A DNA stretch of 64,000 nt from an uncultured Planctomycetia bacterium (GTDB lineage: Bacteria; Omnitrophota; Gorgyraeia; JABMRN01; RBG-13-46-9). A program made the translations under genes and the position numbers. Where the stretch lies: contig CAZYPU010000002.1 in NCBI GenBank assembly GCA_964649665.1, forward strand, positions 5,855 to 69,854, written 5' to 3'. This document shows positions 1 through 64,000 of the stretch, piece by piece. The stretch's first letter is position 1. Each line of letters starts with the position of its first letter. Below the pieces are notes generated by a model, which was given only the letters and a program-made list of their open reading frames with translations, searched no databases and was not told where the DNA came from.

Positions 1-2
1 TT

Positions 3-629
3 TTTGCGAGGATAATATACGCTTCGCGCATAGCGCTTTTAATAGGTTTTGTAGCGGTGGGCCTCGCGGCGATTATAGGTGTTTTTTTCGGGTCGGTGGC
101 GGGTTATTTCGGCGGAAAAATTGATTCAATAATAATGCGTTTTGCCGACGTGATGCTCTGTTTCCCGGCCTTTTTTCTGATTCTGGCCGTTATTGCCGTA
201 GTCGGGCCCAGTATTTTCAACATAATGGTTGTGATCGGCCTTACGAGCTGGATGGGCATGGCGCGGCTCATAAGAGCGGAAATTTTAAGCCTGAAGACGC
301 GTGATTACATTTCCGCCTCGAGGGTGCTCGGGGCGAGCAATTTTTTCATAATAACAAAGCACCTCATACCCAACGGCATAGGCCCGGTCCTTATAAGCTT
401 TATCTTCGGCGTCGCGGGCGCGGTCCTTACGGAAGCGGGTTTGAGTTTCATCGGCCTTGGCGTCCAGCCGCCCGATCCCAGCTGGGGCAATATCCTGATG
501 GAAGGAAAAGCGGTTATGGGCGTTGGCTGGTGGGTTATTCTTTTTCCGGGACTGGCGATTTTGATTACGGTGCTTGCGTTTAATTTACTGGGGGAAGGAT
601 TGCGCGATGCGCTCAACCCCAAGAAGTAA
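3..629 (+). CDS. ABC peptide/nickel transporter permease (OppC/DppC-like), 5' end outside window
   Basis: The frame is open from the window edge. C-terminal half of a binding-protein-dependent permease (SWMGMARLIRAEILSLKTRDYISASRVLGAS, GLGVQPPDPSWGNIL). Confidence 0.85.
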   Translation, partial: FARIIYASRIALLIGFVAVGLAAIIGVFFGSVAGYFGGKIDSIIMRFADVMLCFPAFFLILAVIAVVGPSIFNIMVVIGLTSWMGMARLIRAEILSLKTRDYISASRVLGASNFFIITKHLIPNGIGPVLISFIFGVAGAVLTEAGLSFIGLGVQPPDPSWGNILMEGKAVMGVGWWVILFPGLAILITVLAFNLLGEGLRDALNPKK

Positions 630-690
630 CCACGTAGGACCTACGCGGTCCTACCTCGTAGGCCGGACCTCGCAGGCCAGACAGGGTGTT

Positions 691-2247
691 ATGTTACTGG
701 ATGTAAAAGACTTAAAAGTTCAATTCGAGCACGACGGCGAGACGGTGAAAGCCGTAAACGGTATCGATTTCGCGATAAACAAAAACGAAGTGCTTGGGCT
801 GGTCGGCCAGTCGGGAAGCGGCAAGACGGTTACCGCGCTTTCCGTAATGAACCTGCTTCCGCGAAGGGATTGTGTCGTATGCGGCGAGATTGTAAAGAAT
901 TCCGGAATTGCCATGATTTTCCAGGAGCCGTTTACATGCTTGAACCCGGTTTTGCGGGTGGGGGAACAAATTGACGAGGCAGTGCTGGTGAGACGTTCCG
1001 GATCGGGCCAATCCGGCAATAGCGTATCGACCCGGTCCGTCAGGGCAGAAACATTCGCTCTCCTGGAAAAAGTAAAACTAAACGCCCCGCAAAGGATATA
1101 CGATTCATACCCGCACCTTTTGTCCGGCGGCCAGAGGCAGCGCGCCATGATCGCCATGGCGCTCGCGCTTTCGCCGGGACTTTTAATCGCCGATGAACCA
1201 ACGACCGCTTTAGACGTGACAACACAGGCGGCAATCCTGGATCTTATACTAAGCCTGAAAAAGGAATTGGGCATGTCCGTCCTCTTTATCACGCACGACT
1301 TCGGCATTATAAATAAGATCGCCGATAGAGTTCTCGTCATGAAAGACGGGAAAATCGTGGAAAGGGGGCTGAAGGGCGCTGTTCTTTCCTCGCCCACTGC
1401 GGACTACACGAAAAAACTTCTCGAGGCGGTACCGAAGCTAGGATCGACGGGGACAGGTCTTGGCCAGACACTATACCATCCTGATGAAAGACCCGTCCCC
1501 GTCGTTACCGTTAGAAATTTAAGCAAAACTTTTGTCCTCGAAAAAGGCGTTTTTAAAAGAAAAGCCGGCTGCATAGAGGCCGTTCGCGATGTAAATTTTG
1601 AAATAAAAGAGGGAAGGACACTCGGAATAGTCGGCGAATCCGGTTCGGGCAAGACGACACTGGCAAAACTCCTCGCGGGACTGCTAAAGGCAGATTCAGG
1701 CTCGGTGGGCATTTGTGCGCGTGAGGCCCAAATTGTATTCCAGGATCCGTATAGCTCGCTTGATCCGCGTATGCGTATGCGGGACATAATCCTGGAAGGC
1801 CCTGCGATACGTGGTACGGGAAAAAGCGAGAGGGAAAAAATTTTGCAGAAGGTGCTTTTTAAGGTTTATTTGAATTTGAAGGACAGTATGAAATATCCGC
1901 ACCAGTTTTCCGGGGGCCAAAGACAGAGGATTTCCCTCGCGAGGGCGCTGGCCGTTAAGCCGCGTATCCTTATACTGGACGAGCCGGTCTCGAGCCTTGA
2001 CGTTATAATCCAGTCGGAAATACTGAATCTCCTCAAAGATCTTCAGAAGGAACTTGCCTTAACCTACGTATTCATATCGCACGACCTCGCTGTTGTTGAA
2101 CGCATGGCGGACGATGTTGCGGTAATGTATAAGGGGGAAATCGTGGAATTTGGTTCGCGAAGCGAAATTTACAGATCTCCGAAGCACCCTTATACGAAAC
2201 GCCTGCTCGCCGGCGCATTGCAGAGCGGTTTGCATATTTCAGGATGA
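691..2247 (+). CDS. ABC transporter ATP-binding protein, fused double ATPase (OppD/OppF-like)
   Basis: Two Walker A motifs (GQSGSGKT, GESGSGKT), two signature motifs (LSGGQRQR, FSGGQRQR) and two Walker B motifs (LLIADEPTTALD, ILILDEPVSSLD). I chose the ATG at 691 (MLLDVKDLKV); the track start at 574 overlaps the permease. Confidence 0.85.
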   Translation: MLLDVKDLKVQFEHDGETVKAVNGIDFAINKNEVLGLVGQSGSGKTVTALSVMNLLPRRDCVVCGEIVKNSGIAMIFQEPFTCLNPVLRVGEQIDEAVLVRRSGSGQSGNSVSTRSVRAETFALLEKVKLNAPQRIYDSYPHLLSGGQRQRAMIAMALALSPGLLIADEPTTALDVTTQAAILDLILSLKKELGMSVLFITHDFGIINKIADRVLVMKDGKIVERGLKGAVLSSPTADYTKKLLEAVPKLGSTGTGLGQTLYHPDERPVPVVTVRNLSKTFVLEKGVFKRKAGCIEAVRDVNFEIKEGRTLGIVGESGSGKTTLAKLLAGLLKADSGSVGICAREAQIVFQDPYSSLDPRMRMRDIILEGPAIRGTGKSEREKILQKVLFKVYLNLKDSMKYPHQFSGGQRQRISLARALAVKPRILILDEPVSSLDVIIQSEILNLLKDLQKELALTYVFISHDLAVVERMADDVAVMYKGEIVEFGSRSEIYRSPKHPYTKRLLAGALQSGLHISG

Positions 2248-2282
2248 TTGGGTATACTTAATGAAACAAGGAGGAGGATATT

Positions 2283-2885
2283 ATGAAAATAATTTTTACG
2301 TGTTTGGTTATTGCCTCAAGCGTCGTTATCGTACTTTCGTTTTTCATGCCCTGGGCGAAAGTCAGCGTTTCGGCCGTTGGCGTATCGAAGCAATTGGCCG
2401 CTACTGCCGATAAGAAGCTGGGCGACTCGCCCATAGCGGGTAAAGTAATCGACAGGCTGAAAAAGATAACAGGCGCCGTAAGCAGTTTTGGCGACATAGA
2501 CGTGAAAACAACCATTACGGGTTACCGGATACCAAAGCTTGTTAACGATAAGACGTCAAAAGCCGCGATCTCGCTTGTGCAGATAATGTTCAAAAGCGCT
2601 GAAGGCATGGACTGGAAAAGCTACCTGGTTTATCTCTTGCCGCTTTTGGGGATTTTGTGCGCGATAATGGCCGTGTTGAGCCTGAAAAACGGTATTTATG
2701 TTATTCTGACGCTTATCATAAGCGGCGTGGTATCGATTGCGGGGCTTTACAATCTGCATACCACGGATGTTGGAAACATCGCTGTAAGGATAAGCATAGA
2801 AGCGGGCCTCTGGAACACGATGTACGCGTTCGCTTTCATATTTCTTTTTTCCTTGCTCCGGCTTATCCCGGGCAGAAAAAAATAA
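2283..2885 (+). CDS. hypothetical integral membrane protein
   Basis: N-terminal hydrophobic segment plus about 4 C-terminal TM-like segments. GGAGGA lies 6 nt upstream of the ATG. First gene of a tightly packed 4-gene set. Confidence 0.55.
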   Translation: MKIIFTCLVIASSVVIVLSFFMPWAKVSVSAVGVSKQLAATADKKLGDSPIAGKVIDRLKKITGAVSSFGDIDVKTTITGYRIPKLVNDKTSKAAISLVQIMFKSAEGMDWKSYLVYLLPLLGILCAIMAVLSLKNGIYVILTLIISGVVSIAGLYNLHTTDVGNIAVRISIEAGLWNTMYAFAFIFLFSLLRLIPGRKK

Positions 2886-2888
2886 TAG

Positions 2889-4313
2889 ATGCTTATCCTG
2901 CGCAGGATCGTTTTCTACGTTTTTGTCCTTTGTTACATCGTTTTCTGCCCGCTGGTGGTTTTATACGCGTTCGGGTATATTTTTAAGCCGCAAAGCGAAG
3001 ACATCGTAGTAAAAACGGGCATTTTATACTTTTCCACCGCGCCGGCCGGCGCGGTAATATATGTAAACGGCGAAGTTACGAAAAACAAAACTCCCGCCAT
3101 GCTCGATAAGCTCCTGCCCGGAAAGTACGCCATAAAGTTATTTCTTGAAGATTATGAAGTGTGGAGCGATACCCTGCCGGTAAAGGCCGGTGAGGCAACT
3201 ACGCTCGGCAAAATACTTCTTGTCCCGAAGAAGCGAAAAACCGAATCGCTTATTACGGGTGATTTTAGGGATTTGACCTACCTGGCCGGCACCCAGTTTT
3301 TGCTCGTTTCCAGGAGCGCCTCGGCCGGCGACTACGCCGTTTATGAATGTACGGGAAAGAATCAAGAGGCGCTTATTGGCGCCGGCCGAGGGTTTGCGGA
3401 TTGCGGGGTTATATCGCTTTTTACGGCGAGGGAAAGTTCCTGCGTCCTGCTTTCTGTCCGCCCGAAAGGCGCAAAAAAACTTTTTTTGTGGCTTGATCTC
3501 TCCGAAAAAGAACCAAGCGTATCGAACATTACCGATCTTTTCCCGGAAGAGCCGCGCTGGGTGACGTGGGAGGCCTCCGGCGGAGGCAATATTTTTACTT
3601 TTCAGGGAAATTCCGTAAACCGGCTGGACATTAAAGCAAAGGCGCTATATCCCGGTTTCGCTCAAGATGCCCGCGGCGTGGGCGTTGCCGGCGGGCTCGT
3701 TTACATTCTTGCGCCGGAGGGCACGCTTTCCTCGATGAACTACGAAAAAAATGGCGTGAACAAACTGCTGGAGGATGAAAAACTCGCCGGTTCCATTTTT
3801 GGCTCTTCCGGCGATTTTAGGATCATACCTTTTTCAAAAGACGTAATTCTTTTTACGGGGGAAAGCGGGGAACTTCTGGCCAACCGTCTGCCGTACAAAT
3901 TTGTTGAAAAGGGCACCGTGGGAATCGAGTTTGATCTCCCGCGCGAACGCGTCCTTTTGTGGCAGAAAGACAAAATCGGCATCCTGGACTTTTCAACCGA
4001 AGTAACCGGCGCTGTCGTGTTTGAGCAGGGCCCGCGGCTGGAGTGGATTTTTGAGGGCGGTAAAAACGTCGGAGAGGCATTTTGGGTTTACGAGGCCTCA
4101 CACGTTCTTTTTCGCGATGAAAACGACGTTTACCTTCTGGAGCTCCGGCAATACGGCAGGCCCCGCATGGATCGCGTGTTAACGGTTAAAGGGAAAACAG
4201 GGATCTTTTATTCGGAAAAAACGGGCCTCATGTATTACCTTGATCCCTCAAGCGGCAACCTCACCTCGGCTGAAATTATTCCCGGAAAAGCGGGAGCTCC
4301 GGCAAAAAAATGA
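2889..4313 (+). CDS. PEGA domain-containing membrane-anchored protein
   Basis: N-terminal TM segment, then a PEGA-type motif (STAPAGAVIYVNGEVTKNKTPAMLDKLLPGKYAIKLFLEDYEVW). Long C-terminal region that looks beta-rich. Confidence 0.7.
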   Translation: MLILRRIVFYVFVLCYIVFCPLVVLYAFGYIFKPQSEDIVVKTGILYFSTAPAGAVIYVNGEVTKNKTPAMLDKLLPGKYAIKLFLEDYEVWSDTLPVKAGEATTLGKILLVPKKRKTESLITGDFRDLTYLAGTQFLLVSRSASAGDYAVYECTGKNQEALIGAGRGFADCGVISLFTARESSCVLLSVRPKGAKKLFLWLDLSEKEPSVSNITDLFPEEPRWVTWEASGGGNIFTFQGNSVNRLDIKAKALYPGFAQDARGVGVAGGLVYILAPEGTLSSMNYEKNGVNKLLEDEKLAGSIFGSSGDFRIIPFSKDVILFTGESGELLANRLPYKFVEKGTVGIEFDLPRERVLLWQKDKIGILDFSTEVTGAVVFEQGPRLEWIFEGGKNVGEAFWVYEASHVLFRDENDVYLLELRQYGRPRMDRVLTVKGKTGIFYSEKTGLMYYLDPSSGNLTSAEIIPGKAGAPAKK

Positions 4314-5947
4314 AGTTTAATTTTTCGAAATACGGCATAAAAGGCGGGGAAAAAGCGCTCGAGCGCTTTCTTGAGATCATACCGGGCCTTACGAGCTGGA
4401 CGGTTATCGTGGGCATGTTTATCCTCGCGCTCGCAAAACCGGTTATTGCCGCGGCCATAATTATTGCCTTTTTAATTTACTGGTTCCTCAAGCTTGCGTA
4501 CCTGACGATATTTCTCATAATCTCTTATTTCAGGCTCTCCATTGAAAAAGACACGAACTGGATGAAAAGGGCCCGGGGTGTAAATGCCCCGGAGGTGTTC
4601 ATCAAGGCTTTAAGGAGCGCTTCCTCCGAAGCGCCGTTTGCAAAAAAGCTTTCGGATTATTTTTGCCGTAAAAGGCTTGAAGTCCTTACGAAAAATGGCG
4701 TGAAACCCCCGCCGCTTGAAGACATTTATCACCTGGTTATTATTCCGATAGCGAAAGAGACGCCCGACATCGTAGAGCCGGGCATTAAGAGTATCGCGGA
4801 TGGCACGTTCCCGCCCGAAAAAATTCTCGTAATTCTTGCGGTGGAAGAGAGGGCACAGGTCGATGTCAAGAAGGGGGCCGCGGACATCCGGGCGAAATAC
4901 AGGGGGAGGTTCCTGGATTTATTGGTAAACATGCATAAAGACGGCCTGCGGGGCGAAGCCCGCGTAAAAGGCGCCAACGCAAGCGTCGCCGCGAAAGTAG
5001 CCGCGGAATACTTCAAGACAAGATCTGTTTCATTCGAGAACGTGATTGTATCCTGCTTTGATTCCGACACTGTCGTGAACCCGCAGTATTTCGCCTGCCT
5101 TACTTACAGTTTTATGACCTGCCCCGACAGGACGCGTTCAAGTTTTCAGCCGATACCGGTGTATTACAACAACATCTGGGACGTGCCGGGCTTCGCGAGG
5201 GTCCTGGAGACGGGCTCTTCGTTTTTCCAGTTGATAGAGGCGACCAATCCCGAGCAGCTCGTTACCTTTTCAAGCCACAGTATGAGTTTTAAGGCGCTTG
5301 TCGATGTCGGCTACTGGCCGGTGGACATGATCTCGGACGATTCGGCTATATTCTGGAAGTCGTATATCCATTTCGATGGGAAGTACAGGGTCGTACCCAT
5401 GTACACGACGGTTTCAATGGATATCGTTGTCGCGAACACATGGTGGAAGACGATCGTAAACGAATACAAACAAAAACGAAGATGGGCCTGGGGCGTGGAG
5501 AACTTCCCGATAGTGGTGCGGGCTTTTTTGAAGGATAAAAAGATATCCTTATTCACCAAAATGAGGCTCGTCCTTAAATTGTTCGAGGGCCATATTTCAT
5601 GGGCCACATGGGCATTCCTTCTGACGGTAATCGTATGGCTTCCGCCACTCTTCGGCGGCCGGCATTTTCAGAAAAGCGTTCTTTATTATAGCGCGCCCAG
5701 GATCGACGCTATCATATTTAATCTCGCCTCCTTTTCGCTTATTACGAGCATTATTCTCAGCATTTGCCTTTTGCCGAAGCAGAAAATGAAGCACCCTTTC
5801 CTCCGAAGGATAGTTTTCGCCGTCCAGTGGCTGCTTATACCCGTTATCATCTTATTCCTGAGCGCTATTCCCGCTCTTGACGCTCAGACCAGGCTCATGC
5901 TGGGAAAGCGCCTTGAGTTCTGGGTAGCGCCGAAGAAGAAGGAGTAA
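4310..5947 (+). CDS. membrane-embedded family-2 glycosyltransferase, processive-synthase type
   Basis: N- and C-terminal TM clusters flank a GT-A core with DSD, SDDS and QKRRWAWG (QxxRW) motifs. 4-nt overlap with the upstream gene. Confidence 0.75.
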   Translation: MKFNFSKYGIKGGEKALERFLEIIPGLTSWTVIVGMFILALAKPVIAAAIIIAFLIYWFLKLAYLTIFLIISYFRLSIEKDTNWMKRARGVNAPEVFIKALRSASSEAPFAKKLSDYFCRKRLEVLTKNGVKPPPLEDIYHLVIIPIAKETPDIVEPGIKSIADGTFPPEKILVILAVEERAQVDVKKGAADIRAKYRGRFLDLLVNMHKDGLRGEARVKGANASVAAKVAAEYFKTRSVSFENVIVSCFDSDTVVNPQYFACLTYSFMTCPDRTRSSFQPIPVYYNNIWDVPGFARVLETGSSFFQLIEATNPEQLVTFSSHSMSFKALVDVGYWPVDMISDDSAIFWKSYIHFDGKYRVVPMYTTVSMDIVVANTWWKTIVNEYKQKRRWAWGVENFPIVVRAFLKDKKISLFTKMRLVLKLFEGHISWATWAFLLTVIVWLPPLFGGRHFQKSVLYYSAPRIDAIIFNLASFSLITSIILSICLLPKQKMKHPFLRRIVFAVQWLLIPVIILFLSAIPALDAQTRLMLGKRLEFWVAPKKKE

Positions 5948-5949
5948 TA

Positions 5950-7029
5950 TTGCTTGATATCGTTCGTAACTATGTCGCTTTTATAGTTTTTACTCTTATT
6001 CTTACTTCAATCCCCGCCCAAGCTGAACCCCTTCTCGTCGGCACGACATTCAGCCCGAGACAAAACGAATACCTGGGCCAGGACTGGAAAAAGGCCTATA
6101 TCTCGATCCTCGAGATGGGATTCGATGTTATTCGCCTGGCGGCCTACTGGAACGTGATTGAAAAAGAAAAGGACGTCTATAACTTCAAGGCGCTTGACTG
6201 GCAGATAAAGGAAGCGAAAAAAAGAAAAATTCCGGTTGTTCTTGTGGTCGGGATGAAGGCCCCGCGCTGGCCGGAATATCACATCCCGGAGTGGCTGCTT
6301 GCGGAAGTTGATCTTAAACCCGGACAGGAGATAGGCAAGAACCCTACCCTCGGCGAGAGGACCCTAAAATTCATAAAAAAAACAGTCAATCGCTATAAAA
6401 ACAAGCCTGCCGTTGGGTACTGGCAGGTTGAGAATGAGCCCCTGGGCCGTTTCGGGCCGCACTTCTGGTGGATAGGAGAGGAGTTTCTCGCGCAGGAGGT
6501 AAGCCTGGTCAGAAAGCTTGATCCGGGCGGCAGGCCAATTGTCATTACGGCGGAAACCTATCCCAACAATTTTATCCGGTTTATAATGGGGCTTATTCCT
6601 CCGAGGACGCCGATAAGGGACGCCATGCAACTGTGTGACATTCTCGGAATAAATATTTATCCCGCGGTGGGCAAGAAATTCTGGCGTTTTAACTACTATA
6701 TCCGGACGCGCCAGCTGGAGCGGCTGAGGTATTTTTCTAAACTCATAAAACAGGCCAAGCGCTGCGGCAAGAAGGTCTGGATTACGGAGCTTCAGGCGGA
6801 GCCCTGGGAGGCCGGCAAGCTGGTCCATAAGTCGCCGGAAAGGCCTGTAAGCATCTGGCCGGACATGATTCAAACAACATTTACTGAAATGAAAACGCTC
6901 GGTATTGACGCGGTCTTTCTATGGGGCGCCGAATACTGGTACTTCCGGAAAACGCGCTACGGCGATGTGGCCTGGTGGCAGCAAGCCGCCGACATCCTCA
7001 ATAAAAAGGTGTCAGGCACCTCTTTCTAA
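5950..7029 (+). CDS. glycoside hydrolase, clan GH-A (TIM-barrel, GH5-like)
   Basis: Signal/TM N-terminus. Candidate acid/base WQVENEP and nucleophile WITELQAEPWE motifs. TTG start 2 nt after the GT2 stop. Confidence 0.6.
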   Translation: MLDIVRNYVAFIVFTLILTSIPAQAEPLLVGTTFSPRQNEYLGQDWKKAYISILEMGFDVIRLAAYWNVIEKEKDVYNFKALDWQIKEAKKRKIPVVLVVGMKAPRWPEYHIPEWLLAEVDLKPGQEIGKNPTLGERTLKFIKKTVNRYKNKPAVGYWQVENEPLGRFGPHFWWIGEEFLAQEVSLVRKLDPGGRPIVITAETYPNNFIRFIMGLIPPRTPIRDAMQLCDILGINIYPAVGKKFWRFNYYIRTRQLERLRYFSKLIKQAKRCGKKVWITELQAEPWEAGKLVHKSPERPVSIWPDMIQTTFTEMKTLGIDAVFLWGAEYWYFRKTRYGDVAWWQQAADILNKKVSGTSF

Positions 7030-7039
7030 AAACCTTTAC

Positions 7040-7069
7040 AAAGAGGTGCCAGGCACCTTTTTGTATTTC
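7040..7069 (+). terminator. hairpin plus T-rich tail after the hydrolase gene
   Basis: AAAGAGGTGCC-A-GGCACCTTTTT followed by GTATTTC. A related half-copy lies inside the gene's 3' end. Confidence 0.5.
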
Positions 7070-7072
7070 TTC

Positions 7073-7101
7073 TTGCAACCCGCACCGTTTTGATATATAC
7101 T
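7073..7101 (+). promoter_or_regulatory. sigma70-like promoter for otsA (TTGCAA-17-TATACT)
   Basis: Hexamers with 17-nt spacing read directly. The -10 ends 11 nt before the ATG at 7113 and no SD is visible. Confidence 0.45.
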
Positions 7102-7112
7102 GATAATTACCT

Positions 7113-8579
7113 ATGTGGAGCACGACGCAGCTTAAAAAAACGATTCATAAGACAATTGGTGACCGGCTGTTGGTCATTGCCTCCAACCGCGAGCCGTATA
7201 TCCATGTTTACAAAGAGGGGAAGCTCAAGTATATAAGGCCTGTCGGCGGCGCCGTTACGGCTTTGGACCCGGTAATGAGGGTCTGCGCAGGAACATGGGT
7301 TGCGTATGGCGGTTCAAGCGCTGACAAGGAGGCGGTTAACAAAAAGAACGAGGTAAGAGTCCCGCCCGATGACCCCAAATACACTCTGAAAAGAATCTGG
7401 CTTACCAAAGACGAAGAAAACGGGTATTACTACGGATATTCGAATAGGGCCATATGGCCGCTCTACCACATGGCGTATACAAGGCCCAGCTTCGACGATG
7501 TTGACTGGGCGTATTACAAAATAGTAAATCAGAAGTTCGCCAACATCATACTCGAGGTAATAGGAAAGAAGAAAGCTTTCGTGTGGATACAGGATTATCA
7601 CCTTATGCTTCTGGGCAGGATGTTGAAGGAAAAAAATAAGGACCTTCTCACGGCACATTTTCTCCACATACCGTGGCCCAGCCCGGAAGTGTTCAGGATA
7701 TGTCCGCAGAAGTCCGAAATACTTAAGGGCCTCCTCGCGAATGACCTTCTTGGGTTTCACATAAGGCACCACTGCGCCAATTTTATTGAGACCGTAAAAG
7801 TCGAACTTGAGGCGAGGGTCGACAAGGAAAAAACATCAGTTACTTACGAAGGGCACGAAACGCTCGTGAGGGCGTTCCCGATCAGCGTGGATTTTGATGA
7901 GACGTCAAAATTGGCCGATTCGAAAGAAGTCAAAGCCATAGCTAAAAGATTAAAAGACGAATTTTCGATAGGCGATAATATTTTTCTTATCGTGGGTCTG
8001 GACCGCATTGATTACACAAAAGGCATAATCGAGAAAATCCAGGCCTTGGACCGCTTCCTGGAAAAATTTCCCAAGTACAAGGGGAAAGTCATGTTCATAC
8101 AAAAGGGCGGGCTAAGCAGGATACGCATAGATAAATACAAGGAGCTTAACGACAGGATGAACAGCCTCGTGGAGGAGGTAAACTGGAAGCACTCTACTGA
8201 AAAGTGGTTTCCCGTGGTGCTGGCAAGGCGGCACATGTCACGAAAGGAAATCACCGCTTTATACACCCTGGCGGACGCCTGCATTGTAAGCCCGCTTCAT
8301 GACGGAATGAACCTGGTGTGCAAGGAGTACATCGCGGCAAAGAATGACCTGAACGGCGTTTTGCTTCTCAGCCGATTTACGGGCGCCGCAAGGGAGCTGA
8401 AGGGCGCGATATTCGTAAACCCATACGACAGGGAAAATTTCGCCCTCGCGATAAAAAAAGCCATAGAGCTCCCGAAGGAAGCGAAAAAGAAAAGGATGAG
8501 GCGCCTCAGAAATGTAGTAAGGGAAAACAATATTTATAAATGGGCCGGAAAATTTCTGGAAGAATTAAAGAAGATCTAA
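7113..8579 (+). CDS. otsA: alpha,alpha-trehalose-phosphate synthase (GT20)
   Basis: GT20 hallmarks (LVIASNREPY, GGAVTAL, YYYGYSNRAIWPLYH, IQDYHLMLL, SPLHDGMNLVCKEY). Confidence 0.85.
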   Translation: MWSTTQLKKTIHKTIGDRLLVIASNREPYIHVYKEGKLKYIRPVGGAVTALDPVMRVCAGTWVAYGGSSADKEAVNKKNEVRVPPDDPKYTLKRIWLTKDEENGYYYGYSNRAIWPLYHMAYTRPSFDDVDWAYYKIVNQKFANIILEVIGKKKAFVWIQDYHLMLLGRMLKEKNKDLLTAHFLHIPWPSPEVFRICPQKSEILKGLLANDLLGFHIRHHCANFIETVKVELEARVDKEKTSVTYEGHETLVRAFPISVDFDETSKLADSKEVKAIAKRLKDEFSIGDNIFLIVGLDRIDYTKGIIEKIQALDRFLEKFPKYKGKVMFIQKGGLSRIRIDKYKELNDRMNSLVEEVNWKHSTEKWFPVVLARRHMSRKEITALYTLADACIVSPLHDGMNLVCKEYIAAKNDLNGVLLLSRFTGAARELKGAIFVNPYDRENFALAIKKAIELPKEAKKKRMRRLRNVVRENNIYKWAGKFLEELKKI

Positions 8580-9319
8580 AAAGGAAGATAAAAAACGCTA
8601 AAAAAATAATATTTTTTTTAGACTACGACGGCACCCTCACGCCCATAAGAAAAATCCCCTCCCTCGCCCGCATAGGAAAAAAATCCAAAAATCTTCTGGA
8701 GGAATTATCAAAAAGACCCACGTTTAAAGTTTTTATAATAAGCGGCAGGTCACTAAAAGACGTCAAAAATTTAATAGGCGTAAAATCAGTCTATTATATC
8801 GGAAATCACGGGATAGAGCTGGCCGGGCCCGGACTTAAATACGTGAATAAAAACGCGAAAAAACTAAGAGCCGTTATACGGAAAAGCTATAACGAGTTAA
8901 CGCGTTGCGTGAAATTAAAAGGGGTGATAGTTGAAAACAAAACCTATACCCTGAGCGTCCATTACAGGCTGCTTCGGCTTTCCAGGGTCGCGGCGTTTAT
9001 AAAAAAATTCAGCCGCATAACGGAAGATCTTAAAAAGAATAAGAAAATCAGTATTACCGAAGGGAAGAAGGTGTTCGAGGTCAGGCCCGCTGTGAAATGG
9101 GATAAGGGCGAAATCGTAAAATGGATATTGAAAAAAAACAAAAAATGCTTGCCAATTTGCATAGGTGATGATATAACTGACGAGGACGCGTTCCGCGCTC
9201 TTGGAAAAAGGGGTATTAACATTCTTGTTTCGGTACGGTCGCGCAAGACGAATGCCCGGTACAGACTGCGATCGCCGGGAGAAGTCGCAGGATTTCTGGA
9301 GTGGATATTAACGCTATGA
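8540..9319 (+). CDS. otsB: trehalose-phosphatase (HAD family)
   Basis: HAD motif I FLDYDGTLTPI and motif III GDDITDEDAF. It is the only in-frame ATG. It overlaps the otsA end by 40 nt. Confidence 0.8.
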   Translation: MGRKISGRIKEDLKRKIKNAKKIIFFLDYDGTLTPIRKIPSLARIGKKSKNLLEELSKRPTFKVFIISGRSLKDVKNLIGVKSVYYIGNHGIELAGPGLKYVNKNAKKLRAVIRKSYNELTRCVKLKGVIVENKTYTLSVHYRLLRLSRVAAFIKKFSRITEDLKKNKKISITEGKKVFEVRPAVKWDKGEIVKWILKKNKKCLPICIGDDITDEDAFRALGKRGINILVSVRSRKTNARYRLRSPGEVAGFLEWILTL

Positions 9320-9996
9320 ACTGCTGGACTAAAAAAGCCAAGAATCCGTTTCATTTTTACACAAGCGTAACGCTCAAAGAGCTTACCGGGAAAAAAGCGA
9401 AAAATCTAAGAGAGCTCGTCGAAATTGTCAAGGAAGTCCCCGGCTCCGTCATCTATTATCACACCCACGTTTTTCTCCAGCGACAGCACTCTTTTTCTCC
9501 GGACCCGCCCAACGCCTTCGCCAACTGGGTCTCGTGGACCCTGGGCGAATACAAATTAGGCGAGGAACTCTCCAGCATAGATATATGCGCCTTCAACACG
9601 ATAAGGGAGTTGAGAGAAAAAATAATAAACGTTATTGAAAATCATCTTTTCGAGAGCAAAGAGCCTCTCCGGTATGCGCCCCGGGGAAGGGAATTCGATT
9701 TTATAAAAGCCCACAGCTTCGTCGTGCCGACCGGCTTTACGGCGCACAACCTAAAAGAGTTCGGGATGATCCTCGAAAAAGTCACGATCTATTCGATATA
9801 TTTCCATATTTTCGAGGCGCGCCTGAGGCTGGAAAAGGGATTCAACGATTTTTCTTTCTGGCTGGGCACTTCCGCCGGCGCCCCGGAAGTGGCGAAGGAC
9901 ATAGCGGCGCTTGATCCATACACCTTTAACGTGGAGGCCTTGAGGCGCAGGATTCTTGATATTATGAGAAACTGGTGCAATAAAGGACAGGCTTAA
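9316..9996 (+). CDS. conserved hypothetical protein between otsB and treT
   Basis: Clean ORF. ATG at 9316 forms an ATGA overlap with the otsB stop (the track start is a GTG at 9301). I recognise no motif with certainty. Confidence 0.5.
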   Translation: MNCWTKKAKNPFHFYTSVTLKELTGKKAKNLRELVEIVKEVPGSVIYYHTHVFLQRQHSFSPDPPNAFANWVSWTLGEYKLGEELSSIDICAFNTIRELREKIINVIENHLFESKEPLRYAPRGREFDFIKAHSFVVPTGFTAHNLKEFGMILEKVTIYSIYFHIFEARLRLEKGFNDFSFWLGTSAGAPEVAKDIAALDPYTFNVEALRRRILDIMRNWCNKGQA

Positions 9997-9997
9997 G

Positions 9998-11215
9998 ATG
10001 GGGATAGCGGATTACGAAAGCATCGTAGGCAAGGGCATAATCTACGAGCTCGGCCTTATAAGCAAAAAACTTAAGAAGAAAAAGATCCAGTGTATAAATT
10101 CCACGAAGCTCGGAGGCGGCGTCGCGGAAATACTTTCGCGGATTATCCCGCTTCTCAACGACCTGGGGATAGACGCCACATGGGACGTTATAGAGGCCGA
10201 TCCCGACTACTTCAACGTTACCAAGGCCTTCCATAACGCCCTGCACGGAAAAAGCGAAGGTATTACAAAAAGCATGTTTGACAAATTCCTTTCTACGGGT
10301 AAGGATATCCTGCGAAGCACCAAAATATACGGCGACATTGTTTTCGTCCACGACCCGCAGCCGATCATGTTGATCGAAAATAAGAAAAGCGCGAATAAGT
10401 GGATCTGGCGCTGTCACGTTGACGTATCAAAGCCGTATATGGAGGTATGGGAATTCCTGAAGCTCTTTATAGAGCAGTACGACATTTCCGTGTTTTCGAA
10501 CCCGAGTTTCGCGCGTCAGCTGGAAATTCCGCAGTTTCTCGTAACCCCGTCCATTGACCCTTTCAGCGAGAAAAACCGCGAACTTACGCGGGAAGAAATA
10601 GAAAGCGTGTTGGAAAAATACGAAATAGAGAAGGGTAAGCCCATTATAACCCAGGTTTCGCGGTTTGATTACCTGAAGGATCCCGTGGGCGTAATCGAGG
10701 CCTACCGCCTCGTAAAGAAATACGTGGACTGCCAGCTCATTCTGGCCGGCAACCGCGCCGCCGACGACCCGGAAAGCGACACGGTTCTCGCCGAGGTCAT
10801 GCAGGAGAAAGGGAACGACCCGGACATACACGTTCTTGTGATAGAGCCGGAAAAGAACGATTTTGACATAAACGGTATCCAGCGCGCTTCAAGCGTGATA
10901 ATCCAAAAATCCATACGAGAAGGGTTCGCCATAACCGTAACCGAGGCCCTCTGGAAGGCGAAACCCGTAGTCGCCTCAGCGGTCGGCGGTATCCCGCAGC
11001 AGATAAGGCACCGTCACAGCGGACTTCTCTGCCACACAGTGGGCGGCGCCGCCCTCATGATACGCGAGCTCCTGAATAACCCGGAATACGCCACGCGTCT
11101 CGGCAAAAATGGCAAGGAGCACATCCGGCGTAACTTCTTATCCACCCGCCACTTACGCGACTACATGCTTCTATTTCTCTACCTCTACAATCCCGACGAT
11201 ATAATTTACCTGTAG
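9998..11215 (+). CDS. treT: trehalose glycosyltransferring synthase-like GT4 glycosyltransferase
   Basis: Close resemblance to archaeal TreT as I recall it (INSTKLGGGVAEIL, FNVTKAFHNALHG, WIWRCHVD, PSIDPFSEKN, KPIITQVSRFD, IQKSIREGFAITVTEALWK). Confidence 0.75.
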   Translation: MGIADYESIVGKGIIYELGLISKKLKKKKIQCINSTKLGGGVAEILSRIIPLLNDLGIDATWDVIEADPDYFNVTKAFHNALHGKSEGITKSMFDKFLSTGKDILRSTKIYGDIVFVHDPQPIMLIENKKSANKWIWRCHVDVSKPYMEVWEFLKLFIEQYDISVFSNPSFARQLEIPQFLVTPSIDPFSEKNRELTREEIESVLEKYEIEKGKPIITQVSRFDYLKDPVGVIEAYRLVKKYVDCQLILAGNRAADDPESDTVLAEVMQEKGNDPDIHVLVIEPEKNDFDINGIQRASSVIIQKSIREGFAITVTEALWKAKPVVASAVGGIPQQIRHRHSGLLCHTVGGAALMIRELLNNPEYATRLGKNGKEHIRRNFLSTRHLRDYMLLFLYLYNPDDIIYL

Positions 11216-11229
11216 ACCGCCCGCCAAAG

Positions 11230-11439
11230 ATAAGCCTCCAGCGGGTGCTTGCCAGCGGCTCACACAAAAAATTGTGTAAAGCTATCTCCCTTGAATTTCT
11301 GCAATTTGTGAATCGGAAGGTGTGAATTATCGAGTATCTTATTTTCCGTAGAGCTATCCCTATCATGTCCAATTCACAAATTGCGAAATTCTACGGTCAA
11401 GAGCATTCGCCGCTTGGCAAGCACCCACTGGAGGCTTAT
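11230..11439 (+). repeat. family-1a nested-hairpin repeat, copy A
   Basis: Outer arms ATAAGCCTCCAGCGGGTGCTTGCCAGCGGC / GCCGCTTGGCAAGCACCCACTGGAGGCTTAT. Inner arms GAATTTCTGCAATTTGTGAATCGG / CCAATTCACAAATTGCGAAATTC. Starts 15 nt after the treT stop. Confidence 0.75.
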
Positions 11440-11470
11440 TTAACGAAAGTCTGTCTCGGCAGATATCAGC

Positions 11471-11666
11471 AATAAGGGCCTGTAGGGGTGGGCGATTGAG
11501 GCGAATAGATTCGACGTAGAATTTCATAATTTGCGAGCGGAATATAGAGATATGGCACTTTATGACATACCTGATTATCCGCTTGCAAATTGTAGAAATT
11601 CGAGGAGAAGATTTTGGCTCAATGTTTTGAGCTGAGCCTCAATCGCCCACCTCTACAGGCCTTATT
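11471..11666 (-). repeat. family-1a nested-hairpin repeat, copy B (opposite orientation)
   Basis: Outer arms AATAAGGGCCTGTAGGGGTGGGCGATTGAGGC / GCCTCAATCGCCCACCTCTACAGGCCTTATT. Its reverse complement carries the same junction motifs as copy A. Confidence 0.75.
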
Positions 11667-11706
11667 ACTGTAAGCGGAACAGGGCGAAACCCCTCAGAAA
11701 AAAGCG

Positions 11707-11734
11707 TTGCAATTTCGCTGTAACGTGATACAAT
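11707..11734 (+). promoter_or_regulatory. sigma70-like promoter for leuC (TTGCAA-16-TGATACAAT, extended -10)
   Basis: Read directly. The -10 ends 10 nt before the ATG at 11745 and no SD is visible. Confidence 0.45.
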
Positions 11735-11744
11735 TACACCCTGT

Positions 11745-13025
11745 ATGGGATATACCATAACCGAGAAGATACTGCTGGCGCACACTAAGGCGAAGGCCGT
11801 TAAGCCGGGCGATTTCATAACCGCGAAGGTGGATTTCTGCTTTGGAAACGACATAACCGCGCCGATCGCTATAGGAGAATTCGATAGGATAAAGGCGAAA
11901 AAGGTCTTTGACAAAACAAGGATCGCCCTTATTCCGGACCACTTCACGCCCGCAAAGGACATGAAAAGCGCCAACCAGGCGAAGGTTTTGCATAGCTTTG
12001 CCAGGAAGCACGATATAGCGCATTATTATGAGGTGGGAAGGATGGGTATTGAGCACGTCCTTCTTCCGGAGAAGGGCCTCGTTTTACCGGGCAACCTTGT
12101 AGTTGGCGCGGATTCGCACACATGCACATACGGCGCGCTCGGGTGCTTTTCCACCGGGGTGGGGTCAACGGACCTTGCGTTCGCTTTTGTGACAGGGGAG
12201 TGCTGGCTCAAGGTCCCGGAGACGATAAAATTTGTTTATCACGGCAAGCCCAAGAAGTGGGTTACCGGTAAGGACCTTATCCTTTATACGATAGGCAGGA
12301 TATGCACTGACGGGGCGCTCTACAAAGCGATGGAATTTTCCGGGAGCGCGATTAAAAACCTACCGATGGACGATAGGTTCACGATGTGCAACATGGCCAT
12401 CGAGGCCGGCGCCAAAAACGGCATTATCGAACCGGACGAAACCACGGTAAGTTACGTAAAAAAAGCGATAAGAAAAAATAAGCCCGGGAGAAAGAGTTTC
12501 AAATTATATAAAAGCGACAAAGACGCCAGGTATGCCGAAGTTATAGAATACGATGTTTCCAAAATCGAGCCGCAGGTGAGCCTTCCGCATCTGCCGAGCA
12601 ACGCCAAACCCGTGAATAAGGTGAAAAATGTACTTATTGACCAGGTAGTCATCGGCTCGTGCACTAACGGAAGGATAAGCGATCTGGAAGCGGCTGCGAA
12701 GATACTCAAAGGGAAAAAGGTGAAGCAGAGTACGAGATTGATCGTTATACCTGCGACGCAGGCGGTTTACCTGGAGGCGGTAAAAAGAGGGTTTGCTAAA
12801 ATTTTCGTCGAAGCGGGGGGTGTGTTTTCCACGCCGAGTTGCGGCCCATGCTTAGGCGGGCACCTTGGCATACTTGCCGAAGGCGAGAGGTGCGTGGCTA
12901 CAACGAACAGGAATTTTGTCGGCAGGATGGGCCACCCTAAATCCGAGGTGTATCTTGCCTCGCCGGCTGTCGCGGCCGCAAGCGCCGTGCGCGGCCGGGT
13001 TGCGCATCCGAAGGAAGTCGCATGA
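11745..13025 (+). CDS. leuC: 3-isopropylmalate dehydratase large subunit (aconitase family, short type)
   Basis: [13 protein letters not shown] and GSCTNGR Fe-S ligand motifs. About 420 aa, the LeuC/HacA size class. Followed by the small subunit and the dehydrogenase. Confidence 0.85.
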
Positions 13026-13058
13026 AAGTAACGAGGTTGTCGAAAAAGCCCTCCAATT

Positions 13059-13170
13059 GTCATTCTGAGCCCCGCCCTTCGCTAGCGCTCAGGATAAACT
13101 CCGCGGGGCGAAGAATCTTAACGATAAGATCCTTCGTCGGGCTGACTTCGTCAGCCCTCCTCAGGATGAC
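13059..13170. repeat. family-2 multi-hairpin repeat, long variant
   Basis: GTCATTCTGAG...CTCAGGATGAC outer stem encloses CCCCGC/GCGGGG, CGAAGAATCTT/AAGATCCTTCG and GCTGAC-TTC-GTCAGC hairpins. Lies between leuC and leuD. Confidence 0.7.
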
Positions 13171-13185
13171 AGGCAAAAAAAGAAC

Positions 13186-13656
13186 ATGAAATACAGAGGC
13201 AAAGTCCACAAATTCGCGAACGACATAAACACAGACGACATAATACCGGCGAAGTATCTCCATACGCACGATCCGGCGGAACTTGCCGGACACTGCATGG
13301 AGCACGTGGATAAAAGTTTCGTGAAGAAGGTAAAAGCGGGCGACATCATAGTCGCGGGCAAGCATTTCGGGTGCGGCTCCTCAAGGGAGCACGCGCCGAT
13401 CGCTATCAAGGCATGCGGGATCTCGTGCATCGTGGCGGAAAGTTTCGCGAGGATTTTTTACCGGAATGCCATTAATATGGGGCTTCCGGTTGTTTCCTCC
13501 AAAGAGGCGGCAAATTCCATAAAGAAAGGCGACAGGGTTGAGGTTGATACGCAAAAGGGCACGGTAAGGAACATATCGAAAAGGAAAACGTTCAAGATCG
13601 AACCGTATTCGCCCTTCATACAAAGGATCATAAAGAAAGGCAGATTGCTGGGATGA
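13186..13656 (+). CDS. leuD: 3-isopropylmalate dehydratase small subunit
   Basis: [14 protein letters not shown] motif. About 155 aa, short type. Confidence 0.85.
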
Positions 13657-14717
13657 CACCAGGCGGCAAAAAATATAAAATAGCGGTAATACCCGGTGAC
13701 GGAACCGGCCCGGAAGTCGTAGCCGAAGGGCTTAAGGTTCTTGAGGCGGTATCCGGAAAGTGCGGCTTCAAGTACGAAAAGATCATGTACGATTTCGGCG
13801 GCGAAAGGTATAAGAAAACAGGCGAGGTGCTTCCGGATTCGGTCATTGATGAATTCAAAAAGACAGACGCGATGTATCTCGGCGCCGTGGGCCACCCCGA
13901 GGTAAAACCCGGAATCCTGGAAAAAGGACTTCTTCTCAAGATAAGGTTTGCTCTCGAGCAATACATAAACTTAAGGCCCGTTAAGCTCTACCCGGGCGTA
14001 TGGACGCCTGTCAGGGACAAGGGGCCGAAGGATATAGATTTTGTCGTAGTGAGGGAAAATAACGAAGGCCTTTACACGGGTGAGGGCGAGTTCATAAAAA
14101 AAGGGACAAAAGAAGAGATCGCGCTTCAGGTATCGCGCAACACCTATAAGGGCATAGAGCGCTGCGTGAGATACGCCTTCGAATATACAAAGAAGCGTAA
14201 TAAAGAGAGTAAACTTACCCTCTGCGGAAAGACAAATGTTTTGACTTACGCGTGGGATTTATGGGAAAGGGTGTTTTTCGAAACGGCCAAGAAATATTCC
14301 GGCGTAAAAACTGATTACGCGCACGTTGACGCGACATGCATGTGGATGGTAAAAAATCCGGAGTGGTTCGACGTAATCGTAACGGATAATATGTTCGGCG
14401 ATATAATTACCGATCTTGGCGCGATGATACAGGGCGGCATGGGAATCGCCGCCGGCGGAAACTTAAATCCTGAGGGCGTCTCCATGTTCGAGCCGATAGG
14501 CGGTTCCGCGCCGAAGTATACAGGTAAGAACGTAATAAACCCGCTTGCCGCTATATGCGCGCTTTCGATGCTTCTTGAGGAAATCGGCGAGACGAAAGCG
14601 GCGAGGTGTGTGGAAAATTCGGTGATGAAAGTTACGACAAAGATGAAATCCATGGCAGCAGGCAAGATGGGCTACTCGACCAGCGAGGTAGGGGATCTGG
14701 TAGTTAAGAATTTGTAA
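13653..14717 (+). CDS. leuB: 3-isopropylmalate dehydrogenase (isocitrate/isopropylmalate dehydrogenase family)
   Basis: [17 protein letters not shown] and [13 protein letters not shown] motifs. Operon context with leuCD. Confidence 0.8.
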
Positions 14718-14721
14718 GATT

Positions 14722-14805
14722 GTCATTGCGAGCCCCGCGAAGCGGGGCGAAGCAATCTCTTAGTATGAGATTGCTTCGTCGGCACTTCGTGCCTCCTCGC
14801 AATGA
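14722..14805. repeat. family-2 three-hairpin repeat, canonical 84-bp copy
   Basis: GTCATTGCGAG-[CCCCGC GAAG CGGGGC]-[GAAGCAATCTC ttagtat GAGATTGCTTC]-[GGCAC TTC GTGCC]-CTCGCAATGA. Starts 5 nt after the leuB stop. Confidence 0.8.
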
Positions 14806-14822
14806 TATATGGAGTACGTAAA

Positions 14823-15875
14823 ATGCTAAAGAAAAAAGACGAGTATAACGTAGCAATAATGGGCGCTACCGGTGCTGTCGGCGCGCAGTTTCTGTCCCTT
14901 CTCGAGGAGAGGCATTTTCCCGTTGCAGAACTCCGTCTCCTTGCCTCTGAAAGATCTAAGGGTAAGAAGATTAAGTTTAAGGGCAAGGCCTGTCCGGTAG
15001 AGATTCTTACTCACAGATCGTTCAAGGGCGTAGACATCATCCTATCAAGCGCGGGCGCCGCAAGAAGCCTTGAGTTTTTGCCGAGCGCCGTGAAAGCGGG
15101 AGCGGTATGCGTGGATAATTCAAGCGCCTTCAGGATGCAAAAAGAGGTTCCTCTCGTTGTTCCGGAGGTAAACCCGCAAAGGACAGAGGGCCACAAAGGC
15201 ATTATCGCAAACCCGAACTGCTCAACCATACAGGCAGTCGTTGCGTTGTGGCCGCTGCATAAAAAAGCGAAAATTAAAAGGATAGTTGCCTCGACCTATC
15301 AGTCGGTTTCCGGCGCCGGCCAGAAAAAGATTCTGGAGCTGGAAAAACAGGTGGAGGCAATAGATAAAGTCGTTGATAACTGGGTAATCGGAAGCCACGG
15401 CGTGGATAAATTCCTGATAAAGGAATTTCCGTATCAGACAGCCTTTAACCTGATTCCGCAGATAGACGTATTCCTGGATAACGCTTACACCAAGGAAGAG
15501 ATGAAACTTGTGAACGAAACCCGCAAAATCATGGAAGACCCAAACATCAGGATTACCTCGACCTGCATTCGCGTGCCGGTTTTCTTTGCGCACTCGGAGA
15601 GCATAAACATAGAGACCGAGAAGAAACTCAAGCCCGATGAAGCGAGAAAAATCCTTGCAAAGGCGCCGGGCGTCGTTTTGATAGACGATCCTAAAAAGGA
15701 GAAATACCCCATGCCCCTGGACGCCGAAGGAAAAAATGAGGTTTTCGTCGGACGTATCCGCGAGGACGAATCCGTGGAAAACGGCCTTAACCTCTGGGTT
15801 GTAAGCGACAACCTCCGAAAAGGCGCGGCCCTTAACGCGATTCAGATAGCGGAGCTGCTTATAAAGCATGCGTAA
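14823..15875 (+). CDS. asd: aspartate-semialdehyde dehydrogenase
   Basis: VAIMGATGAVG Rossmann motif and active-site NPNCSTI. ATG at 14823 has GGAG 8 nt upstream. The track start at 14802 lies inside the repeat arm. Confidence 0.85.
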   Translation: MLKKKDEYNVAIMGATGAVGAQFLSLLEERHFPVAELRLLASERSKGKKIKFKGKACPVEILTHRSFKGVDIILSSAGAARSLEFLPSAVKAGAVCVDNSSAFRMQKEVPLVVPEVNPQRTEGHKGIIANPNCSTIQAVVALWPLHKKAKIKRIVASTYQSVSGAGQKKILELEKQVEAIDKVVDNWVIGSHGVDKFLIKEFPYQTAFNLIPQIDVFLDNAYTKEEMKLVNETRKIMEDPNIRITSTCIRVPVFFAHSESINIETEKKLKPDEARKILAKAPGVVLIDDPKKEKYPMPLDAEGKNEVFVGRIREDESVENGLNLWVVSDNLRKGAALNAIQIAELLIKHA

Positions 15876-16686
15876 CATCCGCCTCACCGTCGCCTACGAC
15901 GGCACTTGCTACGCCGGCTGGCAGATCCAGAAAAACGCAAAGACCATCCAGGGCGAAATCGAAAAAGCGTTAAAAAAAATACTTAAAACAAAAGTCCGTC
16001 TGATCGGCGCCGGCCGCACCGACTCCGGAGTCCACGCCCGCGCGCAGGTTGCGAATTTTAGTATTCGTCATTGCGAGGAGGCGCGAAGCGCCAACGAAGC
16101 AATCTCCTATGAGATTGCTTCGCTCCCTTTGGTCGCTCGCAATGACAGAAAAAAATCAGTGCACGGGCTTCAAGCAGCGTTAAACTCAAGCCTTCCATGT
16201 GATATTCGTATCATTGAGGTAAAAGAGGCGCCGCTTGAATTTCATTCGCGGTTTGACGCAAGGGGCAAGTTTTACAGGTATACGATCCTCAACAGCCCGA
16301 TAAACGATCCCTTCCTCCGGGATTATTGCCATAGAGTTTCTTGTAAGTTAAATCTCCCGCTGATGCGAAAAGAGGCGGCCGTTTTACTCGGGCGGCACGA
16401 CTTTAAATCCTTCCAGGCAAAGAGCGCCTCATCGCCCATAAAAGATACGCGAAGGACGATAAAGAAAATAACTTTTAAAAAAGAAAAAGATCTCATCCAT
16501 ATCAATATCGAAGCCAACGGTTTCCTGTACAACATGGTTCGTAACATCATAGGCACCCTCATCGAGATCGGAAGGGGATACCTTCCCGAAGGCAGCATGC
16601 GAAAGATCCTCTCCTCTAAAGACCGCCGGAAAGCCGGCCCTACCGCCCCTGCCAAAGGCCTTACCCTGATAAAGGTTAAATACTAA
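15868..16686 (+). CDS. truA: tRNA pseudouridine(38-40) synthase TruA, carrying an in-frame repeat insertion
   Basis: AGRTDSGVHA catalytic motif and FYRYTI. The segment IRHCEEARSANEAISYEIASLPLVARND is encoded by a family-2 repeat. Confidence 0.85.
   Translation: MRNIRLTVAYDGTCYAGWQIQKNAKTIQGEIEKALKKILKTKVRLIGAGRTDSGVHARAQVANFSIRHCEEARSANEAISYEIASLPLVARNDRKKSVHGLQAALNSSLPCDIRIIEVKEAPLEFHSRFDARGKFYRYTILNSPINDPFLRDYCHRVSCKLNLPLMRKEAAVLLGRHDFKSFQAKSASSPIKDTRRTIKKITFKKEKDLIHINIEANGFLYNMVRNIIGTLIEIGRGYLPEGSMRKILSSKDRRKAGPTAPAKGLTLIKVKY
16067..16146. repeat. family-2 repeat copy inside the truA coding sequence
   Basis: GTCATTGCGAG...CGAAGCAATCTC ctat GAGATTGCTTCG...CTCGCAATGAC read directly. The reading frame is preserved across it. 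Confidence 0.8.
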
Positions 16687-16719
16687 ATACAGCATATGCG
16701 CTGCATATAGGTAACGCAT

Positions 16720-16895
16720 AATATCTTGTGTAAATTCGATGGGCATCTGAGAGCGGGAGTCCTTTCGGCGAATTTTGCATGCGACTGGCAATTTATGTGT
16801 TCAAGATTTGAAACGCTAAATTGCTACAGCCGCGCTGCAAAATTTTTCGCCTCAAGGACATCCCGCTCTCAGATGCCCTATAGATACAAGATATT
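16720..16895. repeat. family-1b nested-hairpin repeat, copy D
   Basis: AATATCTTGT/ACAAGATATT, GGGCATCTGAGAGCGGGA/TCCCGCTCTCAGATGCCC and GGCGAATTTTGCA/TGCAAAATTTTTCGCC nested arms. Starts 34 nt after the truA stop. Confidence 0.7.
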
Positions 16896-16930
16896 CTACT
16901 TTGTGACGTAGCCCTGCAGATAGGCATCGA

Positions 16931-17026
16931 GTTGACAACTATCATTTCATAGTGTATACTAAAGTTGTTAACTGTTGACAACTAGTTTACAACTTTAATT
17001 CATTGATATAGACGTAAGTTGTAAAC
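16931..17026 (+). promoter_or_regulatory. promoter (TTGACA-17-TATACT) plus five copies of a 10-bp AGTTGTNAAC/GTTNACAACT motif
   Basis: Motif copies at 16931, 16963, 16974, 16985 and 17017. The middle three are spaced exactly 11 bp apart. Immediately upstream of a wHTH-containing gene. Confidence 0.5.
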
Positions 17027-17045
17027 TAACAGGAGAGGCGCGTTT

Positions 17046-18086
17046 ATGGATATAGAGAATTTAATACTTAGCGCGTTAAAGAAAAAAAAGCGGCTAAAAG
17101 CGTCCGAGATAATAAAATCTACGGAATTTTCGCGCGCTTATGTCAATAAGTTTTTTCAAAAATTAAGAAATGATGGGAAAATTATTCTGCTCGGCAAAGC
17201 CAATAGGGCGCATTACATACTTGCGACCGGGGAGGGGCTGAGACAGGCCAAAAGCGGCCTATTGAAAGTTACCCGCATGCTGCGGAATAGGGGCCTTGCA
17301 GAAGACGTCGTTCTCCGTGACATAAAGGAAAAAACGGGTATTTTTTCCGGCATACCCGGGAACATTTCGGATATTCTGGGTTATGCTTTCTCTGAAATGC
17401 TCAATAACGCTATTGAGCATTCCAGGTCCAACACTATCAGAATAGTTATGCAAAAACAGAAAGAAAGTATTGTATTTCGCGTTATCGATAAAGGGGTCGG
17501 TGTCTTTAACAACATAATGCGGAAAAAAAAGTTAAAGAATGAAATGGAGGCCATTCAGGATCTTATTAAGGGCAAAGAGACAACCGCGCCGGACGTTCAC
17601 ACAGGCGAAGGCATCTTTTTTACCTCAAAGGCAGCCGACATGCTGGTCATACGGAGCGGGCACAAAAAACTATCTTTCAACAATTTTTTACGGGATATCT
17701 TTATTAATGACGTAAAAGATACCGCCGGGTCGAAAATATTTTTTTCGATCAATATAAATTCGAAAAAGAAGCTCGATCATATTTTTAAACAATACACGGA
17801 CGAATCATTTGAATTCAGCAAAACAGAAGTAAACGTGAGGCTGTATAAGACGGTAAATGAATATATTTCCCGTTCGCAGGCAAGGAGGATTTTAAGCGGG
17901 CTGGGTAAATTCAAAAGAGTTTTATTGGATTTCAGGGGCGTAAAAACGGTGGGGCAGGGGTTTGCCGACGAGATATTTCGCGTATGGAAATCGCAGCACC
18001 CCGGCGTTTCCATTACCGCGCAAAATGCAAATGAGAATATAGAGTTCATGCTGCAGAGAGCCGGCGCCCCGTTTAAAAAGAAATAG
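17046..18086 (+). CDS. wHTH / GHKL-type ATPase (RsbW/SpoIIAB-like) / STAS-like (DUF4325-type) fusion protein
   Basis: N-terminal wHTH-like segment (LKASEIIKSTEFSRAYVNKFFQKLRNDGKI). N-box EMLNNAIEH, G1 DKGVGV and G2 GEGIFF. C-terminal LLDFRGVKTVGQGFADEIF resembles DUF4325/STAS. Confidence 0.6.
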   Translation: MDIENLILSALKKKKRLKASEIIKSTEFSRAYVNKFFQKLRNDGKIILLGKANRAHYILATGEGLRQAKSGLLKVTRMLRNRGLAEDVVLRDIKEKTGIFSGIPGNISDILGYAFSEMLNNAIEHSRSNTIRIVMQKQKESIVFRVIDKGVGVFNNIMRKKKLKNEMEAIQDLIKGKETTAPDVHTGEGIFFTSKAADMLVIRSGHKKLSFNNFLRDIFINDVKDTAGSKIFFSININSKKKLDHIFKQYTDESFEFSKTEVNVRLYKTVNEYISRSQARRILSGLGKFKRVLLDFRGVKTVGQGFADEIFRVWKSQHPGVSITAQNANENIEFMLQRAGAPFKKK

Positions 18087-18111
18087 GAGGTTCCATGCAA
18101 CAATACTGATT

Positions 18112-18468
18112 GTGGATGACGAAAAAGACCTGAGGGATTTGTTGAAGGCGAGGTTTGAGCTAAGCGGCTTTAAGTGCCTGACTGCCAAAGACGGCAAAGA
18201 GGCGATTAAAATTGTCAAGAAAGAGAAGCCGTCACTCATAATAATGGACCTCGTAATGCCTGAAATGGACGGCATCCAGGCCTATAAGGCCCTGAAAGCC
18301 GATGCCGAACACAAGCACATACCTATAATCGTATATACCGCCCAGCCGCCGGAGGTAGTGGTCAAAAAGGGCGAAACGGCGTTTGATGTGGTGGATTTCG
18401 TGCTGAAGCCATTTGACTCCAAAACGTTAGTTTTGGCGGTGAGGAAAATTCTAAGCAAAGAAGGGTAA
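18112..18468 (+). CDS. stand-alone response regulator receiver (REC); start uncertain, possible 1-nt frameshift at the 5' end
   Basis: ILIVDDE...IIMDLVMPEMDG...LKPF receiver motifs. The in-frame N-terminus (HATILIVDDE) has no ATG. The SD plus ATG at 18085-18097 is one base out of frame. Confidence 0.7.
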   Translation: MDDEKDLRDLLKARFELSGFKCLTAKDGKEAIKIVKKEKPSLIIMDLVMPEMDGIQAYKALKADAEHKHIPIIVYTAQPPEVVVKKGETAFDVVDFVLKPFDSKTLVLAVRKILSKEG

Positions 18469-18472
18469 TATT

Positions 18473-18501
18473 TTGACAATATCACGTCTATTAGGTATAC
18501 T
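18473..18501 (+). promoter_or_regulatory. sigma70-like promoter (TTGACA-17-TATACT) for the PAS/kinase operon
   Basis: Consensus -35 and near-consensus -10 read directly, about 50 nt upstream of the ATG at 18551. Confidence 0.5.
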
Positions 18502-18550
18502 TGAGGGGGCCGATAGAGGTAAACTCCTATAAAACGGAAAAAGGGATATC

Positions 18551-19837
18551 ATGAAGGTTACCGGAAGCAAGAAGATGGAAGATGAGTTGCGCGTAAGAGG
18601 CGAAGTCATATCGTCATCCATTAACGCTGTTGCTATCGCGGATCTTAAAGGGAATCTGGCATACGCAAACGCGTCTTTTTTGAAAATGTGGGGATATGCC
18701 TCCGGAGAGGTTCTGGGAAAACCGGCCGCGAAATTCTGGCACACAGAAAAAAAGGCATTAGAGATAATCGAGGCATTGCGCAAGAAGGGGGGGTGGATCG
18801 GTGAATTGACAGCAGTAAAAAAAGACGGCGCACACTTTGATGTCCAACTTTCCGCAAGTATGGCGAAAGACAATAGCGGTAAACCCGTCTGCATGGTGGC
18901 TTCTTTCGTAGATATCAGCGCACATAAGAAGGCAGGCGAAGAACTCCTGGCAAGCGAGGTGAAGTACAGGACGCTTCTTGAAGGGCTTCCGCAGAAGATA
19001 TTTCTTAAGGACAGGAATCTAGTTTACGTATCCTGCAATCGGAACTATGCCCGCGATTTAAAAATTAAATCAGATAAAATCTCCGGAAAGACGGATTATG
19101 ACCTGTTCGCGAAAGATTTAGCTGAAAAATACCGCACAGACGATAAGAAAATTTTGGCGTCCGGAAGAAAGTTAGATATCGAGGAGAGGTACATAGAGAA
19201 AGGCCGGGAGATCTTAGTTCGCACTGTCAAAGAACCTCTTAAGGATACAGACGGCGCTACCATCGGGGTTTTGGGTATTTTCTGGGACGTTACCGAAGAG
19301 AAAAAGATACGGGATGAAAAAGAAAAACTTTTACACGACCTTGGCGAGCGCGTCAAAGAGCTCGATTGCCTATACGGGCTTTCTTTGATCGTAGAGAAGC
19401 CAGGAATCTCGTTAGAAAGGCTATTTCAGGAGGCGGTTAAAATAATCCCGCCAGCATGGCAGTACCCGGATATTACGCGCGCCAGAATAGTTTTTGAGAA
19501 CAAGGAAGTCAAGAGCCCTGATTTCAGAACGGCCAGGTGGAAGCAGGAAGCCGATATAATAGTGCACGGGAAAAAGGCAGGTATCATCGAGGTTATTTAC
19601 GTAGAAAAAAAACTGGACGTAAACGGAGACCCATTTTTAAAAGAAAAAAGGAAACTGATAGACGCCCTTGCCGAGCGGTTTGGAAGAATCACCGAACACA
19701 AGAGAACGGAGGAAGAATTAAAAAAGAAAATGCGGGACCTGGAGAGATTCAGTAAAATCGCGGTGGATCGGGAGCTTAAAATGAAAGAGCTTAAAGCGCG
19801 CATAAAGGAGCTCGAAGCAAAACTCAGGGAAAAATGA
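18551..19837 (+). CDS. cytoplasmic sensor protein: two PAS domains, a GAF-like module and a coiled-coil tail, no output domain
   Basis: PAS S-box-like repeats (FLKMWGY..., DGAHFDVQLS; NRNYARDL...). KELDCLYGLS...QYPDITRARIVF module. Heptad-rich C-terminus. Confidence 0.7.
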   Translation: MKVTGSKKMEDELRVRGEVISSSINAVAIADLKGNLAYANASFLKMWGYASGEVLGKPAAKFWHTEKKALEIIEALRKKGGWIGELTAVKKDGAHFDVQLSASMAKDNSGKPVCMVASFVDISAHKKAGEELLASEVKYRTLLEGLPQKIFLKDRNLVYVSCNRNYARDLKIKSDKISGKTDYDLFAKDLAEKYRTDDKKILASGRKLDIEERYIEKGREILVRTVKEPLKDTDGATIGVLGIFWDVTEEKKIRDEKEKLLHDLGERVKELDCLYGLSLIVEKPGISLERLFQEAVKIIPPAWQYPDITRARIVFENKEVKSPDFRTARWKQEADIIVHGKKAGIIEVIYVEKKLDVNGDPFLKEKRKLIDALAERFGRITEHKRTEEELKKKMRDLERFSKIAVDRELKMKELKARIKELEAKLREK

Positions 19838-21903
19838 AAAAGCAAACGCGCTACAAAAGAAGCGTTAGGTTCAAGGCAACGCAGGTTATTTGCGGTGCCA
19901 CATTAATTATTGCGGTTATAGGGTTAAGCGGGGGGTATTTTTTGGGATTTAGATTAGTGCGTACTCTAATCGGAGAAAATTACGCAAGAATGGCCGGGTT
20001 GCTCGCAAACTCCGTTGATAGAATTATTATCGAAGAGATAAATGATGTAAAAACCTATGTGGACAGCCCATTCTGGAAGATGGCGATTGAGGAGAGTAAT
20101 TTAAGGTACAAAACCATGAGCCCCGAAGCTGCCAAAAGATTTTTTCTGGATACCGATGAGAGGTGGAAGGAAGCCCTTCCCGATAGCCCACTCGTTAAGC
20201 AATATTTAGATAGCACGCTTAGCATAAGATTAAGAAAACTGGCCAAGAATAACAAAACTGTAGTGGAAATTTTTGCTACCGATAAAAAAGGCGCCTTGGT
20301 GGCATCCTCGGGCAAAACGAGTGATTTTTATCAGGCAGACGAAGAATGGTGGCAGCGTGCTTTCGCTGGCGGCAAGGGCAAGGTTTGCATGGGAAATATC
20401 GAGTTTGATGAGTCAGCCGATGTATGGGTTTTATCTATCGCCGTTCCTATCAGGGACGAATCCGGCCAGGTAGTAGGGGTGTGCAAATGCCTGGAGGGGA
20501 TCGAAAGATTTATGGGCCACCTGAAGGATTTTAAAATCGGTAAAGAAGGACACGCTGTTCTGGTTAACGAAAAAGGCAATATCATAATTCATGGGGAAAT
20601 AAAGCCGTTGTCGATGAAATTCGCAAAAGAGGAAATTCTTCGGAAGATTTATTCGACCGAAAGAAAATGGGAGATAATAAAAGACCCGCATATTCATAAA
20701 GGAAAAATTTTTGTCGCCTATGCTGAAATTTTGCACCCTTTCCTTATAGAAAGCGGAATAAGGTGGGTAGTTTTTGTAGACCATGATGTGGATGAGGTAT
20801 TCGCGCCTTTAAACAAATTGTTTTTACAAATGTCTGTTGTCGTGGCCATAGTGATATTAAGCCTTATCCCCGTAGCGTTTATTTTCGGCGGAGTACTTGC
20901 AAAACCATTACGAAAACTTAGCGAAGCAACGAAAGAGATCGCAAGAGGCAACTGGGATTACGACCTCAAGATTAAAACAGGCGACGAAATCGAAGAACTC
21001 GCTGTTTCGTTTAGAAAGATGCTCTCGAGTATTAGAGAGAAACAAAAGGAAATCACAGAAGCCAAGGACAAATTTCAGAACCTGTCAGAAACCCTGGATG
21101 CGAAGGTCAGGGGGCGCACTAAGGAATTGACCCAAGCCCAGGAGGCGACGTTAAATATATTGGAAGATCTGCAGGAAGCGAAAAATAAGATAGAAGAGAC
21201 CTTGAAAATAAAGTCTGAATTTACCTCTGTGGTATCGCACGAGTTGAGAACGCCGCTTACGGCAATTAAGGAAGGCATTGCTATAGTTCTGGATGGGACA
21301 GCCGGAAGAATTAACCCGGAACAGAAGGATTTTCTGGATACGGCAAAGCGAAACGTCGACCGCCTTGCGCGCCTCATAAACGACGTTCTCGATTTCCAGA
21401 AATTGGAAGCCGGCAGGGTAGAGTTTAGAATGGAAGAAAACGACATAAATGAGGTTGTCAGGGAAGTCGAAAAAGAAATGGCACCTGTCGTAAAAGAGAA
21501 AAAGCTGGATTTTTCCGTTAAACTTGACAAAAAAATACACAAAATAAAATTCGACAGAGACACCGTCATTCAGGTGCTTACGAATCTTGTCAGTAATGCC
21601 GTAAAATTCACGGAAAAAGGCGCCATTACGATTATTACGGACTACGACCGAAAGGATAACGCAATTCTTGTTTCAGTAAAAGATACCGGCCCGGGGATTA
21701 AAAAAGAAGATTTACCGCGCCTTTTCCGGAGATACGAACAACTGGAAAAAGGCAAGGGAAGAAAGACCGGCGGAACAGGCCTTGGCCTTGCGATTTCGAA
21801 AGAAATAATCACGCGGCATAGCGGAAAAATCTGGGCGGCATCAGAACCCGGCAAGGGCTCGACCTTTTGCTTCGTTTTGCCTGTTAAGGAACGAAGGAGT
21901 TAA
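19834..21903 (+). CDS. sensor histidine kinase (TM / Cache-like periplasmic domain / TM / HAMP / HisKA / HATPase_c)
   Basis: H-box SHELRTPLTAI, N-box LVSNAVKFT, G-boxes DTGPGI and GTGLGLAISKEI. HAMP after the second TM segment. Confidence 0.85.
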   Translation: MKKQTRYKRSVRFKATQVICGATLIIAVIGLSGGYFLGFRLVRTLIGENYARMAGLLANSVDRIIIEEINDVKTYVDSPFWKMAIEESNLRYKTMSPEAAKRFFLDTDERWKEALPDSPLVKQYLDSTLSIRLRKLAKNNKTVVEIFATDKKGALVASSGKTSDFYQADEEWWQRAFAGGKGKVCMGNIEFDESADVWVLSIAVPIRDESGQVVGVCKCLEGIERFMGHLKDFKIGKEGHAVLVNEKGNIIIHGEIKPLSMKFAKEEILRKIYSTERKWEIIKDPHIHKGKIFVAYAEILHPFLIESGIRWVVFVDHDVDEVFAPLNKLFLQMSVVVAIVILSLIPVAFIFGGVLAKPLRKLSEATKEIARGNWDYDLKIKTGDEIEELAVSFRKMLSSIREKQKEITEAKDKFQNLSETLDAKVRGRTKELTQAQEATLNILEDLQEAKNKIEETLKIKSEFTSVVSHELRTPLTAIKEGIAIVLDGTAGRINPEQKDFLDTAKRNVDRLARLINDVLDFQKLEAGRVEFRMEENDINEVVREVEKEMAPVVKEKKLDFSVKLDKKIHKIKFDRDTVIQVLTNLVSNAVKFTEKGAITIITDYDRKDNAILVSVKDTGPGIKKEDLPRLFRRYEQLEKGKGRKTGGTGLGLAISKEIITRHSGKIWAASEPGKGSTFCFVLPVKERRS

Positions 21904-21904
21904 T

Positions 21905-22270
21905 ATGGCCAAGAAAGTATTAGTAGTTGACGACGAACCGGATATTCTTAAAATCGTGTGTTTTCGGCTGAAAAAAGCCGGCTACGAAGTTAAGACAGCC
22001 TCTGACGGAAAGGCCGCGCTTGATTTAATAGAAAAAGACCGCCCTGATTTAATCCTTCTTGATCTTCGTATGCCTGTAATGGATGGATACGAGGTTTGCA
22101 GGAAGATAAAGTCAGATGAGAAGTTGGGGGATACGCCGATTATTTTTATTACCGCAAGTTCCGGGGCTACAGTAAAGGATAAAGTCCGCGAATACAAAGC
22201 GGATGATTATATCATAAAACCTTTCGAGCCGGAGGAATTGATCGCGAAAGTGAAAAAATTTATAAGTTAA
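21905..22270 (+). CDS. stand-alone response regulator receiver (REC)
   Basis: VLVVDDEPD...LILLDLRMPVMDGYE...IIKPF receiver motifs. Confidence 0.85.
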   Translation: MAKKVLVVDDEPDILKIVCFRLKKAGYEVKTASDGKAALDLIEKDRPDLILLDLRMPVMDGYEVCRKIKSDEKLGDTPIIFITASSGATVKDKVREYKADDYIIKPFEPEELIAKVKKFIS

Positions 22271-22276
22271 GAAAAA

Positions 22277-22314
22277 GACCGGGGCGGTTGCCAAATATGG
22301 CAACCGCCCCGGTC
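22277..22314. terminator. perfect 16-bp stem-loop after the REC gene (no T-tract)
   Basis: GACCGGGGCGGTTGCC-aaatat-GGCAACCGCCCCGGTC. Preceded by an A-run and followed by TGAAGG, so intrinsic-terminator status is uncertain. Confidence 0.4.
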
Positions 22315-22326
22315 TGAAGGACAGGC

Positions 22327-23772
22327 ATGCCGAAAGCGAACATTTTAGTAGTAGATGACGAAATCGACGTAACAAAAGTCGTAGGCGCCAGGTTAAAAAA
22401 AGCGGATTTTGACGTTTCTACGGCAAAAGACGGTAAAGAGGGTTTATCTTTTGCGAAGAAGGCGGTACCCGACCTCATTCTTCTGGACATAATGATGCCC
22501 GGCATGGACGGCTATGAAGTGGCCGAGCGTCTCCAGAAGGACCCCAAGACCTCGCTTATCCCCATAATCATGCTTACGGCGAAGGCATCCTCCGATGATA
22601 AAATAAAGGCGTTAAAAATGGGCATCGATGATTACATAACGAAGCCCTATGACGCCAACGAGCTCATAGCGAGGGTGGAGGCAGTATTAAGAAGGACAAA
22701 AAAAGAGCCCTTTCCGAGCGCCGTGCCCCTCTCTCTCGATGAGAAAAAAAGAATACAACTATTGGAGAAAATGATAAGCGAAAAGGTCATGAAACTTACG
22801 CTGGAATATAACATGGCGAGTTTTAACGGATATTCCTGGCCGTATGCGGCCGAATTTTTCAATGCAAAAGACGGCTCGGAAATCAATCACATTAATTTCA
22901 TTGCGGAAAAAGGCTGCTTTGACAGAGAATTTTTCGACAAGGTGCTCCTGTGTCCGCACTGCGGCCATCATGACATTAATGTTCGCGAGACCTGCCCTTC
23001 GAATCACAGCGCGAATGTTTCGGTAGCGGAGATGATACATCATTTCAGGTGCGGCTACGTGGGCACCATAGCGGAATTCCAGCAGGGTATCCGGTATGTC
23101 TGCCCAAAATGCGGAACTGAACTTCGCCAGGTCGGCATCGATTATGACAAGCCGGGCCAGAGCTACATATGCCATGATACAAAAGAAAAATTTACCGAGC
23201 CCGACGTCTGGTGCCAGTGCAGGAACTGCAAGAAGCAGTTCGAAATCGACGATGCCGTAAGGAGCGACATTTTCTCTTACGTGCTTAACGAAAGGGGCAA
23301 ACAGACGGTTGAGACGGGTAGATTTTCCGAGATTAATCTGGAAACCGCGATTGTTGACGAAGATGTTGATTTGTATAACCTGCGGTATTTCAAGAAACAA
23401 TTTTCAGACGAAACAGAACGCGCAAAGAAATTTAAAAGGACATTTTCCCTTATCTTTGTCCGCATCCTGAATTTCGATAAAGTGGTGGAGGATCTGGGCA
23501 TTACGCGCCTCAGGTCCGTCCTTAAACAGATCGCCTCAATACTTAAGGAAAATTTATGGGACGTCGATACCCCCGCGCGTTACGATAAAAACGCGTTTAT
23601 CACCCTTCTGCCGGAAGCGGATATGGAAAAGGCAAAGGCGCTGGCAGATTCACTCAGTAAAAAAATAGCGGATTTGACAAGAGAAAATCTGCAAATAAAA
23701 ATAAACACGGTTTCTTATCCGGAGGATGGCGATACGGAAGACGCTCTGATTGAGAAGCTGTTGAAAACATAA
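22327..23772 (+). CDS. response regulator: REC / Cys-rich zinc-ribbon-like module / degenerate GGDEF-like domain
   Basis: REC (ILVVDDE, LLDIMMPGMDG, ITKPY). CPHC...CPKC...CQCRNC cluster at 22951-23229. C-terminal cyclase-like fold with RYDKNAF in place of RxGGDEF. Confidence 0.7.
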   Translation: MPKANILVVDDEIDVTKVVGARLKKADFDVSTAKDGKEGLSFAKKAVPDLILLDIMMPGMDGYEVAERLQKDPKTSLIPIIMLTAKASSDDKIKALKMGIDDYITKPYDANELIARVEAVLRRTKKEPFPSAVPLSLDEKKRIQLLEKMISEKVMKLTLEYNMASFNGYSWPYAAEFFNAKDGSEINHINFIAEKGCFDREFFDKVLLCPHCGHHDINVRETCPSNHSANVSVAEMIHHFRCGYVGTIAEFQQGIRYVCPKCGTELRQVGIDYDKPGQSYICHDTKEKFTEPDVWCQCRNCKKQFEIDDAVRSDIFSYVLNERGKQTVETGRFSEINLETAIVDEDVDLYNLRYFKKQFSDETERAKKFKRTFSLIFVRILNFDKVVEDLGITRLRSVLKQIASILKENLWDVDTPARYDKNAFITLLPEADMEKAKALADSLSKKIADLTRENLQIKINTVSYPEDGDTEDALIEKLLKT

Positions 23773-23776
23773 GCCT

Positions 23777-23937
23777 GTCATCCTGAGGAGGCCTGTCCCC
23801 CACCCTACGGGTCGTAGACCCGGAGGGAAAGGCCGACGACCGAAGGAAGTCCCGCATACCACAATGAACAATATAGGCCATGCGGGACGAAGGATCTTAA
23901 CGTAGAGATTCTTCGCCCCTTCGGGGCTCAGAATGAC
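23777..23937. repeat. family-2 composite repeat (GTCATCCTGAG...CTCAGAATGAC)
   Basis: Outer stem plus GTCCCGCAT/ATGCGGGAC, GAAGGATCTT/AGATTCTTCG and CCCC-TTCG-GGGG hairpins. Carries the 28-nt module ACCCTACGGGTCGTAGACCCGGAGGGAA. Confidence 0.7.
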
Positions 23938-23974
23938 AAAGTGGGGAAACTCCTCGCAAGAAAGAGGGTAATGC

Positions 23975-24694
23975 ATGAGGCTAAGAAAAATAGAAGCGTT
24001 TACGTCTACCAAGGAGCAGATCGAAAGGCAAAAGCCGAAGAAGGGCCTTCCGAAGCCGGTTAAGATATTCATATTTATCCTGATACTGTTTTCGCCCGTT
24101 TTCATATGGAAGGCCATTACTCATAATGCGGTATATTGCAACGGGCTTGTCATGGGGCAGCTCGAGCTTGAAATGGCGGGAGTGGACTTTCAGAAGATTC
24201 GCTCGGATGTAGACGGAGAAATTACTGAACTCCCCGCTCAAAAGGGCCGGAGGGTAGAGAAGGGAAGCCTCCTTGCCGTCATAAAAATAGAAAAAGACGG
24301 TAAGGTGGATCATGTTGAAATGAGGTCTAAAAACGAGGAACTGATAGTGAGCGAGAGCAGAAAAGTCGGGGATTTTATTAAAAGGGGCGATGTAATCTAC
24401 GGCGTCCTGCCGGTAGGGACGTATTGGGTGGAGGCGTTTGTTCCCGAGAAATATATACACCAGGTTCGCATGGGGGGAGAAGCGGTGATTTTTGAGGGCT
24501 CTTCCCGAAAGAGGTTCAGCGGAAAAATTGATTCCGTATCGGCGGAAGTCGAGACAATGCCGAAGATGTTCTCCATGTACCATTTTTCCCCCAAGAGGGT
24601 TTTTACCGCGAGAATATCGTTAACCGGCAGGGACATACCCCCGTACATACTTAAGTTCGGCATGAGGGTAAAGTGCAAGATCTATAAGAAATGA
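23975..24694 (+). CDS. short HlyD-family membrane-fusion-like protein (no obvious alpha-hairpin)
   Basis: N-terminal TM segment, lipoyl-like halves (GEITELPAQKGRRVEKGSLLAVI; VGDFIKRGDVIYGVL) and a beta-barrel-like segment (YWVEAFVPEKYIHQVRMGGEAVI...GKIDSVS). Only 239 aa. Confidence 0.6.
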   Translation: MRLRKIEAFTSTKEQIERQKPKKGLPKPVKIFIFILILFSPVFIWKAITHNAVYCNGLVMGQLELEMAGVDFQKIRSDVDGEITELPAQKGRRVEKGSLLAVIKIEKDGKVDHVEMRSKNEELIVSESRKVGDFIKRGDVIYGVLPVGTYWVEAFVPEKYIHQVRMGGEAVIFEGSSRKRFSGKIDSVSAEVETMPKMFSMYHFSPKRVFTARISLTGRDIPPYILKFGMRVKCKIYKK

Positions 24695-25986
24695 TACAGG
24701 ACTTTTTCGCTAATTTTTTTGAATACCTGCAGTTCTGCGCGGAGGACGTCCTCAGCCGTTCGCCGATCGCGATATTTTTTCTTTTTGCCCCCGCCCTTTT
24801 ATTCGATACGGCGCGCTATTATGTCACCAACACGATCATCTTCGCCTTAAGCCTCTTTGAAAAAGAATCTTCCGGAGAAGAAGCCGTGCCGTACCTCCCC
24901 TCGGTCAGCGTAATAATTCCCGCGCGCAACGAAGGCGAGAGGCTAAGGTTTACTCTTGATACAATACTGGAAAATAGCTACCCGAATTTCAAGGTTATCG
25001 TATCGGACGATTCTTCGGAGGACGATACGCTCCAGCTCTGCAAGCCTTATGTGGATAAGGGGCTGATTACGTATGTGCGAACAAGCGTGCGCAGCGGAAA
25101 ACCCGCGGCGCTCAACTACGCTTTCAAGTTTTCCAAGGGAGAGATTATTATTTACTTTGACGGGGATATCGCCGTAGATAGGGATGCCATAGCGGAAGCG
25201 GTAAAACCTTTTAAGGACCCCAGGGTAGGGGCAGTAAGTGGTAATGTAAAGGCGCGCAATGATAGAAAGACCCTTGCTACAAGATTGCAGGCGGCGGAAT
25301 ACGGCATGACAATAGCGGTCGGCAGGCGCTGGCTTGCGCTCGTGGACAGGCTGCAGATAGCGTCCGGCGCATTCGGTTGTTTCAGGAGAGAGATCCTGAT
25401 CGACATTAAGGGGGCGGACCCCGAGTACGGAGAGGATTTGGATCTGACGCTAAAGGCGAGAAAGCTGGGATTTAAGGTTGCTTTTGCGCCGAAGGCGATC
25501 GCAATGACGGATGTTCCGGAGGCCTGGGCGAGGCTGTTCAGTCAGCGTGTAAGATGGGACCGCTGCTACATAAGATTGAACTTGCGAAAACACCGCGATA
25601 TGTTCGATTTTCACGTATTTAAGTGGCAGGATTTCATTGCGGGACTTGAGGATATACTGTTTAACCTGGTTCTTCTTCTCGTCTTTCCGGTATACGTAGT
25701 GTTCATACTTGTCTTCGTCCCGCAGCTTTTTCTTTTCATCCTGACGGTGACTTACCTCTTTTATACCGTTATGAATGCCGGACAATTCGCTATCGTGGCG
25801 CTTCTTTCGGAAAGACCGGGGCGTGACGCAATCTTCATTTTATATGCGCCTTTATTTTTTATGTACAGCCTTTTTTTAAAGGCGGCGCGGATACTGGCCT
25901 ACTTCCTTGAATTTATCAGGTCCGATTTTATGAAAGACGGTTTTTTCCCAAAAAAAATCTGGAGGAACATGCAGGAGTACAGATGA
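24691..25986 (+). CDS. membrane-embedded processive family-2 glycosyltransferase (PgaC/NodC/BcsA-like synthase core)
   Basis: VSVIIPARNE, SDDSSEDD, DGD, GAFGCFRRE, GEDLDLT and QRVRWDR (QxxRW) motifs. TM segments at both ends. ATGA overlap with the upstream gene. Confidence 0.8.
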   Translation: MIQDFFANFFEYLQFCAEDVLSRSPIAIFFLFAPALLFDTARYYVTNTIIFALSLFEKESSGEEAVPYLPSVSVIIPARNEGERLRFTLDTILENSYPNFKVIVSDDSSEDDTLQLCKPYVDKGLITYVRTSVRSGKPAALNYAFKFSKGEIIIYFDGDIAVDRDAIAEAVKPFKDPRVGAVSGNVKARNDRKTLATRLQAAEYGMTIAVGRRWLALVDRLQIASGAFGCFRREILIDIKGADPEYGEDLDLTLKARKLGFKVAFAPKAIAMTDVPEAWARLFSQRVRWDRCYIRLNLRKHRDMFDFHVFKWQDFIAGLEDILFNLVLLLVFPVYVVFILVFVPQLFLFILTVTYLFYTVMNAGQFAIVALLSERPGRDAIFILYAPLFFMYSLFLKAARILAYFLEFIRSDFMKDGFFPKKIWRNMQEYR

Positions 25987-27281
25987 AAATATTCGCCGGA
26001 ATTATAATTCTCCTTTTATGCTGCGCGCCGAATTTATTCTCTGAAGAAATTCCACTCGGGTTGACCCTTGACGATTGCGTAGAAACTGCCGTCGCGAACA
26101 ACCAGAATCTCTTAATGGCCCGCGAAGAAATAAAAAAGTCCGAAGGCTATCTTTTGGAGCAGTTCGCCGAGTTCCTGCCCGAAGTATACCTCAATTATCG
26201 TTATGTCACCACGAGCAGTCCGGAGGTCCGGCGCATCGCAAACGATGTTTTTTTATATGCGGAAAGCACCGCGGGCCTTCATCTGGAAGAAGATATCTTC
26301 AAGGGGGGAGAGAGAATTTATAGATACAGAAGCGCCTCACTCGCCGTCAGTAAGGCAAGGGAGTCTTACATGGAGATACATGATAAACTCGTTCTCGATA
26401 TAAAAACGGCTTATTACGATCTGCTGCTCGCGGAAAACCTTATCTCGCTTTACAGCGAGTCCAAAAGAAGGATGGAGGCCTACGCTTCAAAACTTACGAG
26501 AAAAAGCAAGCTGGGGGATGTTACGAAATACGCCGTTTTAAGGGCAAAAATCGAGATAGAGATCGTGAACTCGGACCTTATCGACGTAGAGAAGAAAAGG
26601 ATACTCTATAAGGCAAAGATACAGAAACTGCTTATGCTGGACAAGGTCCGGGATATTTCCCCGCTGGACGCCCTAACGTACCCCGAAATAGAAACTCGCG
26701 AGGAGGGGTATTCACTGGAAAGCCTGCTCCCGGCGGCAGAGAACAAAAACCGACGAATAAAAGCCGCCAAGCTGGCGAAGAAAATAGGAAAAGCCGAAAT
26801 TGACGCCGCGATCGCAAAGACGGGCCTAAGAGCCAGCTTGAGAAGCGCCTGGTACAAGAGTTCCGATAAATTCGACCTTAGTTCGCATTATTTTTACGAC
26901 TGGTCGTTCATGATAAACATTACGGTGCCGCTTTTCGACGGCTTCAAAACCCCTTCCCTCATCAATCAGTCGAGGTCCGAATATTCAAAGCTCGCCGCCG
27001 CCGAAAGTGCCGCGAGAAAAGATGTTTTCTGGGAGCTCGAAGACGCCTCGAGCGAACTTAAGAAAACAAGGCCGCTTCTTGAGAACCAGAAGTCGCTCGC
27101 CGGTTATGCTAAGGAGGGCGTGAACATGGTGCTGGTGCTTTATGACAGGGGTGAAGGCAGCGAATGGGATGTCATAGACGCGCACAGAAATTATATAAGG
27201 GCGGAATCGAATCTCGCGAGGTTTGTAAGGGATTATAATGTTCTGGCGGCGAAAATAAATTATCTGATTTCGGAAAATTAA
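25983..27281 (+). CDS. TolC-family outer membrane efflux protein
   Basis: Signal peptide and two-repeat OEP architecture (LTLDDCVETAVANNQNLL..., ...YNVLAAKINYL). ATGA overlap with the GT2 gene. Confidence 0.8.
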   Translation: MKIFAGIIILLLCCAPNLFSEEIPLGLTLDDCVETAVANNQNLLMAREEIKKSEGYLLEQFAEFLPEVYLNYRYVTTSSPEVRRIANDVFLYAESTAGLHLEEDIFKGGERIYRYRSASLAVSKARESYMEIHDKLVLDIKTAYYDLLLAENLISLYSESKRRMEAYASKLTRKSKLGDVTKYAVLRAKIEIEIVNSDLIDVEKKRILYKAKIQKLLMLDKVRDISPLDALTYPEIETREEGYSLESLLPAAENKNRRIKAAKLAKKIGKAEIDAAIAKTGLRASLRSAWYKSSDKFDLSSHYFYDWSFMINITVPLFDGFKTPSLINQSRSEYSKLAAAESAARKDVFWELEDASSELKKTRPLLENQKSLAGYAKEGVNMVLVLYDRGEGSEWDVIDAHRNYIRAESNLARFVRDYNVLAAKINYLISEN

Positions 27282-27296
27282 ACAAGAGGTGAAATT

Positions 27297-27692
27297 ATGG
27301 AAAAGGCAAAAGTTTTGCTGGTCGACGACGAAATGGATCTCATTATGATCATGGGGAAAAGGATAAAGAAATGGGGTTACGATTTGATGGAGGCTGCAGG
27401 CGGCAAAGAAGCCCTTACCGCCGTAAAGTCCGGAGGCCCTGATATCGTGATTCTGGATTACATGATGCCCGATATGGACGGTATCAGCACTCTAAAGGAA
27501 ATACGTAAAGTAAATGCGGACATACCGGTTATCATGTTTACCGCATTTCCGGACAAAAAATCCATCGAAGGCACAGAAGCGCTCGGCGTAAGCGCGTATA
27601 TTCCGAAACTTAGCATGTTTCCCACCGGCGAATCCGCGCTGAAGGCAGCCCTTAATATGGCGGAGAAAAAATTAAGGAAGAAAGGTGACTGA
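27297..27692 (+). CDS. stand-alone response regulator receiver (REC)
   Basis: VLLVDDEMD...VILDYMMPDMDG...IPK receiver motifs. 15 nt after the TolC gene. Confidence 0.85.
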   Translation: MEKAKVLLVDDEMDLIMIMGKRIKKWGYDLMEAAGGKEALTAVKSGGPDIVILDYMMPDMDGISTLKEIRKVNADIPVIMFTAFPDKKSIEGTEALGVSAYIPKLSMFPTGESALKAALNMAEKKLRKKGD

Positions 27693-29229
27693 ACAGCGGG
27701 AAACCTGGAAATCGCACTGGGGCATGATAGCGGCTATGATAGGGACCGCTATCGGCCTCGGTAATATCTGGAGATTTCCTTACCTTTGCGGCAAGTACGG
27801 CGGAGCGACCTTCCTTATTCCTTACGTAATCCTTCTATTCGGAATAGCGATTTTCGCGATGATGTGCGAGTGGGCCCTCGGCCGCCACACCAAGCGCGAG
27901 GCCCTCGGCGCTTTTGACAAGATAAAATTTCCGTTCGGAAGGGACATCGGCGCCTGGGGCATAATCGGGCCGTTCTTCCTGTATTCCTATTATATAGTCA
28001 TAACAAGTTGGGTTATATTTTTCATATTCGCCTCCCTTGAAGGGCTTTATTTCGGTAAAAACACCGAAACCTTTTTCGCCTCTTTTCTTGGAAGTAAATG
28101 GATATTTGCCGTGCATTTCGCTTCCGTCTGCATTACAAGCTGGATCCTTGCCATGGGCGTGCAAAAGGGCATAGAGAGGGCGTGCAAAATTATGATACCC
28201 GCGCTTTTTGTGCTCCTTATAATTGTGGCGGCAAGAAGCGTGACGCTTCCGGGCGCGGCAGAGGGCGTGGAATTTTACATGAGGCCGAGGTGGGATGGGC
28301 TGCTTAACATTGAGACATGGGTTGCGGCGCTGGGCCAGGTATTTTTTACGCTTAGCCTCGGCATGGGCGCGATGCTTATTTACGGCTCCTATCTTAAAGA
28401 CGAATGGGGCATACCGGCGAACGCCATGAGCGTGGCGCTGGGGAATACCTCGGCGAGCATCCTCGCGGGGTTTGCTATTTTCCCCGCGGCCTTCGCGCTC
28501 GGATTCGGAAAGACCATAGGCGGGGCAGAGTCCATAGGCCTTACTTTTTTCGTCCTGCCGAAGGTATTTGAGATGATGCCCGGAGGCCACTTCTTCGGGG
28601 GGCTATTTTTTATCCTGCTTGCCTTCGGCGCCATATCGAGCGCCATAAGTATCCAGGAGCCGGCCATAGCGTGGCTGAAAGACGAGGCCGGATGGTCAAG
28701 AAAGAGATCGGCATTTTTTACCGGCGTTATATTGTGGATAATGGGGTTTCCTTTTATTCTTAACGGCTTTATTAAAGGCACCCTCGGCGCGAAACTGGCG
28801 CTGCTTTCGAAAATGGATATTATCATAGGGCAGCTCGCCATACCTGTATTCGGTATTCTTGCGATAATCGCCGTCGGGTACTTCATGAAAGACCGCGGCT
28901 TTGACGAAATGAATAAAAACGCGAGAGTCAAACTCAGCCATACCTGGCTTAAGCCCTGGATCAGGGCAGTCGTGCCGATTTTCATCGGGCTTTTATTCAT
29001 ATTGACGCTTCTTAAAATTTTGCAGGAGAAAGGCGTCATACCGCCTGTAATTCCTTCGAAAGCGGCGCTTGAGTTTACCCCGATAGGCATAACGCCCGTT
29101 ACGATCGTCATGATCGTATTCATATGCGTTCTCTTCTGGGGCGGTTTTCTGTACACGACGGTGAAGGTGCTGACGGTAGAGAAAGACAAGAAACGGAGAG
29201 TAAAACGTGGACTTCACCATTCTCGCTGA
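27685..29229 (+). CDS. sodium:neurotransmitter symporter (NSS/SNF) family transporter
   Basis: GLGNIWRFPYLCGKYGGATFLIPY signature and about 11-12 TM segments. The GTG start overlaps the REC stop. Confidence 0.85.
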   Translation: MTEQRETWKSHWGMIAAMIGTAIGLGNIWRFPYLCGKYGGATFLIPYVILLFGIAIFAMMCEWALGRHTKREALGAFDKIKFPFGRDIGAWGIIGPFFLYSYYIVITSWVIFFIFASLEGLYFGKNTETFFASFLGSKWIFAVHFASVCITSWILAMGVQKGIERACKIMIPALFVLLIIVAARSVTLPGAAEGVEFYMRPRWDGLLNIETWVAALGQVFFTLSLGMGAMLIYGSYLKDEWGIPANAMSVALGNTSASILAGFAIFPAAFALGFGKTIGGAESIGLTFFVLPKVFEMMPGGHFFGGLFFILLAFGAISSAISIQEPAIAWLKDEAGWSRKRSAFFTGVILWIMGFPFILNGFIKGTLGAKLALLSKMDIIIGQLAIPVFGILAIIAVGYFMKDRGFDEMNKNARVKLSHTWLKPWIRAVVPIFIGLLFILTLLKILQEKGVIPPVIPSKAALEFTPIGITPVTIVMIVFICVLFWGGFLYTTVKVLTVEKDKKRRVKRGLHHSR

Positions 29230-29332
29230 TGCGCGCTTCGGCTGGACCTTCGTTATATCCGAAATTATCCTTCTATACCTCCTCTTCCTCCTTATCCACC
29301 GCCTCGTCGAGCGGAAGCTTAAAGGCAAGTAA
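29207..29332 (+). CDS. possible 41-aa single-TM small subunit of the NSS transporter
   Basis: GTG-start ORF VDFTILADARFGWTFVISEIILLYLLFLLIHRLVERKLKGK overlaps the transporter's 3' end. Too short for the ORF track. Resembles small NSS partner proteins (MetS-like) by position and size only. Confidence 0.35.
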   Translation: MDFTILADARFGWTFVISEIILLYLLFLLIHRLVERKLKGK

Positions 29333-29349
29333 CCGGAAAATTTAGCAAT

Positions 29350-29607
29350 ATAGGCCTCCGGGGGATGCCTGCGGCGGCTCACACAAAAAATTGTGTAAAG
29401 CTCTCTCCGTAGAATTTCTGCGCTGTGCTCGTTGGATTTAAGGAAATACAAAAGAAATAGCCGATGGTTTTCTTGTCCGCCGAAGCCTTGGCGTAGGCGG
29501 AAACCATCGGCTATTTCTTCGAACTAGACCTGTATACCAACTGCGCAAGCGCGAAATTCTATTGTCGAGAGCATTCGCCGCCTGGCAGGCATCCCCCGGA
29601 GGCCTAT
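29350..29607 (+). repeat. family-1a nested-hairpin repeat, copy C
   Basis: Outer arms ATAGGCCTCCGGGGGATGCCTGCGGCGGC / GCCGCCTGGCAGGCATCCCCCGGAGGCCTAT. Shares GGCTCACACAAAAAATTGTGTAAAGCT, GAATTTCTGC, GCGAAATTCTA and GAGCATTCGCCGC with copy A. Confidence 0.75.
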
Positions 29608-29682
29608 TCTTACTGTACATTTGAAAGCTAATCCGACAGATCTAACCAGGTTAGAATGCCGTCTATATCGACACCTACGGAC

Positions 29683-29951
29683 GGGAGAGAGTCTGTGTGA
29701 AGAGCCTTAAAAATTAAGGCGTAGTTTTATGCTTTTTGAGGTTTCCTTTTGTCACATGTTATGAGACAAAAAGGATTGCAGTTGTCTGAGGCCCACACCG
29801 AGCGTATCACCAGCAAGGCGTGTGTGGGCCGAGTTCTGCAATCCCCTCAAAAAGCTTAAAACTACACCGACCCCCACACCAATTACTATTGGTGTGGGGG
29901 ATAATTTTTCTTATCAGCTTTAGCAGAAGGCTCTCACACAGGCTCTCTCCC
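29683..29951. repeat. large multi-branch inverted-repeat element (copy F)
   Basis: GGGAGAGAGTCTGTGTGAAGAGCC / GGCTCTCACACAGGCTCTCTCCC closes at least four internal hairpins (for example GGCGTAGTTTTATGCTTTTTGAGG / CCTCAAAAAGCTTAAAACTACACC; CCCCCACACCAAT-tact-ATTGGTGTGGGGG). Confidence 0.65.
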
Positions 29952-30008
29952 GGCCGGAGGTAAGTGTGTGAGCCGCTTGGAAAGCATACCCGGAGGTTTA
30001 TTTTATGC

Positions 30009-30037
30009 TTGACAATACGGCGGGAATGTGGTAAATT
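30009..30037 (+). promoter_or_regulatory. sigma70-like promoter for rplM-rpsI (TTGACA-17-TAAATT)
   Basis: Consensus -35 with 17-nt spacing, 25 nt upstream of the ATG at 30062. Confidence 0.45.
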
Positions 30038-30061
30038 TAGCGTTCTTATGCGGAGCTTATT

Positions 30062-30490
30062 ATGAAGACAGTGTATGTAAGGCAGGAGGACGTAAAGAGG
30101 GAGTGGCACCTGGTGGACGCCAGCGAAAAGGTGCTGGGCAGGCTTGCTACGGGGATAGCGTCCCTTCTTAAGGGCAAGGGCAAGGTCGCTTATTCTCACC
30201 ACGTGGACATGGGCGATGGCGTAGTTGTCATAAATGGCGGTAAAATAAGGGTTACCGGCAAAAAGCCCCAGCAGAAGGTATACAAGAGGTTCTCCGGTTA
30301 CCCGGGCGGCTTGAAACTCGAGACATACGAATCCTTATTTAAAAGAAGGCCGAATGAGGTGTTGAGGCACGCCGTAAAGGGCATGCTTCCGAAGAACAAG
30401 CTCGGCAGAAGAATGATAAAGAGATTAAAGATTTACGCAGACGACAAGCACGACCAGGCGGCGCAAAAGCCGAAAAAAATTAAGCTGTAA
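30062..30490 (+). CDS. rplM: 50S ribosomal protein L13
   Basis: REWHLVDA...GRLAT..., KGMLPKNKLGR motifs. Confidence 0.95.
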   Translation: MKTVYVRQEDVKREWHLVDASEKVLGRLATGIASLLKGKGKVAYSHHVDMGDGVVVINGGKIRVTGKKPQQKVYKRFSGYPGGLKLETYESLFKRRPNEVLRHAVKGMLPKNKLGRRMIKRLKIYADDKHDQAAQKPKKIKL

Positions 30491-30499
30491 GAAAGAATC

Positions 30500-30904
30500 A
30501 TGACAGAACAAGCGAAAACAATGCAAATAATGGCGACGGGGCGGCGGAAAGAATCCACGGCACGGGTTTATTTACGCGAGGGGAAAGGCAAACTCCGCGT
30601 GAATAAACGCGAATTCCGCGATTATTTTCCGCGGGAGTCACACAGGCTGATCATAAACCAGCCGATTAACGTAGCCGATCTCCAGAATAAACTGGACATT
30701 TTTGCCACGATAAAAGGCGGCGGCGTAAGCGGTCAGGCGCAGGCCCTAAGGCACGGAATTTCGAGGGCGATCATAAAGCTTGACGAAACGAAGCGGCAGG
30801 TTATGAAAAAAGCCGGATTCCTCACGAGGGACCCCAGGGCCAAGGAGAGAAAGAAATACGGCAGAAAACGCGCGAGAAAAAAGTTCCAGTATTCCAAACG
30901 CTAA
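30500..30904 (+). CDS. rpsI: 30S ribosomal protein S9
   Basis: ATGRRKESTARV, GGGVSGQAQALRHGISRA and C-terminal ...FQYSKR. Confidence 0.95.
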   Translation: MTEQAKTMQIMATGRRKESTARVYLREGKGKLRVNKREFRDYFPRESHRLIINQPINVADLQNKLDIFATIKGGGVSGQAQALRHGISRAIIKLDETKRQVMKKAGFLTRDPRAKERKKYGRKRARKKFQYSKR

Positions 30905-30912
30905 TTTTTTAG

Positions 30913-30970
30913 AAAGCCCACTCTGTTAAGTTCCCGACGAGGAAATGTGTTGACAGTGTGGGCTTTTTTT
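30913..30970 (+). terminator. rho-independent terminator after rpsI
   Basis: AAAGCCCAC...GTGGGCTTTTTTT. The stem has a long internal loop and is followed by a 7-T run. Confidence 0.6.
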
Positions 30971-30978
30971 ATTATAAT
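30950..30978 (+). promoter_or_regulatory. consensus sigma70 promoter for the arg operon (TTGACA-17-TATAAT), overlapping the rpsI terminator
   Basis: Both hexamers match the consensus exactly. The spacer is the 3' half of the terminator. Confidence 0.55.
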
Positions 30979-31049
30979 GAGGCTAGATTTACGCCGACGG
31001 AAACGTCGACGGAAATTAGAAGGCCGGATGATAATTTAAGGAGGTAGAT

Positions 31050-32060
31050 GTGCTAAGGGTAGGTGTAATAGGCGCAACCGGATATACGGGCGAGGAAATC
31101 ATAAAGATTCTTGCCCGGCATAAGGATGTCAAGATAACGGTTCTTCAGGCGGTCGTGGAAAGCGAGGCCCCGATATCGAAAATATTCCCTCAGCTTGCGG
31201 GAAAAATCGACTTAGTCTGCAAAAAGCCCGACGTGAAAAAAGCAAAAGATTCGGCGGACCTGTTTTTTCTCGCTCTGCCGCACACGGTTTCGATGTCAGT
31301 CGCGCCGGAATTTCTTAAAGAGGGAAAAAAGGTCATAGACCTTAGCGCGGACTACAGGCTGGACGTCAACGAATACGAGAAATGGTACGGGGTGAAGCAT
31401 AAAGACGCCCTGAATATCAAAAAGGCCGTGTACGGGCTGCCGGAACTTTTCAGGGACAAAATAAAGAAGGCGAAGCTCGTAGCGAATCCCGGCTGCTACC
31501 CGACGGGCGCCTCGCTCGGCGCCCTGCCGCTCGTTAAAGCCGGCCTTATAGATCTAAGCACTATAATAGTCGACGCGAAAAGCGGCGCGACCGGAGCCGG
31601 CAGAAAAGCGCACATTTCCCTTTCGTTTTCGGAAGTTAACGAAAATGTGAAAGCTTATAAGATTAATGAGCACCAGCACAAACCCGAGATTGCCATGGTA
31701 ATAGGCGGCGTAGCCAAAGAAGCGGTGAATATTGTATTTGTGCCGCATCTCATTCCCGTAAACAGGGGAATACTTTCAACGGTCTATATGGACCTTGACA
31801 GGGACGTCGGCGCCCTTAAGATAAACCAAATTTATGAAGATTTTTACAGGAAAGAACCGTTCGTGAGGGTTATGGAAGAAGGCGAACTTCCGGCGCTCAG
31901 GGATGTACAGCATACGAATTTCTGCAACATAGGGATTAAGGTAACGGGAAAAAAAGTAATCGCCGTAAGCTGTATCGATAATCTTCTGAAGGGGGCGGCG
32001 GGGCAGGCTGTCCAGAATATGAACATAATGTGCGGATTCACAGAAGGCGAAGGATTATGA
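31050..32060 (+). CDS. argC: N-acetyl-gamma-glutamyl-phosphate reductase
   Basis: GATGYTGEE and active-site NPGCYPT. GTG start 5 nt after AAGGAGG. Confidence 0.9.
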   Translation: MLRVGVIGATGYTGEEIIKILARHKDVKITVLQAVVESEAPISKIFPQLAGKIDLVCKKPDVKKAKDSADLFFLALPHTVSMSVAPEFLKEGKKVIDLSADYRLDVNEYEKWYGVKHKDALNIKKAVYGLPELFRDKIKKAKLVANPGCYPTGASLGALPLVKAGLIDLSTIIVDAKSGATGAGRKAHISLSFSEVNENVKAYKINEHQHKPEIAMVIGGVAKEAVNIVFVPHLIPVNRGILSTVYMDLDRDVGALKINQIYEDFYRKEPFVRVMEEGELPALRDVQHTNFCNIGIKVTGKKVIAVSCIDNLLKGAAGQAVQNMNIMCGFTEGEGL

Positions 32061-33247
32061 GATACGCATTGCCCAAGGGCTTCCTGGCAAGCGGAACGCA
32101 TTGCGGCATAAAAAGGTTTAAAAAGGATCTCGCCCTGATTTATTCAAAGACGGGGTGTAAGGCGGTCGGCGTATTTACGAAAAACAGGGTAAAGGCCGCG
32201 CCCCTTGCGGTTTCAAAGATGATTTTAAAAAAGGGCGCGCCGATAAGAGCCGTTGTAGTAAACAGTGGCAACGCCAACTGCTGCACGGGCTGGTACGGCG
32301 TAAGGGACGCGAAGAGAATGATTAACGCCGCCTGTCAGAACCTAAGATTGAAATTTAACAGCGTCCTGGTATCGTCCACGGGGATTATCGGCAAGAGGCT
32401 GCCCATAGACATAATAGAAGAGGCCATGCCGAAGCTTGCAGGGAGGCTTTCTCACAAAGGGCTTGTCACAGCGGCGAGCGCCATAATGACCACTGATAAA
32501 AAACTGAAACTTTGTGTAGAGAAAATTAAAATCGGAAGAAAACAGGTCATTGTAAGCGGTTTTGCCAAGGGCGCGGGCATGATACACCCCAATATGGCGA
32601 CGATGCTTTGTTTTGTGATGACTGACGCCAGGATAGACAAGAGCGCTTTAAAGTCCGCCCTGAAGAAAGCGTGCGACGGATCCTTTAACGCCATAACGAT
32701 CGAGGGCGACATGAGCACAAATGACATGGTGCTTCTTCTTGCCGGCGGCCTGGCGGGCAATAAAACGATAAAGAAAGGAACCAGGGAGTATGACACGTTT
32801 TCAAAAGCGCTCGAAAACGTGACTTTAAAACTCGCGAAAGATATAATTCAGGACGGAGAGGGCGCCACTAAGTTTGTAACGGTTTATGTCGAAAGCGCGA
32901 AGACTTCCGGCGACGCCGAAAAGGCCGCAAGGGCAATCGCCAATTCATGCCTTGTAAAGACGAGCATACACGGCGAGAACCCGAACTGGGGCAGGGTCGC
33001 CTCCGCGGTAGGCGCAAGCGGCGTAAAAGGCATAAGACAGAACAGGTTCGAAATATATCTGGACGGGATACTCGTTTTTAAGGGCGGTAAATTTACCACG
33101 CCCGCGAAGACGAAACTTTCAAAGATATACAAGAGAAAAAACGTTGAGATAGCGGTGAATCTTAATATGGGCAAAAGCTCCGCGGTAATCTGGACGTGCG
33201 ATTTGTCTAAGCGCTACGTCGAGATCAACTCACATTACATGACATGA
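32057..33247 (+). CDS. argJ: bifunctional ornithine acetyltransferase / N-acetylglutamate synthase
   Basis: Self-cleavage site HPNMATMLCFVMTDA. ATG at 32057 forms an ATGA overlap with the argC stop (the track start at 32030 is upstream and in frame). Confidence 0.9.
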   Translation: MRYALPKGFLASGTHCGIKRFKKDLALIYSKTGCKAVGVFTKNRVKAAPLAVSKMILKKGAPIRAVVVNSGNANCCTGWYGVRDAKRMINAACQNLRLKFNSVLVSSTGIIGKRLPIDIIEEAMPKLAGRLSHKGLVTAASAIMTTDKKLKLCVEKIKIGRKQVIVSGFAKGAGMIHPNMATMLCFVMTDARIDKSALKSALKKACDGSFNAITIEGDMSTNDMVLLLAGGLAGNKTIKKGTREYDTFSKALENVTLKLAKDIIQDGEGATKFVTVYVESAKTSGDAEKAARAIANSCLVKTSIHGENPNWGRVASAVGASGVKGIRQNRFEIYLDGILVFKGGKFTTPAKTKLSKIYKRKNVEIAVNLNMGKSSAVIWTCDLSKRYVEINSHYMT

Positions 33248-33254
33248 GGCAGGT

Positions 33255-34142
33255 ATGGAAGACGCGATAAAGAAATCGAGCGTTTTGATAGAGGCTTTAC
33301 CTTACATAAAGAAATTTTTTCATAAGATATTCGTGATCAAGTTCGGCGGCTCGGCGCTCGCCGATAAAAAAATAAGGAACAGCGTGCTTGAGGATATCGT
33401 GTTCATGAATTACGCCGGCATGAAGCCGGTGCTTGTCCACGGCGGAGGGCCTTTTATAAACGAAAAACTCAAAGACGCGAAGAAAAAGATCAGGTTTGTC
33501 GATGGCCTCAGGGTTACCGACAAAAAGACGATGGAAATCGTAGACAGCGCCCTTACGGAAGTAAACGCTGTCCTGGTGGATGAGATAAAAAAGATGGGTT
33601 CGGAAGCTTTCGGGCTCAGCGGAAAAGAGAACAAGCTTATAATTGCGAAAAAGATAAAGCACAGGGAGGACATCGGTTTCGCAGGCGCCGTTGAATCCGT
33701 GGATACGACAGTGCTCGGGAAACTTATAGACGATAATATTATTCCGGTGATCTCACCGGTAGCAATGGGCGCTGACGGCGAGCTTTATAACGTAAACGCC
33801 GACGAAGCGGCAAGCCGTATTGCCATGGCCCTTAAGGCCGAAAAGCTTTTTATCCTTACCAACGTAATGGGTATTATGAAGGAGCAGGGTGATCCCGGGA
33901 CGCTTTATCGTTCTTTAAGCCTTTCGGATGCGGAGGTGCTGATGAAAACGAAGATCATATCCGAAGGGATGATCCCGAAGGCAAGGGCGTGCACCAACGC
34001 CCTGGAAGACAAGGTAAGGAAAGCGCACATTATCGATGGCAATCTGTCTCACGCGCTTCTTCTCGAAATATTTACGGATAAAGGGATAGGTACGGAAATA
34101 ATTAAGCTGGGAAGGCGAACGAAAGCGACGGAAGGGTTATGA
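33255..34142 (+). CDS. argB: acetylglutamate kinase
   Basis: VIKFGGSAL, VLVHGGGP and NVNADEAA motifs. Confidence 0.9.
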   Translation: MEDAIKKSSVLIEALPYIKKFFHKIFVIKFGGSALADKKIRNSVLEDIVFMNYAGMKPVLVHGGGPFINEKLKDAKKKIRFVDGLRVTDKKTMEIVDSALTEVNAVLVDEIKKMGSEAFGLSGKENKLIIAKKIKHREDIGFAGAVESVDTTVLGKLIDDNIIPVISPVAMGADGELYNVNADEAASRIAMALKAEKLFILTNVMGIMKEQGDPGTLYRSLSLSDAEVLMKTKIISEGMIPKARACTNALEDKVRKAHIIDGNLSHALLLEIFTDKGIGTEIIKLGRRTKATEGL

Positions 34143-35323
34143 ACGCCAGAAACGTTATAGAGTTATACGACAAATACGTGATGCGGACATACACAAGGGT
34201 GCCGCTTGTTCTTGAGAAGGCGAAGGGCGCTCTTCTAGAGGATATCGAAGGAAAAAAATACCTGGATTTTTTTCCGGGATGGGCGGTAAGCGGGATAGGG
34301 CATTGCCACCCGAGCGTTGTGGCGGCAATTTCAAAGCAGGCGAAAAAGCTTATTCACGTTTCCAATAATTATTACAGCGCGCTTCAGGGGGCGCTTGCCG
34401 AAAAGATTATCGGGCATTCTTTTCCGGGAAAGGTGTTTTTCTGCAATTCCGGGGCAGAAGCCAACGAGGGAGCCGTTAAACTCGCCAGAAAATACGGCCA
34501 TAAAAGGGGAAGATACGAAGTTATAACTATGGATAAGTCCTTTCACGGAAGGACGCTCGCGATGATAGCGGCTACCGGGCAGGAGAAGGTTAAGCTCGGT
34601 TTTGAGCCTTTACCCGAAGGCTTCAGACATGTTCCGTTCGGCGACGCGCTCGCCCTGGAAAATGCCGTAACGAAGAAAACCGCGGCGGTAATGATGGAGC
34701 TTATCCAGTGCGAGGGCGGTATTAATATCGCGAAGGCCGAATACGTAAGAAAGGTGCGGGAAATCTGCGATAAAAACGATATAGTGCTTATTTTTGACGA
34801 GGTCCAGACAGGCATGGGTAGAACGGGCAAGATGTTCTGCTATCAAAATTATGGAATAAAGCCCGACGTGATTACGCTCGCGAAATCACTCGGCGGCGGG
34901 CTTCCCATAGGCGCCATTGTGGCAAGTTCCGAATTCGCCGATGTGCTGGGTCCCGGTTCACACGCCTCGACCTTCGGTGGTAGTCCCCTTGCCTCGGCCG
35001 CCGCGCTCGGGGTATTTAAAGCCATTGAAAAAGATAAATTGCTGCGAAACGCCGTAAAGCAGGGCAGGTATCTGGCGGGAAAGCTCAAAGCCCTTAAAAA
35101 GAAACACAATGTTATAAAAGGAGTGAGGGGCATTGCCCTGACGATCGGAGTTGAATTAACCATAGACGGCCAGGCGATATACGAGAAATGCCTCGAGAAG
35201 GGGCTTCTTATAAACTGCACGCAGAAAAATGTTTTAAGAATAATGCCCTCGCTTACTGTTACTAAGGCCGAGATCGATAAGGCGATGGCTATTTTGGAAA
35301 GCGTCATTGCGAGGGCGCGATAG
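34139..35323 (+). CDS. argD: acetylornithine aminotransferase (class III)
   Basis: NSGAEANEGA, LIFDEVQTGMGRTGK and TLAKSLGGGLP motifs. The last 6 codons and the stop lie inside a family-2 repeat. Confidence 0.9.
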   Translation: MNARNVIELYDKYVMRTYTRVPLVLEKAKGALLEDIEGKKYLDFFPGWAVSGIGHCHPSVVAAISKQAKKLIHVSNNYYSALQGALAEKIIGHSFPGKVFFCNSGAEANEGAVKLARKYGHKRGRYEVITMDKSFHGRTLAMIAATGQEKVKLGFEPLPEGFRHVPFGDALALENAVTKKTAAVMMELIQCEGGINIAKAEYVRKVREICDKNDIVLIFDEVQTGMGRTGKMFCYQNYGIKPDVITLAKSLGGGLPIGAIVASSEFADVLGPGSHASTFGGSPLASAAALGVFKAIEKDKLLRNAVKQGRYLAGKLKALKKKHNVIKGVRGIALTIGVELTIDGQAIYEKCLEKGLLINCTQKNVLRIMPSLTVTKAEIDKAMAILESVIARAR

Positions 35324-35382
35324 CGCCCGAAGCAATCCCAAACGATGAGATTGCTTCGGCGCCTTTGGCGCCTCGCAATGAC
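35303..35382. repeat. family-2 three-hairpin repeat overlapping the argD 3' end
   Basis: GTCATTGCGAG-[GGCGC gatag CGCCC]-[GAAGCAATC...GAGATTGCTTC]-[GGCGCC ttt GGCGCC]-TCGCAATGAC. The argD TAG stop is in the first loop. Confidence 0.8.
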
Positions 35383-35399
35383 AAGATGGGAATAAACAA

Positions 35400-36332
35400 A
35401 TGAAAATGACCAAAAGGAACCTGATATCTATAACAGACTTAACAAAAACCGAAATAGAAAACCTTTTTAAAACGGCAAAGGTCTTTAAAAAGGATCCCTT
35501 TTTAAAGAAAAGTGCGCTCGATTCAAAATCGATAGCGCTCGTATTCCAGAAGCCCTCCAACAGGACAAGGGTTTCTTTCGAGGTGGGCATGGTGGACCTC
35601 GGCGGGCACGCTACGTATCTGGGCCCGGAAGAGCTTGAATTAGGCGTCAGGGAATCCGTCAAGGACGTGGCGAGGGTTCTCTCAAGATATCTGGACGGCA
35701 TCGTGGCAAGGACCTTTAAGCACAAGGACCTTCTTGACATGGCGAAGTTTTCCTCTATTCCGGTTATAAACGGGCTGACGGATCTTCTTCATCCGTGTCA
35801 GGGCCTAAGCGACCTTTTTACGATTGAGGAAAAATTCGGCAAGAAAAAAATTAAAATATCATTTGTGGGAGACGGAAATAATGTCCTGAACTCGCTCCTT
35901 TTGGGCGCTGGCACGCTCGGAAGAGACATATTTGTCGCGACGCCGAAAGGGCACGGGCCAAAGGCCGAAATTCTGAAAGAGGCGAAAAAAATCGCCGCCG
36001 CGAACAAATCACTTGTGGAACTAACGAACGATCCCGGGGAATGCGTAAGGGGGGCGGACGTAATTTACACCGATGTATGGGTCAGTATGGGCCAGGAAAA
36101 AGAAAAAGAAAACAGGATAAAAACGTTCAGGGGATTTCAGGTAAACAAAGAGCTGGTTTCGCGCGCTAAAAAGGGTGTTTTAGTCATGCATTGCCTTCCC
36201 GCGCACAGGGGCGAAGAGATTACCGACGAGGTTATCGATGGAGAGAGTTCCATTGTTTACGAGCAGGCGGAAAACAGGCTCCACGTGCAGAAGGCGATAT
36301 TGTTAATGTTTCTGAACCAGGTTCAGACGTAA
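35400..36332 (+). CDS. argF: ornithine carbamoyltransferase
   Basis: FQKPSNRTRVSFE, HPCQ and HCLPAHRGEE motifs. Confidence 0.9.
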   Translation: MKMTKRNLISITDLTKTEIENLFKTAKVFKKDPFLKKSALDSKSIALVFQKPSNRTRVSFEVGMVDLGGHATYLGPEELELGVRESVKDVARVLSRYLDGIVARTFKHKDLLDMAKFSSIPVINGLTDLLHPCQGLSDLFTIEEKFGKKKIKISFVGDGNNVLNSLLLGAGTLGRDIFVATPKGHGPKAEILKEAKKIAAANKSLVELTNDPGECVRGADVIYTDVWVSMGQEKEKENRIKTFRGFQVNKELVSRAKKGVLVMHCLPAHRGEEITDEVIDGESSIVYEQAENRLHVQKAILLMFLNQVQT

Positions 36333-36377
36333 GCTTACGCGTGGACCCGGTTCATGAGGTGATGAAAGGGTATGGTA

Positions 36378-37559
36378 ATGAGTAAAAAAGTGGTGTTAGC
36401 CTATTCCGGCGGGTTGGATACCTCGGTTGCCGTAAGGTGGCTCAAGGAAAAAGGGTTCGAGGTTATCTGCTATCTGGCGAATGTGGGTCAGGGCAAGGAT
36501 ATTGCCGCTTCGAAAACGAGGGCAAAAAAAGCCGGCGCGAAGAAACTTATAGTGGGCGACTTAGAGAGGGAATTCGTCGAAGATTTTGTCTGGCCGAGCC
36601 TGAAGGCGAACGCGGTATATGAATCAAAATATTTTCTCGCTACGGCCCTTTCAAGGCCGCTTATCGCGAAAAAACTTGTTGAGGCGGCTCATAAAGAAGG
36701 CGCAAAGTACGTCGCCCACGGATGCACGGGCAAGGGCAATGACCAGGTAAGATTTGAGGTTACGATAGGGGCGCTTGACCCCTCCATCAGCGTGATAGCG
36801 CCCGTAAGGGAGTGGGAACTTGCCACCAGGGAAGCGGAGATAAGATACGCCGAGGTTCACGGCATACCGCTGGACGTTACGAAGAAAAAGCCATACAGTA
36901 TAGACAGAAATATCTGGGGCGTGAGCATAGAAAGCGGAAAGCTCGAAGACCCGTGGTACGAACCGGCCGAAGACGCCTATCAGCTGACGGGGCCGGTTGA
37001 GAAATCGCCGGACAAACCCTGTTACCTTAAGATAGAATTCAAAGGCGGCATCCCCGGAAAGATAAACGGGAAATCTTTAGGGGCCGTCGCGCTCATAAAG
37101 AAGCTGAACGAAATAGGCGCGAGGCATTCGATAGGCAGAACCGATTTGGTCGAGGATAGATTGGTCGGGATCAAATCAAGGGAAGTCTATGAGGCGCCGG
37201 CGGCGAGCATACTGCTCGAAGCGCACAGGGCGCTGGAGGCGCTCGTGCTGGACAGGGAGACGATTTATTTCAAGGAAATCGTCTCCCTGAAATACGCAAG
37301 GCTCATATACGACGGTTTATGGTATACGCCGCTTAAGGAAGCGATAGATAAATTCGTGGATTATACGCAGAAAGTCGTTGATGGGACGGTAAATGTGAAG
37401 CTCTACAAGGGAAGCGTTTCGGCCCCCGGCAGAAAATCGCCCAAATCCCTTTATAATAGGGAGCTTGCGACTTACGGCGAGGGCGACAAGTTCGACCAGT
37501 CCATGGCGAAGGGCTTTATCGAGCTTTTCGGGCTGCCGTATAGGAAGCGAAAAACGTAA
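36378..37559 (+). CDS. argG: argininosuccinate synthase
   Basis: VVLAYSGGLDTS P-loop-like motif. ATG at 36378 has better SD spacing than the one at 36372. Confidence 0.9.
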   Translation: MSKKVVLAYSGGLDTSVAVRWLKEKGFEVICYLANVGQGKDIAASKTRAKKAGAKKLIVGDLEREFVEDFVWPSLKANAVYESKYFLATALSRPLIAKKLVEAAHKEGAKYVAHGCTGKGNDQVRFEVTIGALDPSISVIAPVREWELATREAEIRYAEVHGIPLDVTKKKPYSIDRNIWGVSIESGKLEDPWYEPAEDAYQLTGPVEKSPDKPCYLKIEFKGGIPGKINGKSLGAVALIKKLNEIGARHSIGRTDLVEDRLVGIKSREVYEAPAASILLEAHRALEALVLDRETIYFKEIVSLKYARLIYDGLWYTPLKEAIDKFVDYTQKVVDGTVNVKLYKGSVSAPGRKSPKSLYNRELATYGEGDKFDQSMAKGFIELFGLPYRKRKT

Positions 37560-37607
37560 AGCGAAAAGCGAGAAACTAAAACTCAAAATTAAAAACTGGA
37601 GAAAAAA

Positions 37608-39002
37608 ATGACTAAAGAAGTATGGGGCGGGAGGTTTAAGAAAGATCTGGACCCCGAAATAAAAGAATTTACTTCCAGCATATCATATGACAAAAGGCTC
37701 GCTCATTATGATATAAAAGGCAGCATAGCGCATGCAAAGATGCTGGGCAAATGCGGGATTATTTCTAAACAAGAAAGTGCCAAACTTGTCAAGGGCCTGT
37801 CAAAGATTGATAGGAAGTTAAAAAAAGGTAAGTTAAAGATAGCGGAATCCAAATACGAAGATATCCATTTGGCCATAACGGGACTTTTAAAAAAAGAGTT
37901 ATCCGGAAATACATGGAAGAGGCTTCACGCAGCAAGATCAAGGAATGATCAAGTGGTCCTGGATTTAAGAATGTATTGTAAAGATGAAATAATTAATCTT
38001 GCAAAAACAATAAATTCTTTGCAAGTATGCATACTTTCCGGGGCGAAGAAATTTAGCAAAAAAAATACAACTATGCCATCGTATACACATTTGCAGCAAG
38101 CACAGTGCATTCTGTTGTCTCACCAGTTGCTTGCATATCTTGAAATGCTGGAAAGAGATAAGGAAAGATTGCAGGATGCATTCAAAAGAGTTGATGTAAT
38201 GCCGCTTGGCAGCGGTGCCCATAGGGGAACGGCTTTGCCGATAGATAGATTTTATGTGGCAAGGCAATTAGGGTTTTCTAAAGTTTCGGAAAACAGCATA
38301 GATGCAGTCAGCCAAAGAGATTTTGTAGCAGAGTTTCTTGCCGTACTAGCAGTACTTGCAATGCATCTATCGAGAATAGCGGAAGACTTTATTCTATGGT
38401 CCAGCACTGAATTCGGGTACATTACAGGAGACGATGCGCATTATACCGGTTCAACTATGATGCCTAATAAGAAAAACCCGGACCCATTGGAGATTATACG
38501 GGCATCTTCAGGCGAAGTTTATGGGAATCTTGTATCCATTCTTACACTGATGAAAGGATTGCCGCAAACCTATAATAGAGATATGCAGCTTGATAAACCG
38601 GCGTTGTTTAATGCAATAGATAAAACAAAAAAGTCATTAAAGATTCTAACGATAGTTCTATACGGCATAAAGATCAATGAGAACGTTCTTGAGAAAGCCT
38701 GTAAGAATGAATATATTTTTGCAGCTGATATATGCGAATATTTAGTGAAAAAAGGGTATTCCTGGTTTGATGCGCACAGGATAGTAGGTGAGCTGGTAAG
38801 ATATTCGTTGGATGAAAAAAAAGAAATAAGTGAACTTTCCGACTCAGAGCTTGAAAAGTCTTCTAAATGTTTAAATGAAAAAATTATAAAAAAGTTACTA
38901 AATCCCGTTAGCTCTGTAAATAGCGTTAAGTCATATGGCGGTACAAGCCCGTCTTCGGTAAAAAGACAGATAAAAAAGTGGAGTAAGACCTTAAGGGGAT
39001 AA
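37608..39002 (+). CDS. argH: argininosuccinate lyase
   Basis: Fumarate-lyase signature GSTMMPNKKNPD and SRNDQV. Markedly AT-rich compared with its neighbours. Confidence 0.9.
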   Translation: MTKEVWGGRFKKDLDPEIKEFTSSISYDKRLAHYDIKGSIAHAKMLGKCGIISKQESAKLVKGLSKIDRKLKKGKLKIAESKYEDIHLAITGLLKKELSGNTWKRLHAARSRNDQVVLDLRMYCKDEIINLAKTINSLQVCILSGAKKFSKKNTTMPSYTHLQQAQCILLSHQLLAYLEMLERDKERLQDAFKRVDVMPLGSGAHRGTALPIDRFYVARQLGFSKVSENSIDAVSQRDFVAEFLAVLAVLAMHLSRIAEDFILWSSTEFGYITGDDAHYTGSTMMPNKKNPDPLEIIRASSGEVYGNLVSILTLMKGLPQTYNRDMQLDKPALFNAIDKTKKSLKILTIVLYGIKINENVLEKACKNEYIFAADICEYLVKKGYSWFDAHRIVGELVRYSLDEKKEISELSDSELEKSSKCLNEKIIKKLLNPVSSVNSVKSYGGTSPSSVKRQIKKWSKTLRG

Positions 39003-39003
39003 T

Positions 39004-40248
39004 ATGCATCGCTTCAAATACAGAGGACGCTCGCTTTATTGCGAGAACGTAAGGATCGATGAAATAGCAAGGCGCGTGGGAAGCCCTCTGTATATTTACA
39101 GCAAGAACACCCTTCTTGATCACTACAGGCGCATAGAAAGGGCGCTTAGCGGCGCCTCACCCCTTATATGCTTCTCCGTGAAGAGCAATTCGAACCTTGC
39201 CATTCTCAAGGTTCTTCTCGGCGCGGGCGCGGGTCTCGATATTGTTTCCGGCGGCGAACTTTACCGCGCAAAAATGGTAAATGCCGATCCGAGAAAAATT
39301 GTATATGCCGGTGTAGGCAAAAAGCGGGATGAAATCATTAACGCCATAAGGTACGGCATATTTTTCTTCAATGTAGAGTCGCAGGAAGAGCTGGAGCTTT
39401 TAAATAAGTGCGCCGCGGAGATGCAGAGAAAAGTAAACGTCGCCGTGCGCATAAATCCGGACGTTGATGCCGCGACACATGATTATATAACCACGGGGAA
39501 GGCTCATACGAAGTTCGGGGTTGACTTCAAAACCGCCCGTGGTATCTTTCGTTCAAGCTGGAGGTACAGAAACGCCGTAATAAAAGGCGTGCATTTACAC
39601 ATAGGATCCCAGATTCTGAGTTCCCAGCCGTTCCATAACGCGATAAAAAAGGTGCTGGATTTCCTAAAAGAAAACAGAATTTTCATTGAATACCTCAATA
39701 TCGGAGGCGGAATGGGGATTGTGTATTCGCTTGAGAGGCCCCAGACGGCGGCGCGCTTCGCCGGGAGGATACTGCCGCTGGTCTTGAAAACCGGCCTGAA
39801 ACTTATTCTCGAGCCCGGCAGGTTCATTTCCGGCAATAGCGGGATAATGGTAACAAGGGTGCTGTACAGAAAGAAAACGTCACGTAAGAGATTTGTCATA
39901 GTGGACAGCGGCATGAACGACCTTATGAGGCCGAGCCTTTACAGCGCCCATCATACCCTTTTACCGGTTACGAAGCCGGCGAAGAACGCAAAGAGGGTAA
40001 AGTGCGATGTTGTGGGCCCTATCTGTGAGACGGGTGATTTTCTCGCCAGGGACAGGCTCCTGCCGCTCTTTAAGCAGGGAGACCTTATCGCCGTGATGGG
40101 CGCGGGCGCGTATGGCTATACCATGTCGTCAAACTATAATTCAAGGCCGCGCGCCCCGGAAGTAATGGTTGACGGAAGCAGATTTTCCGTTGTCAAGCGC
40201 AGGGAAAACTACAGGGATCTTGTGAGGGGAGAGTCTTCCGGGATATGA
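39004..40248 (+). CDS. lysA: diaminopimelate decarboxylase
   Basis: PLP-lysine context FSVKSN, GGGMGI, and EPGRF motifs of group IV decarboxylases. The ATG lies 1 nt after the argH stop. Confidence 0.9.
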   Translation: MHRFKYRGRSLYCENVRIDEIARRVGSPLYIYSKNTLLDHYRRIERALSGASPLICFSVKSNSNLAILKVLLGAGAGLDIVSGGELYRAKMVNADPRKIVYAGVGKKRDEIINAIRYGIFFFNVESQEELELLNKCAAEMQRKVNVAVRINPDVDAATHDYITTGKAHTKFGVDFKTARGIFRSSWRYRNAVIKGVHLHIGSQILSSQPFHNAIKKVLDFLKENRIFIEYLNIGGGMGIVYSLERPQTAARFAGRILPLVLKTGLKLILEPGRFISGNSGIMVTRVLYRKKTSRKRFVIVDSGMNDLMRPSLYSAHHTLLPVTKPAKNAKRVKCDVVGPICETGDFLARDRLLPLFKQGDLIAVMGAGAYGYTMSSNYNSRPRAPEVMVDGSRFSVVKRRENYRDLVRGESSGI

Positions 40249-41063
40249 AGATAGATTTCACGAAAGCCCAAGCCGCCGGGAACGATTTTATTATAGTTGA
40301 CAATACCGCCGGGGCCGTTACCGGGAAAATCGAGGATCTGGGCCGTTTCGCGAAATTCGCTTGCAAGAGGAAATATTCCCTCGGCGCCGACGGACTGCTT
40401 GTCCTGGAGGATTCGGCGGCGGCTGATTTTAAAATGAGAATTTTCAATCCCGACGGCTCCGAAGTTACAATGTGCGGAAACGGCATTCGCGCGAGCGCCC
40501 TCTACGCTTATAGCAGAAAATGGTGCAGCCTTTCCATGAAGATCGAAACCGGCGCCGGGATACTGGAGGCGTCCATAAACGGCGAAGCGGTCAGGGTAAA
40601 AATGACGCCGCCTAACAATATCGAGCTCGACCGTAACATAGGCGCCGGGAAGACAATAATTAATGTCCACGTGCTGAATACGGGCGTCCCGCACGCGGTG
40701 CATTTTGTAGATGATGTGGAAAAATACCCTGTTACGGAGATGGGCGGCAAGATAAGGTACCACAAGGTATTTGAGCCGGATGGGACAAACGCGAATTTTG
40801 TGCAGATTTCAGGAAAATCCGCGATAAAGGTGAGGACGTACGAAAGGGGCGTCGAGGACGAGACGCTTGCCTGCGGTACCGGCGTGGTCGCGTCGGCCGT
40901 TGTTTCGCATCTCGCGAACGGCATACAGCCGCCCGTAAGCGCCGTCACAAAAAGCGGCGACGTTCTAACCGTGCATTTCAAGAAAGAGCGCGACGCCTTT
41001 AGCGATGTTTATTTAGAGGGAAAAGCGCATATAGTTTTTAAGGGAGAGGTAGATTATGTTTAA
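40245..41063 (+). CDS. dapF: diaminopimelate epimerase
   Basis: Catalytic Cys motifs NPDGSEVTMCGNG and ETLACGTG. Confidence 0.9.
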   Translation: MKIDFTKAQAAGNDFIIVDNTAGAVTGKIEDLGRFAKFACKRKYSLGADGLLVLEDSAAADFKMRIFNPDGSEVTMCGNGIRASALYAYSRKWCSLSMKIETGAGILEASINGEAVRVKMTPPNNIELDRNIGAGKTIINVHVLNTGVPHAVHFVDDVEKYPVTEMGGKIRYHKVFEPDGTNANFVQISGKSAIKVRTYERGVEDETLACGTGVVASAVVSHLANGIQPPVSAVTKSGDVLTVHFKKERDAFSDVYLEGKAHIVFKGEVDYV

Positions 41064-41922
41064 AGGATCATTTGTCGCCATAGTAACCCCTTTTAAGCGG
41101 GGAAAAATAGATTACACAAAGTTCAGGGAGCTTGTGGAATTCCAGATCAAAAACGGCACCGACGGAATCGTGCCCGCCGGCTGCACCGGCGAGGCGGCAA
41201 CGCTTGCCCACGAGGAACAGAAAAAGCTTGTCAAATTTACGTGTGAAATAGTGAATAAAAGGGTTTCGGTTATAGGCGGAGCCGGCTCGAATAGCACTGC
41301 CGAGGCGGTTTGCCTGACAAAATACGCCAAGAGATCCGGCTGTGACGGAGTGCTATCCATAACGCCGTATTATAATAAGCCGACCCCCGAAGGCCAGTTC
41401 AGGCACTACAAGGCTGTCGCGAAAAGCGCGGACATACCCGTTATGGTTTACAACGTGCCTTCGCGCACGGGCATATCCATAAGTCCTCAAACCATCGCGC
41501 GGCTTTCAAAAATAGAAAATATCACCGCCATCAAGGAAGCCTCCGGCAGCCTGGACCAGGTAAGCCGGATTCTTTCGATGTGCGATATAACGGTATTAAG
41601 CGGCGACGACTCTCTTACGCTGCCGATGATGTCTATCGGAGCCAAAGGCGTGGTAAGTGTCGTGGCAAACCTCGTTCCCCGGGAGGTCCACAACATGGTA
41701 TCCTGCTTCCTTGAGGGAGACCTTGAACGGGCAAGAAAATTGCATTACCGGATACTGCCGCTCGCCGGGGCGATGTTCATAGAGACAAACCCGATACCGG
41801 TTAAGACGTCGATGAGGATGCTTAGAAGGCTGAATGGGGAATTCAGGCTGCCTCTCTGCGGCATGGAAAAAGAGAACGAAACAAAACTTAAAAAGGCCTT
41901 GAAAAAGTACGGACTGATATAA
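41056..41922 (+). CDS. dapA: 4-hydroxy-tetrahydrodipicolinate synthase
   Basis: GTDGIVPAGCTGEA, YNVPSRTG and IKEASG motifs. Confidence 0.9.
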   Translation: MFKGSFVAIVTPFKRGKIDYTKFRELVEFQIKNGTDGIVPAGCTGEAATLAHEEQKKLVKFTCEIVNKRVSVIGGAGSNSTAEAVCLTKYAKRSGCDGVLSITPYYNKPTPEGQFRHYKAVAKSADIPVMVYNVPSRTGISISPQTIARLSKIENITAIKEASGSLDQVSRILSMCDITVLSGDDSLTLPMMSIGAKGVVSVVANLVPREVHNMVSCFLEGDLERARKLHYRILPLAGAMFIETNPIPVKTSMRMLRRLNGEFRLPLCGMEKENETKLKKALKKYGLI

Positions 41923-41951
41923 GAAAGACCTGCGAGGTCAGACAGGTAAAA

Positions 41952-42656
41952 ATGACCAGGATAGTAGTCAGCGGCGCCGAAGGGCGAATGGGCAGGAGAA
42001 TTACCGAGCTTGCCCGAAAAAACCCTGAATTTGAAGTTGTAGCCGGACTCGAGTTAAAAGCGAATCCCGGTTTAAACATAGTGAGCGGTTTAAACGATAT
42101 CAAGGTCGATTATGACTGCATTATAGAATTTACAACACCCGAGGCAACGCTTAAACACCTAAAAGCGGCCGAGAAAGCTAAAAAAGGCATGGTTATCGGC
42201 ACGACAGGTTTTTCAGAAGAGGAATTCGGCGCCATAAAGAAGGCGTCGGGAGCCATACCGGTTATTTTTTCGCCGAACATGTCGGTCTCCGTAAATCTTT
42301 TGTTCAGCCTTATAAAAAAATCAGCCGGGATACTGGCCGCGCCTTACAGCGTGAGAATAAAGGAAACGCACCACGTACATAAGAAAGACAAGCCGAGCGG
42401 GACCGCGCGGGCCATGGCAGATATTGTAAGGGAAAATTCATCAAAGACAGACGTGCCGGTAGAGGCCGTGCGGGAAGGCGAAGTTGTCGGCGAGCATGAG
42501 ATAATTTTCGAAAGCGGTGAGGACGTGTTAAGAATTTCGCACAGCGCCAAGACAAGAGACATATTTGCGCTCGGGGCCTTAAAGGCGGCCGGATTTCTCG
42601 CGAAGAAAAAGAAGGGCCTTTTCTCCATGTCGGACGTATTGGGATTGAAGGAGTAA
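41952..42656 (+). CDS. dapB: 4-hydroxy-tetrahydrodipicolinate reductase
   Basis: ETHHVHKKDKPSGTA motif and N-terminal GAEGRMG. Confidence 0.9.
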   Translation: MTRIVVSGAEGRMGRRITELARKNPEFEVVAGLELKANPGLNIVSGLNDIKVDYDCIIEFTTPEATLKHLKAAEKAKKGMVIGTTGFSEEEFGAIKKASGAIPVIFSPNMSVSVNLLFSLIKKSAGILAAPYSVRIKETHHVHKKDKPSGTARAMADIVRENSSKTDVPVEAVREGEVVGEHEIIFESGEDVLRISHSAKTRDIFALGALKAAGFLAKKKKGLFSMSDVLGLKE

Positions 42657-42658
42657 GA

Positions 42659-43828
42659 ATGGGCATAAAAATAGAACTGTCGAATAAGCTTACGAGCCTG
42701 CCGCCGTATCTTTTTGTGGAAATAGACAGGGCGAAAAAGAAGGCCAGGGAAGAGGGCAGGGACATAATAGACCTTGGGGTGGGCGATCCGGATCGGCCGA
42801 CGCCCAAATTTATTGTCGAAGCGCTCCACAGAGCGAGTCTCAATGCCCAGACGCACCACTACGCCCTTGACAAAGGGCTGCCGGAACTCAGGATCGCGAT
42901 CGCGCGGTGGTACAAGGCGCGATTTAACGTAGATCTGGACCCCGACGGTGAAATACTGCCGCTCATAGGCTCAAAAGAGGGAATATCCCACATGCCGCTC
43001 GCTTTTATCAACTCCGGTGAAATCGGGCTCGTGCCAGATCCGTGCTACCCGCCGTACAATTCAAGCATAATTTTTGCGGGCGGAACGCCTTATAGGCTGC
43101 CCCTTCTTGAGGAGGCATCGTTTCTGCCGAACCTGCGCCACCTGAAGCCGGGCGTTCTAAATAAGGCGAAGATGATGTTTCTGAATTATCCAAATAATCC
43201 CACCGCGGCCGTATGCGATAGGTCTTTTTTCAGGGAAGTCGTGAAATTCGCAGAGAGGCACAATATAGTGGTGTGCCACGACGCCGCCTACAGTGAACTT
43301 TCTTTTGAAGGCCTGAAGATACCCAGCTTTCTCGAGACAGAGGGCGCTAAGGACGTCGGGGTGGAATTTCACTCTTTTTCTAAAATATTTAACATGACAG
43401 GCTGGAGGCTCGGCTTTGCCTGCGGAAATGCGAAAATCATAGGCGCGCTTACAAAAGTTAAATCCAATATCGATTCCGGCGTTTTTAATGCGATTCAAAT
43501 GGCCGGCGTTGAGGCGCTCGGGAGAGTGGATAAGATTACGGCGGACATAAAATCCCTTTATGAAAAGCGCAGGGATGTTTTTGCCGAAGGATTACGCAAG
43601 ATCGGCTGGAATGTCCCGAAGCCTAAGGCGACATTTTACGTGTGGGCCCGGGTTTTCGGAAGATACACGTCCGTAAGCCTCGCGAAGGAACTGCTGGAGA
43701 AAGCCGATGTGGTGATTACCCCCGGCAACGGGTTCGGCGCAAGCGGCGAGGGTTATGTGAGGATGGCCCTAACTGTCGATGAAGCGCGCCTGAAGGAAGC
43801 CGCCGCGAGGATCGGAAAAGTCATATAA
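42659..43828 (+). CDS. dapL: LL-diaminopimelate aminotransferase (class I aminotransferase)
   Basis: LPPYLF...IDLGVGDPD N-terminus, NNPT, and SFSKIFNMTGWRLG (PLP Lys). The call leans on dap operon context. Confidence 0.7.
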   Translation: MGIKIELSNKLTSLPPYLFVEIDRAKKKAREEGRDIIDLGVGDPDRPTPKFIVEALHRASLNAQTHHYALDKGLPELRIAIARWYKARFNVDLDPDGEILPLIGSKEGISHMPLAFINSGEIGLVPDPCYPPYNSSIIFAGGTPYRLPLLEEASFLPNLRHLKPGVLNKAKMMFLNYPNNPTAAVCDRSFFREVVKFAERHNIVVCHDAAYSELSFEGLKIPSFLETEGAKDVGVEFHSFSKIFNMTGWRLGFACGNAKIIGALTKVKSNIDSGVFNAIQMAGVEALGRVDKITADIKSLYEKRRDVFAEGLRKIGWNVPKPKATFYVWARVFGRYTSVSLAKELLEKADVVITPGNGFGASGEGYVRMALTVDEARLKEAAARIGKVI

Positions 43829-43842
43829 ATTAAAAACGGAAG

Positions 43843-44325
43843 ATGCAAAATCGGAAAAATCGGACATACATAGCGATAGGCTCGAATTTAGGCGATAGAA
43901 GGGCCAATATCGGCAAAGCGATAAAGCTTGTAAAGTTAATAAATGGAGTGAAGTTAAAACGGACATCCACGATTTACGAGACGGATCCCGTAGGCGGGCC
44001 GCCGCAAAAAAAGTATTTAAACGGCGTTTTCGAAATAGAAACAGCCCTCGATCCCTCCGGGCTTTTAAAGGAACTCCGGAAAATCGAAAAAGAACTCGGC
44101 AGAAAAAGAAAAGTAAAAAACGGCCCGCGGACGATAGATCTTGATATTCTGATCTTCGGAGATGAAAAAATAAACAGGAAAGACTTAAGCGTCCCGCATC
44201 CGAGAATGCATGAAAGGGAATTTGTTTTACGCGGCCTGCGGGAATTACTGCCCCATGCTTATGCGTGGGGAATCTGCAATAAAACGAAGCGCCCCGCACG
44301 CGTAAGCGCGGGGGGGGATGAATGA
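43843..44325 (+). CDS. folK: 2-amino-4-hydroxy-6-hydroxymethyldihydropteridine diphosphokinase
   Basis: YIAIGSNLGD, YETDPVG, RTIDLDIL and PHPRMHEREFVL motifs. Confidence 0.85.
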   Translation: MQNRKNRTYIAIGSNLGDRRANIGKAIKLVKLINGVKLKRTSTIYETDPVGGPPQKKYLNGVFEIETALDPSGLLKELRKIEKELGRKRKVKNGPRTIDLDILIFGDEKINRKDLSVPHPRMHEREFVLRGLRELLPHAYAWGICNKTKRPARVSAGGDE

Positions 44326-45200
44326 AAGTAATCGCCGATATAGATAAGATGAGGACCTACGCCAAAATCATGAAAAAGGAAAATAAGCTTGTCGGCTTTG
44401 TTCCCACCATGGGGTATCTGCATGAGGGGCATTTAAGCATTATAAGATCCGCGCGCAAGCAATCCGACGTTGTTATATTGAGCATATTCGTTAATCCCAT
44501 CCAATTCGCGCCGGACGAGGATTTCAGAAAATACCCGCGTGACATAAAAAGGGACGAGGAGCTCGTGAAATCCTGCGGGGCGGACGTCCTGTTTTACCCG
44601 AAGAAAGAAAGTATGTACCCGGGCGGTTTTTCGACATATGTGAACGTGGAAAAGCTGACCGAGCGGCTCTGCGGTAAATCGAGGCCCGGTCACTTCAGGG
44701 GTGTTACGACCGTTGTAGCGAAACTTTTTGAAATTATCAGGCCCGACATAGCGTATTTCGGCCAGAAGGACGCCCAGCAGGCGCTTGTTATCAGCAAGAT
44801 GGTTGAGGACCTGAATATGGATGTAGCGGTAAAAATATTGCCCATAATACGGGACAAGGACGGTGTCGCGGTCAGCTCCAGAAATACCTATCTTTCGAAA
44901 TCGGAAAGGAAGGATGCGCTCGTCCTGCATAGATCGCTTGAAGCCGCGCACGAGGCGTTTGATTCCGGAGAAAGGGACGCTAAAAAAATCGTAAAAAGAA
45001 TGCGCGAGATAATTTCCGCTGTGCCCTCGGCAAAATTAGACTACATCTCGATAGCCGATGTGAAATCCCTTAAAGAAACCCCCAGCATCACAGGCGAGGT
45101 CCTGGTGGCGCTGGCTGTTTTTATAGGAAAAGTACGGCTGATAGATAATGTGATTCTGGATACGGAGAAGCCGGAGAAAATACATGCGGGACAAAAGTAA
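44322..45200 (+). CDS. panC: pantoate--beta-alanine ligase
   Basis: PTMGYLHEGHLSI, FVNPIQF and FGQKDAQQ motifs. Confidence 0.9.
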   Translation: MKVIADIDKMRTYAKIMKKENKLVGFVPTMGYLHEGHLSIIRSARKQSDVVILSIFVNPIQFAPDEDFRKYPRDIKRDEELVKSCGADVLFYPKKESMYPGGFSTYVNVEKLTERLCGKSRPGHFRGVTTVVAKLFEIIRPDIAYFGQKDAQQALVISKMVEDLNMDVAVKILPIIRDKDGVAVSSRNTYLSKSERKDALVLHRSLEAAHEAFDSGERDAKKIVKRMREIISAVPSAKLDYISIADVKSLKETPSITGEVLVALAVFIGKVRLIDNVILDTEKPEKIHAGQK

Positions 45201-46152
45201 CCCTAACGTCGATACGTTATACAAAGAAGAGCTCAGGCGAAATATAAAAAAGCTCAAAAAAGAAAAAAACGCTATCGTGTTGGCCCATAATTATCAGCGC
45301 GACGAAATACAGGAAATAGCGGATTTCTCCGGCGATTCGCTGGAACTGGCACGGGCCGCCGTCAACACAAAAGAGGATATCATAGTATTTTGCGGCGTGC
45401 ATTTTATGGCGGAGAGCGCCGCGATCCTGAACCCGGGGAAAAAAGTGCTTCTGCCCGCCAAGGAAGCCGGCTGCCCCCTGGCGGACATGATTACCGTCCG
45501 GAAGCTCTGCGAGAAGAAAAAAGAATTCCCCGATGCCGCGGTGGTATGCTATGTTAACTCCAGCGCTGAAATCAAAGCCGAAAGCGATATAAGCTGCACA
45601 TCTTCCAACGCGATAGAAATTGCCCGGTCCGTAAAAAACAAGCGCGTTATTTTCGTCCCGGACAAAAACCTCGGCAGGTACGTAAAAACACAGGTGCCGG
45701 AGAAAGATATAATTCTCTGGGAGGGATTTTGCTCCACGCATATACGGCTGACGGAAGAGGATGTCGTAAAGGCAAAGCATAATTTTTCGAAAGCCAAGTT
45801 TATTGCGCACCCCGAATGCAGGCCCGAGGTGCTCGCGTTGGCCGACCACATTTGCTCGACAAGGGGGATGCTGGATTACGCAAAGACTTCTAAGGCGAAA
45901 GAATTTATTATCGGCACCGAAAGCGGCATGCTCTACCGGCTAAGGGAAGAAAACCCGGATAAGCAATTTCACATCCCTACAACTCACCTTATATGCGCGA
46001 ACATGAAACTAACGACATTGGGGTGGGTGGCGCATTCGCTGGAAAACATGGTCTATGAGGTAAAGGTTCCTGAGCGCGTAATGGAAAAAGCCCGTCAGAC
46101 ACTGGAGAGGATGCTCAGCGTAACGGGAAAAACAGTGCCTCAGGTGAAATAA
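45184..46152 (+). CDS. nadA: quinolinate synthase
   Basis: LAHNYQRDEIQEIADFSGDSLEL, VHFMAE and CSTH motifs. Confidence 0.9.
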   Translation: MRDKSNPNVDTLYKEELRRNIKKLKKEKNAIVLAHNYQRDEIQEIADFSGDSLELARAAVNTKEDIIVFCGVHFMAESAAILNPGKKVLLPAKEAGCPLADMITVRKLCEKKKEFPDAAVVCYVNSSAEIKAESDISCTSSNAIEIARSVKNKRVIFVPDKNLGRYVKTQVPEKDIILWEGFCSTHIRLTEEDVVKAKHNFSKAKFIAHPECRPEVLALADHICSTRGMLDYAKTSKAKEFIIGTESGMLYRLREENPDKQFHIPTTHLICANMKLTTLGWVAHSLENMVYEVKVPERVMEKARQTLERMLSVTGKTVPQVK

Positions 46153-46153
46153 T

Positions 46154-46966
46154 ATGAAAAAACTTAAACTTGGGATCATAGGCTGCGGCACCATAGGGGC
46201 CGCCATAGCCGAGGCGTGCCTTACGAAGCTGAAAGATAAAGTTGAGCTCGCGGCGTTATACGATATTGATGAGCGCAAAGTAGATGAGATTTCGCGACTG
46301 ACGGGCAGTGATATAAAAAAGGATTCAATGGAGGCGGTTTTTAATAAAGCGGATCTTGTGATAGAAGCCGCCGCAAGCAGTGTCTCGCGGGATGTAGTAA
46401 AGAAAGCCGTAGAAAAATCGAAAGACGTCATGGTGATGAGCGTCGGAGGGCTTGTTGAATCCGAAACCCTTCTGGAAGAGGCGAGAGGAAAAAACGTGAA
46501 GGTTTATTTTCCGAGCGGCGCGATATGCGGAATAGACGGCCTGAAGGCCGCCGGCCTCGACGGGATAAAATCGGTGCGCCTGACTACGAAAAAACCGCCG
46601 AAAAGCCTGGAAGGCGCCCCTTATGTTAAATTAAAGGGAATTGATTTGAATTCCATAAACGGCGAAGAGGTTTTATTTGAGGGCAATGCCCGGGAGGCGA
46701 TAAAGGGCTTTCCCAAGAATGTTAATGTCTCGTCGGTTTTAAGCCTGGCCGGCATCGGCGCGAAAAAGACGGTTGTAAGGATTATCGTTTCGCCGGAGTA
46801 CACGAAGAATACGCACGAGGTGGAAATAGCGGGCGATTTTGGCAGAATTATGACGAAAACAGAGAACGTTCCCTCAAAGAAAAATCCGAAGACGAGCGAA
46901 CTCGCGATTCTTTCGGCTGTCGCGACCTTAAAAGGTATAGTCGATAGCGTGAGGATCGGGACCTAA
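46154..46966 (+). CDS. nadX: L-aspartate dehydrogenase
   Basis: LGIIGCGTIG Rossmann motif and the NTHEVEIAGDFG region typical of Thermotoga-type NadX. Adjacent to nadA. Confidence 0.75.
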   Translation: MKKLKLGIIGCGTIGAAIAEACLTKLKDKVELAALYDIDERKVDEISRLTGSDIKKDSMEAVFNKADLVIEAAASSVSRDVVKKAVEKSKDVMVMSVGGLVESETLLEEARGKNVKVYFPSGAICGIDGLKAAGLDGIKSVRLTTKKPPKSLEGAPYVKLKGIDLNSINGEEVLFEGNAREAIKGFPKNVNVSSVLSLAGIGAKKTVVRIIVSPEYTKNTHEVEIAGDFGRIMTKTENVPSKKNPKTSELAILSAVATLKGIVDSVRIGT

Positions 46967-46993
46967 TGTTTGAAATGAAAGGGGGTGAAATAA

Positions 46994-47239
46994 ATGGCGA
47001 AAGTGTTATGCAAATGCGGCATAAAGAGGAAGAAAGGCTACCTCTATTTTGTCGGTAAGAACGGCTGCGCTTATGAGACAAAAATGGCGCGCGGCAAAAA
47101 AAAGGGCGGCGGAAGGAAAATGATACACAACTGTCGCGTAAAGAAGCAGAAAGGCTATCTTTATTTTATCGATAAGAAAGGCAACGTCTCCTGCGCAAAA
47201 ATGCAGTGCGGCGGCAAAAAGAAGAGAAGAAAGAGATAG
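46994..47239 (+). CDS. small, very basic Cys-containing protein with an internal tandem duplication
   Basis: Two about 39-aa repeats each contain K-KGYLYF(V/I)xKxG ... (A/C)KM..GGKKK. GGGGGTGA SD-like run upstream. Confidence 0.5.
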   Translation: MAKVLCKCGIKRKKGYLYFVGKNGCAYETKMARGKKKGGGRKMIHNCRVKKQKGYLYFIDKKGNVSCAKMQCGGKKKRRKR

Positions 47240-47277
47240 GCTTATTAACAGCAGCCAGTCCCGAATGGAGGGGCTCC

Positions 47278-48084
47278 ATGAAGATCCTTTATTCAGGACT
47301 GGCTGCTTCCTCCGTAATGAAACTCGATAAAGAAAATTTTCTCGTTCAGGTGAAGTATTCTGACCTTGCCTCGGATGCCGATATGGGAAGGTATTTCCCG
47401 GGATTCGGGGGAGAGCTCTACCTCAATGCCGCGGAGATCAGTAATTACGATCCCGCGCTTATCAAGGGCATAAAGGCCTTCGTTAAAAGAAACCGCTTTC
47501 CGCTCAGGCTCCACGCCCCCATTACCGATATAGATTATTCCCGTATTCATCCCGCCATATCCGGGATGCAGTCTTTGTATAACAGGGTGTTTAAACTCTG
47601 CAGATGCCTGGATATACATTCTGTCGTCGCTCATGCGGAATTTCCGGTAAAGAAGCAGTTCAAAAATGCTGTCTCGCTATGGCGCGTAATAAGCGCGGGC
47701 TTAAGCGTTCATGATATAGGCTTGAATATAGAGAATCACTGCGAGGCCGAGCCTGATTCTCTGATAGGGCTCATGAAGGAAGTCGACTCGCCTTATTTCG
47801 GAATGTGCGTTGACATAGGCCATTCTAATGCGTTTGGCAAAACGGGGATGGAGGCATGGCTTGAGAAATACCCGGCCGGTTCCATCAGGGAAGCGCATTT
47901 AGCCGATAACGCCGGTGACGATGACACCCACCTTCCGCTGGGGAAGGGCAATATAGATTTTGAGGCCTTTTTCAGGGCGCTCGAGGCAAGGGGGGACGCC
48001 TGCACTTTTGTGCTGGAGCCGAGGGATGTCGGCGAAACAGAGAAGAGCCTGTCATTTCTCAGAAAGGCGGGCTTGCTTGAGTAA
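47278..48084 (+). CDS. xylose-isomerase-like TIM-barrel protein (AP_endonuc_2 fold; sugar-phosphate isomerase/epimerase family)
   Basis: IENH, VDIGHSN and AHLADNAGDDDTHLPLGKGNIDF metal-site motifs. I preferred the ATG at 47278 (MKILYSG); the track start at 47206 overlaps the upstream gene. Confidence 0.65.
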   Translation: MKILYSGLAASSVMKLDKENFLVQVKYSDLASDADMGRYFPGFGGELYLNAAEISNYDPALIKGIKAFVKRNRFPLRLHAPITDIDYSRIHPAISGMQSLYNRVFKLCRCLDIHSVVAHAEFPVKKQFKNAVSLWRVISAGLSVHDIGLNIENHCEAEPDSLIGLMKEVDSPYFGMCVDIGHSNAFGKTGMEAWLEKYPAGSIREAHLADNAGDDDTHLPLGKGNIDFEAFFRALEARGDACTFVLEPRDVGETEKSLSFLRKAGLLE

Positions 48085-48724
48085 GGCGCGAACGCTGCTT
48101 GAGATTTACAGCCTCCTTTACGGGCACTTCGGGCCAAGGCACTGGTGGCCGGCCCGGGATCCTTTCGAGGTTATGATAGGGGCAATACTTACGCAGAATA
48201 CGGCGTGGCCGAATGTGGAAAAGGCCATAATTAATCTGAAGAAAAAAAAGCTTCTCTCGCCGCGTAAGATTAAACGCGTAAGCGTAAAAACCCTGCAGAG
48301 AGCCATAAGGCCGTCCGGTTTTTATAAAGAGAAAACGAAAAAGCTCAAAAATTTTGTCCGGTTCCTGAACAAATCCTGCGGCGGAAACATAAACAAACTG
48401 CGCGCTTATGACCGGGAGGCGCTCAGGGAAAAACTTTTGAAAGTAAATGGAATAGGTCCTGAGACGGCCGACAGCATCCTTCTTTATGCGCTCGGCAAGA
48501 GTGTTTTTGTTGTGGATGCCTATACGAAGCGGATATTCGTAAGGCATAAACTGATACCCGACAATGCGACATACGCCCGGATGCAGGAGTTTTTTACGCG
48601 CAATCTTCCGGAGAAAAAAAAGCTCTTTAACGAGTACCATGCCCTGATCGTGGAGACAGGCAAAAATTACTGTAAGAAGAAAAAGCCGCTTTGCAAAATT
48701 TGTCCATTAAGAGTGGTCAAATAG
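48077..48724 (+). CDS. endonuclease III-related HhH-GPD protein with C-terminal Fe-S Cys cluster
   Basis: HWWPARDPFEVMIGAILTQNTAWPNVEKAI, HhH VNGIGPETADSILLY, and C-x6-C-x2-C at the end. Start ambiguous (TTG at 48077 or ATG at 48026). Confidence 0.7.
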   Translation: MSKARTLLEIYSLLYGHFGPRHWWPARDPFEVMIGAILTQNTAWPNVEKAIINLKKKKLLSPRKIKRVSVKTLQRAIRPSGFYKEKTKKLKNFVRFLNKSCGGNINKLRAYDREALREKLLKVNGIGPETADSILLYALGKSVFVVDAYTKRIFVRHKLIPDNATYARMQEFFTRNLPEKKKLFNEYHALIVETGKNYCKKKKPLCKICPLRVVK

Positions 48725-48771
48725 GGTGAAAGTATGATATACTATCCTACGGGTAACAAAGGGGGTGTGCC

Positions 48772-49062
48772 ATGATATTCGGATTATTTAAGAAAAAGAG
48801 AAGCGTGGAGGAATTAGGCGAGCCGATCGGCGAGGTAATCCATTTTTTTCCGCATGTAAAAGCGGGGGTTATCAAACTGAAAAAAGACACGCTATCGGCG
48901 GGGGACACCATTTACATAAAGGGCCACACAACGGATTTTGAGCAAAAAATAAAAAGCATGCAGGTTAACCACACGCCGATAGAAAAGGCCTCAAGGGGCC
49001 AGGAAATCGGCATGAAGGTAAGGTCAAAAGTAAGGCACGGGGATAAGGTATATAAACTGTAA
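48772..49062 (+). CDS. small beta-barrel protein resembling EF-Tu domain 2 (translation-factor-like)
   Basis: VIHFFPHVKAGVIKLKKDTLSAGDTIYIKGHTTDFEQKIKSMQVNHTPIEKASRGQEIGMKV pattern. Assignment by resemblance only. Confidence 0.45.
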   Translation: MIFGLFKKKRSVEELGEPIGEVIHFFPHVKAGVIKLKKDTLSAGDTIYIKGHTTDFEQKIKSMQVNHTPIEKASRGQEIGMKVRSKVRHGDKVYKL

Positions 49063-49097
49063 TTCGTAAGCTTTAAGCTATAAGCAAAATTTTGTGC

Positions 49098-49126
49098 TTG
49101 TCATCGTATCAAGTATGTTATATAAT
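49098..49126 (+). promoter_or_regulatory. sigma70-like promoter (TTGTCA-17-TATAAT) directly abutting the next start codon
   Basis: The -10 ends 8 nt before the ATG at 49135 and there is no SD. Confidence 0.45.
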
Positions 49127-49134
49127 CTGGCAAT

Positions 49135-49398
49135 ATGAAAAATCGAGTTTTCAAAAAAGTCCTTCTGGGGCTTGGCTTTGACAGTAAGGACGGGCACGTG
49201 CGTATAACAAAAGGCGGCAACTTCCGTATTTACGGCGGTTCAAAAAAAACCCACGAGCTCATGCAGGAAAAAGCGGTAAAGTTCAACGAGCAGCTCGAAA
49301 AAAAGCACAAGACGCTCCAGGGCCTGAGCAGGAGAGAATTTTACGATATCGCCAAAAAAATCGGACTCCAGGTGCCCGAAAAATTCGAAGAAAAATAA
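49135..49398 (+). CDS. hypothetical small protein
   Basis: 87-aa ORF with its own promoter. No recognisable motif. Confidence 0.45.
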   Translation: MKNRVFKKVLLGLGFDSKDGHVRITKGGNFRIYGGSKKTHELMQEKAVKFNEQLEKKHKTLQGLSRREFYDIAKKIGLQVPEKFEEK

Positions 49399-49473
49399 TC
49401 CCCTCTGTTCCCCCGCCATGAAAGATATGAAAGTATCCTTAATTGTTGTAAAAGCGTTAAAGGAGGTGAAATA

Positions 49474-49656
49474 ATGGCAAAGATTACAATCGATAAAAGC
49501 CTTTGCACCGGTTGCGGGCTCTGCTCTTCATTGTGTCCGGAGGTCTTTGAAATCGCGAATGACAATATCGCGAAAGTTAAAGGCGATTCGTGCGGAGATC
49601 ATGATATAAACGAGATTGCTTCACAGTGCCCGGTTGAAGCGATAAAAGTGGGATAG
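49474..49656 (+). CDS. small 4Fe-4S ferredoxin
   Basis: CTGCGLCSSLCP...CP pattern. 60 aa. AAGGAGGTGA lies 5 nt upstream. Confidence 0.8.
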   Translation: MAKITIDKSLCTGCGLCSSLCPEVFEIANDNIAKVKGDSCGDHDINEIASQCPVEAIKVG

Positions 49657-49657
49657 G

Positions 49658-50434
49658 ATGCAAACCGTTCAGTTTAGAAAAGCCGCTGTAGGCGCCGTGC
49701 TTAAGGCCGGCAGATATATCAAGAAGAATATCGGCAGGGTAAAGCAGGTGCGCTATAAGAGCGAAATCAACATTGTAACCGAGGTTGACAGGAAATCGGA
49801 AGATATAATCGTCGGCGCGATAGGCAAATCCTTTCCGCGCCACGATTTTCTTGGCGAAGAGGGAGGGCATAAAGGGAAAAAGTCGGACTTCAAGTGGATT
49901 ATCGACCCGTTGGACGGCACGACGAATTTCCTGCATACCTTTCCGTTTTTCTGCGTATCCATAGCCCTGGCGCACAAGGGCGATATCCTACTCGGCGTCG
50001 TATACGATCCTACCAGGGACGAACTTTTTTACGCGGAAAAGGAGAAAGGCGCGTTTCTGGACGGGAAACGTATACGGGTGTCTAAAATAAGGGATATCGA
50101 TAAAGCCATCGTGGCCACGGGGTTCGCTTACAACGTGAGGAAATCCGGAAAGACAAACATTCGCAATTTCACCAGACTCCTTAAGACCGCTCAGGCGGTA
50201 AGAAGGGCCGGCTCGGCGGCGCTTGATTTGTGCTATGTTGCCTGCGGGCGTTTTGACGGTTTCTGGGAGTATTACCTTCACGCCTGGGATACAGCGGCGG
50301 CCGCAAGAATAATCGAAGAAGCCGGCGGGAAAATTACAAAGTTAGACGGAGAAAAATTTAGTATTTACGACAAAGAAATGCTCGCCTCAAATTCCAAAAT
50401 TCACGCCCAAATGATTCGGGCCCTGTCGGGTTAG
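49658..50434 (+). CDS. suhB: inositol monophosphatase family protein
   Basis: FLGEE, WIIDPLDGTTNF and WDTAAA motifs. Confidence 0.85.
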   Translation: MQTVQFRKAAVGAVLKAGRYIKKNIGRVKQVRYKSEINIVTEVDRKSEDIIVGAIGKSFPRHDFLGEEGGHKGKKSDFKWIIDPLDGTTNFLHTFPFFCVSIALAHKGDILLGVVYDPTRDELFYAEKEKGAFLDGKRIRVSKIRDIDKAIVATGFAYNVRKSGKTNIRNFTRLLKTAQAVRRAGSAALDLCYVACGRFDGFWEYYLHAWDTAAAARIIEEAGGKITKLDGEKFSIYDKEMLASNSKIHAQMIRALSG

Positions 50435-50459
50435 TAATCAAAAAAGGTAGATAATCTGC

Positions 50460-50488
50460 TTGACAGCCATCCTTTTTCTTGTTATAAT
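50460..50488 (+). promoter_or_regulatory. consensus sigma70 promoter (TTGACA-17-TATAAT)
   Basis: Exact consensus hexamers, 21 nt upstream of the ATG at 50510, with AAGGGAG between. Confidence 0.55.
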
Positions 50489-50509
50489 TAAGCAACAAGA
50501 AAGGGAGAT

Positions 50510-50866
50510 ATGAAATACCGGACAGTTATCGAGATTATCACCGAAGCCAAAGACAAACATGAGGCGATGGACATAGCGGGTGAGTACCTGAACGGCGGCA
50601 TTGAAACCGGCGTGCGTATGAAATGCCGCACAGCGCTGTTTAGGCCATATATTTTGCTGCGCGCCGGATTTTTTTTCACCCTGGCGTGCGCATTACTCGG
50701 AACGGTATCTTTAAGGTATTTTAAGAATAGCGCCGGCGTATTCCGGGGTGCAAGCAATACAAGCGCCATCCAGCCGCCTTTGAAGACCTCGGAGGAAGCG
50801 GCGTTCAAGGGCAAGTGGCAGGAAGAAGGGACCAGGAAGGCCCTCGAGTATATAAAAAGCGAATAA
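50510..50866 (+). CDS. hypothetical protein with one TM segment
   Basis: ORF with promoter and SD. Central hydrophobic stretch (ILLRAGFFFTLACALLGTVSL). Confidence 0.45.
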   Translation: MKYRTVIEIITEAKDKHEAMDIAGEYLNGGIETGVRMKCRTALFRPYILLRAGFFFTLACALLGTVSLRYFKNSAGVFRGASNTSAIQPPLKTSEEAAFKGKWQEEGTRKALEYIKSE

Positions 50867-50977
50867 AAAATAAAGTTAACCCATTCCGCTCTTTCTACTT
50901 CGGAGAAATTCTTCGCAGTAAGAAATGGCGGATTTTTTATTGCAATATACGCGATTAGTGCTATAATAAATGAGCAC

Positions 50978-51058
50978 ATAACTTATGTCAGCCGTAGGCT
51001 GACATAAGTTATAGGTGCGAATTTACCCTTGACATTTTTTAGAAAAAATGTCAAGGGT
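50978..51058. repeat. two adjacent perfect 16-bp-arm palindromes
   Basis: ATAACTTATGTCAGCC-gta-GGCTGACATAAGTTAT (50978-51012) and ACCCTTGACATTTTTT-ag-AAAAAATGTCAAGGGT (51025-51058). Confidence 0.7.
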
Positions 51059-51108
51059 CCAATTCGATCGTTCAGAGTAGAAATCCAGGTCTCATCGGAG
51101 GTGGAATT

Positions 51109-51483
51109 ATGGGAGCGATTTTGAAAATATTCCTTAATTTTTTTGGAATCATATGGATTGCCTTTGGCACGCTTATGATATTTGTGCCGGACATGGTAAA
51201 GAAAAACGTGTTTTTAAAATTGAAGGATGCCCCTTTTAAAAAACTGAGCGCGATTCCGCTGGTGATCGGCGTTCTATTCCTTCTCTCGGCTTCTTACTGC
51301 CGTTACAGGCTTTTTGTAATAGCGCTGGGAATGCTTGCGCTTCTTAAGGGTATAGCCCTCATTGTCTTTACGAAAAAAATGGAAAAACTTACCAACCGGC
51401 TTATCAAGGCAAACAATAACAGTTACAGGGCGCTCGGCGTCCTATATATCATAATCGGGGCTATCGTACTAAAGGGAATTTAG
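51109..51483 (+). CDS. hypothetical membrane protein (about 4 TM)
   Basis: Hydrophobic throughout. GGAGGTGG SD 6 nt upstream. Confidence 0.5.
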   Translation: MGAILKIFLNFFGIIWIAFGTLMIFVPDMVKKNVFLKLKDAPFKKLSAIPLVIGVLFLLSASYCRYRLFVIALGMLALLKGIALIVFTKKMEKLTNRLIKANNNSYRALGVLYIIIGAIVLKGI

Positions 51484-51499
51484 CCGGTATCCGGTATTA

Positions 51500-52939
51500 A
51501 TGCTCGTCAAAGACGACCCGCAAAGTTTTCGGTCCTATCTCGAAGATTCTTCAAATCTGAAAGGCGGCCACGCGGATAAAGTAATTATCCCGCAAAGCGC
51601 CGCGGAAATCCCCTCAATACTAAAAGAAGCAAACTCAAGGAAAATACCCGTTACGATCTCAGGCGCCGGTACGGGCCAGGCGGGCGGAAGGATTCCTTTC
51701 GGGGGACTGGTCCTATCCACAGAAAAACTGGACGGGATAAAAGAAATCGTAAAATCGAATGAAGGCGGCTACGTCATAGCCGAGCCGGGCGTTTTAATTG
51801 GGGATTTGAAGGGCGCTTGTGAAAAAGAGGGTCTCTTTTACACGTACGACCCGACAGAGCAGACAGCGTTTATAGGGGGCACAATAGCGACGAACGCCTC
51901 CGGCGCAAGGTCTTTCCGGTACGGTCCCACGAGAAAATATGTCCGGCGCCTCACGGTTATTTTAGCGGACGGGTCCTGCCTTTCCCTGAGGAGGGGGGAC
52001 GTTAGGGCAAAACGGCGGGTAATGGAATTTGAATCGGGCGGAAAGCATTACAGGATCAACCTGCCGTCTTATAAAATGCCCGAGACAAAAAATTCAGCCG
52101 GGTATTATGCGGAAGACAACATGGACCTTGTGGATCTTTTCGTGGGGCAGGAGGGCACGCTCGGCGTCATAACGGAGGCGCGCCTTGGGCTGCTCGGGAA
52201 ACCGCCCGCGCTTTTCAGTTGTTTCGCGTTTTTCTCCGACAGGCAGGATGCATGGGATTTTGCCCATAGCGCGCGAGCCGCCGCGCCGGTCTCAATCGAA
52301 TACTTTGACGGAAATTGCCTGGAGCTTTTACGTACGAAATACGCGAATGTGCCCGGCGCCTCGGTTGCGGCCGTATTCTTCGAGGATGAAATAATCGAAG
52401 GCGAGGACGCGGTATTGGCGAAGTGGGAGAAACTTTTGTCAAAGCACGGCACATCGCCGGACAGTACCTGGGTCGCCATGAGCGAAAAAGGCCGCCGCGA
52501 ATTTTTGGAAAAGAGGCGCTTTATTCCGGAACAGATGAGTGAGATGGCGAAGCGCTCGGGATTTCCCAAAGTGAGCACGGACCTTGCCGTTAGGCGCGCT
52601 AAAAATGAGATTATGCTGCGGTTCTACGACGACAAACTTAAAAAAAGCGGTCTCCGATTTTTCATATTTGGCCACATAGGTAATGCGCACCTGCACGTAA
52701 ATATGCTTCCTTCCGGCAGGGCCGATTACGAGAAAGCCGGGAAACTCCGGCTCGAATTCGTAAAAAAATCCATTTCGTTGGGGGGAACGGTTTCGGCGGA
52801 ACACGGTATCGGCAAGTCAAAACGCGGATTTCTTAAGTTGCTATACGGCGAAAAGGGCGTCCGGGAAATGCTGGAGGTAAAAAAAGCGCTTGATCCAAAT
52901 TTGATTCTGGGAAGGGGCAATATCTTTGAGGTGCGCTAA
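51500..52939 (+). CDS. FAD-linked oxidase (GlcD / D-lactate dehydrogenase-like)
   Basis: FAD_binding_4-type N-terminal half (PVTISGAGTGQAGG, IGGTIATNASG) and C-terminal EHGIGKSK motif. Confidence 0.8.
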   Translation: MLVKDDPQSFRSYLEDSSNLKGGHADKVIIPQSAAEIPSILKEANSRKIPVTISGAGTGQAGGRIPFGGLVLSTEKLDGIKEIVKSNEGGYVIAEPGVLIGDLKGACEKEGLFYTYDPTEQTAFIGGTIATNASGARSFRYGPTRKYVRRLTVILADGSCLSLRRGDVRAKRRVMEFESGGKHYRINLPSYKMPETKNSAGYYAEDNMDLVDLFVGQEGTLGVITEARLGLLGKPPALFSCFAFFSDRQDAWDFAHSARAAAPVSIEYFDGNCLELLRTKYANVPGASVAAVFFEDEIIEGEDAVLAKWEKLLSKHGTSPDSTWVAMSEKGRREFLEKRRFIPEQMSEMAKRSGFPKVSTDLAVRRAKNEIMLRFYDDKLKKSGLRFFIFGHIGNAHLHVNMLPSGRADYEKAGKLRLEFVKKSISLGGTVSAEHGIGKSKRGFLKLLYGEKGVREMLEVKKALDPNLILGRGNIFEVR

Positions 52940-53077
52940 ATGACCGCCATCTGTCAGCGGGTGCCAGCTGCCGAAACGATTACACGCGTAACGCCAAAAG
53001 AGTTTTTGCGCTATAGGTAAGAAAACATATGGGTAAAATAACTGTGTTATATGACAATATTGAAGGTGATAAACGGT

Positions 53078-53893
53078 TCACTCAGTGTATTCCACATTCT
53101 TAAGCGTTGCTGTAACCTCGCCGATCCAGGGTATTTCCAGGACCTTAAGTACCATAAAGAGGCCGAGGCGCCTTTTATCGGCTGAGATATAGCCGCGCGC
53201 CGTTGCCCTTTTTTGCCTTTTTCCTTTAAGCTTGATATAGGGCTCAACGAGGAAGGCGCTGAAGTCCCCCAGTCCGGAAAGCCCTACATTGGCCATCTTC
53301 ACGATGTTGGCGACTATTTCATAGTTGTTCTCGCATAGATTTACGGCTATTTTCACCCTATCGCCGGCTTCTAGCGGTATCGTCCTGAAGAAATAAGCCG
53401 CGCATACCGGATCGCGGACGTTTCTTAGCGTAGGGCAGGTCTTCACACTGCCGTCGGTAAGGTTTCGGTATATCGCCAGATTTTTTTTGTCATCGTAATC
53501 CACAACAAGATTTTTTCTGTAGCTGCCCTCCCTTATCACGGCTTCGTACCGGCGACTTATCAGGTTATTCTTATCCATATAACTCGTAAAGGTGTCCTCG
53601 ACCTTGAAGAGTTTCGAAAGGAATTTGTTGGTCCGCGCCCGGATAACTATTTTATAGACCTCGTGGCCGTTAAGAGTGGTGAGCTCCTCCAGGGTCACGG
53701 TAGCGGTGCCCACGGGGATTCTTTTCCACGCGGCGAGATAGGTGAATCTTTCGCCGACTGTGAAGAGAGAAGCGGGCTTGACGATTTCCTGCGAAACCGG
53801 CAGGCACGCTTCTCTATGGCGTATCCTGGCCGTCCTTGCGCATCCGGCAGTGAAAATAGCCAACACCAATATTGCGAATATCCGCTTTTTCAT
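53078..53893 (-). CDS. lipoprotein, DUF3108-like
   Basis: Lipobox start MKKRIFAILVLAIFTAGC at 53893 (the track start at 53977 is further upstream). GERFTY...W..IPVG and YKIVIRARTN patterns resemble DUF3108. Confidence 0.65.
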   Translation of the reverse strand: MKKRIFAILVLAIFTAGCARTARIRHREACLPVSQEIVKPASLFTVGERFTYLAAWKRIPVGTATVTLEELTTLNGHEVYKIVIRARTNKFLSKLFKVEDTFTSYMDKNNLISRRYEAVIREGSYRKNLVVDYDDKKNLAIYRNLTDGSVKTCPTLRNVRDPVCAAYFFRTIPLEAGDRVKIAVNLCENNYEIVANIVKMANVGLSGLGDFSAFLVEPYIKLKGKRQKRATARGYISADKRRLGLFMVLKVLEIPWIGEVTATLKNVEYTE

Positions 53894-53970
53894 TGCGCTA
53901 TATCTTACCTGATAAACGCGCTGTTGTAAACTAGAAAAAAACGGGAAAACGGGAAAAAAACGGGACCCCC

Positions 53971-53999
53971 TTGACAAAGGGCAGTTTATGCCCTATAAT
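53971..53999 (+). promoter_or_regulatory. consensus sigma70 promoter (TTGACA-17-TATAAT) for bcd-etfBA
   Basis: Exact consensus hexamers. AAGGAGG SD precedes the ATG at 54039. Confidence 0.6.
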
Positions 54000-54038
54000 T
54001 ACGGGTCTATATTAACACAGGCGACAAGGAGGTAAAAA

Positions 54039-55190
54039 ATGGATGTTCTGTTTACCGAAGAACAGAAGATGATACGGGATTTGTGCCGCCAGATTGCGCG
54101 GGAGAAAATAAAACCCGTAGCGGCCGAGTACGATGAAAAGGAAGAGTTCCCCTGGCCTATAGTGAAAATACTCGCTGATTCCGATATATTCGGTGTCTAC
54201 ATAGCGGAGGAATATGGCGGAATGGGGGGCGGCGTTTTTGAGATGGCCCTTGCCACCGAGGAACTTTCATGGGGCTGCGGCGGCATAGCGCTCGCTTTCG
54301 CGGCGACAGGGCTCGGGACATTTCCGATCATCCTTTTTGGAAACGACGAGCAGAAAAAGAAATACCTGCCGAAAATAGCCAAGGGGACAATAGCGGCTTT
54401 CTGTATTACCGAAGCTGAAGCCGGTTCGGACGCCGGTTCCATAAAGACCACGGCCGTAAAAAACGGCGATCATTATGTTCTTAACGGCACAAAACAGTGG
54501 ATTACAAACGGGGGAGAAGCCGATATTTATACCGTCATAGCCATGACGCATAAATCAAAGGGCGCCAGGGGAGCTTCGGCTTTTATAGTCGAAAAAGGGA
54601 CAAAAGGCCTTGAGTTCGGTAAAAAGGAAAAAAAGCTTGGCATAAGGGGTTCCGCCACCAGGGAAGTTATCTTTACCGACTGTAGGGTCCCCAAGGAAAA
54701 TCTTTTGTCGAAAGAGGGCATGGGATTTATCGTTGCAATGAAGACGTTTGATTATTCGCGCCCGGGCGTTGCCGCCCAGGCGGTCGGCATCGCGCAGAGG
54801 GCCCTCGATGAATCCGTAGAATATGCCCACCAGCGAAAACAGTTTGGACAGCTCATATCCAGCTTCCAGGGCCTGCAGTTCATGCTTGCCGACATGTCCA
54901 TACAGGTTGAAGCGTCAAGGGCAATGGTTTACCGCGCGGCCAAAATAGTCGACTCGGGAGAAAAAAATATAGCGAAACTTTCCGCCATAGCCAAAACTTT
55001 CGCCTCGGACGTGGCGATGAAAGTTACAACGGATGCCGTCCAGATTTTTGGCGGATACGGATACATGAGGGAGTATCCCGTTGAAAAACTTATGAGGGAT
55101 GCCAAGATTACGCAGATTTACGAAGGCACTAACCAGATCCAGCGCGGAGTTATCGCGGCAAGCTTGATTAAGGAGCTGAAGAAGAAATAG
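54039..55190 (+). CDS. bcd: acyl-CoA dehydrogenase (butyryl-CoA dehydrogenase-like)
   Basis: ACAD motifs (FCITEAEAGSDAGS, WITNGG, QIFGGYGYMREYPVEKLMRDAKITQIYEGTNQIQR). Confidence 0.9.
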   Translation: MDVLFTEEQKMIRDLCRQIAREKIKPVAAEYDEKEEFPWPIVKILADSDIFGVYIAEEYGGMGGGVFEMALATEELSWGCGGIALAFAATGLGTFPIILFGNDEQKKKYLPKIAKGTIAAFCITEAEAGSDAGSIKTTAVKNGDHYVLNGTKQWITNGGEADIYTVIAMTHKSKGARGASAFIVEKGTKGLEFGKKEKKLGIRGSATREVIFTDCRVPKENLLSKEGMGFIVAMKTFDYSRPGVAAQAVGIAQRALDESVEYAHQRKQFGQLISSFQGLQFMLADMSIQVEASRAMVYRAAKIVDSGEKNIAKLSAIAKTFASDVAMKVTTDAVQIFGGYGYMREYPVEKLMRDAKITQIYEGTNQIQRGVIAASLIKELKKK

Positions 55191-55212
55191 GAATGAGGCG
55201 CCTCAGAGAATC

Positions 55213-55992
55213 ATGAACGTAATTGTCTGCATAAAACAGGTTCCGAACACCACCCAGGTCCGAATAAATCCCGAGACGAATACGCTTATACGCGAAGGGG
55301 TCGAATCGATTATAAACCCCTTCGACATGTACGCCATAGAAGAGGGCATAAGGCTTAAGGAAAAGTTGGGCGGAAAACTTACGGTTATAAGCATGGGGCC
55401 GCCCCAGGCGGAAGAGGCCTTAAGGGAAGCCATTTCTATGGGATGCGACGAGGGAGCGCTTGTTACCGACAGGGCTTTCGCGGGAAGCGATACGTGGGCC
55501 ACCAGCTATGTGCTGTCGCAGGCCGTGAAAAAAATAGGCGATTTCAGCGTTATACTTTGCGGAAAACAGGCATCCGACGGCGATACGGCGCAGGTAGGCC
55601 CCGGAATTTCCACGCATCTGAATATACCCCAGGTTACGTATGTGAAGAAAATAGAATCCATTGAAGAGAAGAGGGCTCGTGTCGAAAGGATGACGGAGGA
55701 AGGGTTCGAAATAATAGAGACGCCCATCCCGTGCCTTCTAACCGTTGTAAAAGAAATCAACGAACCGCGCCTCCCGTCGCTTAAGGGCAAGATGCGGGCC
55801 AAAAAGGCGGAGATTAAAAAAATGACAGCGGAAGATTTAAGCTGTGATTTCGACAAGATAGGCCTTGACGGCTCGCCGACGCGCGTTGTGAAAATTTTTA
55901 CGCCCCCGCCGCGCAAGGGCGGGGTGATTCTTAAGGGTGATACCGGTGAAATTGTAGAGAAGCTTGTCGGGGAACTGAGGCAGGAAATTTGA
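55213..55992 (+). CDS. etfB: electron transfer flavoprotein beta subunit
   Basis: VIVCIKQVPN, NPFDMYAIEEG and ILCGKQASDGDTAQVG motifs. Confidence 0.9.
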   Translation: MNVIVCIKQVPNTTQVRINPETNTLIREGVESIINPFDMYAIEEGIRLKEKLGGKLTVISMGPPQAEEALREAISMGCDEGALVTDRAFAGSDTWATSYVLSQAVKKIGDFSVILCGKQASDGDTAQVGPGISTHLNIPQVTYVKKIESIEEKRARVERMTEEGFEIIETPIPCLLTVVKEINEPRLPSLKGKMRAKKAEIKKMTAEDLSCDFDKIGLDGSPTRVVKIFTPPPRKGGVILKGDTGEIVEKLVGELRQEI

Positions 55993-56106
55993 GACCCCAC
56001 GCCGGAGTTTATCCCAAGCGGCAGCGAAGGGGCGCGGGGAATACGCGGAGAATACTGCGGGCGCCTGCCTGCCGGCAGGCAGGTAAGCCCGCAGAGGAAC
56101 GAATAT

Positions 56107-57309
56107 ATGCCTGAAAAAAAGATAAAGATTCTGGAAGAAGTGTGTGTGGGCTGCGGCCTTTGTGTTAAGGCATGTCCGTTTGCGGCCATCAGCATGAAGG
56201 ATAAGAAGGCCGTTATTGATTATGATAAGTGCAACCTCTGCGGCGCCTGCGTTGAGCCGTGTAAATTCAACGCCATAGAGCTTGAAACCCTCGAAAAAAA
56301 ATACGATCACACCTCATACAAGGATGTCTGGGTTTTCTGCGAACAGAAAAAAGGCGCGGTCCAATCGGTAGCGTATGAACTTCTCGGTGAAGGCAGGAAG
56401 CTCGCCTCCAAGCTCGGCTGCAAATTATGCGCCGTACTTTTGGGTGAAGGCGTAAAAGATAAGGCTAAGGACCTTTTCGAAAGAGGCGCGGATATTATTT
56501 ATCTTGTAGATTCCCCGCATTTAAAATATTACCAGGACGATCCTTATTCAAAAGTACTCACAGAACTTATAAACGAATTTAAACCGGAGGCTCTTCTCTC
56601 CGGCGCTACAACAATCGGAAGAAGCCTCATAGCCAGGGTCGCCATAAAAATAAATACCGGCCTTACCGCCGACTGCACGGGGCTCGATATTGATCCCGAG
56701 AAAAGACTTCTCCTCCAGACGCGTCCGGCTTTTGGCGGAAACATAATGGCGACAATCGTAACCCCGAACCACCGGCCGCAGATGGCCACCGTAAGGCACA
56801 AGGTCATGCAGGAAGCGGCGGTTGAAAAGGGGCGAAAGGGCACGCTCATCGAAAAAGAATATAAAGACGAAACACTATCGACAAGAACCAGTCTTATCGA
56901 CATAGTCGAAGAGATGGAGGAGACGGTTAACCTCGCCGAAGCCGATATAATCGTATCAGGCGGAAGGGGAGTGGGGCGAGCGGAGAATTTCAGCATTATA
57001 CGGGAACTCGCGCTTACAATCGGCGGCGCCGTCGGCGCCTCACGAAGCGCCGTTGACGCGGATTGGATACCGTACTCCCACCAGGTAGGGCAGACAGGAA
57101 AAACCGTTTGCCCGAAAATCTACATCGCCTGCGGTATAAGCGGACAGATCCAGCATCTCATCGGCATGCAGTCCTCGAAAATCATCATAGCCATAAACAA
57201 AGATCCCGACGCGCCAATTTTCAAGGTCGCCACCTACGGCGTAGTAGGTGACCTCTTCCAGGTTGTCCCCGCCCTTACGAAAAAATTCAAGCAGGTACTC
57301 CGCAAGTAA
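56107..57309 (+). CDS. etfA: electron transfer flavoprotein alpha subunit with N-terminal 2x[4Fe-4S] ferredoxin domain
   Basis: [12 protein letters not shown] and [11 protein letters not shown] motifs in the first 60 aa, then an EtfA core ([17 protein letters not shown]). Confidence 0.9.
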
Positions 57310-57310
57310 G

Positions 57311-57497
57311 AAGTAAACCGGGATCCTGTCCGCAGGTGTCAGCTGTCAGCGGGCGCCCTTCCGGCGAATTTTGTGGCTCGCTGCAATTGGTGTGGGGAAG
57401 CTTTCACCACTCAATTGCGACGCTCACGCACAAAATTTTTCGCCTCCAGGGCATCCCGCCGACAGCTGCCACCAAAATTTGTAATCCCGGTTTACTT
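57311..57497. repeat. family-1b nested-hairpin repeat, copy E
   Basis: AAGTAAACCGGGAT/ATCCCGGTTTACTT, CAGCTGTCAGCGGG/CCCGCCGACAGCTG and GGCGAATTTTGTG/CACAAAATTTTTCGCC nested arms. Starts 2 nt after the etfA stop. Confidence 0.7.
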
Positions 57498-57534
57498 CTT
57501 AAATGCTCCGCAAGAAGAAAGAAACTATTTGTCC

Positions 57535-57563
57535 TTGACAACTGCAACAAAATCAGGTATACT
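57535..57563 (+). promoter_or_regulatory. sigma70-like promoter (TTGACA-17-TATACT) for the HTH-smc unit
   Basis: Read directly, about 40 nt upstream of 57603. Confidence 0.5.
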
Positions 57564-57602
57564 TGCAGTGAGTTATAGAAAGATATACAAACATATATAA
57601 AG

Positions 57603-57818
57603 GTGATGTTTATGGTAGGGGAGCTTCCGAAAATCTCAAATAGAAAATATAATATCCAGGAAGTGGCGAACATGCTGGGTATATATAGAGGAACTATAAA
57701 GAACTATGAGGAGAAGGGGATATTTCCGAAGCCGCACCGGAACCCGATCAACAAATATCGCGAATATACGCCGCAGGAAATAGATATTTTAAAAAGAATT
57801 CTACTGAAAGGCAAATAG
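57603..57818 (+). CDS. small MerR-type HTH DNA-binding protein
   Basis: YNIQEVANMLGIYRGTIKNYEEKGIFPKP...YREYTPQEIDILKRI is an HTH_MerR-like pattern with no effector domain. 13 nt upstream of smc. Confidence 0.6.
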   Translation: MMFMVGELPKISNRKYNIQEVANMLGIYRGTIKNYEEKGIFPKPHRNPINKYREYTPQEIDILKRILLKGK

Positions 57819-57831
57819 TTAGGGGGGCATA

Positions 57832-60800
57832 ATGTATTTCAAGCAACTCGAGATAGTAGGTTTTAAGTCATTTCCGTTCAAGACAAAGTTAAAATTTGAG
57901 CCGGGTGTTACAGCGGTAGTCGGGCCGAACGGCTGCGGGAAATCAAATATTTCTGACGCCATACGCTGGGTTCTCGGTGAACAGTCCGCGAAATCGTTAA
58001 GGGGCTCTTCCATGGAGGACATCATATTTAACGGTACGGATTCGATAGAGCCCACAAACATGGCGGAGGTTTCGCTGACCTTATCGAACGAGAAGAAAAA
58101 CCTCCCCATAGATTACGATGAGGTTATCATAACGCGCCGCCTCTTTCGTTCCGGCGAAAGCGAATATATTCTGAACAAAACCCCCGTCCGCCTTAAAGAC
58201 ATAAACAATTTACTGATGGGCACGGGCCTCGGTGCGAGCTCTTATTCCGTCATCGAGCAGGGAAAGATCGGCCTTATATTGAGTTCCAAGCCGGAGGACC
58301 GTCGTTTTGTATTTGAGGAAGCCAGCGGCATAACAAAATACAAATCAAAGAAGAAAGAAGCGATAAGGAAGCTAGAACATACGGAAACCAATCTGGTAAG
58401 AATAAGCGATATTATAAACGAAGTTAAAAGGCAGATTAATTCGATAGAGCGCCACGCCAAAAAAGCGGAAAGATACAAAAATGATTTTGAAGCGATGAAG
58501 GATATGGACCTTAAGTTTTCCGCTTACGAACAGGGGTGCTTAAATGCCGAACTGGCCCTCAACAAGGAGCGCCTGGAGGCCGTTTGCGAAGAGGAGAAAA
58601 GCTTAAGAGGCGAATTAAGCGAAAGCCTTGGATTGATTAACGGCTACCGGGAAGAGCTGGACGCTATCATACAGGAAATGACCGAGGCGCAGCAGAATTT
58701 GTCGGAAGCGACCATTTTTGTCGAAAAGGGCACGCACAAGATTGCCCTTAACGGCGAAAGGGTTGATGACCTGAAAAATTTTAAACAGGGCCTGGTCGGG
58801 GAAATAGAAAGCCTCGAGGAAAAAGTGAAGATACAGGAAGAAGAAATAGCGAAGATAAAAGAACGCCTGGATTCCCTCTCAAAGACGCGCGGGGAAAAAG
58901 AAGGAGCCCTCGCCCAAAGCGAAGAAGCCGCGCGGAATCTTTCGTGCGAAATTGACACCCATCAAAAGGATATAAAGCTCGCTAAAACAAGCACAGTGGA
59001 TTTCCTGGCTTTCCAGACAAAAACGAAGAACGACCTCATAAAAATAGGCGCTGACCTTGTAAACAGAAAAGCGCGCCTCCGGCGTCTTCAGACGGAAAAA
59101 GAAAATGTGAGTGAGGAGAAAAAGGGCGTCGAATCGCGCCTTGAGGAAGTCATAAGGGAGCTGGATGCCTGCAAGCAAAAAACTGAAAAGACCGCCGAGG
59201 TGCTGGCAGGATTCGGGGAGAGGCTCACTCTCGGTGAACATTCGCTGGAAGAGGCAAAAAAACGCATAACCGAGTACGAAAATACCTTAAACGCCCTTAA
59301 CTCGAAAGAGGAAATCCTTAAAGAAATGATAGAGAAATTTGAAGGTTTCGAAAACGGCGTGAAAATTGTCGCGGAGGCGGCAAAAAGCGGCGCGTTAAGA
59401 GGTGTGGCCGGTATCGTTGCCGATATGATGGACCCGGAAAAGGGTTACGAGGCGGCCCTGGAGGCGGCGCTTGACGGTAAGGCGCAAGCCATAGTCGTTG
59501 AGACGCGCGGCGCGTTTCATGATGCCTTTATTTACCTTGCCGGTAAGGCCTCGGCCCGTTTTATAATTTACGGGGATATAAAAGATACCGATCTTAACGG
59601 CCGGTTCGAAAAATTTATGCGGAAAGAAAACCTTATGAGGCTGTCTTCCCTTGTGAAAGTAGGGGAGCCTTACAGGGGCCTGGCGGATTACCTCCTCGGC
59701 GATATTTATGTGGCCGAGGACGCCGAAAAGGCCTACGCGATGCTTGATAAATATAAATTCGGCGGCTTTGTGACCAAAGACGGCTTCTTCATAAAGAGAG
59801 GCTATATTTTCGGCGGCTTCACAAAAAGCGAAAACACTATTTCCATTATCGGAAGGGCGGGAAAGGTGGAGGAGATCCGTGCGGAAAAAGCCCGCATCGC
59901 CGAACGGGTAGAAGCGTTGCGCTCGGAGGCCTCCGTCAAAAAAGAGGGCATCGACGGCCTGAAACGCGAGATTGCCTCAACCGGGGATGATCTGAAAAAA
60001 GAAGAAATAGAACTTGCCGGCGCGCTATCCAAAAAAGAATCGAGAGAGGCGAACTTAAAAAAGATAAATGACGAGCTGGCGGTTATAGAGCTTGAAATAA
60101 GCGAGGTGGGGGAGTTTATCGGCGAAATTTCCCTTAAAGGAAACGATCTGAACGTCCGGCTCAACGAGAACGAAAATGAGTCCGCGAAAGTACAGGAACT
60201 TATTTCCTCTTTGCAGACGGCGGTTCAATCCAAAACGAAAGCGAAAAACGATCTGATTTTCGGAATGTCAGAATTAAAGTCGGAAATAAGCATTCTAAAG
60301 AATGGTGAATCGCAGGAGTCCAAAAACCTGGATAGGGAATCATCCGTTCTCGAAGAAAGTAAAGAACAGCGCGAAAGTAAGAAAAAACGTTCCGACGAGA
60401 CGGAAGAAAAGATAGCGGCGCTTCTTGTGGAATCGGTGTCTCTTGAGGAAGAAATCGTGCTGAGAAAAGAAGAAAAGTCCCGGCTGGATGAAAAGCTGAG
60501 CGAGATTTCAGGGAAGAGGTCGGCTGTTTCTGCAAGTTTGCGCGAGAAGGAAAAATTCGCGCGGGGAAAAGAGGAGCTTATAGAGGCTTTAAGAAATAAA
60601 ATCCGCAACCACGAAATAAAGAACAGGGAAAAAGAGCTTAAGGTCGTAAATATCACCGACAGGGTTCGTGAGGCCTACAAAACGGATATCGCGCAGGCGA
60701 ATATAGAAATACCGCAGGATGCAAATTGGGAGGAAATCAAAAACCAGATAGAGGTCTTAAAGATCAAGCTGGAAAAATTGGGAACGGTAAATCTTGTGGC

Positions 60801-61416
60801 GATCGTTGAACACAAGGAATTGAAGGAAAGGCACTCTTTTCTTACGCAGCAGCGCGAGGACCTTTTAATGGCGAAAGAATCGCTTCATAAAGTCATAATC
60901 AAGATAAACAAGACCACCAAGATCATGTTTCTGGAGACATTTGAGAAGATACGGGTCGAGTTCAAGGACTATTTCAGGATGCTTTTCGGTGGCGGCCATG
61001 CGGAACTCCTGCTTCTGGACGAGGGCGACGTACTGGAAAGCGGGATAGAAATCGTGGTAAGGCCGCCCGGCAAAAAATTGCAGAATTTGCTTCTATTGTC
61101 CGGCGGTGAAAAGGCGCTTACCGCGATAGCGCTCCTTTTCGCCATATTCAAAGTGAAGCCGAGCCCCTTCTGCATTCTTGACGAGGTTGACGCGCCGCTC
61201 GACGAAACAAACATCGGAAGGTTTGCGGGGATACTGCAGGATTTTCTGAAGATCTCGCAGTTTATCGTGATTACGCACTCAAAAAGGACCATGCAGATGG
61301 CGGATCTTCTCTACGGGATCACTATGGAGAAAAAAGGGATTTCAAAGATAGTATCGGTCAAATTTGGAGAAGACGAAAAAAGCAAACCGCCAAAGAAAGA
61401 AGAGGTTCTGGTTTAA
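57832..61416 (+). CDS. smc: chromosome segregation protein SMC
   Basis: N-terminal Walker A GPNGCGKSN, long coiled coils with a central hinge (GVAGIVADMM), C-terminal LSGGEKALTAIALLFAIF and ILDEVDAPLD. Confidence 0.95.
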   Translation: MYFKQLEIVGFKSFPFKTKLKFEPGVTAVVGPNGCGKSNISDAIRWVLGEQSAKSLRGSSMEDIIFNGTDSIEPTNMAEVSLTLSNEKKNLPIDYDEVIITRRLFRSGESEYILNKTPVRLKDINNLLMGTGLGASSYSVIEQGKIGLILSSKPEDRRFVFEEASGITKYKSKKKEAIRKLEHTETNLVRISDIINEVKRQINSIERHAKKAERYKNDFEAMKDMDLKFSAYEQGCLNAELALNKERLEAVCEEEKSLRGELSESLGLINGYREELDAIIQEMTEAQQNLSEATIFVEKGTHKIALNGERVDDLKNFKQGLVGEIESLEEKVKIQEEEIAKIKERLDSLSKTRGEKEGALAQSEEAARNLSCEIDTHQKDIKLAKTSTVDFLAFQTKTKNDLIKIGADLVNRKARLRRLQTEKENVSEEKKGVESRLEEVIRELDACKQKTEKTAEVLAGFGERLTLGEHSLEEAKKRITEYENTLNALNSKEEILKEMIEKFEGFENGVKIVAEAAKSGALRGVAGIVADMMDPEKGYEAALEAALDGKAQAIVVETRGAFHDAFIYLAGKASARFIIYGDIKDTDLNGRFEKFMRKENLMRLSSLVKVGEPYRGLADYLLGDIYVAEDAEKAYAMLDKYKFGGFVTKDGFFIKRGYIFGGFTKSENTISIIGRAGKVEEIRAEKARIAERVEALRSEASVKKEGIDGLKREIASTGDDLKKEEIELAGALSKKESREANLKKINDELAVIELEISEVGEFIGEISLKGNDLNVRLNENENESAKVQELISSLQTAVQSKTKAKNDLIFGMSELKSEISILKNGESQESKNLDRESSVLEESKEQRESKKKRSDETEEKIAALLVESVSLEEEIVLRKEEKSRLDEKLSEISGKRSAVSASLREKEKFARGKEELIEALRNKIRNHEIKNREKELKVVNITDRVREAYKTDIAQANIEIPQDANWEEIKNQIEVLKIKLEKLGTVNLVAIVEHKELKERHSFLTQQREDLLMAKESLHKVIIKINKTTKIMFLETFEKIRVEFKDYFRMLFGGGHAELLLLDEGDVLESGIEIVVRPPGKKLQNLLLLSGGEKALTAIALLFAIFKVKPSPFCILDEVDAPLDETNIGRFAGILQDFLKISQFIVITHSKRTMQMADLLYGITMEKKGISKIVSVKFGEDEKSKPPKKEEVLV

Positions 61417-62633
61417 GTTTTTTTTCCGAAACCGAAGAGGCCTTTTTCCATACGCCGACTATAGGCGCATACCCTGTTTTTACCTGCTCTCTTTGCCTCG
61501 TAAAGGGCGATATCGGCCATGTGCATTAGCTTATCTTTGTCGGCGGTATCGTAGGGGAATGTAGAGATCCCGATGCTGACGGTAAGGTTTGGAGCGCCTT
61601 TCGGAAGCGCTCTGCCGGCGAAGGTTTCCTCGATGTGCTTTCTAAGCCGCTCGGAAATGGCAAGGGCTATTTCCGGGCTTGTATCAGGCATGATAATGGT
61701 GAATTCCTCGCCGCCGTACCTTGCCACAAAATCGACGTTACGCGATTTCTTGCTCAAAATATCGGATATTTTTCTGATCGCCGCGTCGCCTTCCCCGTGG
61801 CCCACGGAATCGTTATAGGACTTGAAGTTGTCTATGTCTATCATGAGGACGCTCAAATTTTTATCCCCGATCCTGCTTTCCTCAAGCTGTTTTGCCAACG
61901 TCTTGTGAAGTTCGCCGGAATTCCAGAGTTTTGTGAGCCAGTCTGTTTTTGAGAGATATTCCGTTTCCTCGTAGAGGCGTGAGTTTTCGATAGCAAGCCC
62001 CGCGTGGTTGGCGAACATTGCGAGTATTCGCATGTCCGATTTTGTTATCGGTTTCTTCGTAAAAATGTTGTCAACCAGGATAGCGCCGAGGGTTTTATCC
62101 TTGGATTTTAAAGGCACCGTAACGAAGAAGTCCGTGTTAAAAGCGTTTTTGATTACAGGAGAGACCATTTTCTTGGCTTCCTCGGTCGTTACCTCAAAAG
62201 GCATTCCCTCCAGTATCGTGAGGGCGAGTATCCCCATCTCCTCGGTCAGGGCGATTTTCACCCCTTTTACGAGAGTGTTTAATTTTGACTCGGAATCTTT
62301 GCGGAATTTATCATACGAATTAAGCAGATCCTCGAGGCTCAGCTTCTCTTCCTCTATGCCCTTCCAGATCCTGTCGGCCTCCTCGCCGGAATGCGGCCCT
62401 ATTCCCATTTTGCCCTCAAGGAAGCTTTCCTTTTCGTCTACGAGAAATATCATCGCGCGGTTAAAACCGAGGCCCTCGTGGGAAGTGAGCGCGGTCAATA
62501 TCATGTAGAAGCTCTGGTCGAGCTTGAGCGTCGTGCGCATTGCGTTGGATACCTCGTAGAGTATGCTAAGCTCGCGCTTTATTCTCTCTGAATCCCTGTG
62601 TCCAAAAGGCGGTATTGGTGCCATAACGAGCAT
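61413..62633 (-). CDS. GAF domain-containing diguanylate cyclase
   Basis: GAF-like N-terminal half and an intact GGDEF domain (RYGGEEF, SIGIS). Its stop overlaps the smc stop. Confidence 0.85.
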   Translation of the reverse strand: MLVMAPIPPFGHRDSERIKRELSILYEVSNAMRTTLKLDQSFYMILTALTSHEGLGFNRAMIFLVDEKESFLEGKMGIGPHSGEEADRIWKGIEEEKLSLEDLLNSYDKFRKDSESKLNTLVKGVKIALTEEMGILALTILEGMPFEVTTEEAKKMVSPVIKNAFNTDFFVTVPLKSKDKTLGAILVDNIFTKKPITKSDMRILAMFANHAGLAIENSRLYEETEYLSKTDWLTKLWNSGELHKTLAKQLEESRIGDKNLSVLMIDIDNFKSYNDSVGHGEGDAAIRKISDILSKKSRNVDFVARYGGEEFTIIMPDTSPEIALAISERLRKHIEETFAGRALPKGAPNLTVSIGISTFPYDTADKDKLMHMADIALYEAKRAGKNRVCAYSRRMEKGLFGFGKKT

Positions 62634-62693
62634 AGTGTAGCATAACGGGTATTCGTGTCAAGTGTTATCGTTGGGTAGGCGTTTCCTCGGTTT

Positions 62694-62829
62694 GTCATCC
62701 TGAGGCGCCCTGAAAGGGTGCCGTCTCCGACCCTACGGGTCGTAGACCCGGAGGGAAGGATCTTTCGTTAAGATTCTTCGGCACTGCGTGCCTTAGAATG
62801 ACAAGGGTGAAGGGCTCGCTCAGGATGAC
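62694..62829. repeat. family-2 composite repeat
   Basis: GTCATCCTGAG...CTCAGGATGAC with an internal TTAGAATGAC arm and the same 28-nt module ACCCTACGGGTCGTAGACCCGGAGGGAA (62730-62757) seen at 23802-23829. Confidence 0.7.
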
Positions 62830-62877
62830 ACAAGGAGAAAATAGGATAATGTAAAATATTGTGGGCACTTTCAACAT

Positions 62878-63013
62878 GTCATTGCGAGGTCTGCGAAGCA
62901 GACCGAAGCAATCTTTTCGTTTGAGATTGCTTCCTCCTTCGCCACATTGCTTACGCGTGTGGCTTCGGAGGACAAGTCGGCCACTATCGCTTGTAGGGCG
63001 GCCTCGCAATGAC
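62878..63013. repeat. family-2 repeat, extended copy
   Basis: GTCATTGCGAG-[GTCTGC gaa GCAGAC]-[CGAAGCAATCT...GAGATTGCTTC]-extra hairpins-CTCGCAATGAC. Confidence 0.75.
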
Positions 63014-63083
63014 GGAGAAGCAAAGTGCCCAATCATCTTGACGTTACTTGAAAACAGAAAGATATTGGACTTGGTTTGCGCTT

Positions 63084-64000
63084 ATGATACAATATTGCAC
63101 TGTGAAGAAGAAAGTCATATTCATAAAGGGCGCGAAGGAACATAACCTGAAGGATATTGATGTCGAGATTCCGCGAAACACGCTTTGTGTAATAACGGGC
63201 CTTTCCGGCTCCGGGAAGAGCTCACTCGCATTTGACACGATATACGCCGAAGGGCAAAGACGTTATGTCGAGAGCCTATCGAGCTATGCCCGGCAGTTTC
63301 TCGAGCAGCTCCAGAAACCGAACGTTGAATACATCGAAGGCCTCTCTCCCGCTATAAGCATCGAGCAGCGCACCGCCGGAGCAAATCCCCGTTCCACCGT
63401 CGGCACGCAGACCGAAATCTATGACTACCTGAGGCTTCTTTTCGCGAAGATCGGCCTCGCGCACTGTCCGAAATGCGGAAAAAAAATCACACGCCAGAGC
63501 TCCCAGGAAATTACGGAAAAAATATTGGAAATTCCGCGCGGCAGAAAGATCATGCTTCTTGCGCCCAAGATCAGGGGGAGGAAGGGTGAATACCGGGAAC
63601 TCTTTAACCAGTTGAGAAAAGACGGTTTCTTAAGGGCGCGCGTTGACGGAAAAGTAATAAACCTCGAAGACGAAAACGTCAAATTGCACAAAAATAAAAA
63701 ACATTCAATAGAGATAGTAATAGACAGGCTCGTTATTGCCGACGACGTAAAGAAGCGGCTTACCGACTCCGTTGAAACGGCTCTTGCGATGGGCAGCGGT
63801 GTTGTGATTGTGAATTCCGGAGGTGACATCCTTTTCAGCGAAAAAAACGCCTGCGTAACCTGCGGCTTAAGTTTCGAGGAACTCGCGCCGAGAGCGTTTT
63901 CCTTTAACAGCCCCTACGGCGCATGCGGCCTCTGCGGCGGGCTCGGAAATAAAATAGAAATAGACCCCGAACTCATAATACCCGATAAGTCAAAACCCCT
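63084..64000 (+). CDS. uvrA: excinuclease ABC subunit A, 3' end outside window
   Basis: Absent from the ORF track because it is open to the window edge. [60 protein letters not shown]. Start is either the ATG at 63084 or the GTG at 63102. Confidence 0.9.

Follow-up and report, generated by a model that had tools for sequence, protein, structure and literature searches.

ERIC elements keep their hairpin through compensatory change, and their size variants result from internal insertions. Together with Correia/NEMIS, RUP and Nezha, they represent the bacterial MITEs and palindromic repeats, which the elements described here resemble in size range, lack of an ORF, long inverted arms and intergenic location, as well as in element-in-element insertion and variable presence between relatives. 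Unlike in those families, the terminal sequences are not conserved here and there is no demonstrated target-site duplication; no cognate IS has been identified, and there is no sequence similarity to known families.

REP sequences usually carry a GTAG head, on which RAYT cleavage depends wherever this has been tested (PMC8266576), and compensatory changes between the arms have been reported for REPINs (PMC3116915). The elements considered here share with the REP/REPIN–RAYT system the character of intergenic, gene-less, multi-copy, clustered single-strand hairpins with compensatory arm change (PMC3116915) and no target-site duplication observed. They also have a GTAG-type tetranucleotide at the 5' foot of the palindrome (PMC8266576), although its use by an enzyme is putative in this case, and a Y1 gene occupies the same spacer of one relative (L016). 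On the other hand, they are branched and 190–290 nt long, compared with 20–50 nt for REPs and about 100 nt for doublets, and the short hairpins on either side of the Y1 genes examined are unrelated to them, with the L016 protein falling below the RAYT cut-off. Moreover, it is the centre that is conserved here and not the ends, whereas both REP/REPIN–RAYT elements and MITEs have recognized ends.

Two further systems offer parallels. The IS200/IS605 PATEs similarly need neither terminal inverted repeats nor target-site duplications and show strand asymmetry, and folded single-strand ends would be what is recognized in both, but they have two subterminal hairpins in place of the one large closed hairpin seen here, and the hairpins of the resident Y1 units (AAGTTGACA...TGTCAACTT) are absent from the ends of families 1 and F. 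HEARO (the IscB omega RNA) is comparable by analogy only, as a large, multi-copy, covariation-rich motif that behaves as a mobile element; in contrast, none of the 14 family-1 copies adjoins a nuclease or transposase ORF, and there is no Rfam match. A literature search found no description of these elements or of the repeat content of Omnitrophota, which are uncultured, very small bacteria. Families 1 and F2 are previously undescribed, yet they are a variant of a known element type.

The spacer upstream of rplM

The locus lies in a stretch of 64,000 nt from an Omnitrophota genome, hereafter called the window, and comprises the spacer between an SNF-family transporter gene and rplM. Homologues of its L13 protein assign the window to Candidatus Omnitrophota. 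Its features are as follows (R1 and R2 are covariance models).

29207–29332, plus strand: small ORF of 41 aa, overlapping the 3' end of the SNF-family transporter gene; left edge of the variable spacer
29348–29608, minus strand (core strand): element C, family 1, subtype 1a, complete copy, model R1
29609–29672, no strand: 64-nt gap between C and F, no element assigned
29673–29961, plus strand: element F, composite, with outer frame F1 (29673–29711 and 29873–29961, hairpin 29871–29900 being counted with it) around a presumably nested F2
29712–29872, plus strand: F2 module of a separate branched-hairpin family, approximately 160 nt, model R2, 135 bits
29965–30004, plus strand: 40-nt family-1 remnant of subtype 1a, in which the small P5 hairpin survives as its 3' half (TGTGTGAGCC) and P1 as its 3' arm
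30009–30037, plus strand: rplM promoter (TTGACA, 17 nt, TAAATT) with an upstream TG; native, outside the inserted block

The spacer covers 29333–30061 (729 nt), with the 41-aa ORF as its left and rplM as its right neighbour. The original prediction had described it as approximately 730 bp made of hairpin elements, and with small coordinate corrections this description stands: all three pieces exist, and the whole spacer folds at −355.5 kcal/mol (z = −18.7), while coding-region controls range from z = +1.2 to −5.1. On balance, the spacer appears to be a hot spot filled with gene-less hairpin DNA repeats, namely an intact family-1 element (C), a composite of F2 in F1 and a decayed family-1 end.

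The prediction had also named an assembly artefact, through collapse or chimerism of a repeat, as a finding that would undo it; with palindromic repeats this is a natural suspicion. The contigs L021 and L024 do break inside these elements, which shows that assemblers have difficulty with them. However, positions 29000–30200 are reproduced at 100 % identity in contigs from ENA, two JGI samples and Logan; since these four independent assemblies, which stem from different pipelines and samples, agree completely across the spacer and both flanks, the spacer is not an assembly artefact, and an explanation of this kind deserves practically no credence.

The 41-aa ORF shows in-frame conservation in an alignment with L013, L016 and L019 and has also been called as a gene in L001 and L035. 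Its hydrophobic product has no Pfam match and is probably a real small membrane protein. On the opposite side, the promoter at 30009–30037 is the sole promoter-like site found in the region, and the same arrangement (CTTGACA, 17 nt, TAAATT) stands directly upstream of rplM in L013, L016 and L019; the promoter recognized in the original prediction is conserved in four species.

Rfam 15, whose families should cover leaders of ribosomal-protein operons as well as ribozymes and group II introns, gave no match in the whole window at gathering thresholds and only noise in 29200–30150 at E values up to 10, while the tRNA/tmRNA search returned none. BLAST of the whole spacer against plasmids and phages gave no match, scans of viral contigs with the F-arm, 1a-core, family-1 and F2 motifs gave 0 matches each, and the 42-aa ORF predicted within C, used as a protein query to find more copies, retrieved only itself. 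Inspection of the elements revealed neither an ORF nor a target-site duplication nor a conserved terminal repeat.

Family 1

Element C, originally placed at 29350–29607 as a copy of family 1a, was recovered by R1 with 141 bits (E = 6e-30); the model sets it at 29351–29608, and its limits are now taken as 29348–29608. Its closing stem P1 pairs 29350–29372 with 29585–29607 perfectly (23/23 bp), and an inner apical hairpin occupies 29452–29519. The fold reaches −157 kcal/mol with z = −15.7 under RNA parameters and z = −14.8 under DNA parameters. Copies 96–98 % identical to C are present in L021 and L024 in other gene contexts, both with an extra segment of approximately 36 nt that resembles a separate small repeat (13075–13103).

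The fragment that had been noted at 29954–29997 is likewise real and is best placed at 29965–30004. It is complementary to the left arm of C and 80 % identical to the reverse complement of 11227–11266 (BLAST, E = 0.007). It is what decay has left of a further family-1 copy, namely its 3' end, and shares its subtype with C.

The window contains a second hairpin cluster with two further copies.

11229–11440, minus strand: family-1 copy
11471–11666, plus strand: family-1 copy

Together they make up a cluster (11229–11666) of two complete, opposed copies, with a gene for a TreT-like glycosyltransferase on one side and one of the aconitase family on the other. Both share their architecture with C (C and 11229–11440 being read on the minus strand). 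Family-1 elements measure about 200 nt and have the invariant core GGCGAAT...GTAGAATTTC...GAAATTC...TGAGCC, with the 5' part ordered as P1, GGCGAAT, 6 nt, GAC and (G/A)TAGAATTTC, which opens a long hairpin with a variable apex, and the 3' part as GAAATTC, a small hairpin whose loop is rich in T, TGAGCC and finally the second, 3' arm of P1. The motif occurs three times in the window against 0 expected, and nine further true matches were found in JGI metagenomes; a tenth, in L025, looks like chance. R1 recovers 14 copies at 99–195 bits from the window and other Omnitrophota contigs, including one (L024 606–814) that lay outside the training set.

In the alignment of 12 family-1 sequences, 90.6 % of stem cells are paired, compared with 73 % in shuffles and 32–50 % when the partners are slid by one to three columns, and both sides have changed in 27 of the 44 pairs. 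The tetranucleotide (G/A)TAG at the foot of helix P3 is invariant in all 12 aligned copies (GTAG in 10, ATAG in two). Stems contain 23 G.T wobbles against 10 A.C mismatches (p = 0.035), and this excess points to one folded strand. With respect to the genes that flank them, copies occur in both orientations (about 6 sense, 8 antisense), and those in the window show no orientation bias with respect to the leading strand. Similarity among copies ends at the element boundaries.

Conservation is distributed unevenly along the element. The ends formed by P1 are its least conserved part, with 36–75 % identity where the cores are 94–95 % identical; thus, 11471–11666 and the L026 copy share 94 % identity over a 139-nt core and 36 % over P1, both stems being fully paired. 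The faster change of P1 may possibly result from gene conversion of the cores, from template-switch correction of quasi-palindromes or from re-housing of cores in new hairpins. The notion that P1 is a pre-existing hairpin that received an inserted core is unsupported, as the window contains no solo P1-like hairpins.

Element F and the F2 module

For F, the original prediction gave a multi-branch element at 29683–29951 whose closing stem enclosed at least four hairpins. Four enclosed hairpins were indeed found (the F2 stem, pairing 29716–29741 with 29845–29868; 29747–29771; 29773–29844, with an inner GGCCCACAC stem; and 29871–29900), and the outer stem extends further than proposed, to 29673–29961, its 28-nt arms (29673–29700 and 29934–29961) being 89 % complementary. 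The fold of the plus strand reaches −158.8 kcal/mol (z = −15.6) and that of the minus strand −156.6 kcal/mol (z = −13.8), while DNA parameters give z = −17. The hairpin at 29871–29900, in which a 13-bp GC-rich stem is followed by ATAATTTTTC on the plus strand, matches the pattern of an intrinsic terminator and could serve as a stop for read-through from the SNF operon.

There is no second copy of F within the window. Nonetheless, F is not unique, uniqueness having been named as a result that would count against it: a second copy is present in L021 and copies of its inner module in L024 and L028. The L021 copy, 92–95 % identical, adjoins a C-like copy, runs to the contig end and lies downstream of a divergent pair of genes, TolC-like and MarR-like, for which the window has no counterpart. 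F was also considered as a diverged member of family 1; the likeness is one of architecture alone, R1 scoring 9.1 bits with E = 0.011 within only 471 nt, and F is not counted as a member. A scan of a genome collection with the F-arm motif gave only chance-like single matches. The two matches in an Acidobacteria subdivision 13 MAG (L005 5950–6100 and L012 5615–5756) were rejected as F homologues, the sequence belonging to the MAG's own repeat (GAGTCTGTGTGA...TCACACAGACTC), and the approximately 18 nt common to that repeat and the left arm of F are judged a coincidence.

Outside the window, the F2 module was found at three sites.

L024 291–430: F2 copy, R2 151 bits, with its own closing stem and without F1
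L028 2590–2727, minus strand: F2 copy, R2 131 bits, with its own closing stem and without F1
L021 2769–2872: partial F2 copy, model R2

The R2 scores, 135 bits for the window and 85–151 bits for L024, L028 and L021, are circular, as all four rows including the window sequence were used to build the model. Support independent of R2 comes from BLAST, with 77 % identity over 66 nt for L024 (E = 2.7e-7) and 66 % over 95 nt for L028 (E = 2.8e-4). RNAalifold kept just 13 pairs from the three to four sequences of the F2 alignment, so the case for covariation is made by comparing the stems themselves: at the base of the second hairpin, the window has GGATTGCAG/CTGCAATCC, L024 GGGCGGTTG/CAATCGCCC and L028 GGGCGCCG/CGGCGCCC, so that the sequence varies and complementarity is kept. 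The window copy has GCGTAG at the 5' stem.

Since F2 occurs without F1 in L024 and L028, the preferred reading of F is that an F2 module sits inside a second hairpin, a reading drawn from the sequence arrangement, F1 having been seen only together with F2. The earlier remark that F is too large and too branched for a simple REP was correct and would be explained by such nesting within an outer hairpin frame. Each of the four F2 copies has a family-1 copy no more than about 110 nt away, in identical relative orientation and with unrelated intervening spacers, but this adjacency may reflect sampling bias, as the loci were fetched through the family-1 motif. The elements cluster: in L024, four of them share one 880-nt spacer, and the contig begins inside the first. 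This spacer (L024 1–884), upstream of a gene for a TPR protein, holds in turn a C-like copy, F2, an unclassified 160-nt hairpin (440–600) and the family-1 copy at 606–814.

The same spacer in related genomes

The corresponding spacer was compared among relatives, here identified by the identity of their L13 protein to that of the window.

L013, L13 88 % identical: 61 nt before rplM, promoter only
L035, L13 82 % identical: 55 nt before rplM
L034, L13 85 % identical: 75 nt before rplM
L016, L13 85 % identical: spacer with a 296-aa Y1_Tnp gene
L019, L13 85 % identical: spacer with a pilin-like gene, hairpins and a complete family-1 element
Window: 729 nt before rplM, with C, F and the fragment

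Given the 55–75 nt found in L013, L034 and L035, which accommodate nothing beyond the conserved promoter, approximately 670 nt of the window spacer are a lineage-specific insertion just upstream of the −35 box. The empty sites recovered cover the whole inserted block and not single elements, and the junctions of the elements are therefore approximate. Among the relatives aligned, the small ORF and the promoter are conserved on both sides and the sequence between them is variable. The comparison supports the spacer as a permissive insertion hot spot directly upstream of the rplM promoter and bears out the earlier suggestion of a landing pad: it is empty in three relatives, holds a Y1 unit in L016 and a family-1 copy in L019, and retains a 40-nt remnant in the window. 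The block is variably present between relatives, and copies of C, F and F2 recur in unrelated contexts. The spacer provides a clean natural series of empty sites, a transposase unit and hairpin elements. In L016, about 95 nt (5905–6000) lie between the conserved rplM promoter and the start codon, an addition that the other species do not have.

The alternative offered in the original prediction, a long structured transcript, is not supported. Position directly upstream of rplM and very high structure would suit an extended, folded 5' leader of the rplM–rpsI operon or an RNA that regulates it. However, the conserved promoter lies downstream of the block, close relatives with 82–88 % identical L13 lack the block entirely, and the sequence matches no Rfam family, which leaves a leader function very improbable.

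Mobile repeats or functional RNAs

The reading of C, F, F2 and family 1 as non-autonomous mobile DNA repeats of the MITE/REPIN kind is well supported, as they are gene-less, multi-copy, variably present, clustered and found in both orientations, and their similarity stops at the element ends. The conserved core and the covarying stems count against it, since a functional RNA would show the same features. Family 1 and F2 could accordingly be structured RNAs, either small RNA genes or cis-acting modules, with the core as a binding or catalytic centre and their spread as a secondary matter. Strong covariation in three helices would agree with such a function, as would the unpaired GGCGAAT, (G/A)TAGAATTTC and TGAGCC, invariant across copies from several species, the preponderance of G.U wobbles over A.C mismatches on one strand, and core identity far above that of the closing stem. 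It is nevertheless considered unlikely: no conserved promoter or terminator accompanies the copies, their orientation is mixed (as noted above), they are present or absent at one locus between relatives, other repeats are nested inside them, Rfam has no match, and long DNA inverted repeats can gain arm complementarity without selection on RNA.

Preference is thus given to mobile DNA repeats, which may spread as DNA through a folded single-strand intermediate. The need to fold would maintain the complementarity of the arms, probably with a contribution from template-switch correction of quasi-palindromes, and the elements would be passengers in this spacer, with no demonstrated role for rplM.

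A further proposal sees in family 1 and F2 a possible novel class of functional, structured nucleic acids of Omnitrophota and takes their invariant core (approximately 140 nt) as the active unit, an RNA or single-stranded DNA partner of an enzyme acting in trans. This unit would acquire a new closing hairpin time and again, for instance by inserting into hairpin loops. It would explain the nesting, the split between 94 % identity in the core and 36 % in the stem, and the recurrent pairing of family 1 with F2; its probability is nonetheless put low.

Candidate mobilizing enzymes

Classical MITEs moved by a DDE transposase, such as an IS630/Tc1-like enzyme with a TA target, would account for the long arms as terminal inverted repeats. 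The pattern TA|(A/G)GCC...GGC(T/C)|TA bounds w_A, w_C and w_1b as well as the copies in L019, L021 and L024 (subtype 1a and several of 1b), the window block is bounded by TA...TA relative to the empty site of L013, and the elements are short, multi-copy and devoid of ORFs. However, the TA sits in the palindromic ATAAGCC/GGCTTAT end of one sub-lineage and may therefore be element sequence; L020, L026 and L027 have no symmetric TA flanks, and no direct repeats are seen at other copies; the termini are hypervariable, also where the cores are 94–95 % identical; and neither a DDE transposase nor matching terminal repeats occur in any fetched locus. Because neither target-site duplications nor conserved terminal repeats were seen, this origin is not favoured and appears unlikely, the TA keeping the option alive.

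For the single-strand route preferred above, an enzyme supplied in trans would handle the folded intermediate, and a Y1/HUH tyrosine transposase of the IS200/RAYT type is the leading candidate. The conserved fold, the invariant (G/A)TAG, the excess of G.T and the lack of any observed target-site duplication would all fit such an intermediate. Among Omnitrophota, Y1 genes with an HTH domain (about 300 aa) are common; one of them (L033) was recovered from a sample in which the organism studied here is present as well. The following Y1_Tnp+HTH genes of about 300 aa were located.

L016 4880–5860
L030 100–1120
L031 2390–3430
L033 3760–4760

The L016 protein matches Pfam Y1_Tnp and scores 59.5 bits with the NCBIfam RAYT model, against a cut-off of 80. 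Each of the four genes lies between two direct repeats of a short hairpin, AAGTTGACA...TGTCAACTT or a variant of it, and genes and hairpins together look like minimal IS200-type units. R1 found no family-1 element near any of the four, and the 64-kb window contains no transposase of any kind, including Y1. As the direct link test failed, the Y1 genes being flanked by unrelated hairpins, mobilization by a Y1/HUH enzyme is proposed tentatively, as a possibility short of a probability.

The Y1 genes are inserted singly between housekeeping genes, the L031 insertion lying inside the ATP synthase operon, and many database contigs are about 950–1000 nt long, which is roughly the size of the gene. 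A relationship between the 64-nt C–F gap and the Y1-flanking hairpins, prompted by the common GGTTAGAATG, was rejected, as the alignment scores of the gap with these hairpins, with the L021 spacer and with other window sequence were all within the shuffle null.

Implications and other repeats of the window

A conserved core joined to a closing stem that changes fast yet never loses its complementarity is not usual among MITEs and REPINs and could reveal a hairpin-targeting insertion mechanism or an unrecognized RNA. The locus is useful for cataloguing and introduces no new kind of biology; if the elements are simply selfish repeats, they belong to routine genome natural history. R1 and R2 can be used to annotate repeats, which should reduce spurious calls such as the 42-aa ORF in C and explain contig breaks in MAGs.

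Further repeats of the window fall into several types.

16740–16881 and 57337–57473: another hairpin family, built on a GGCGAATTTTG...CAAAATTTTTCGCC core, with outer stems that covary; R1 scores weakly, 40.5 and 29.9 bits
14721–14805, 16055–16147, 35291–35383 and 62877–62936: short repeats on TGTCATTGCGAG...GAAGCAATCTC
13075–13174, 23773–23919, 56003–56031 and 62682–62841: short repeats on TGTCATCCTGAGG / CCCTTCGC..GCTCAGGAT

A segment resembling the TGTCATCCTGAGG / CCCTTCGC..GCTCAGGAT type is nested in the L021 and L024 copies of C. In addition, a lone hairpin (AGTTGACA...TGTTAACT) at 16930–16973, upstream of a gene for a HATPase/DUF4325 protein, resembles those that flank the Y1 genes.
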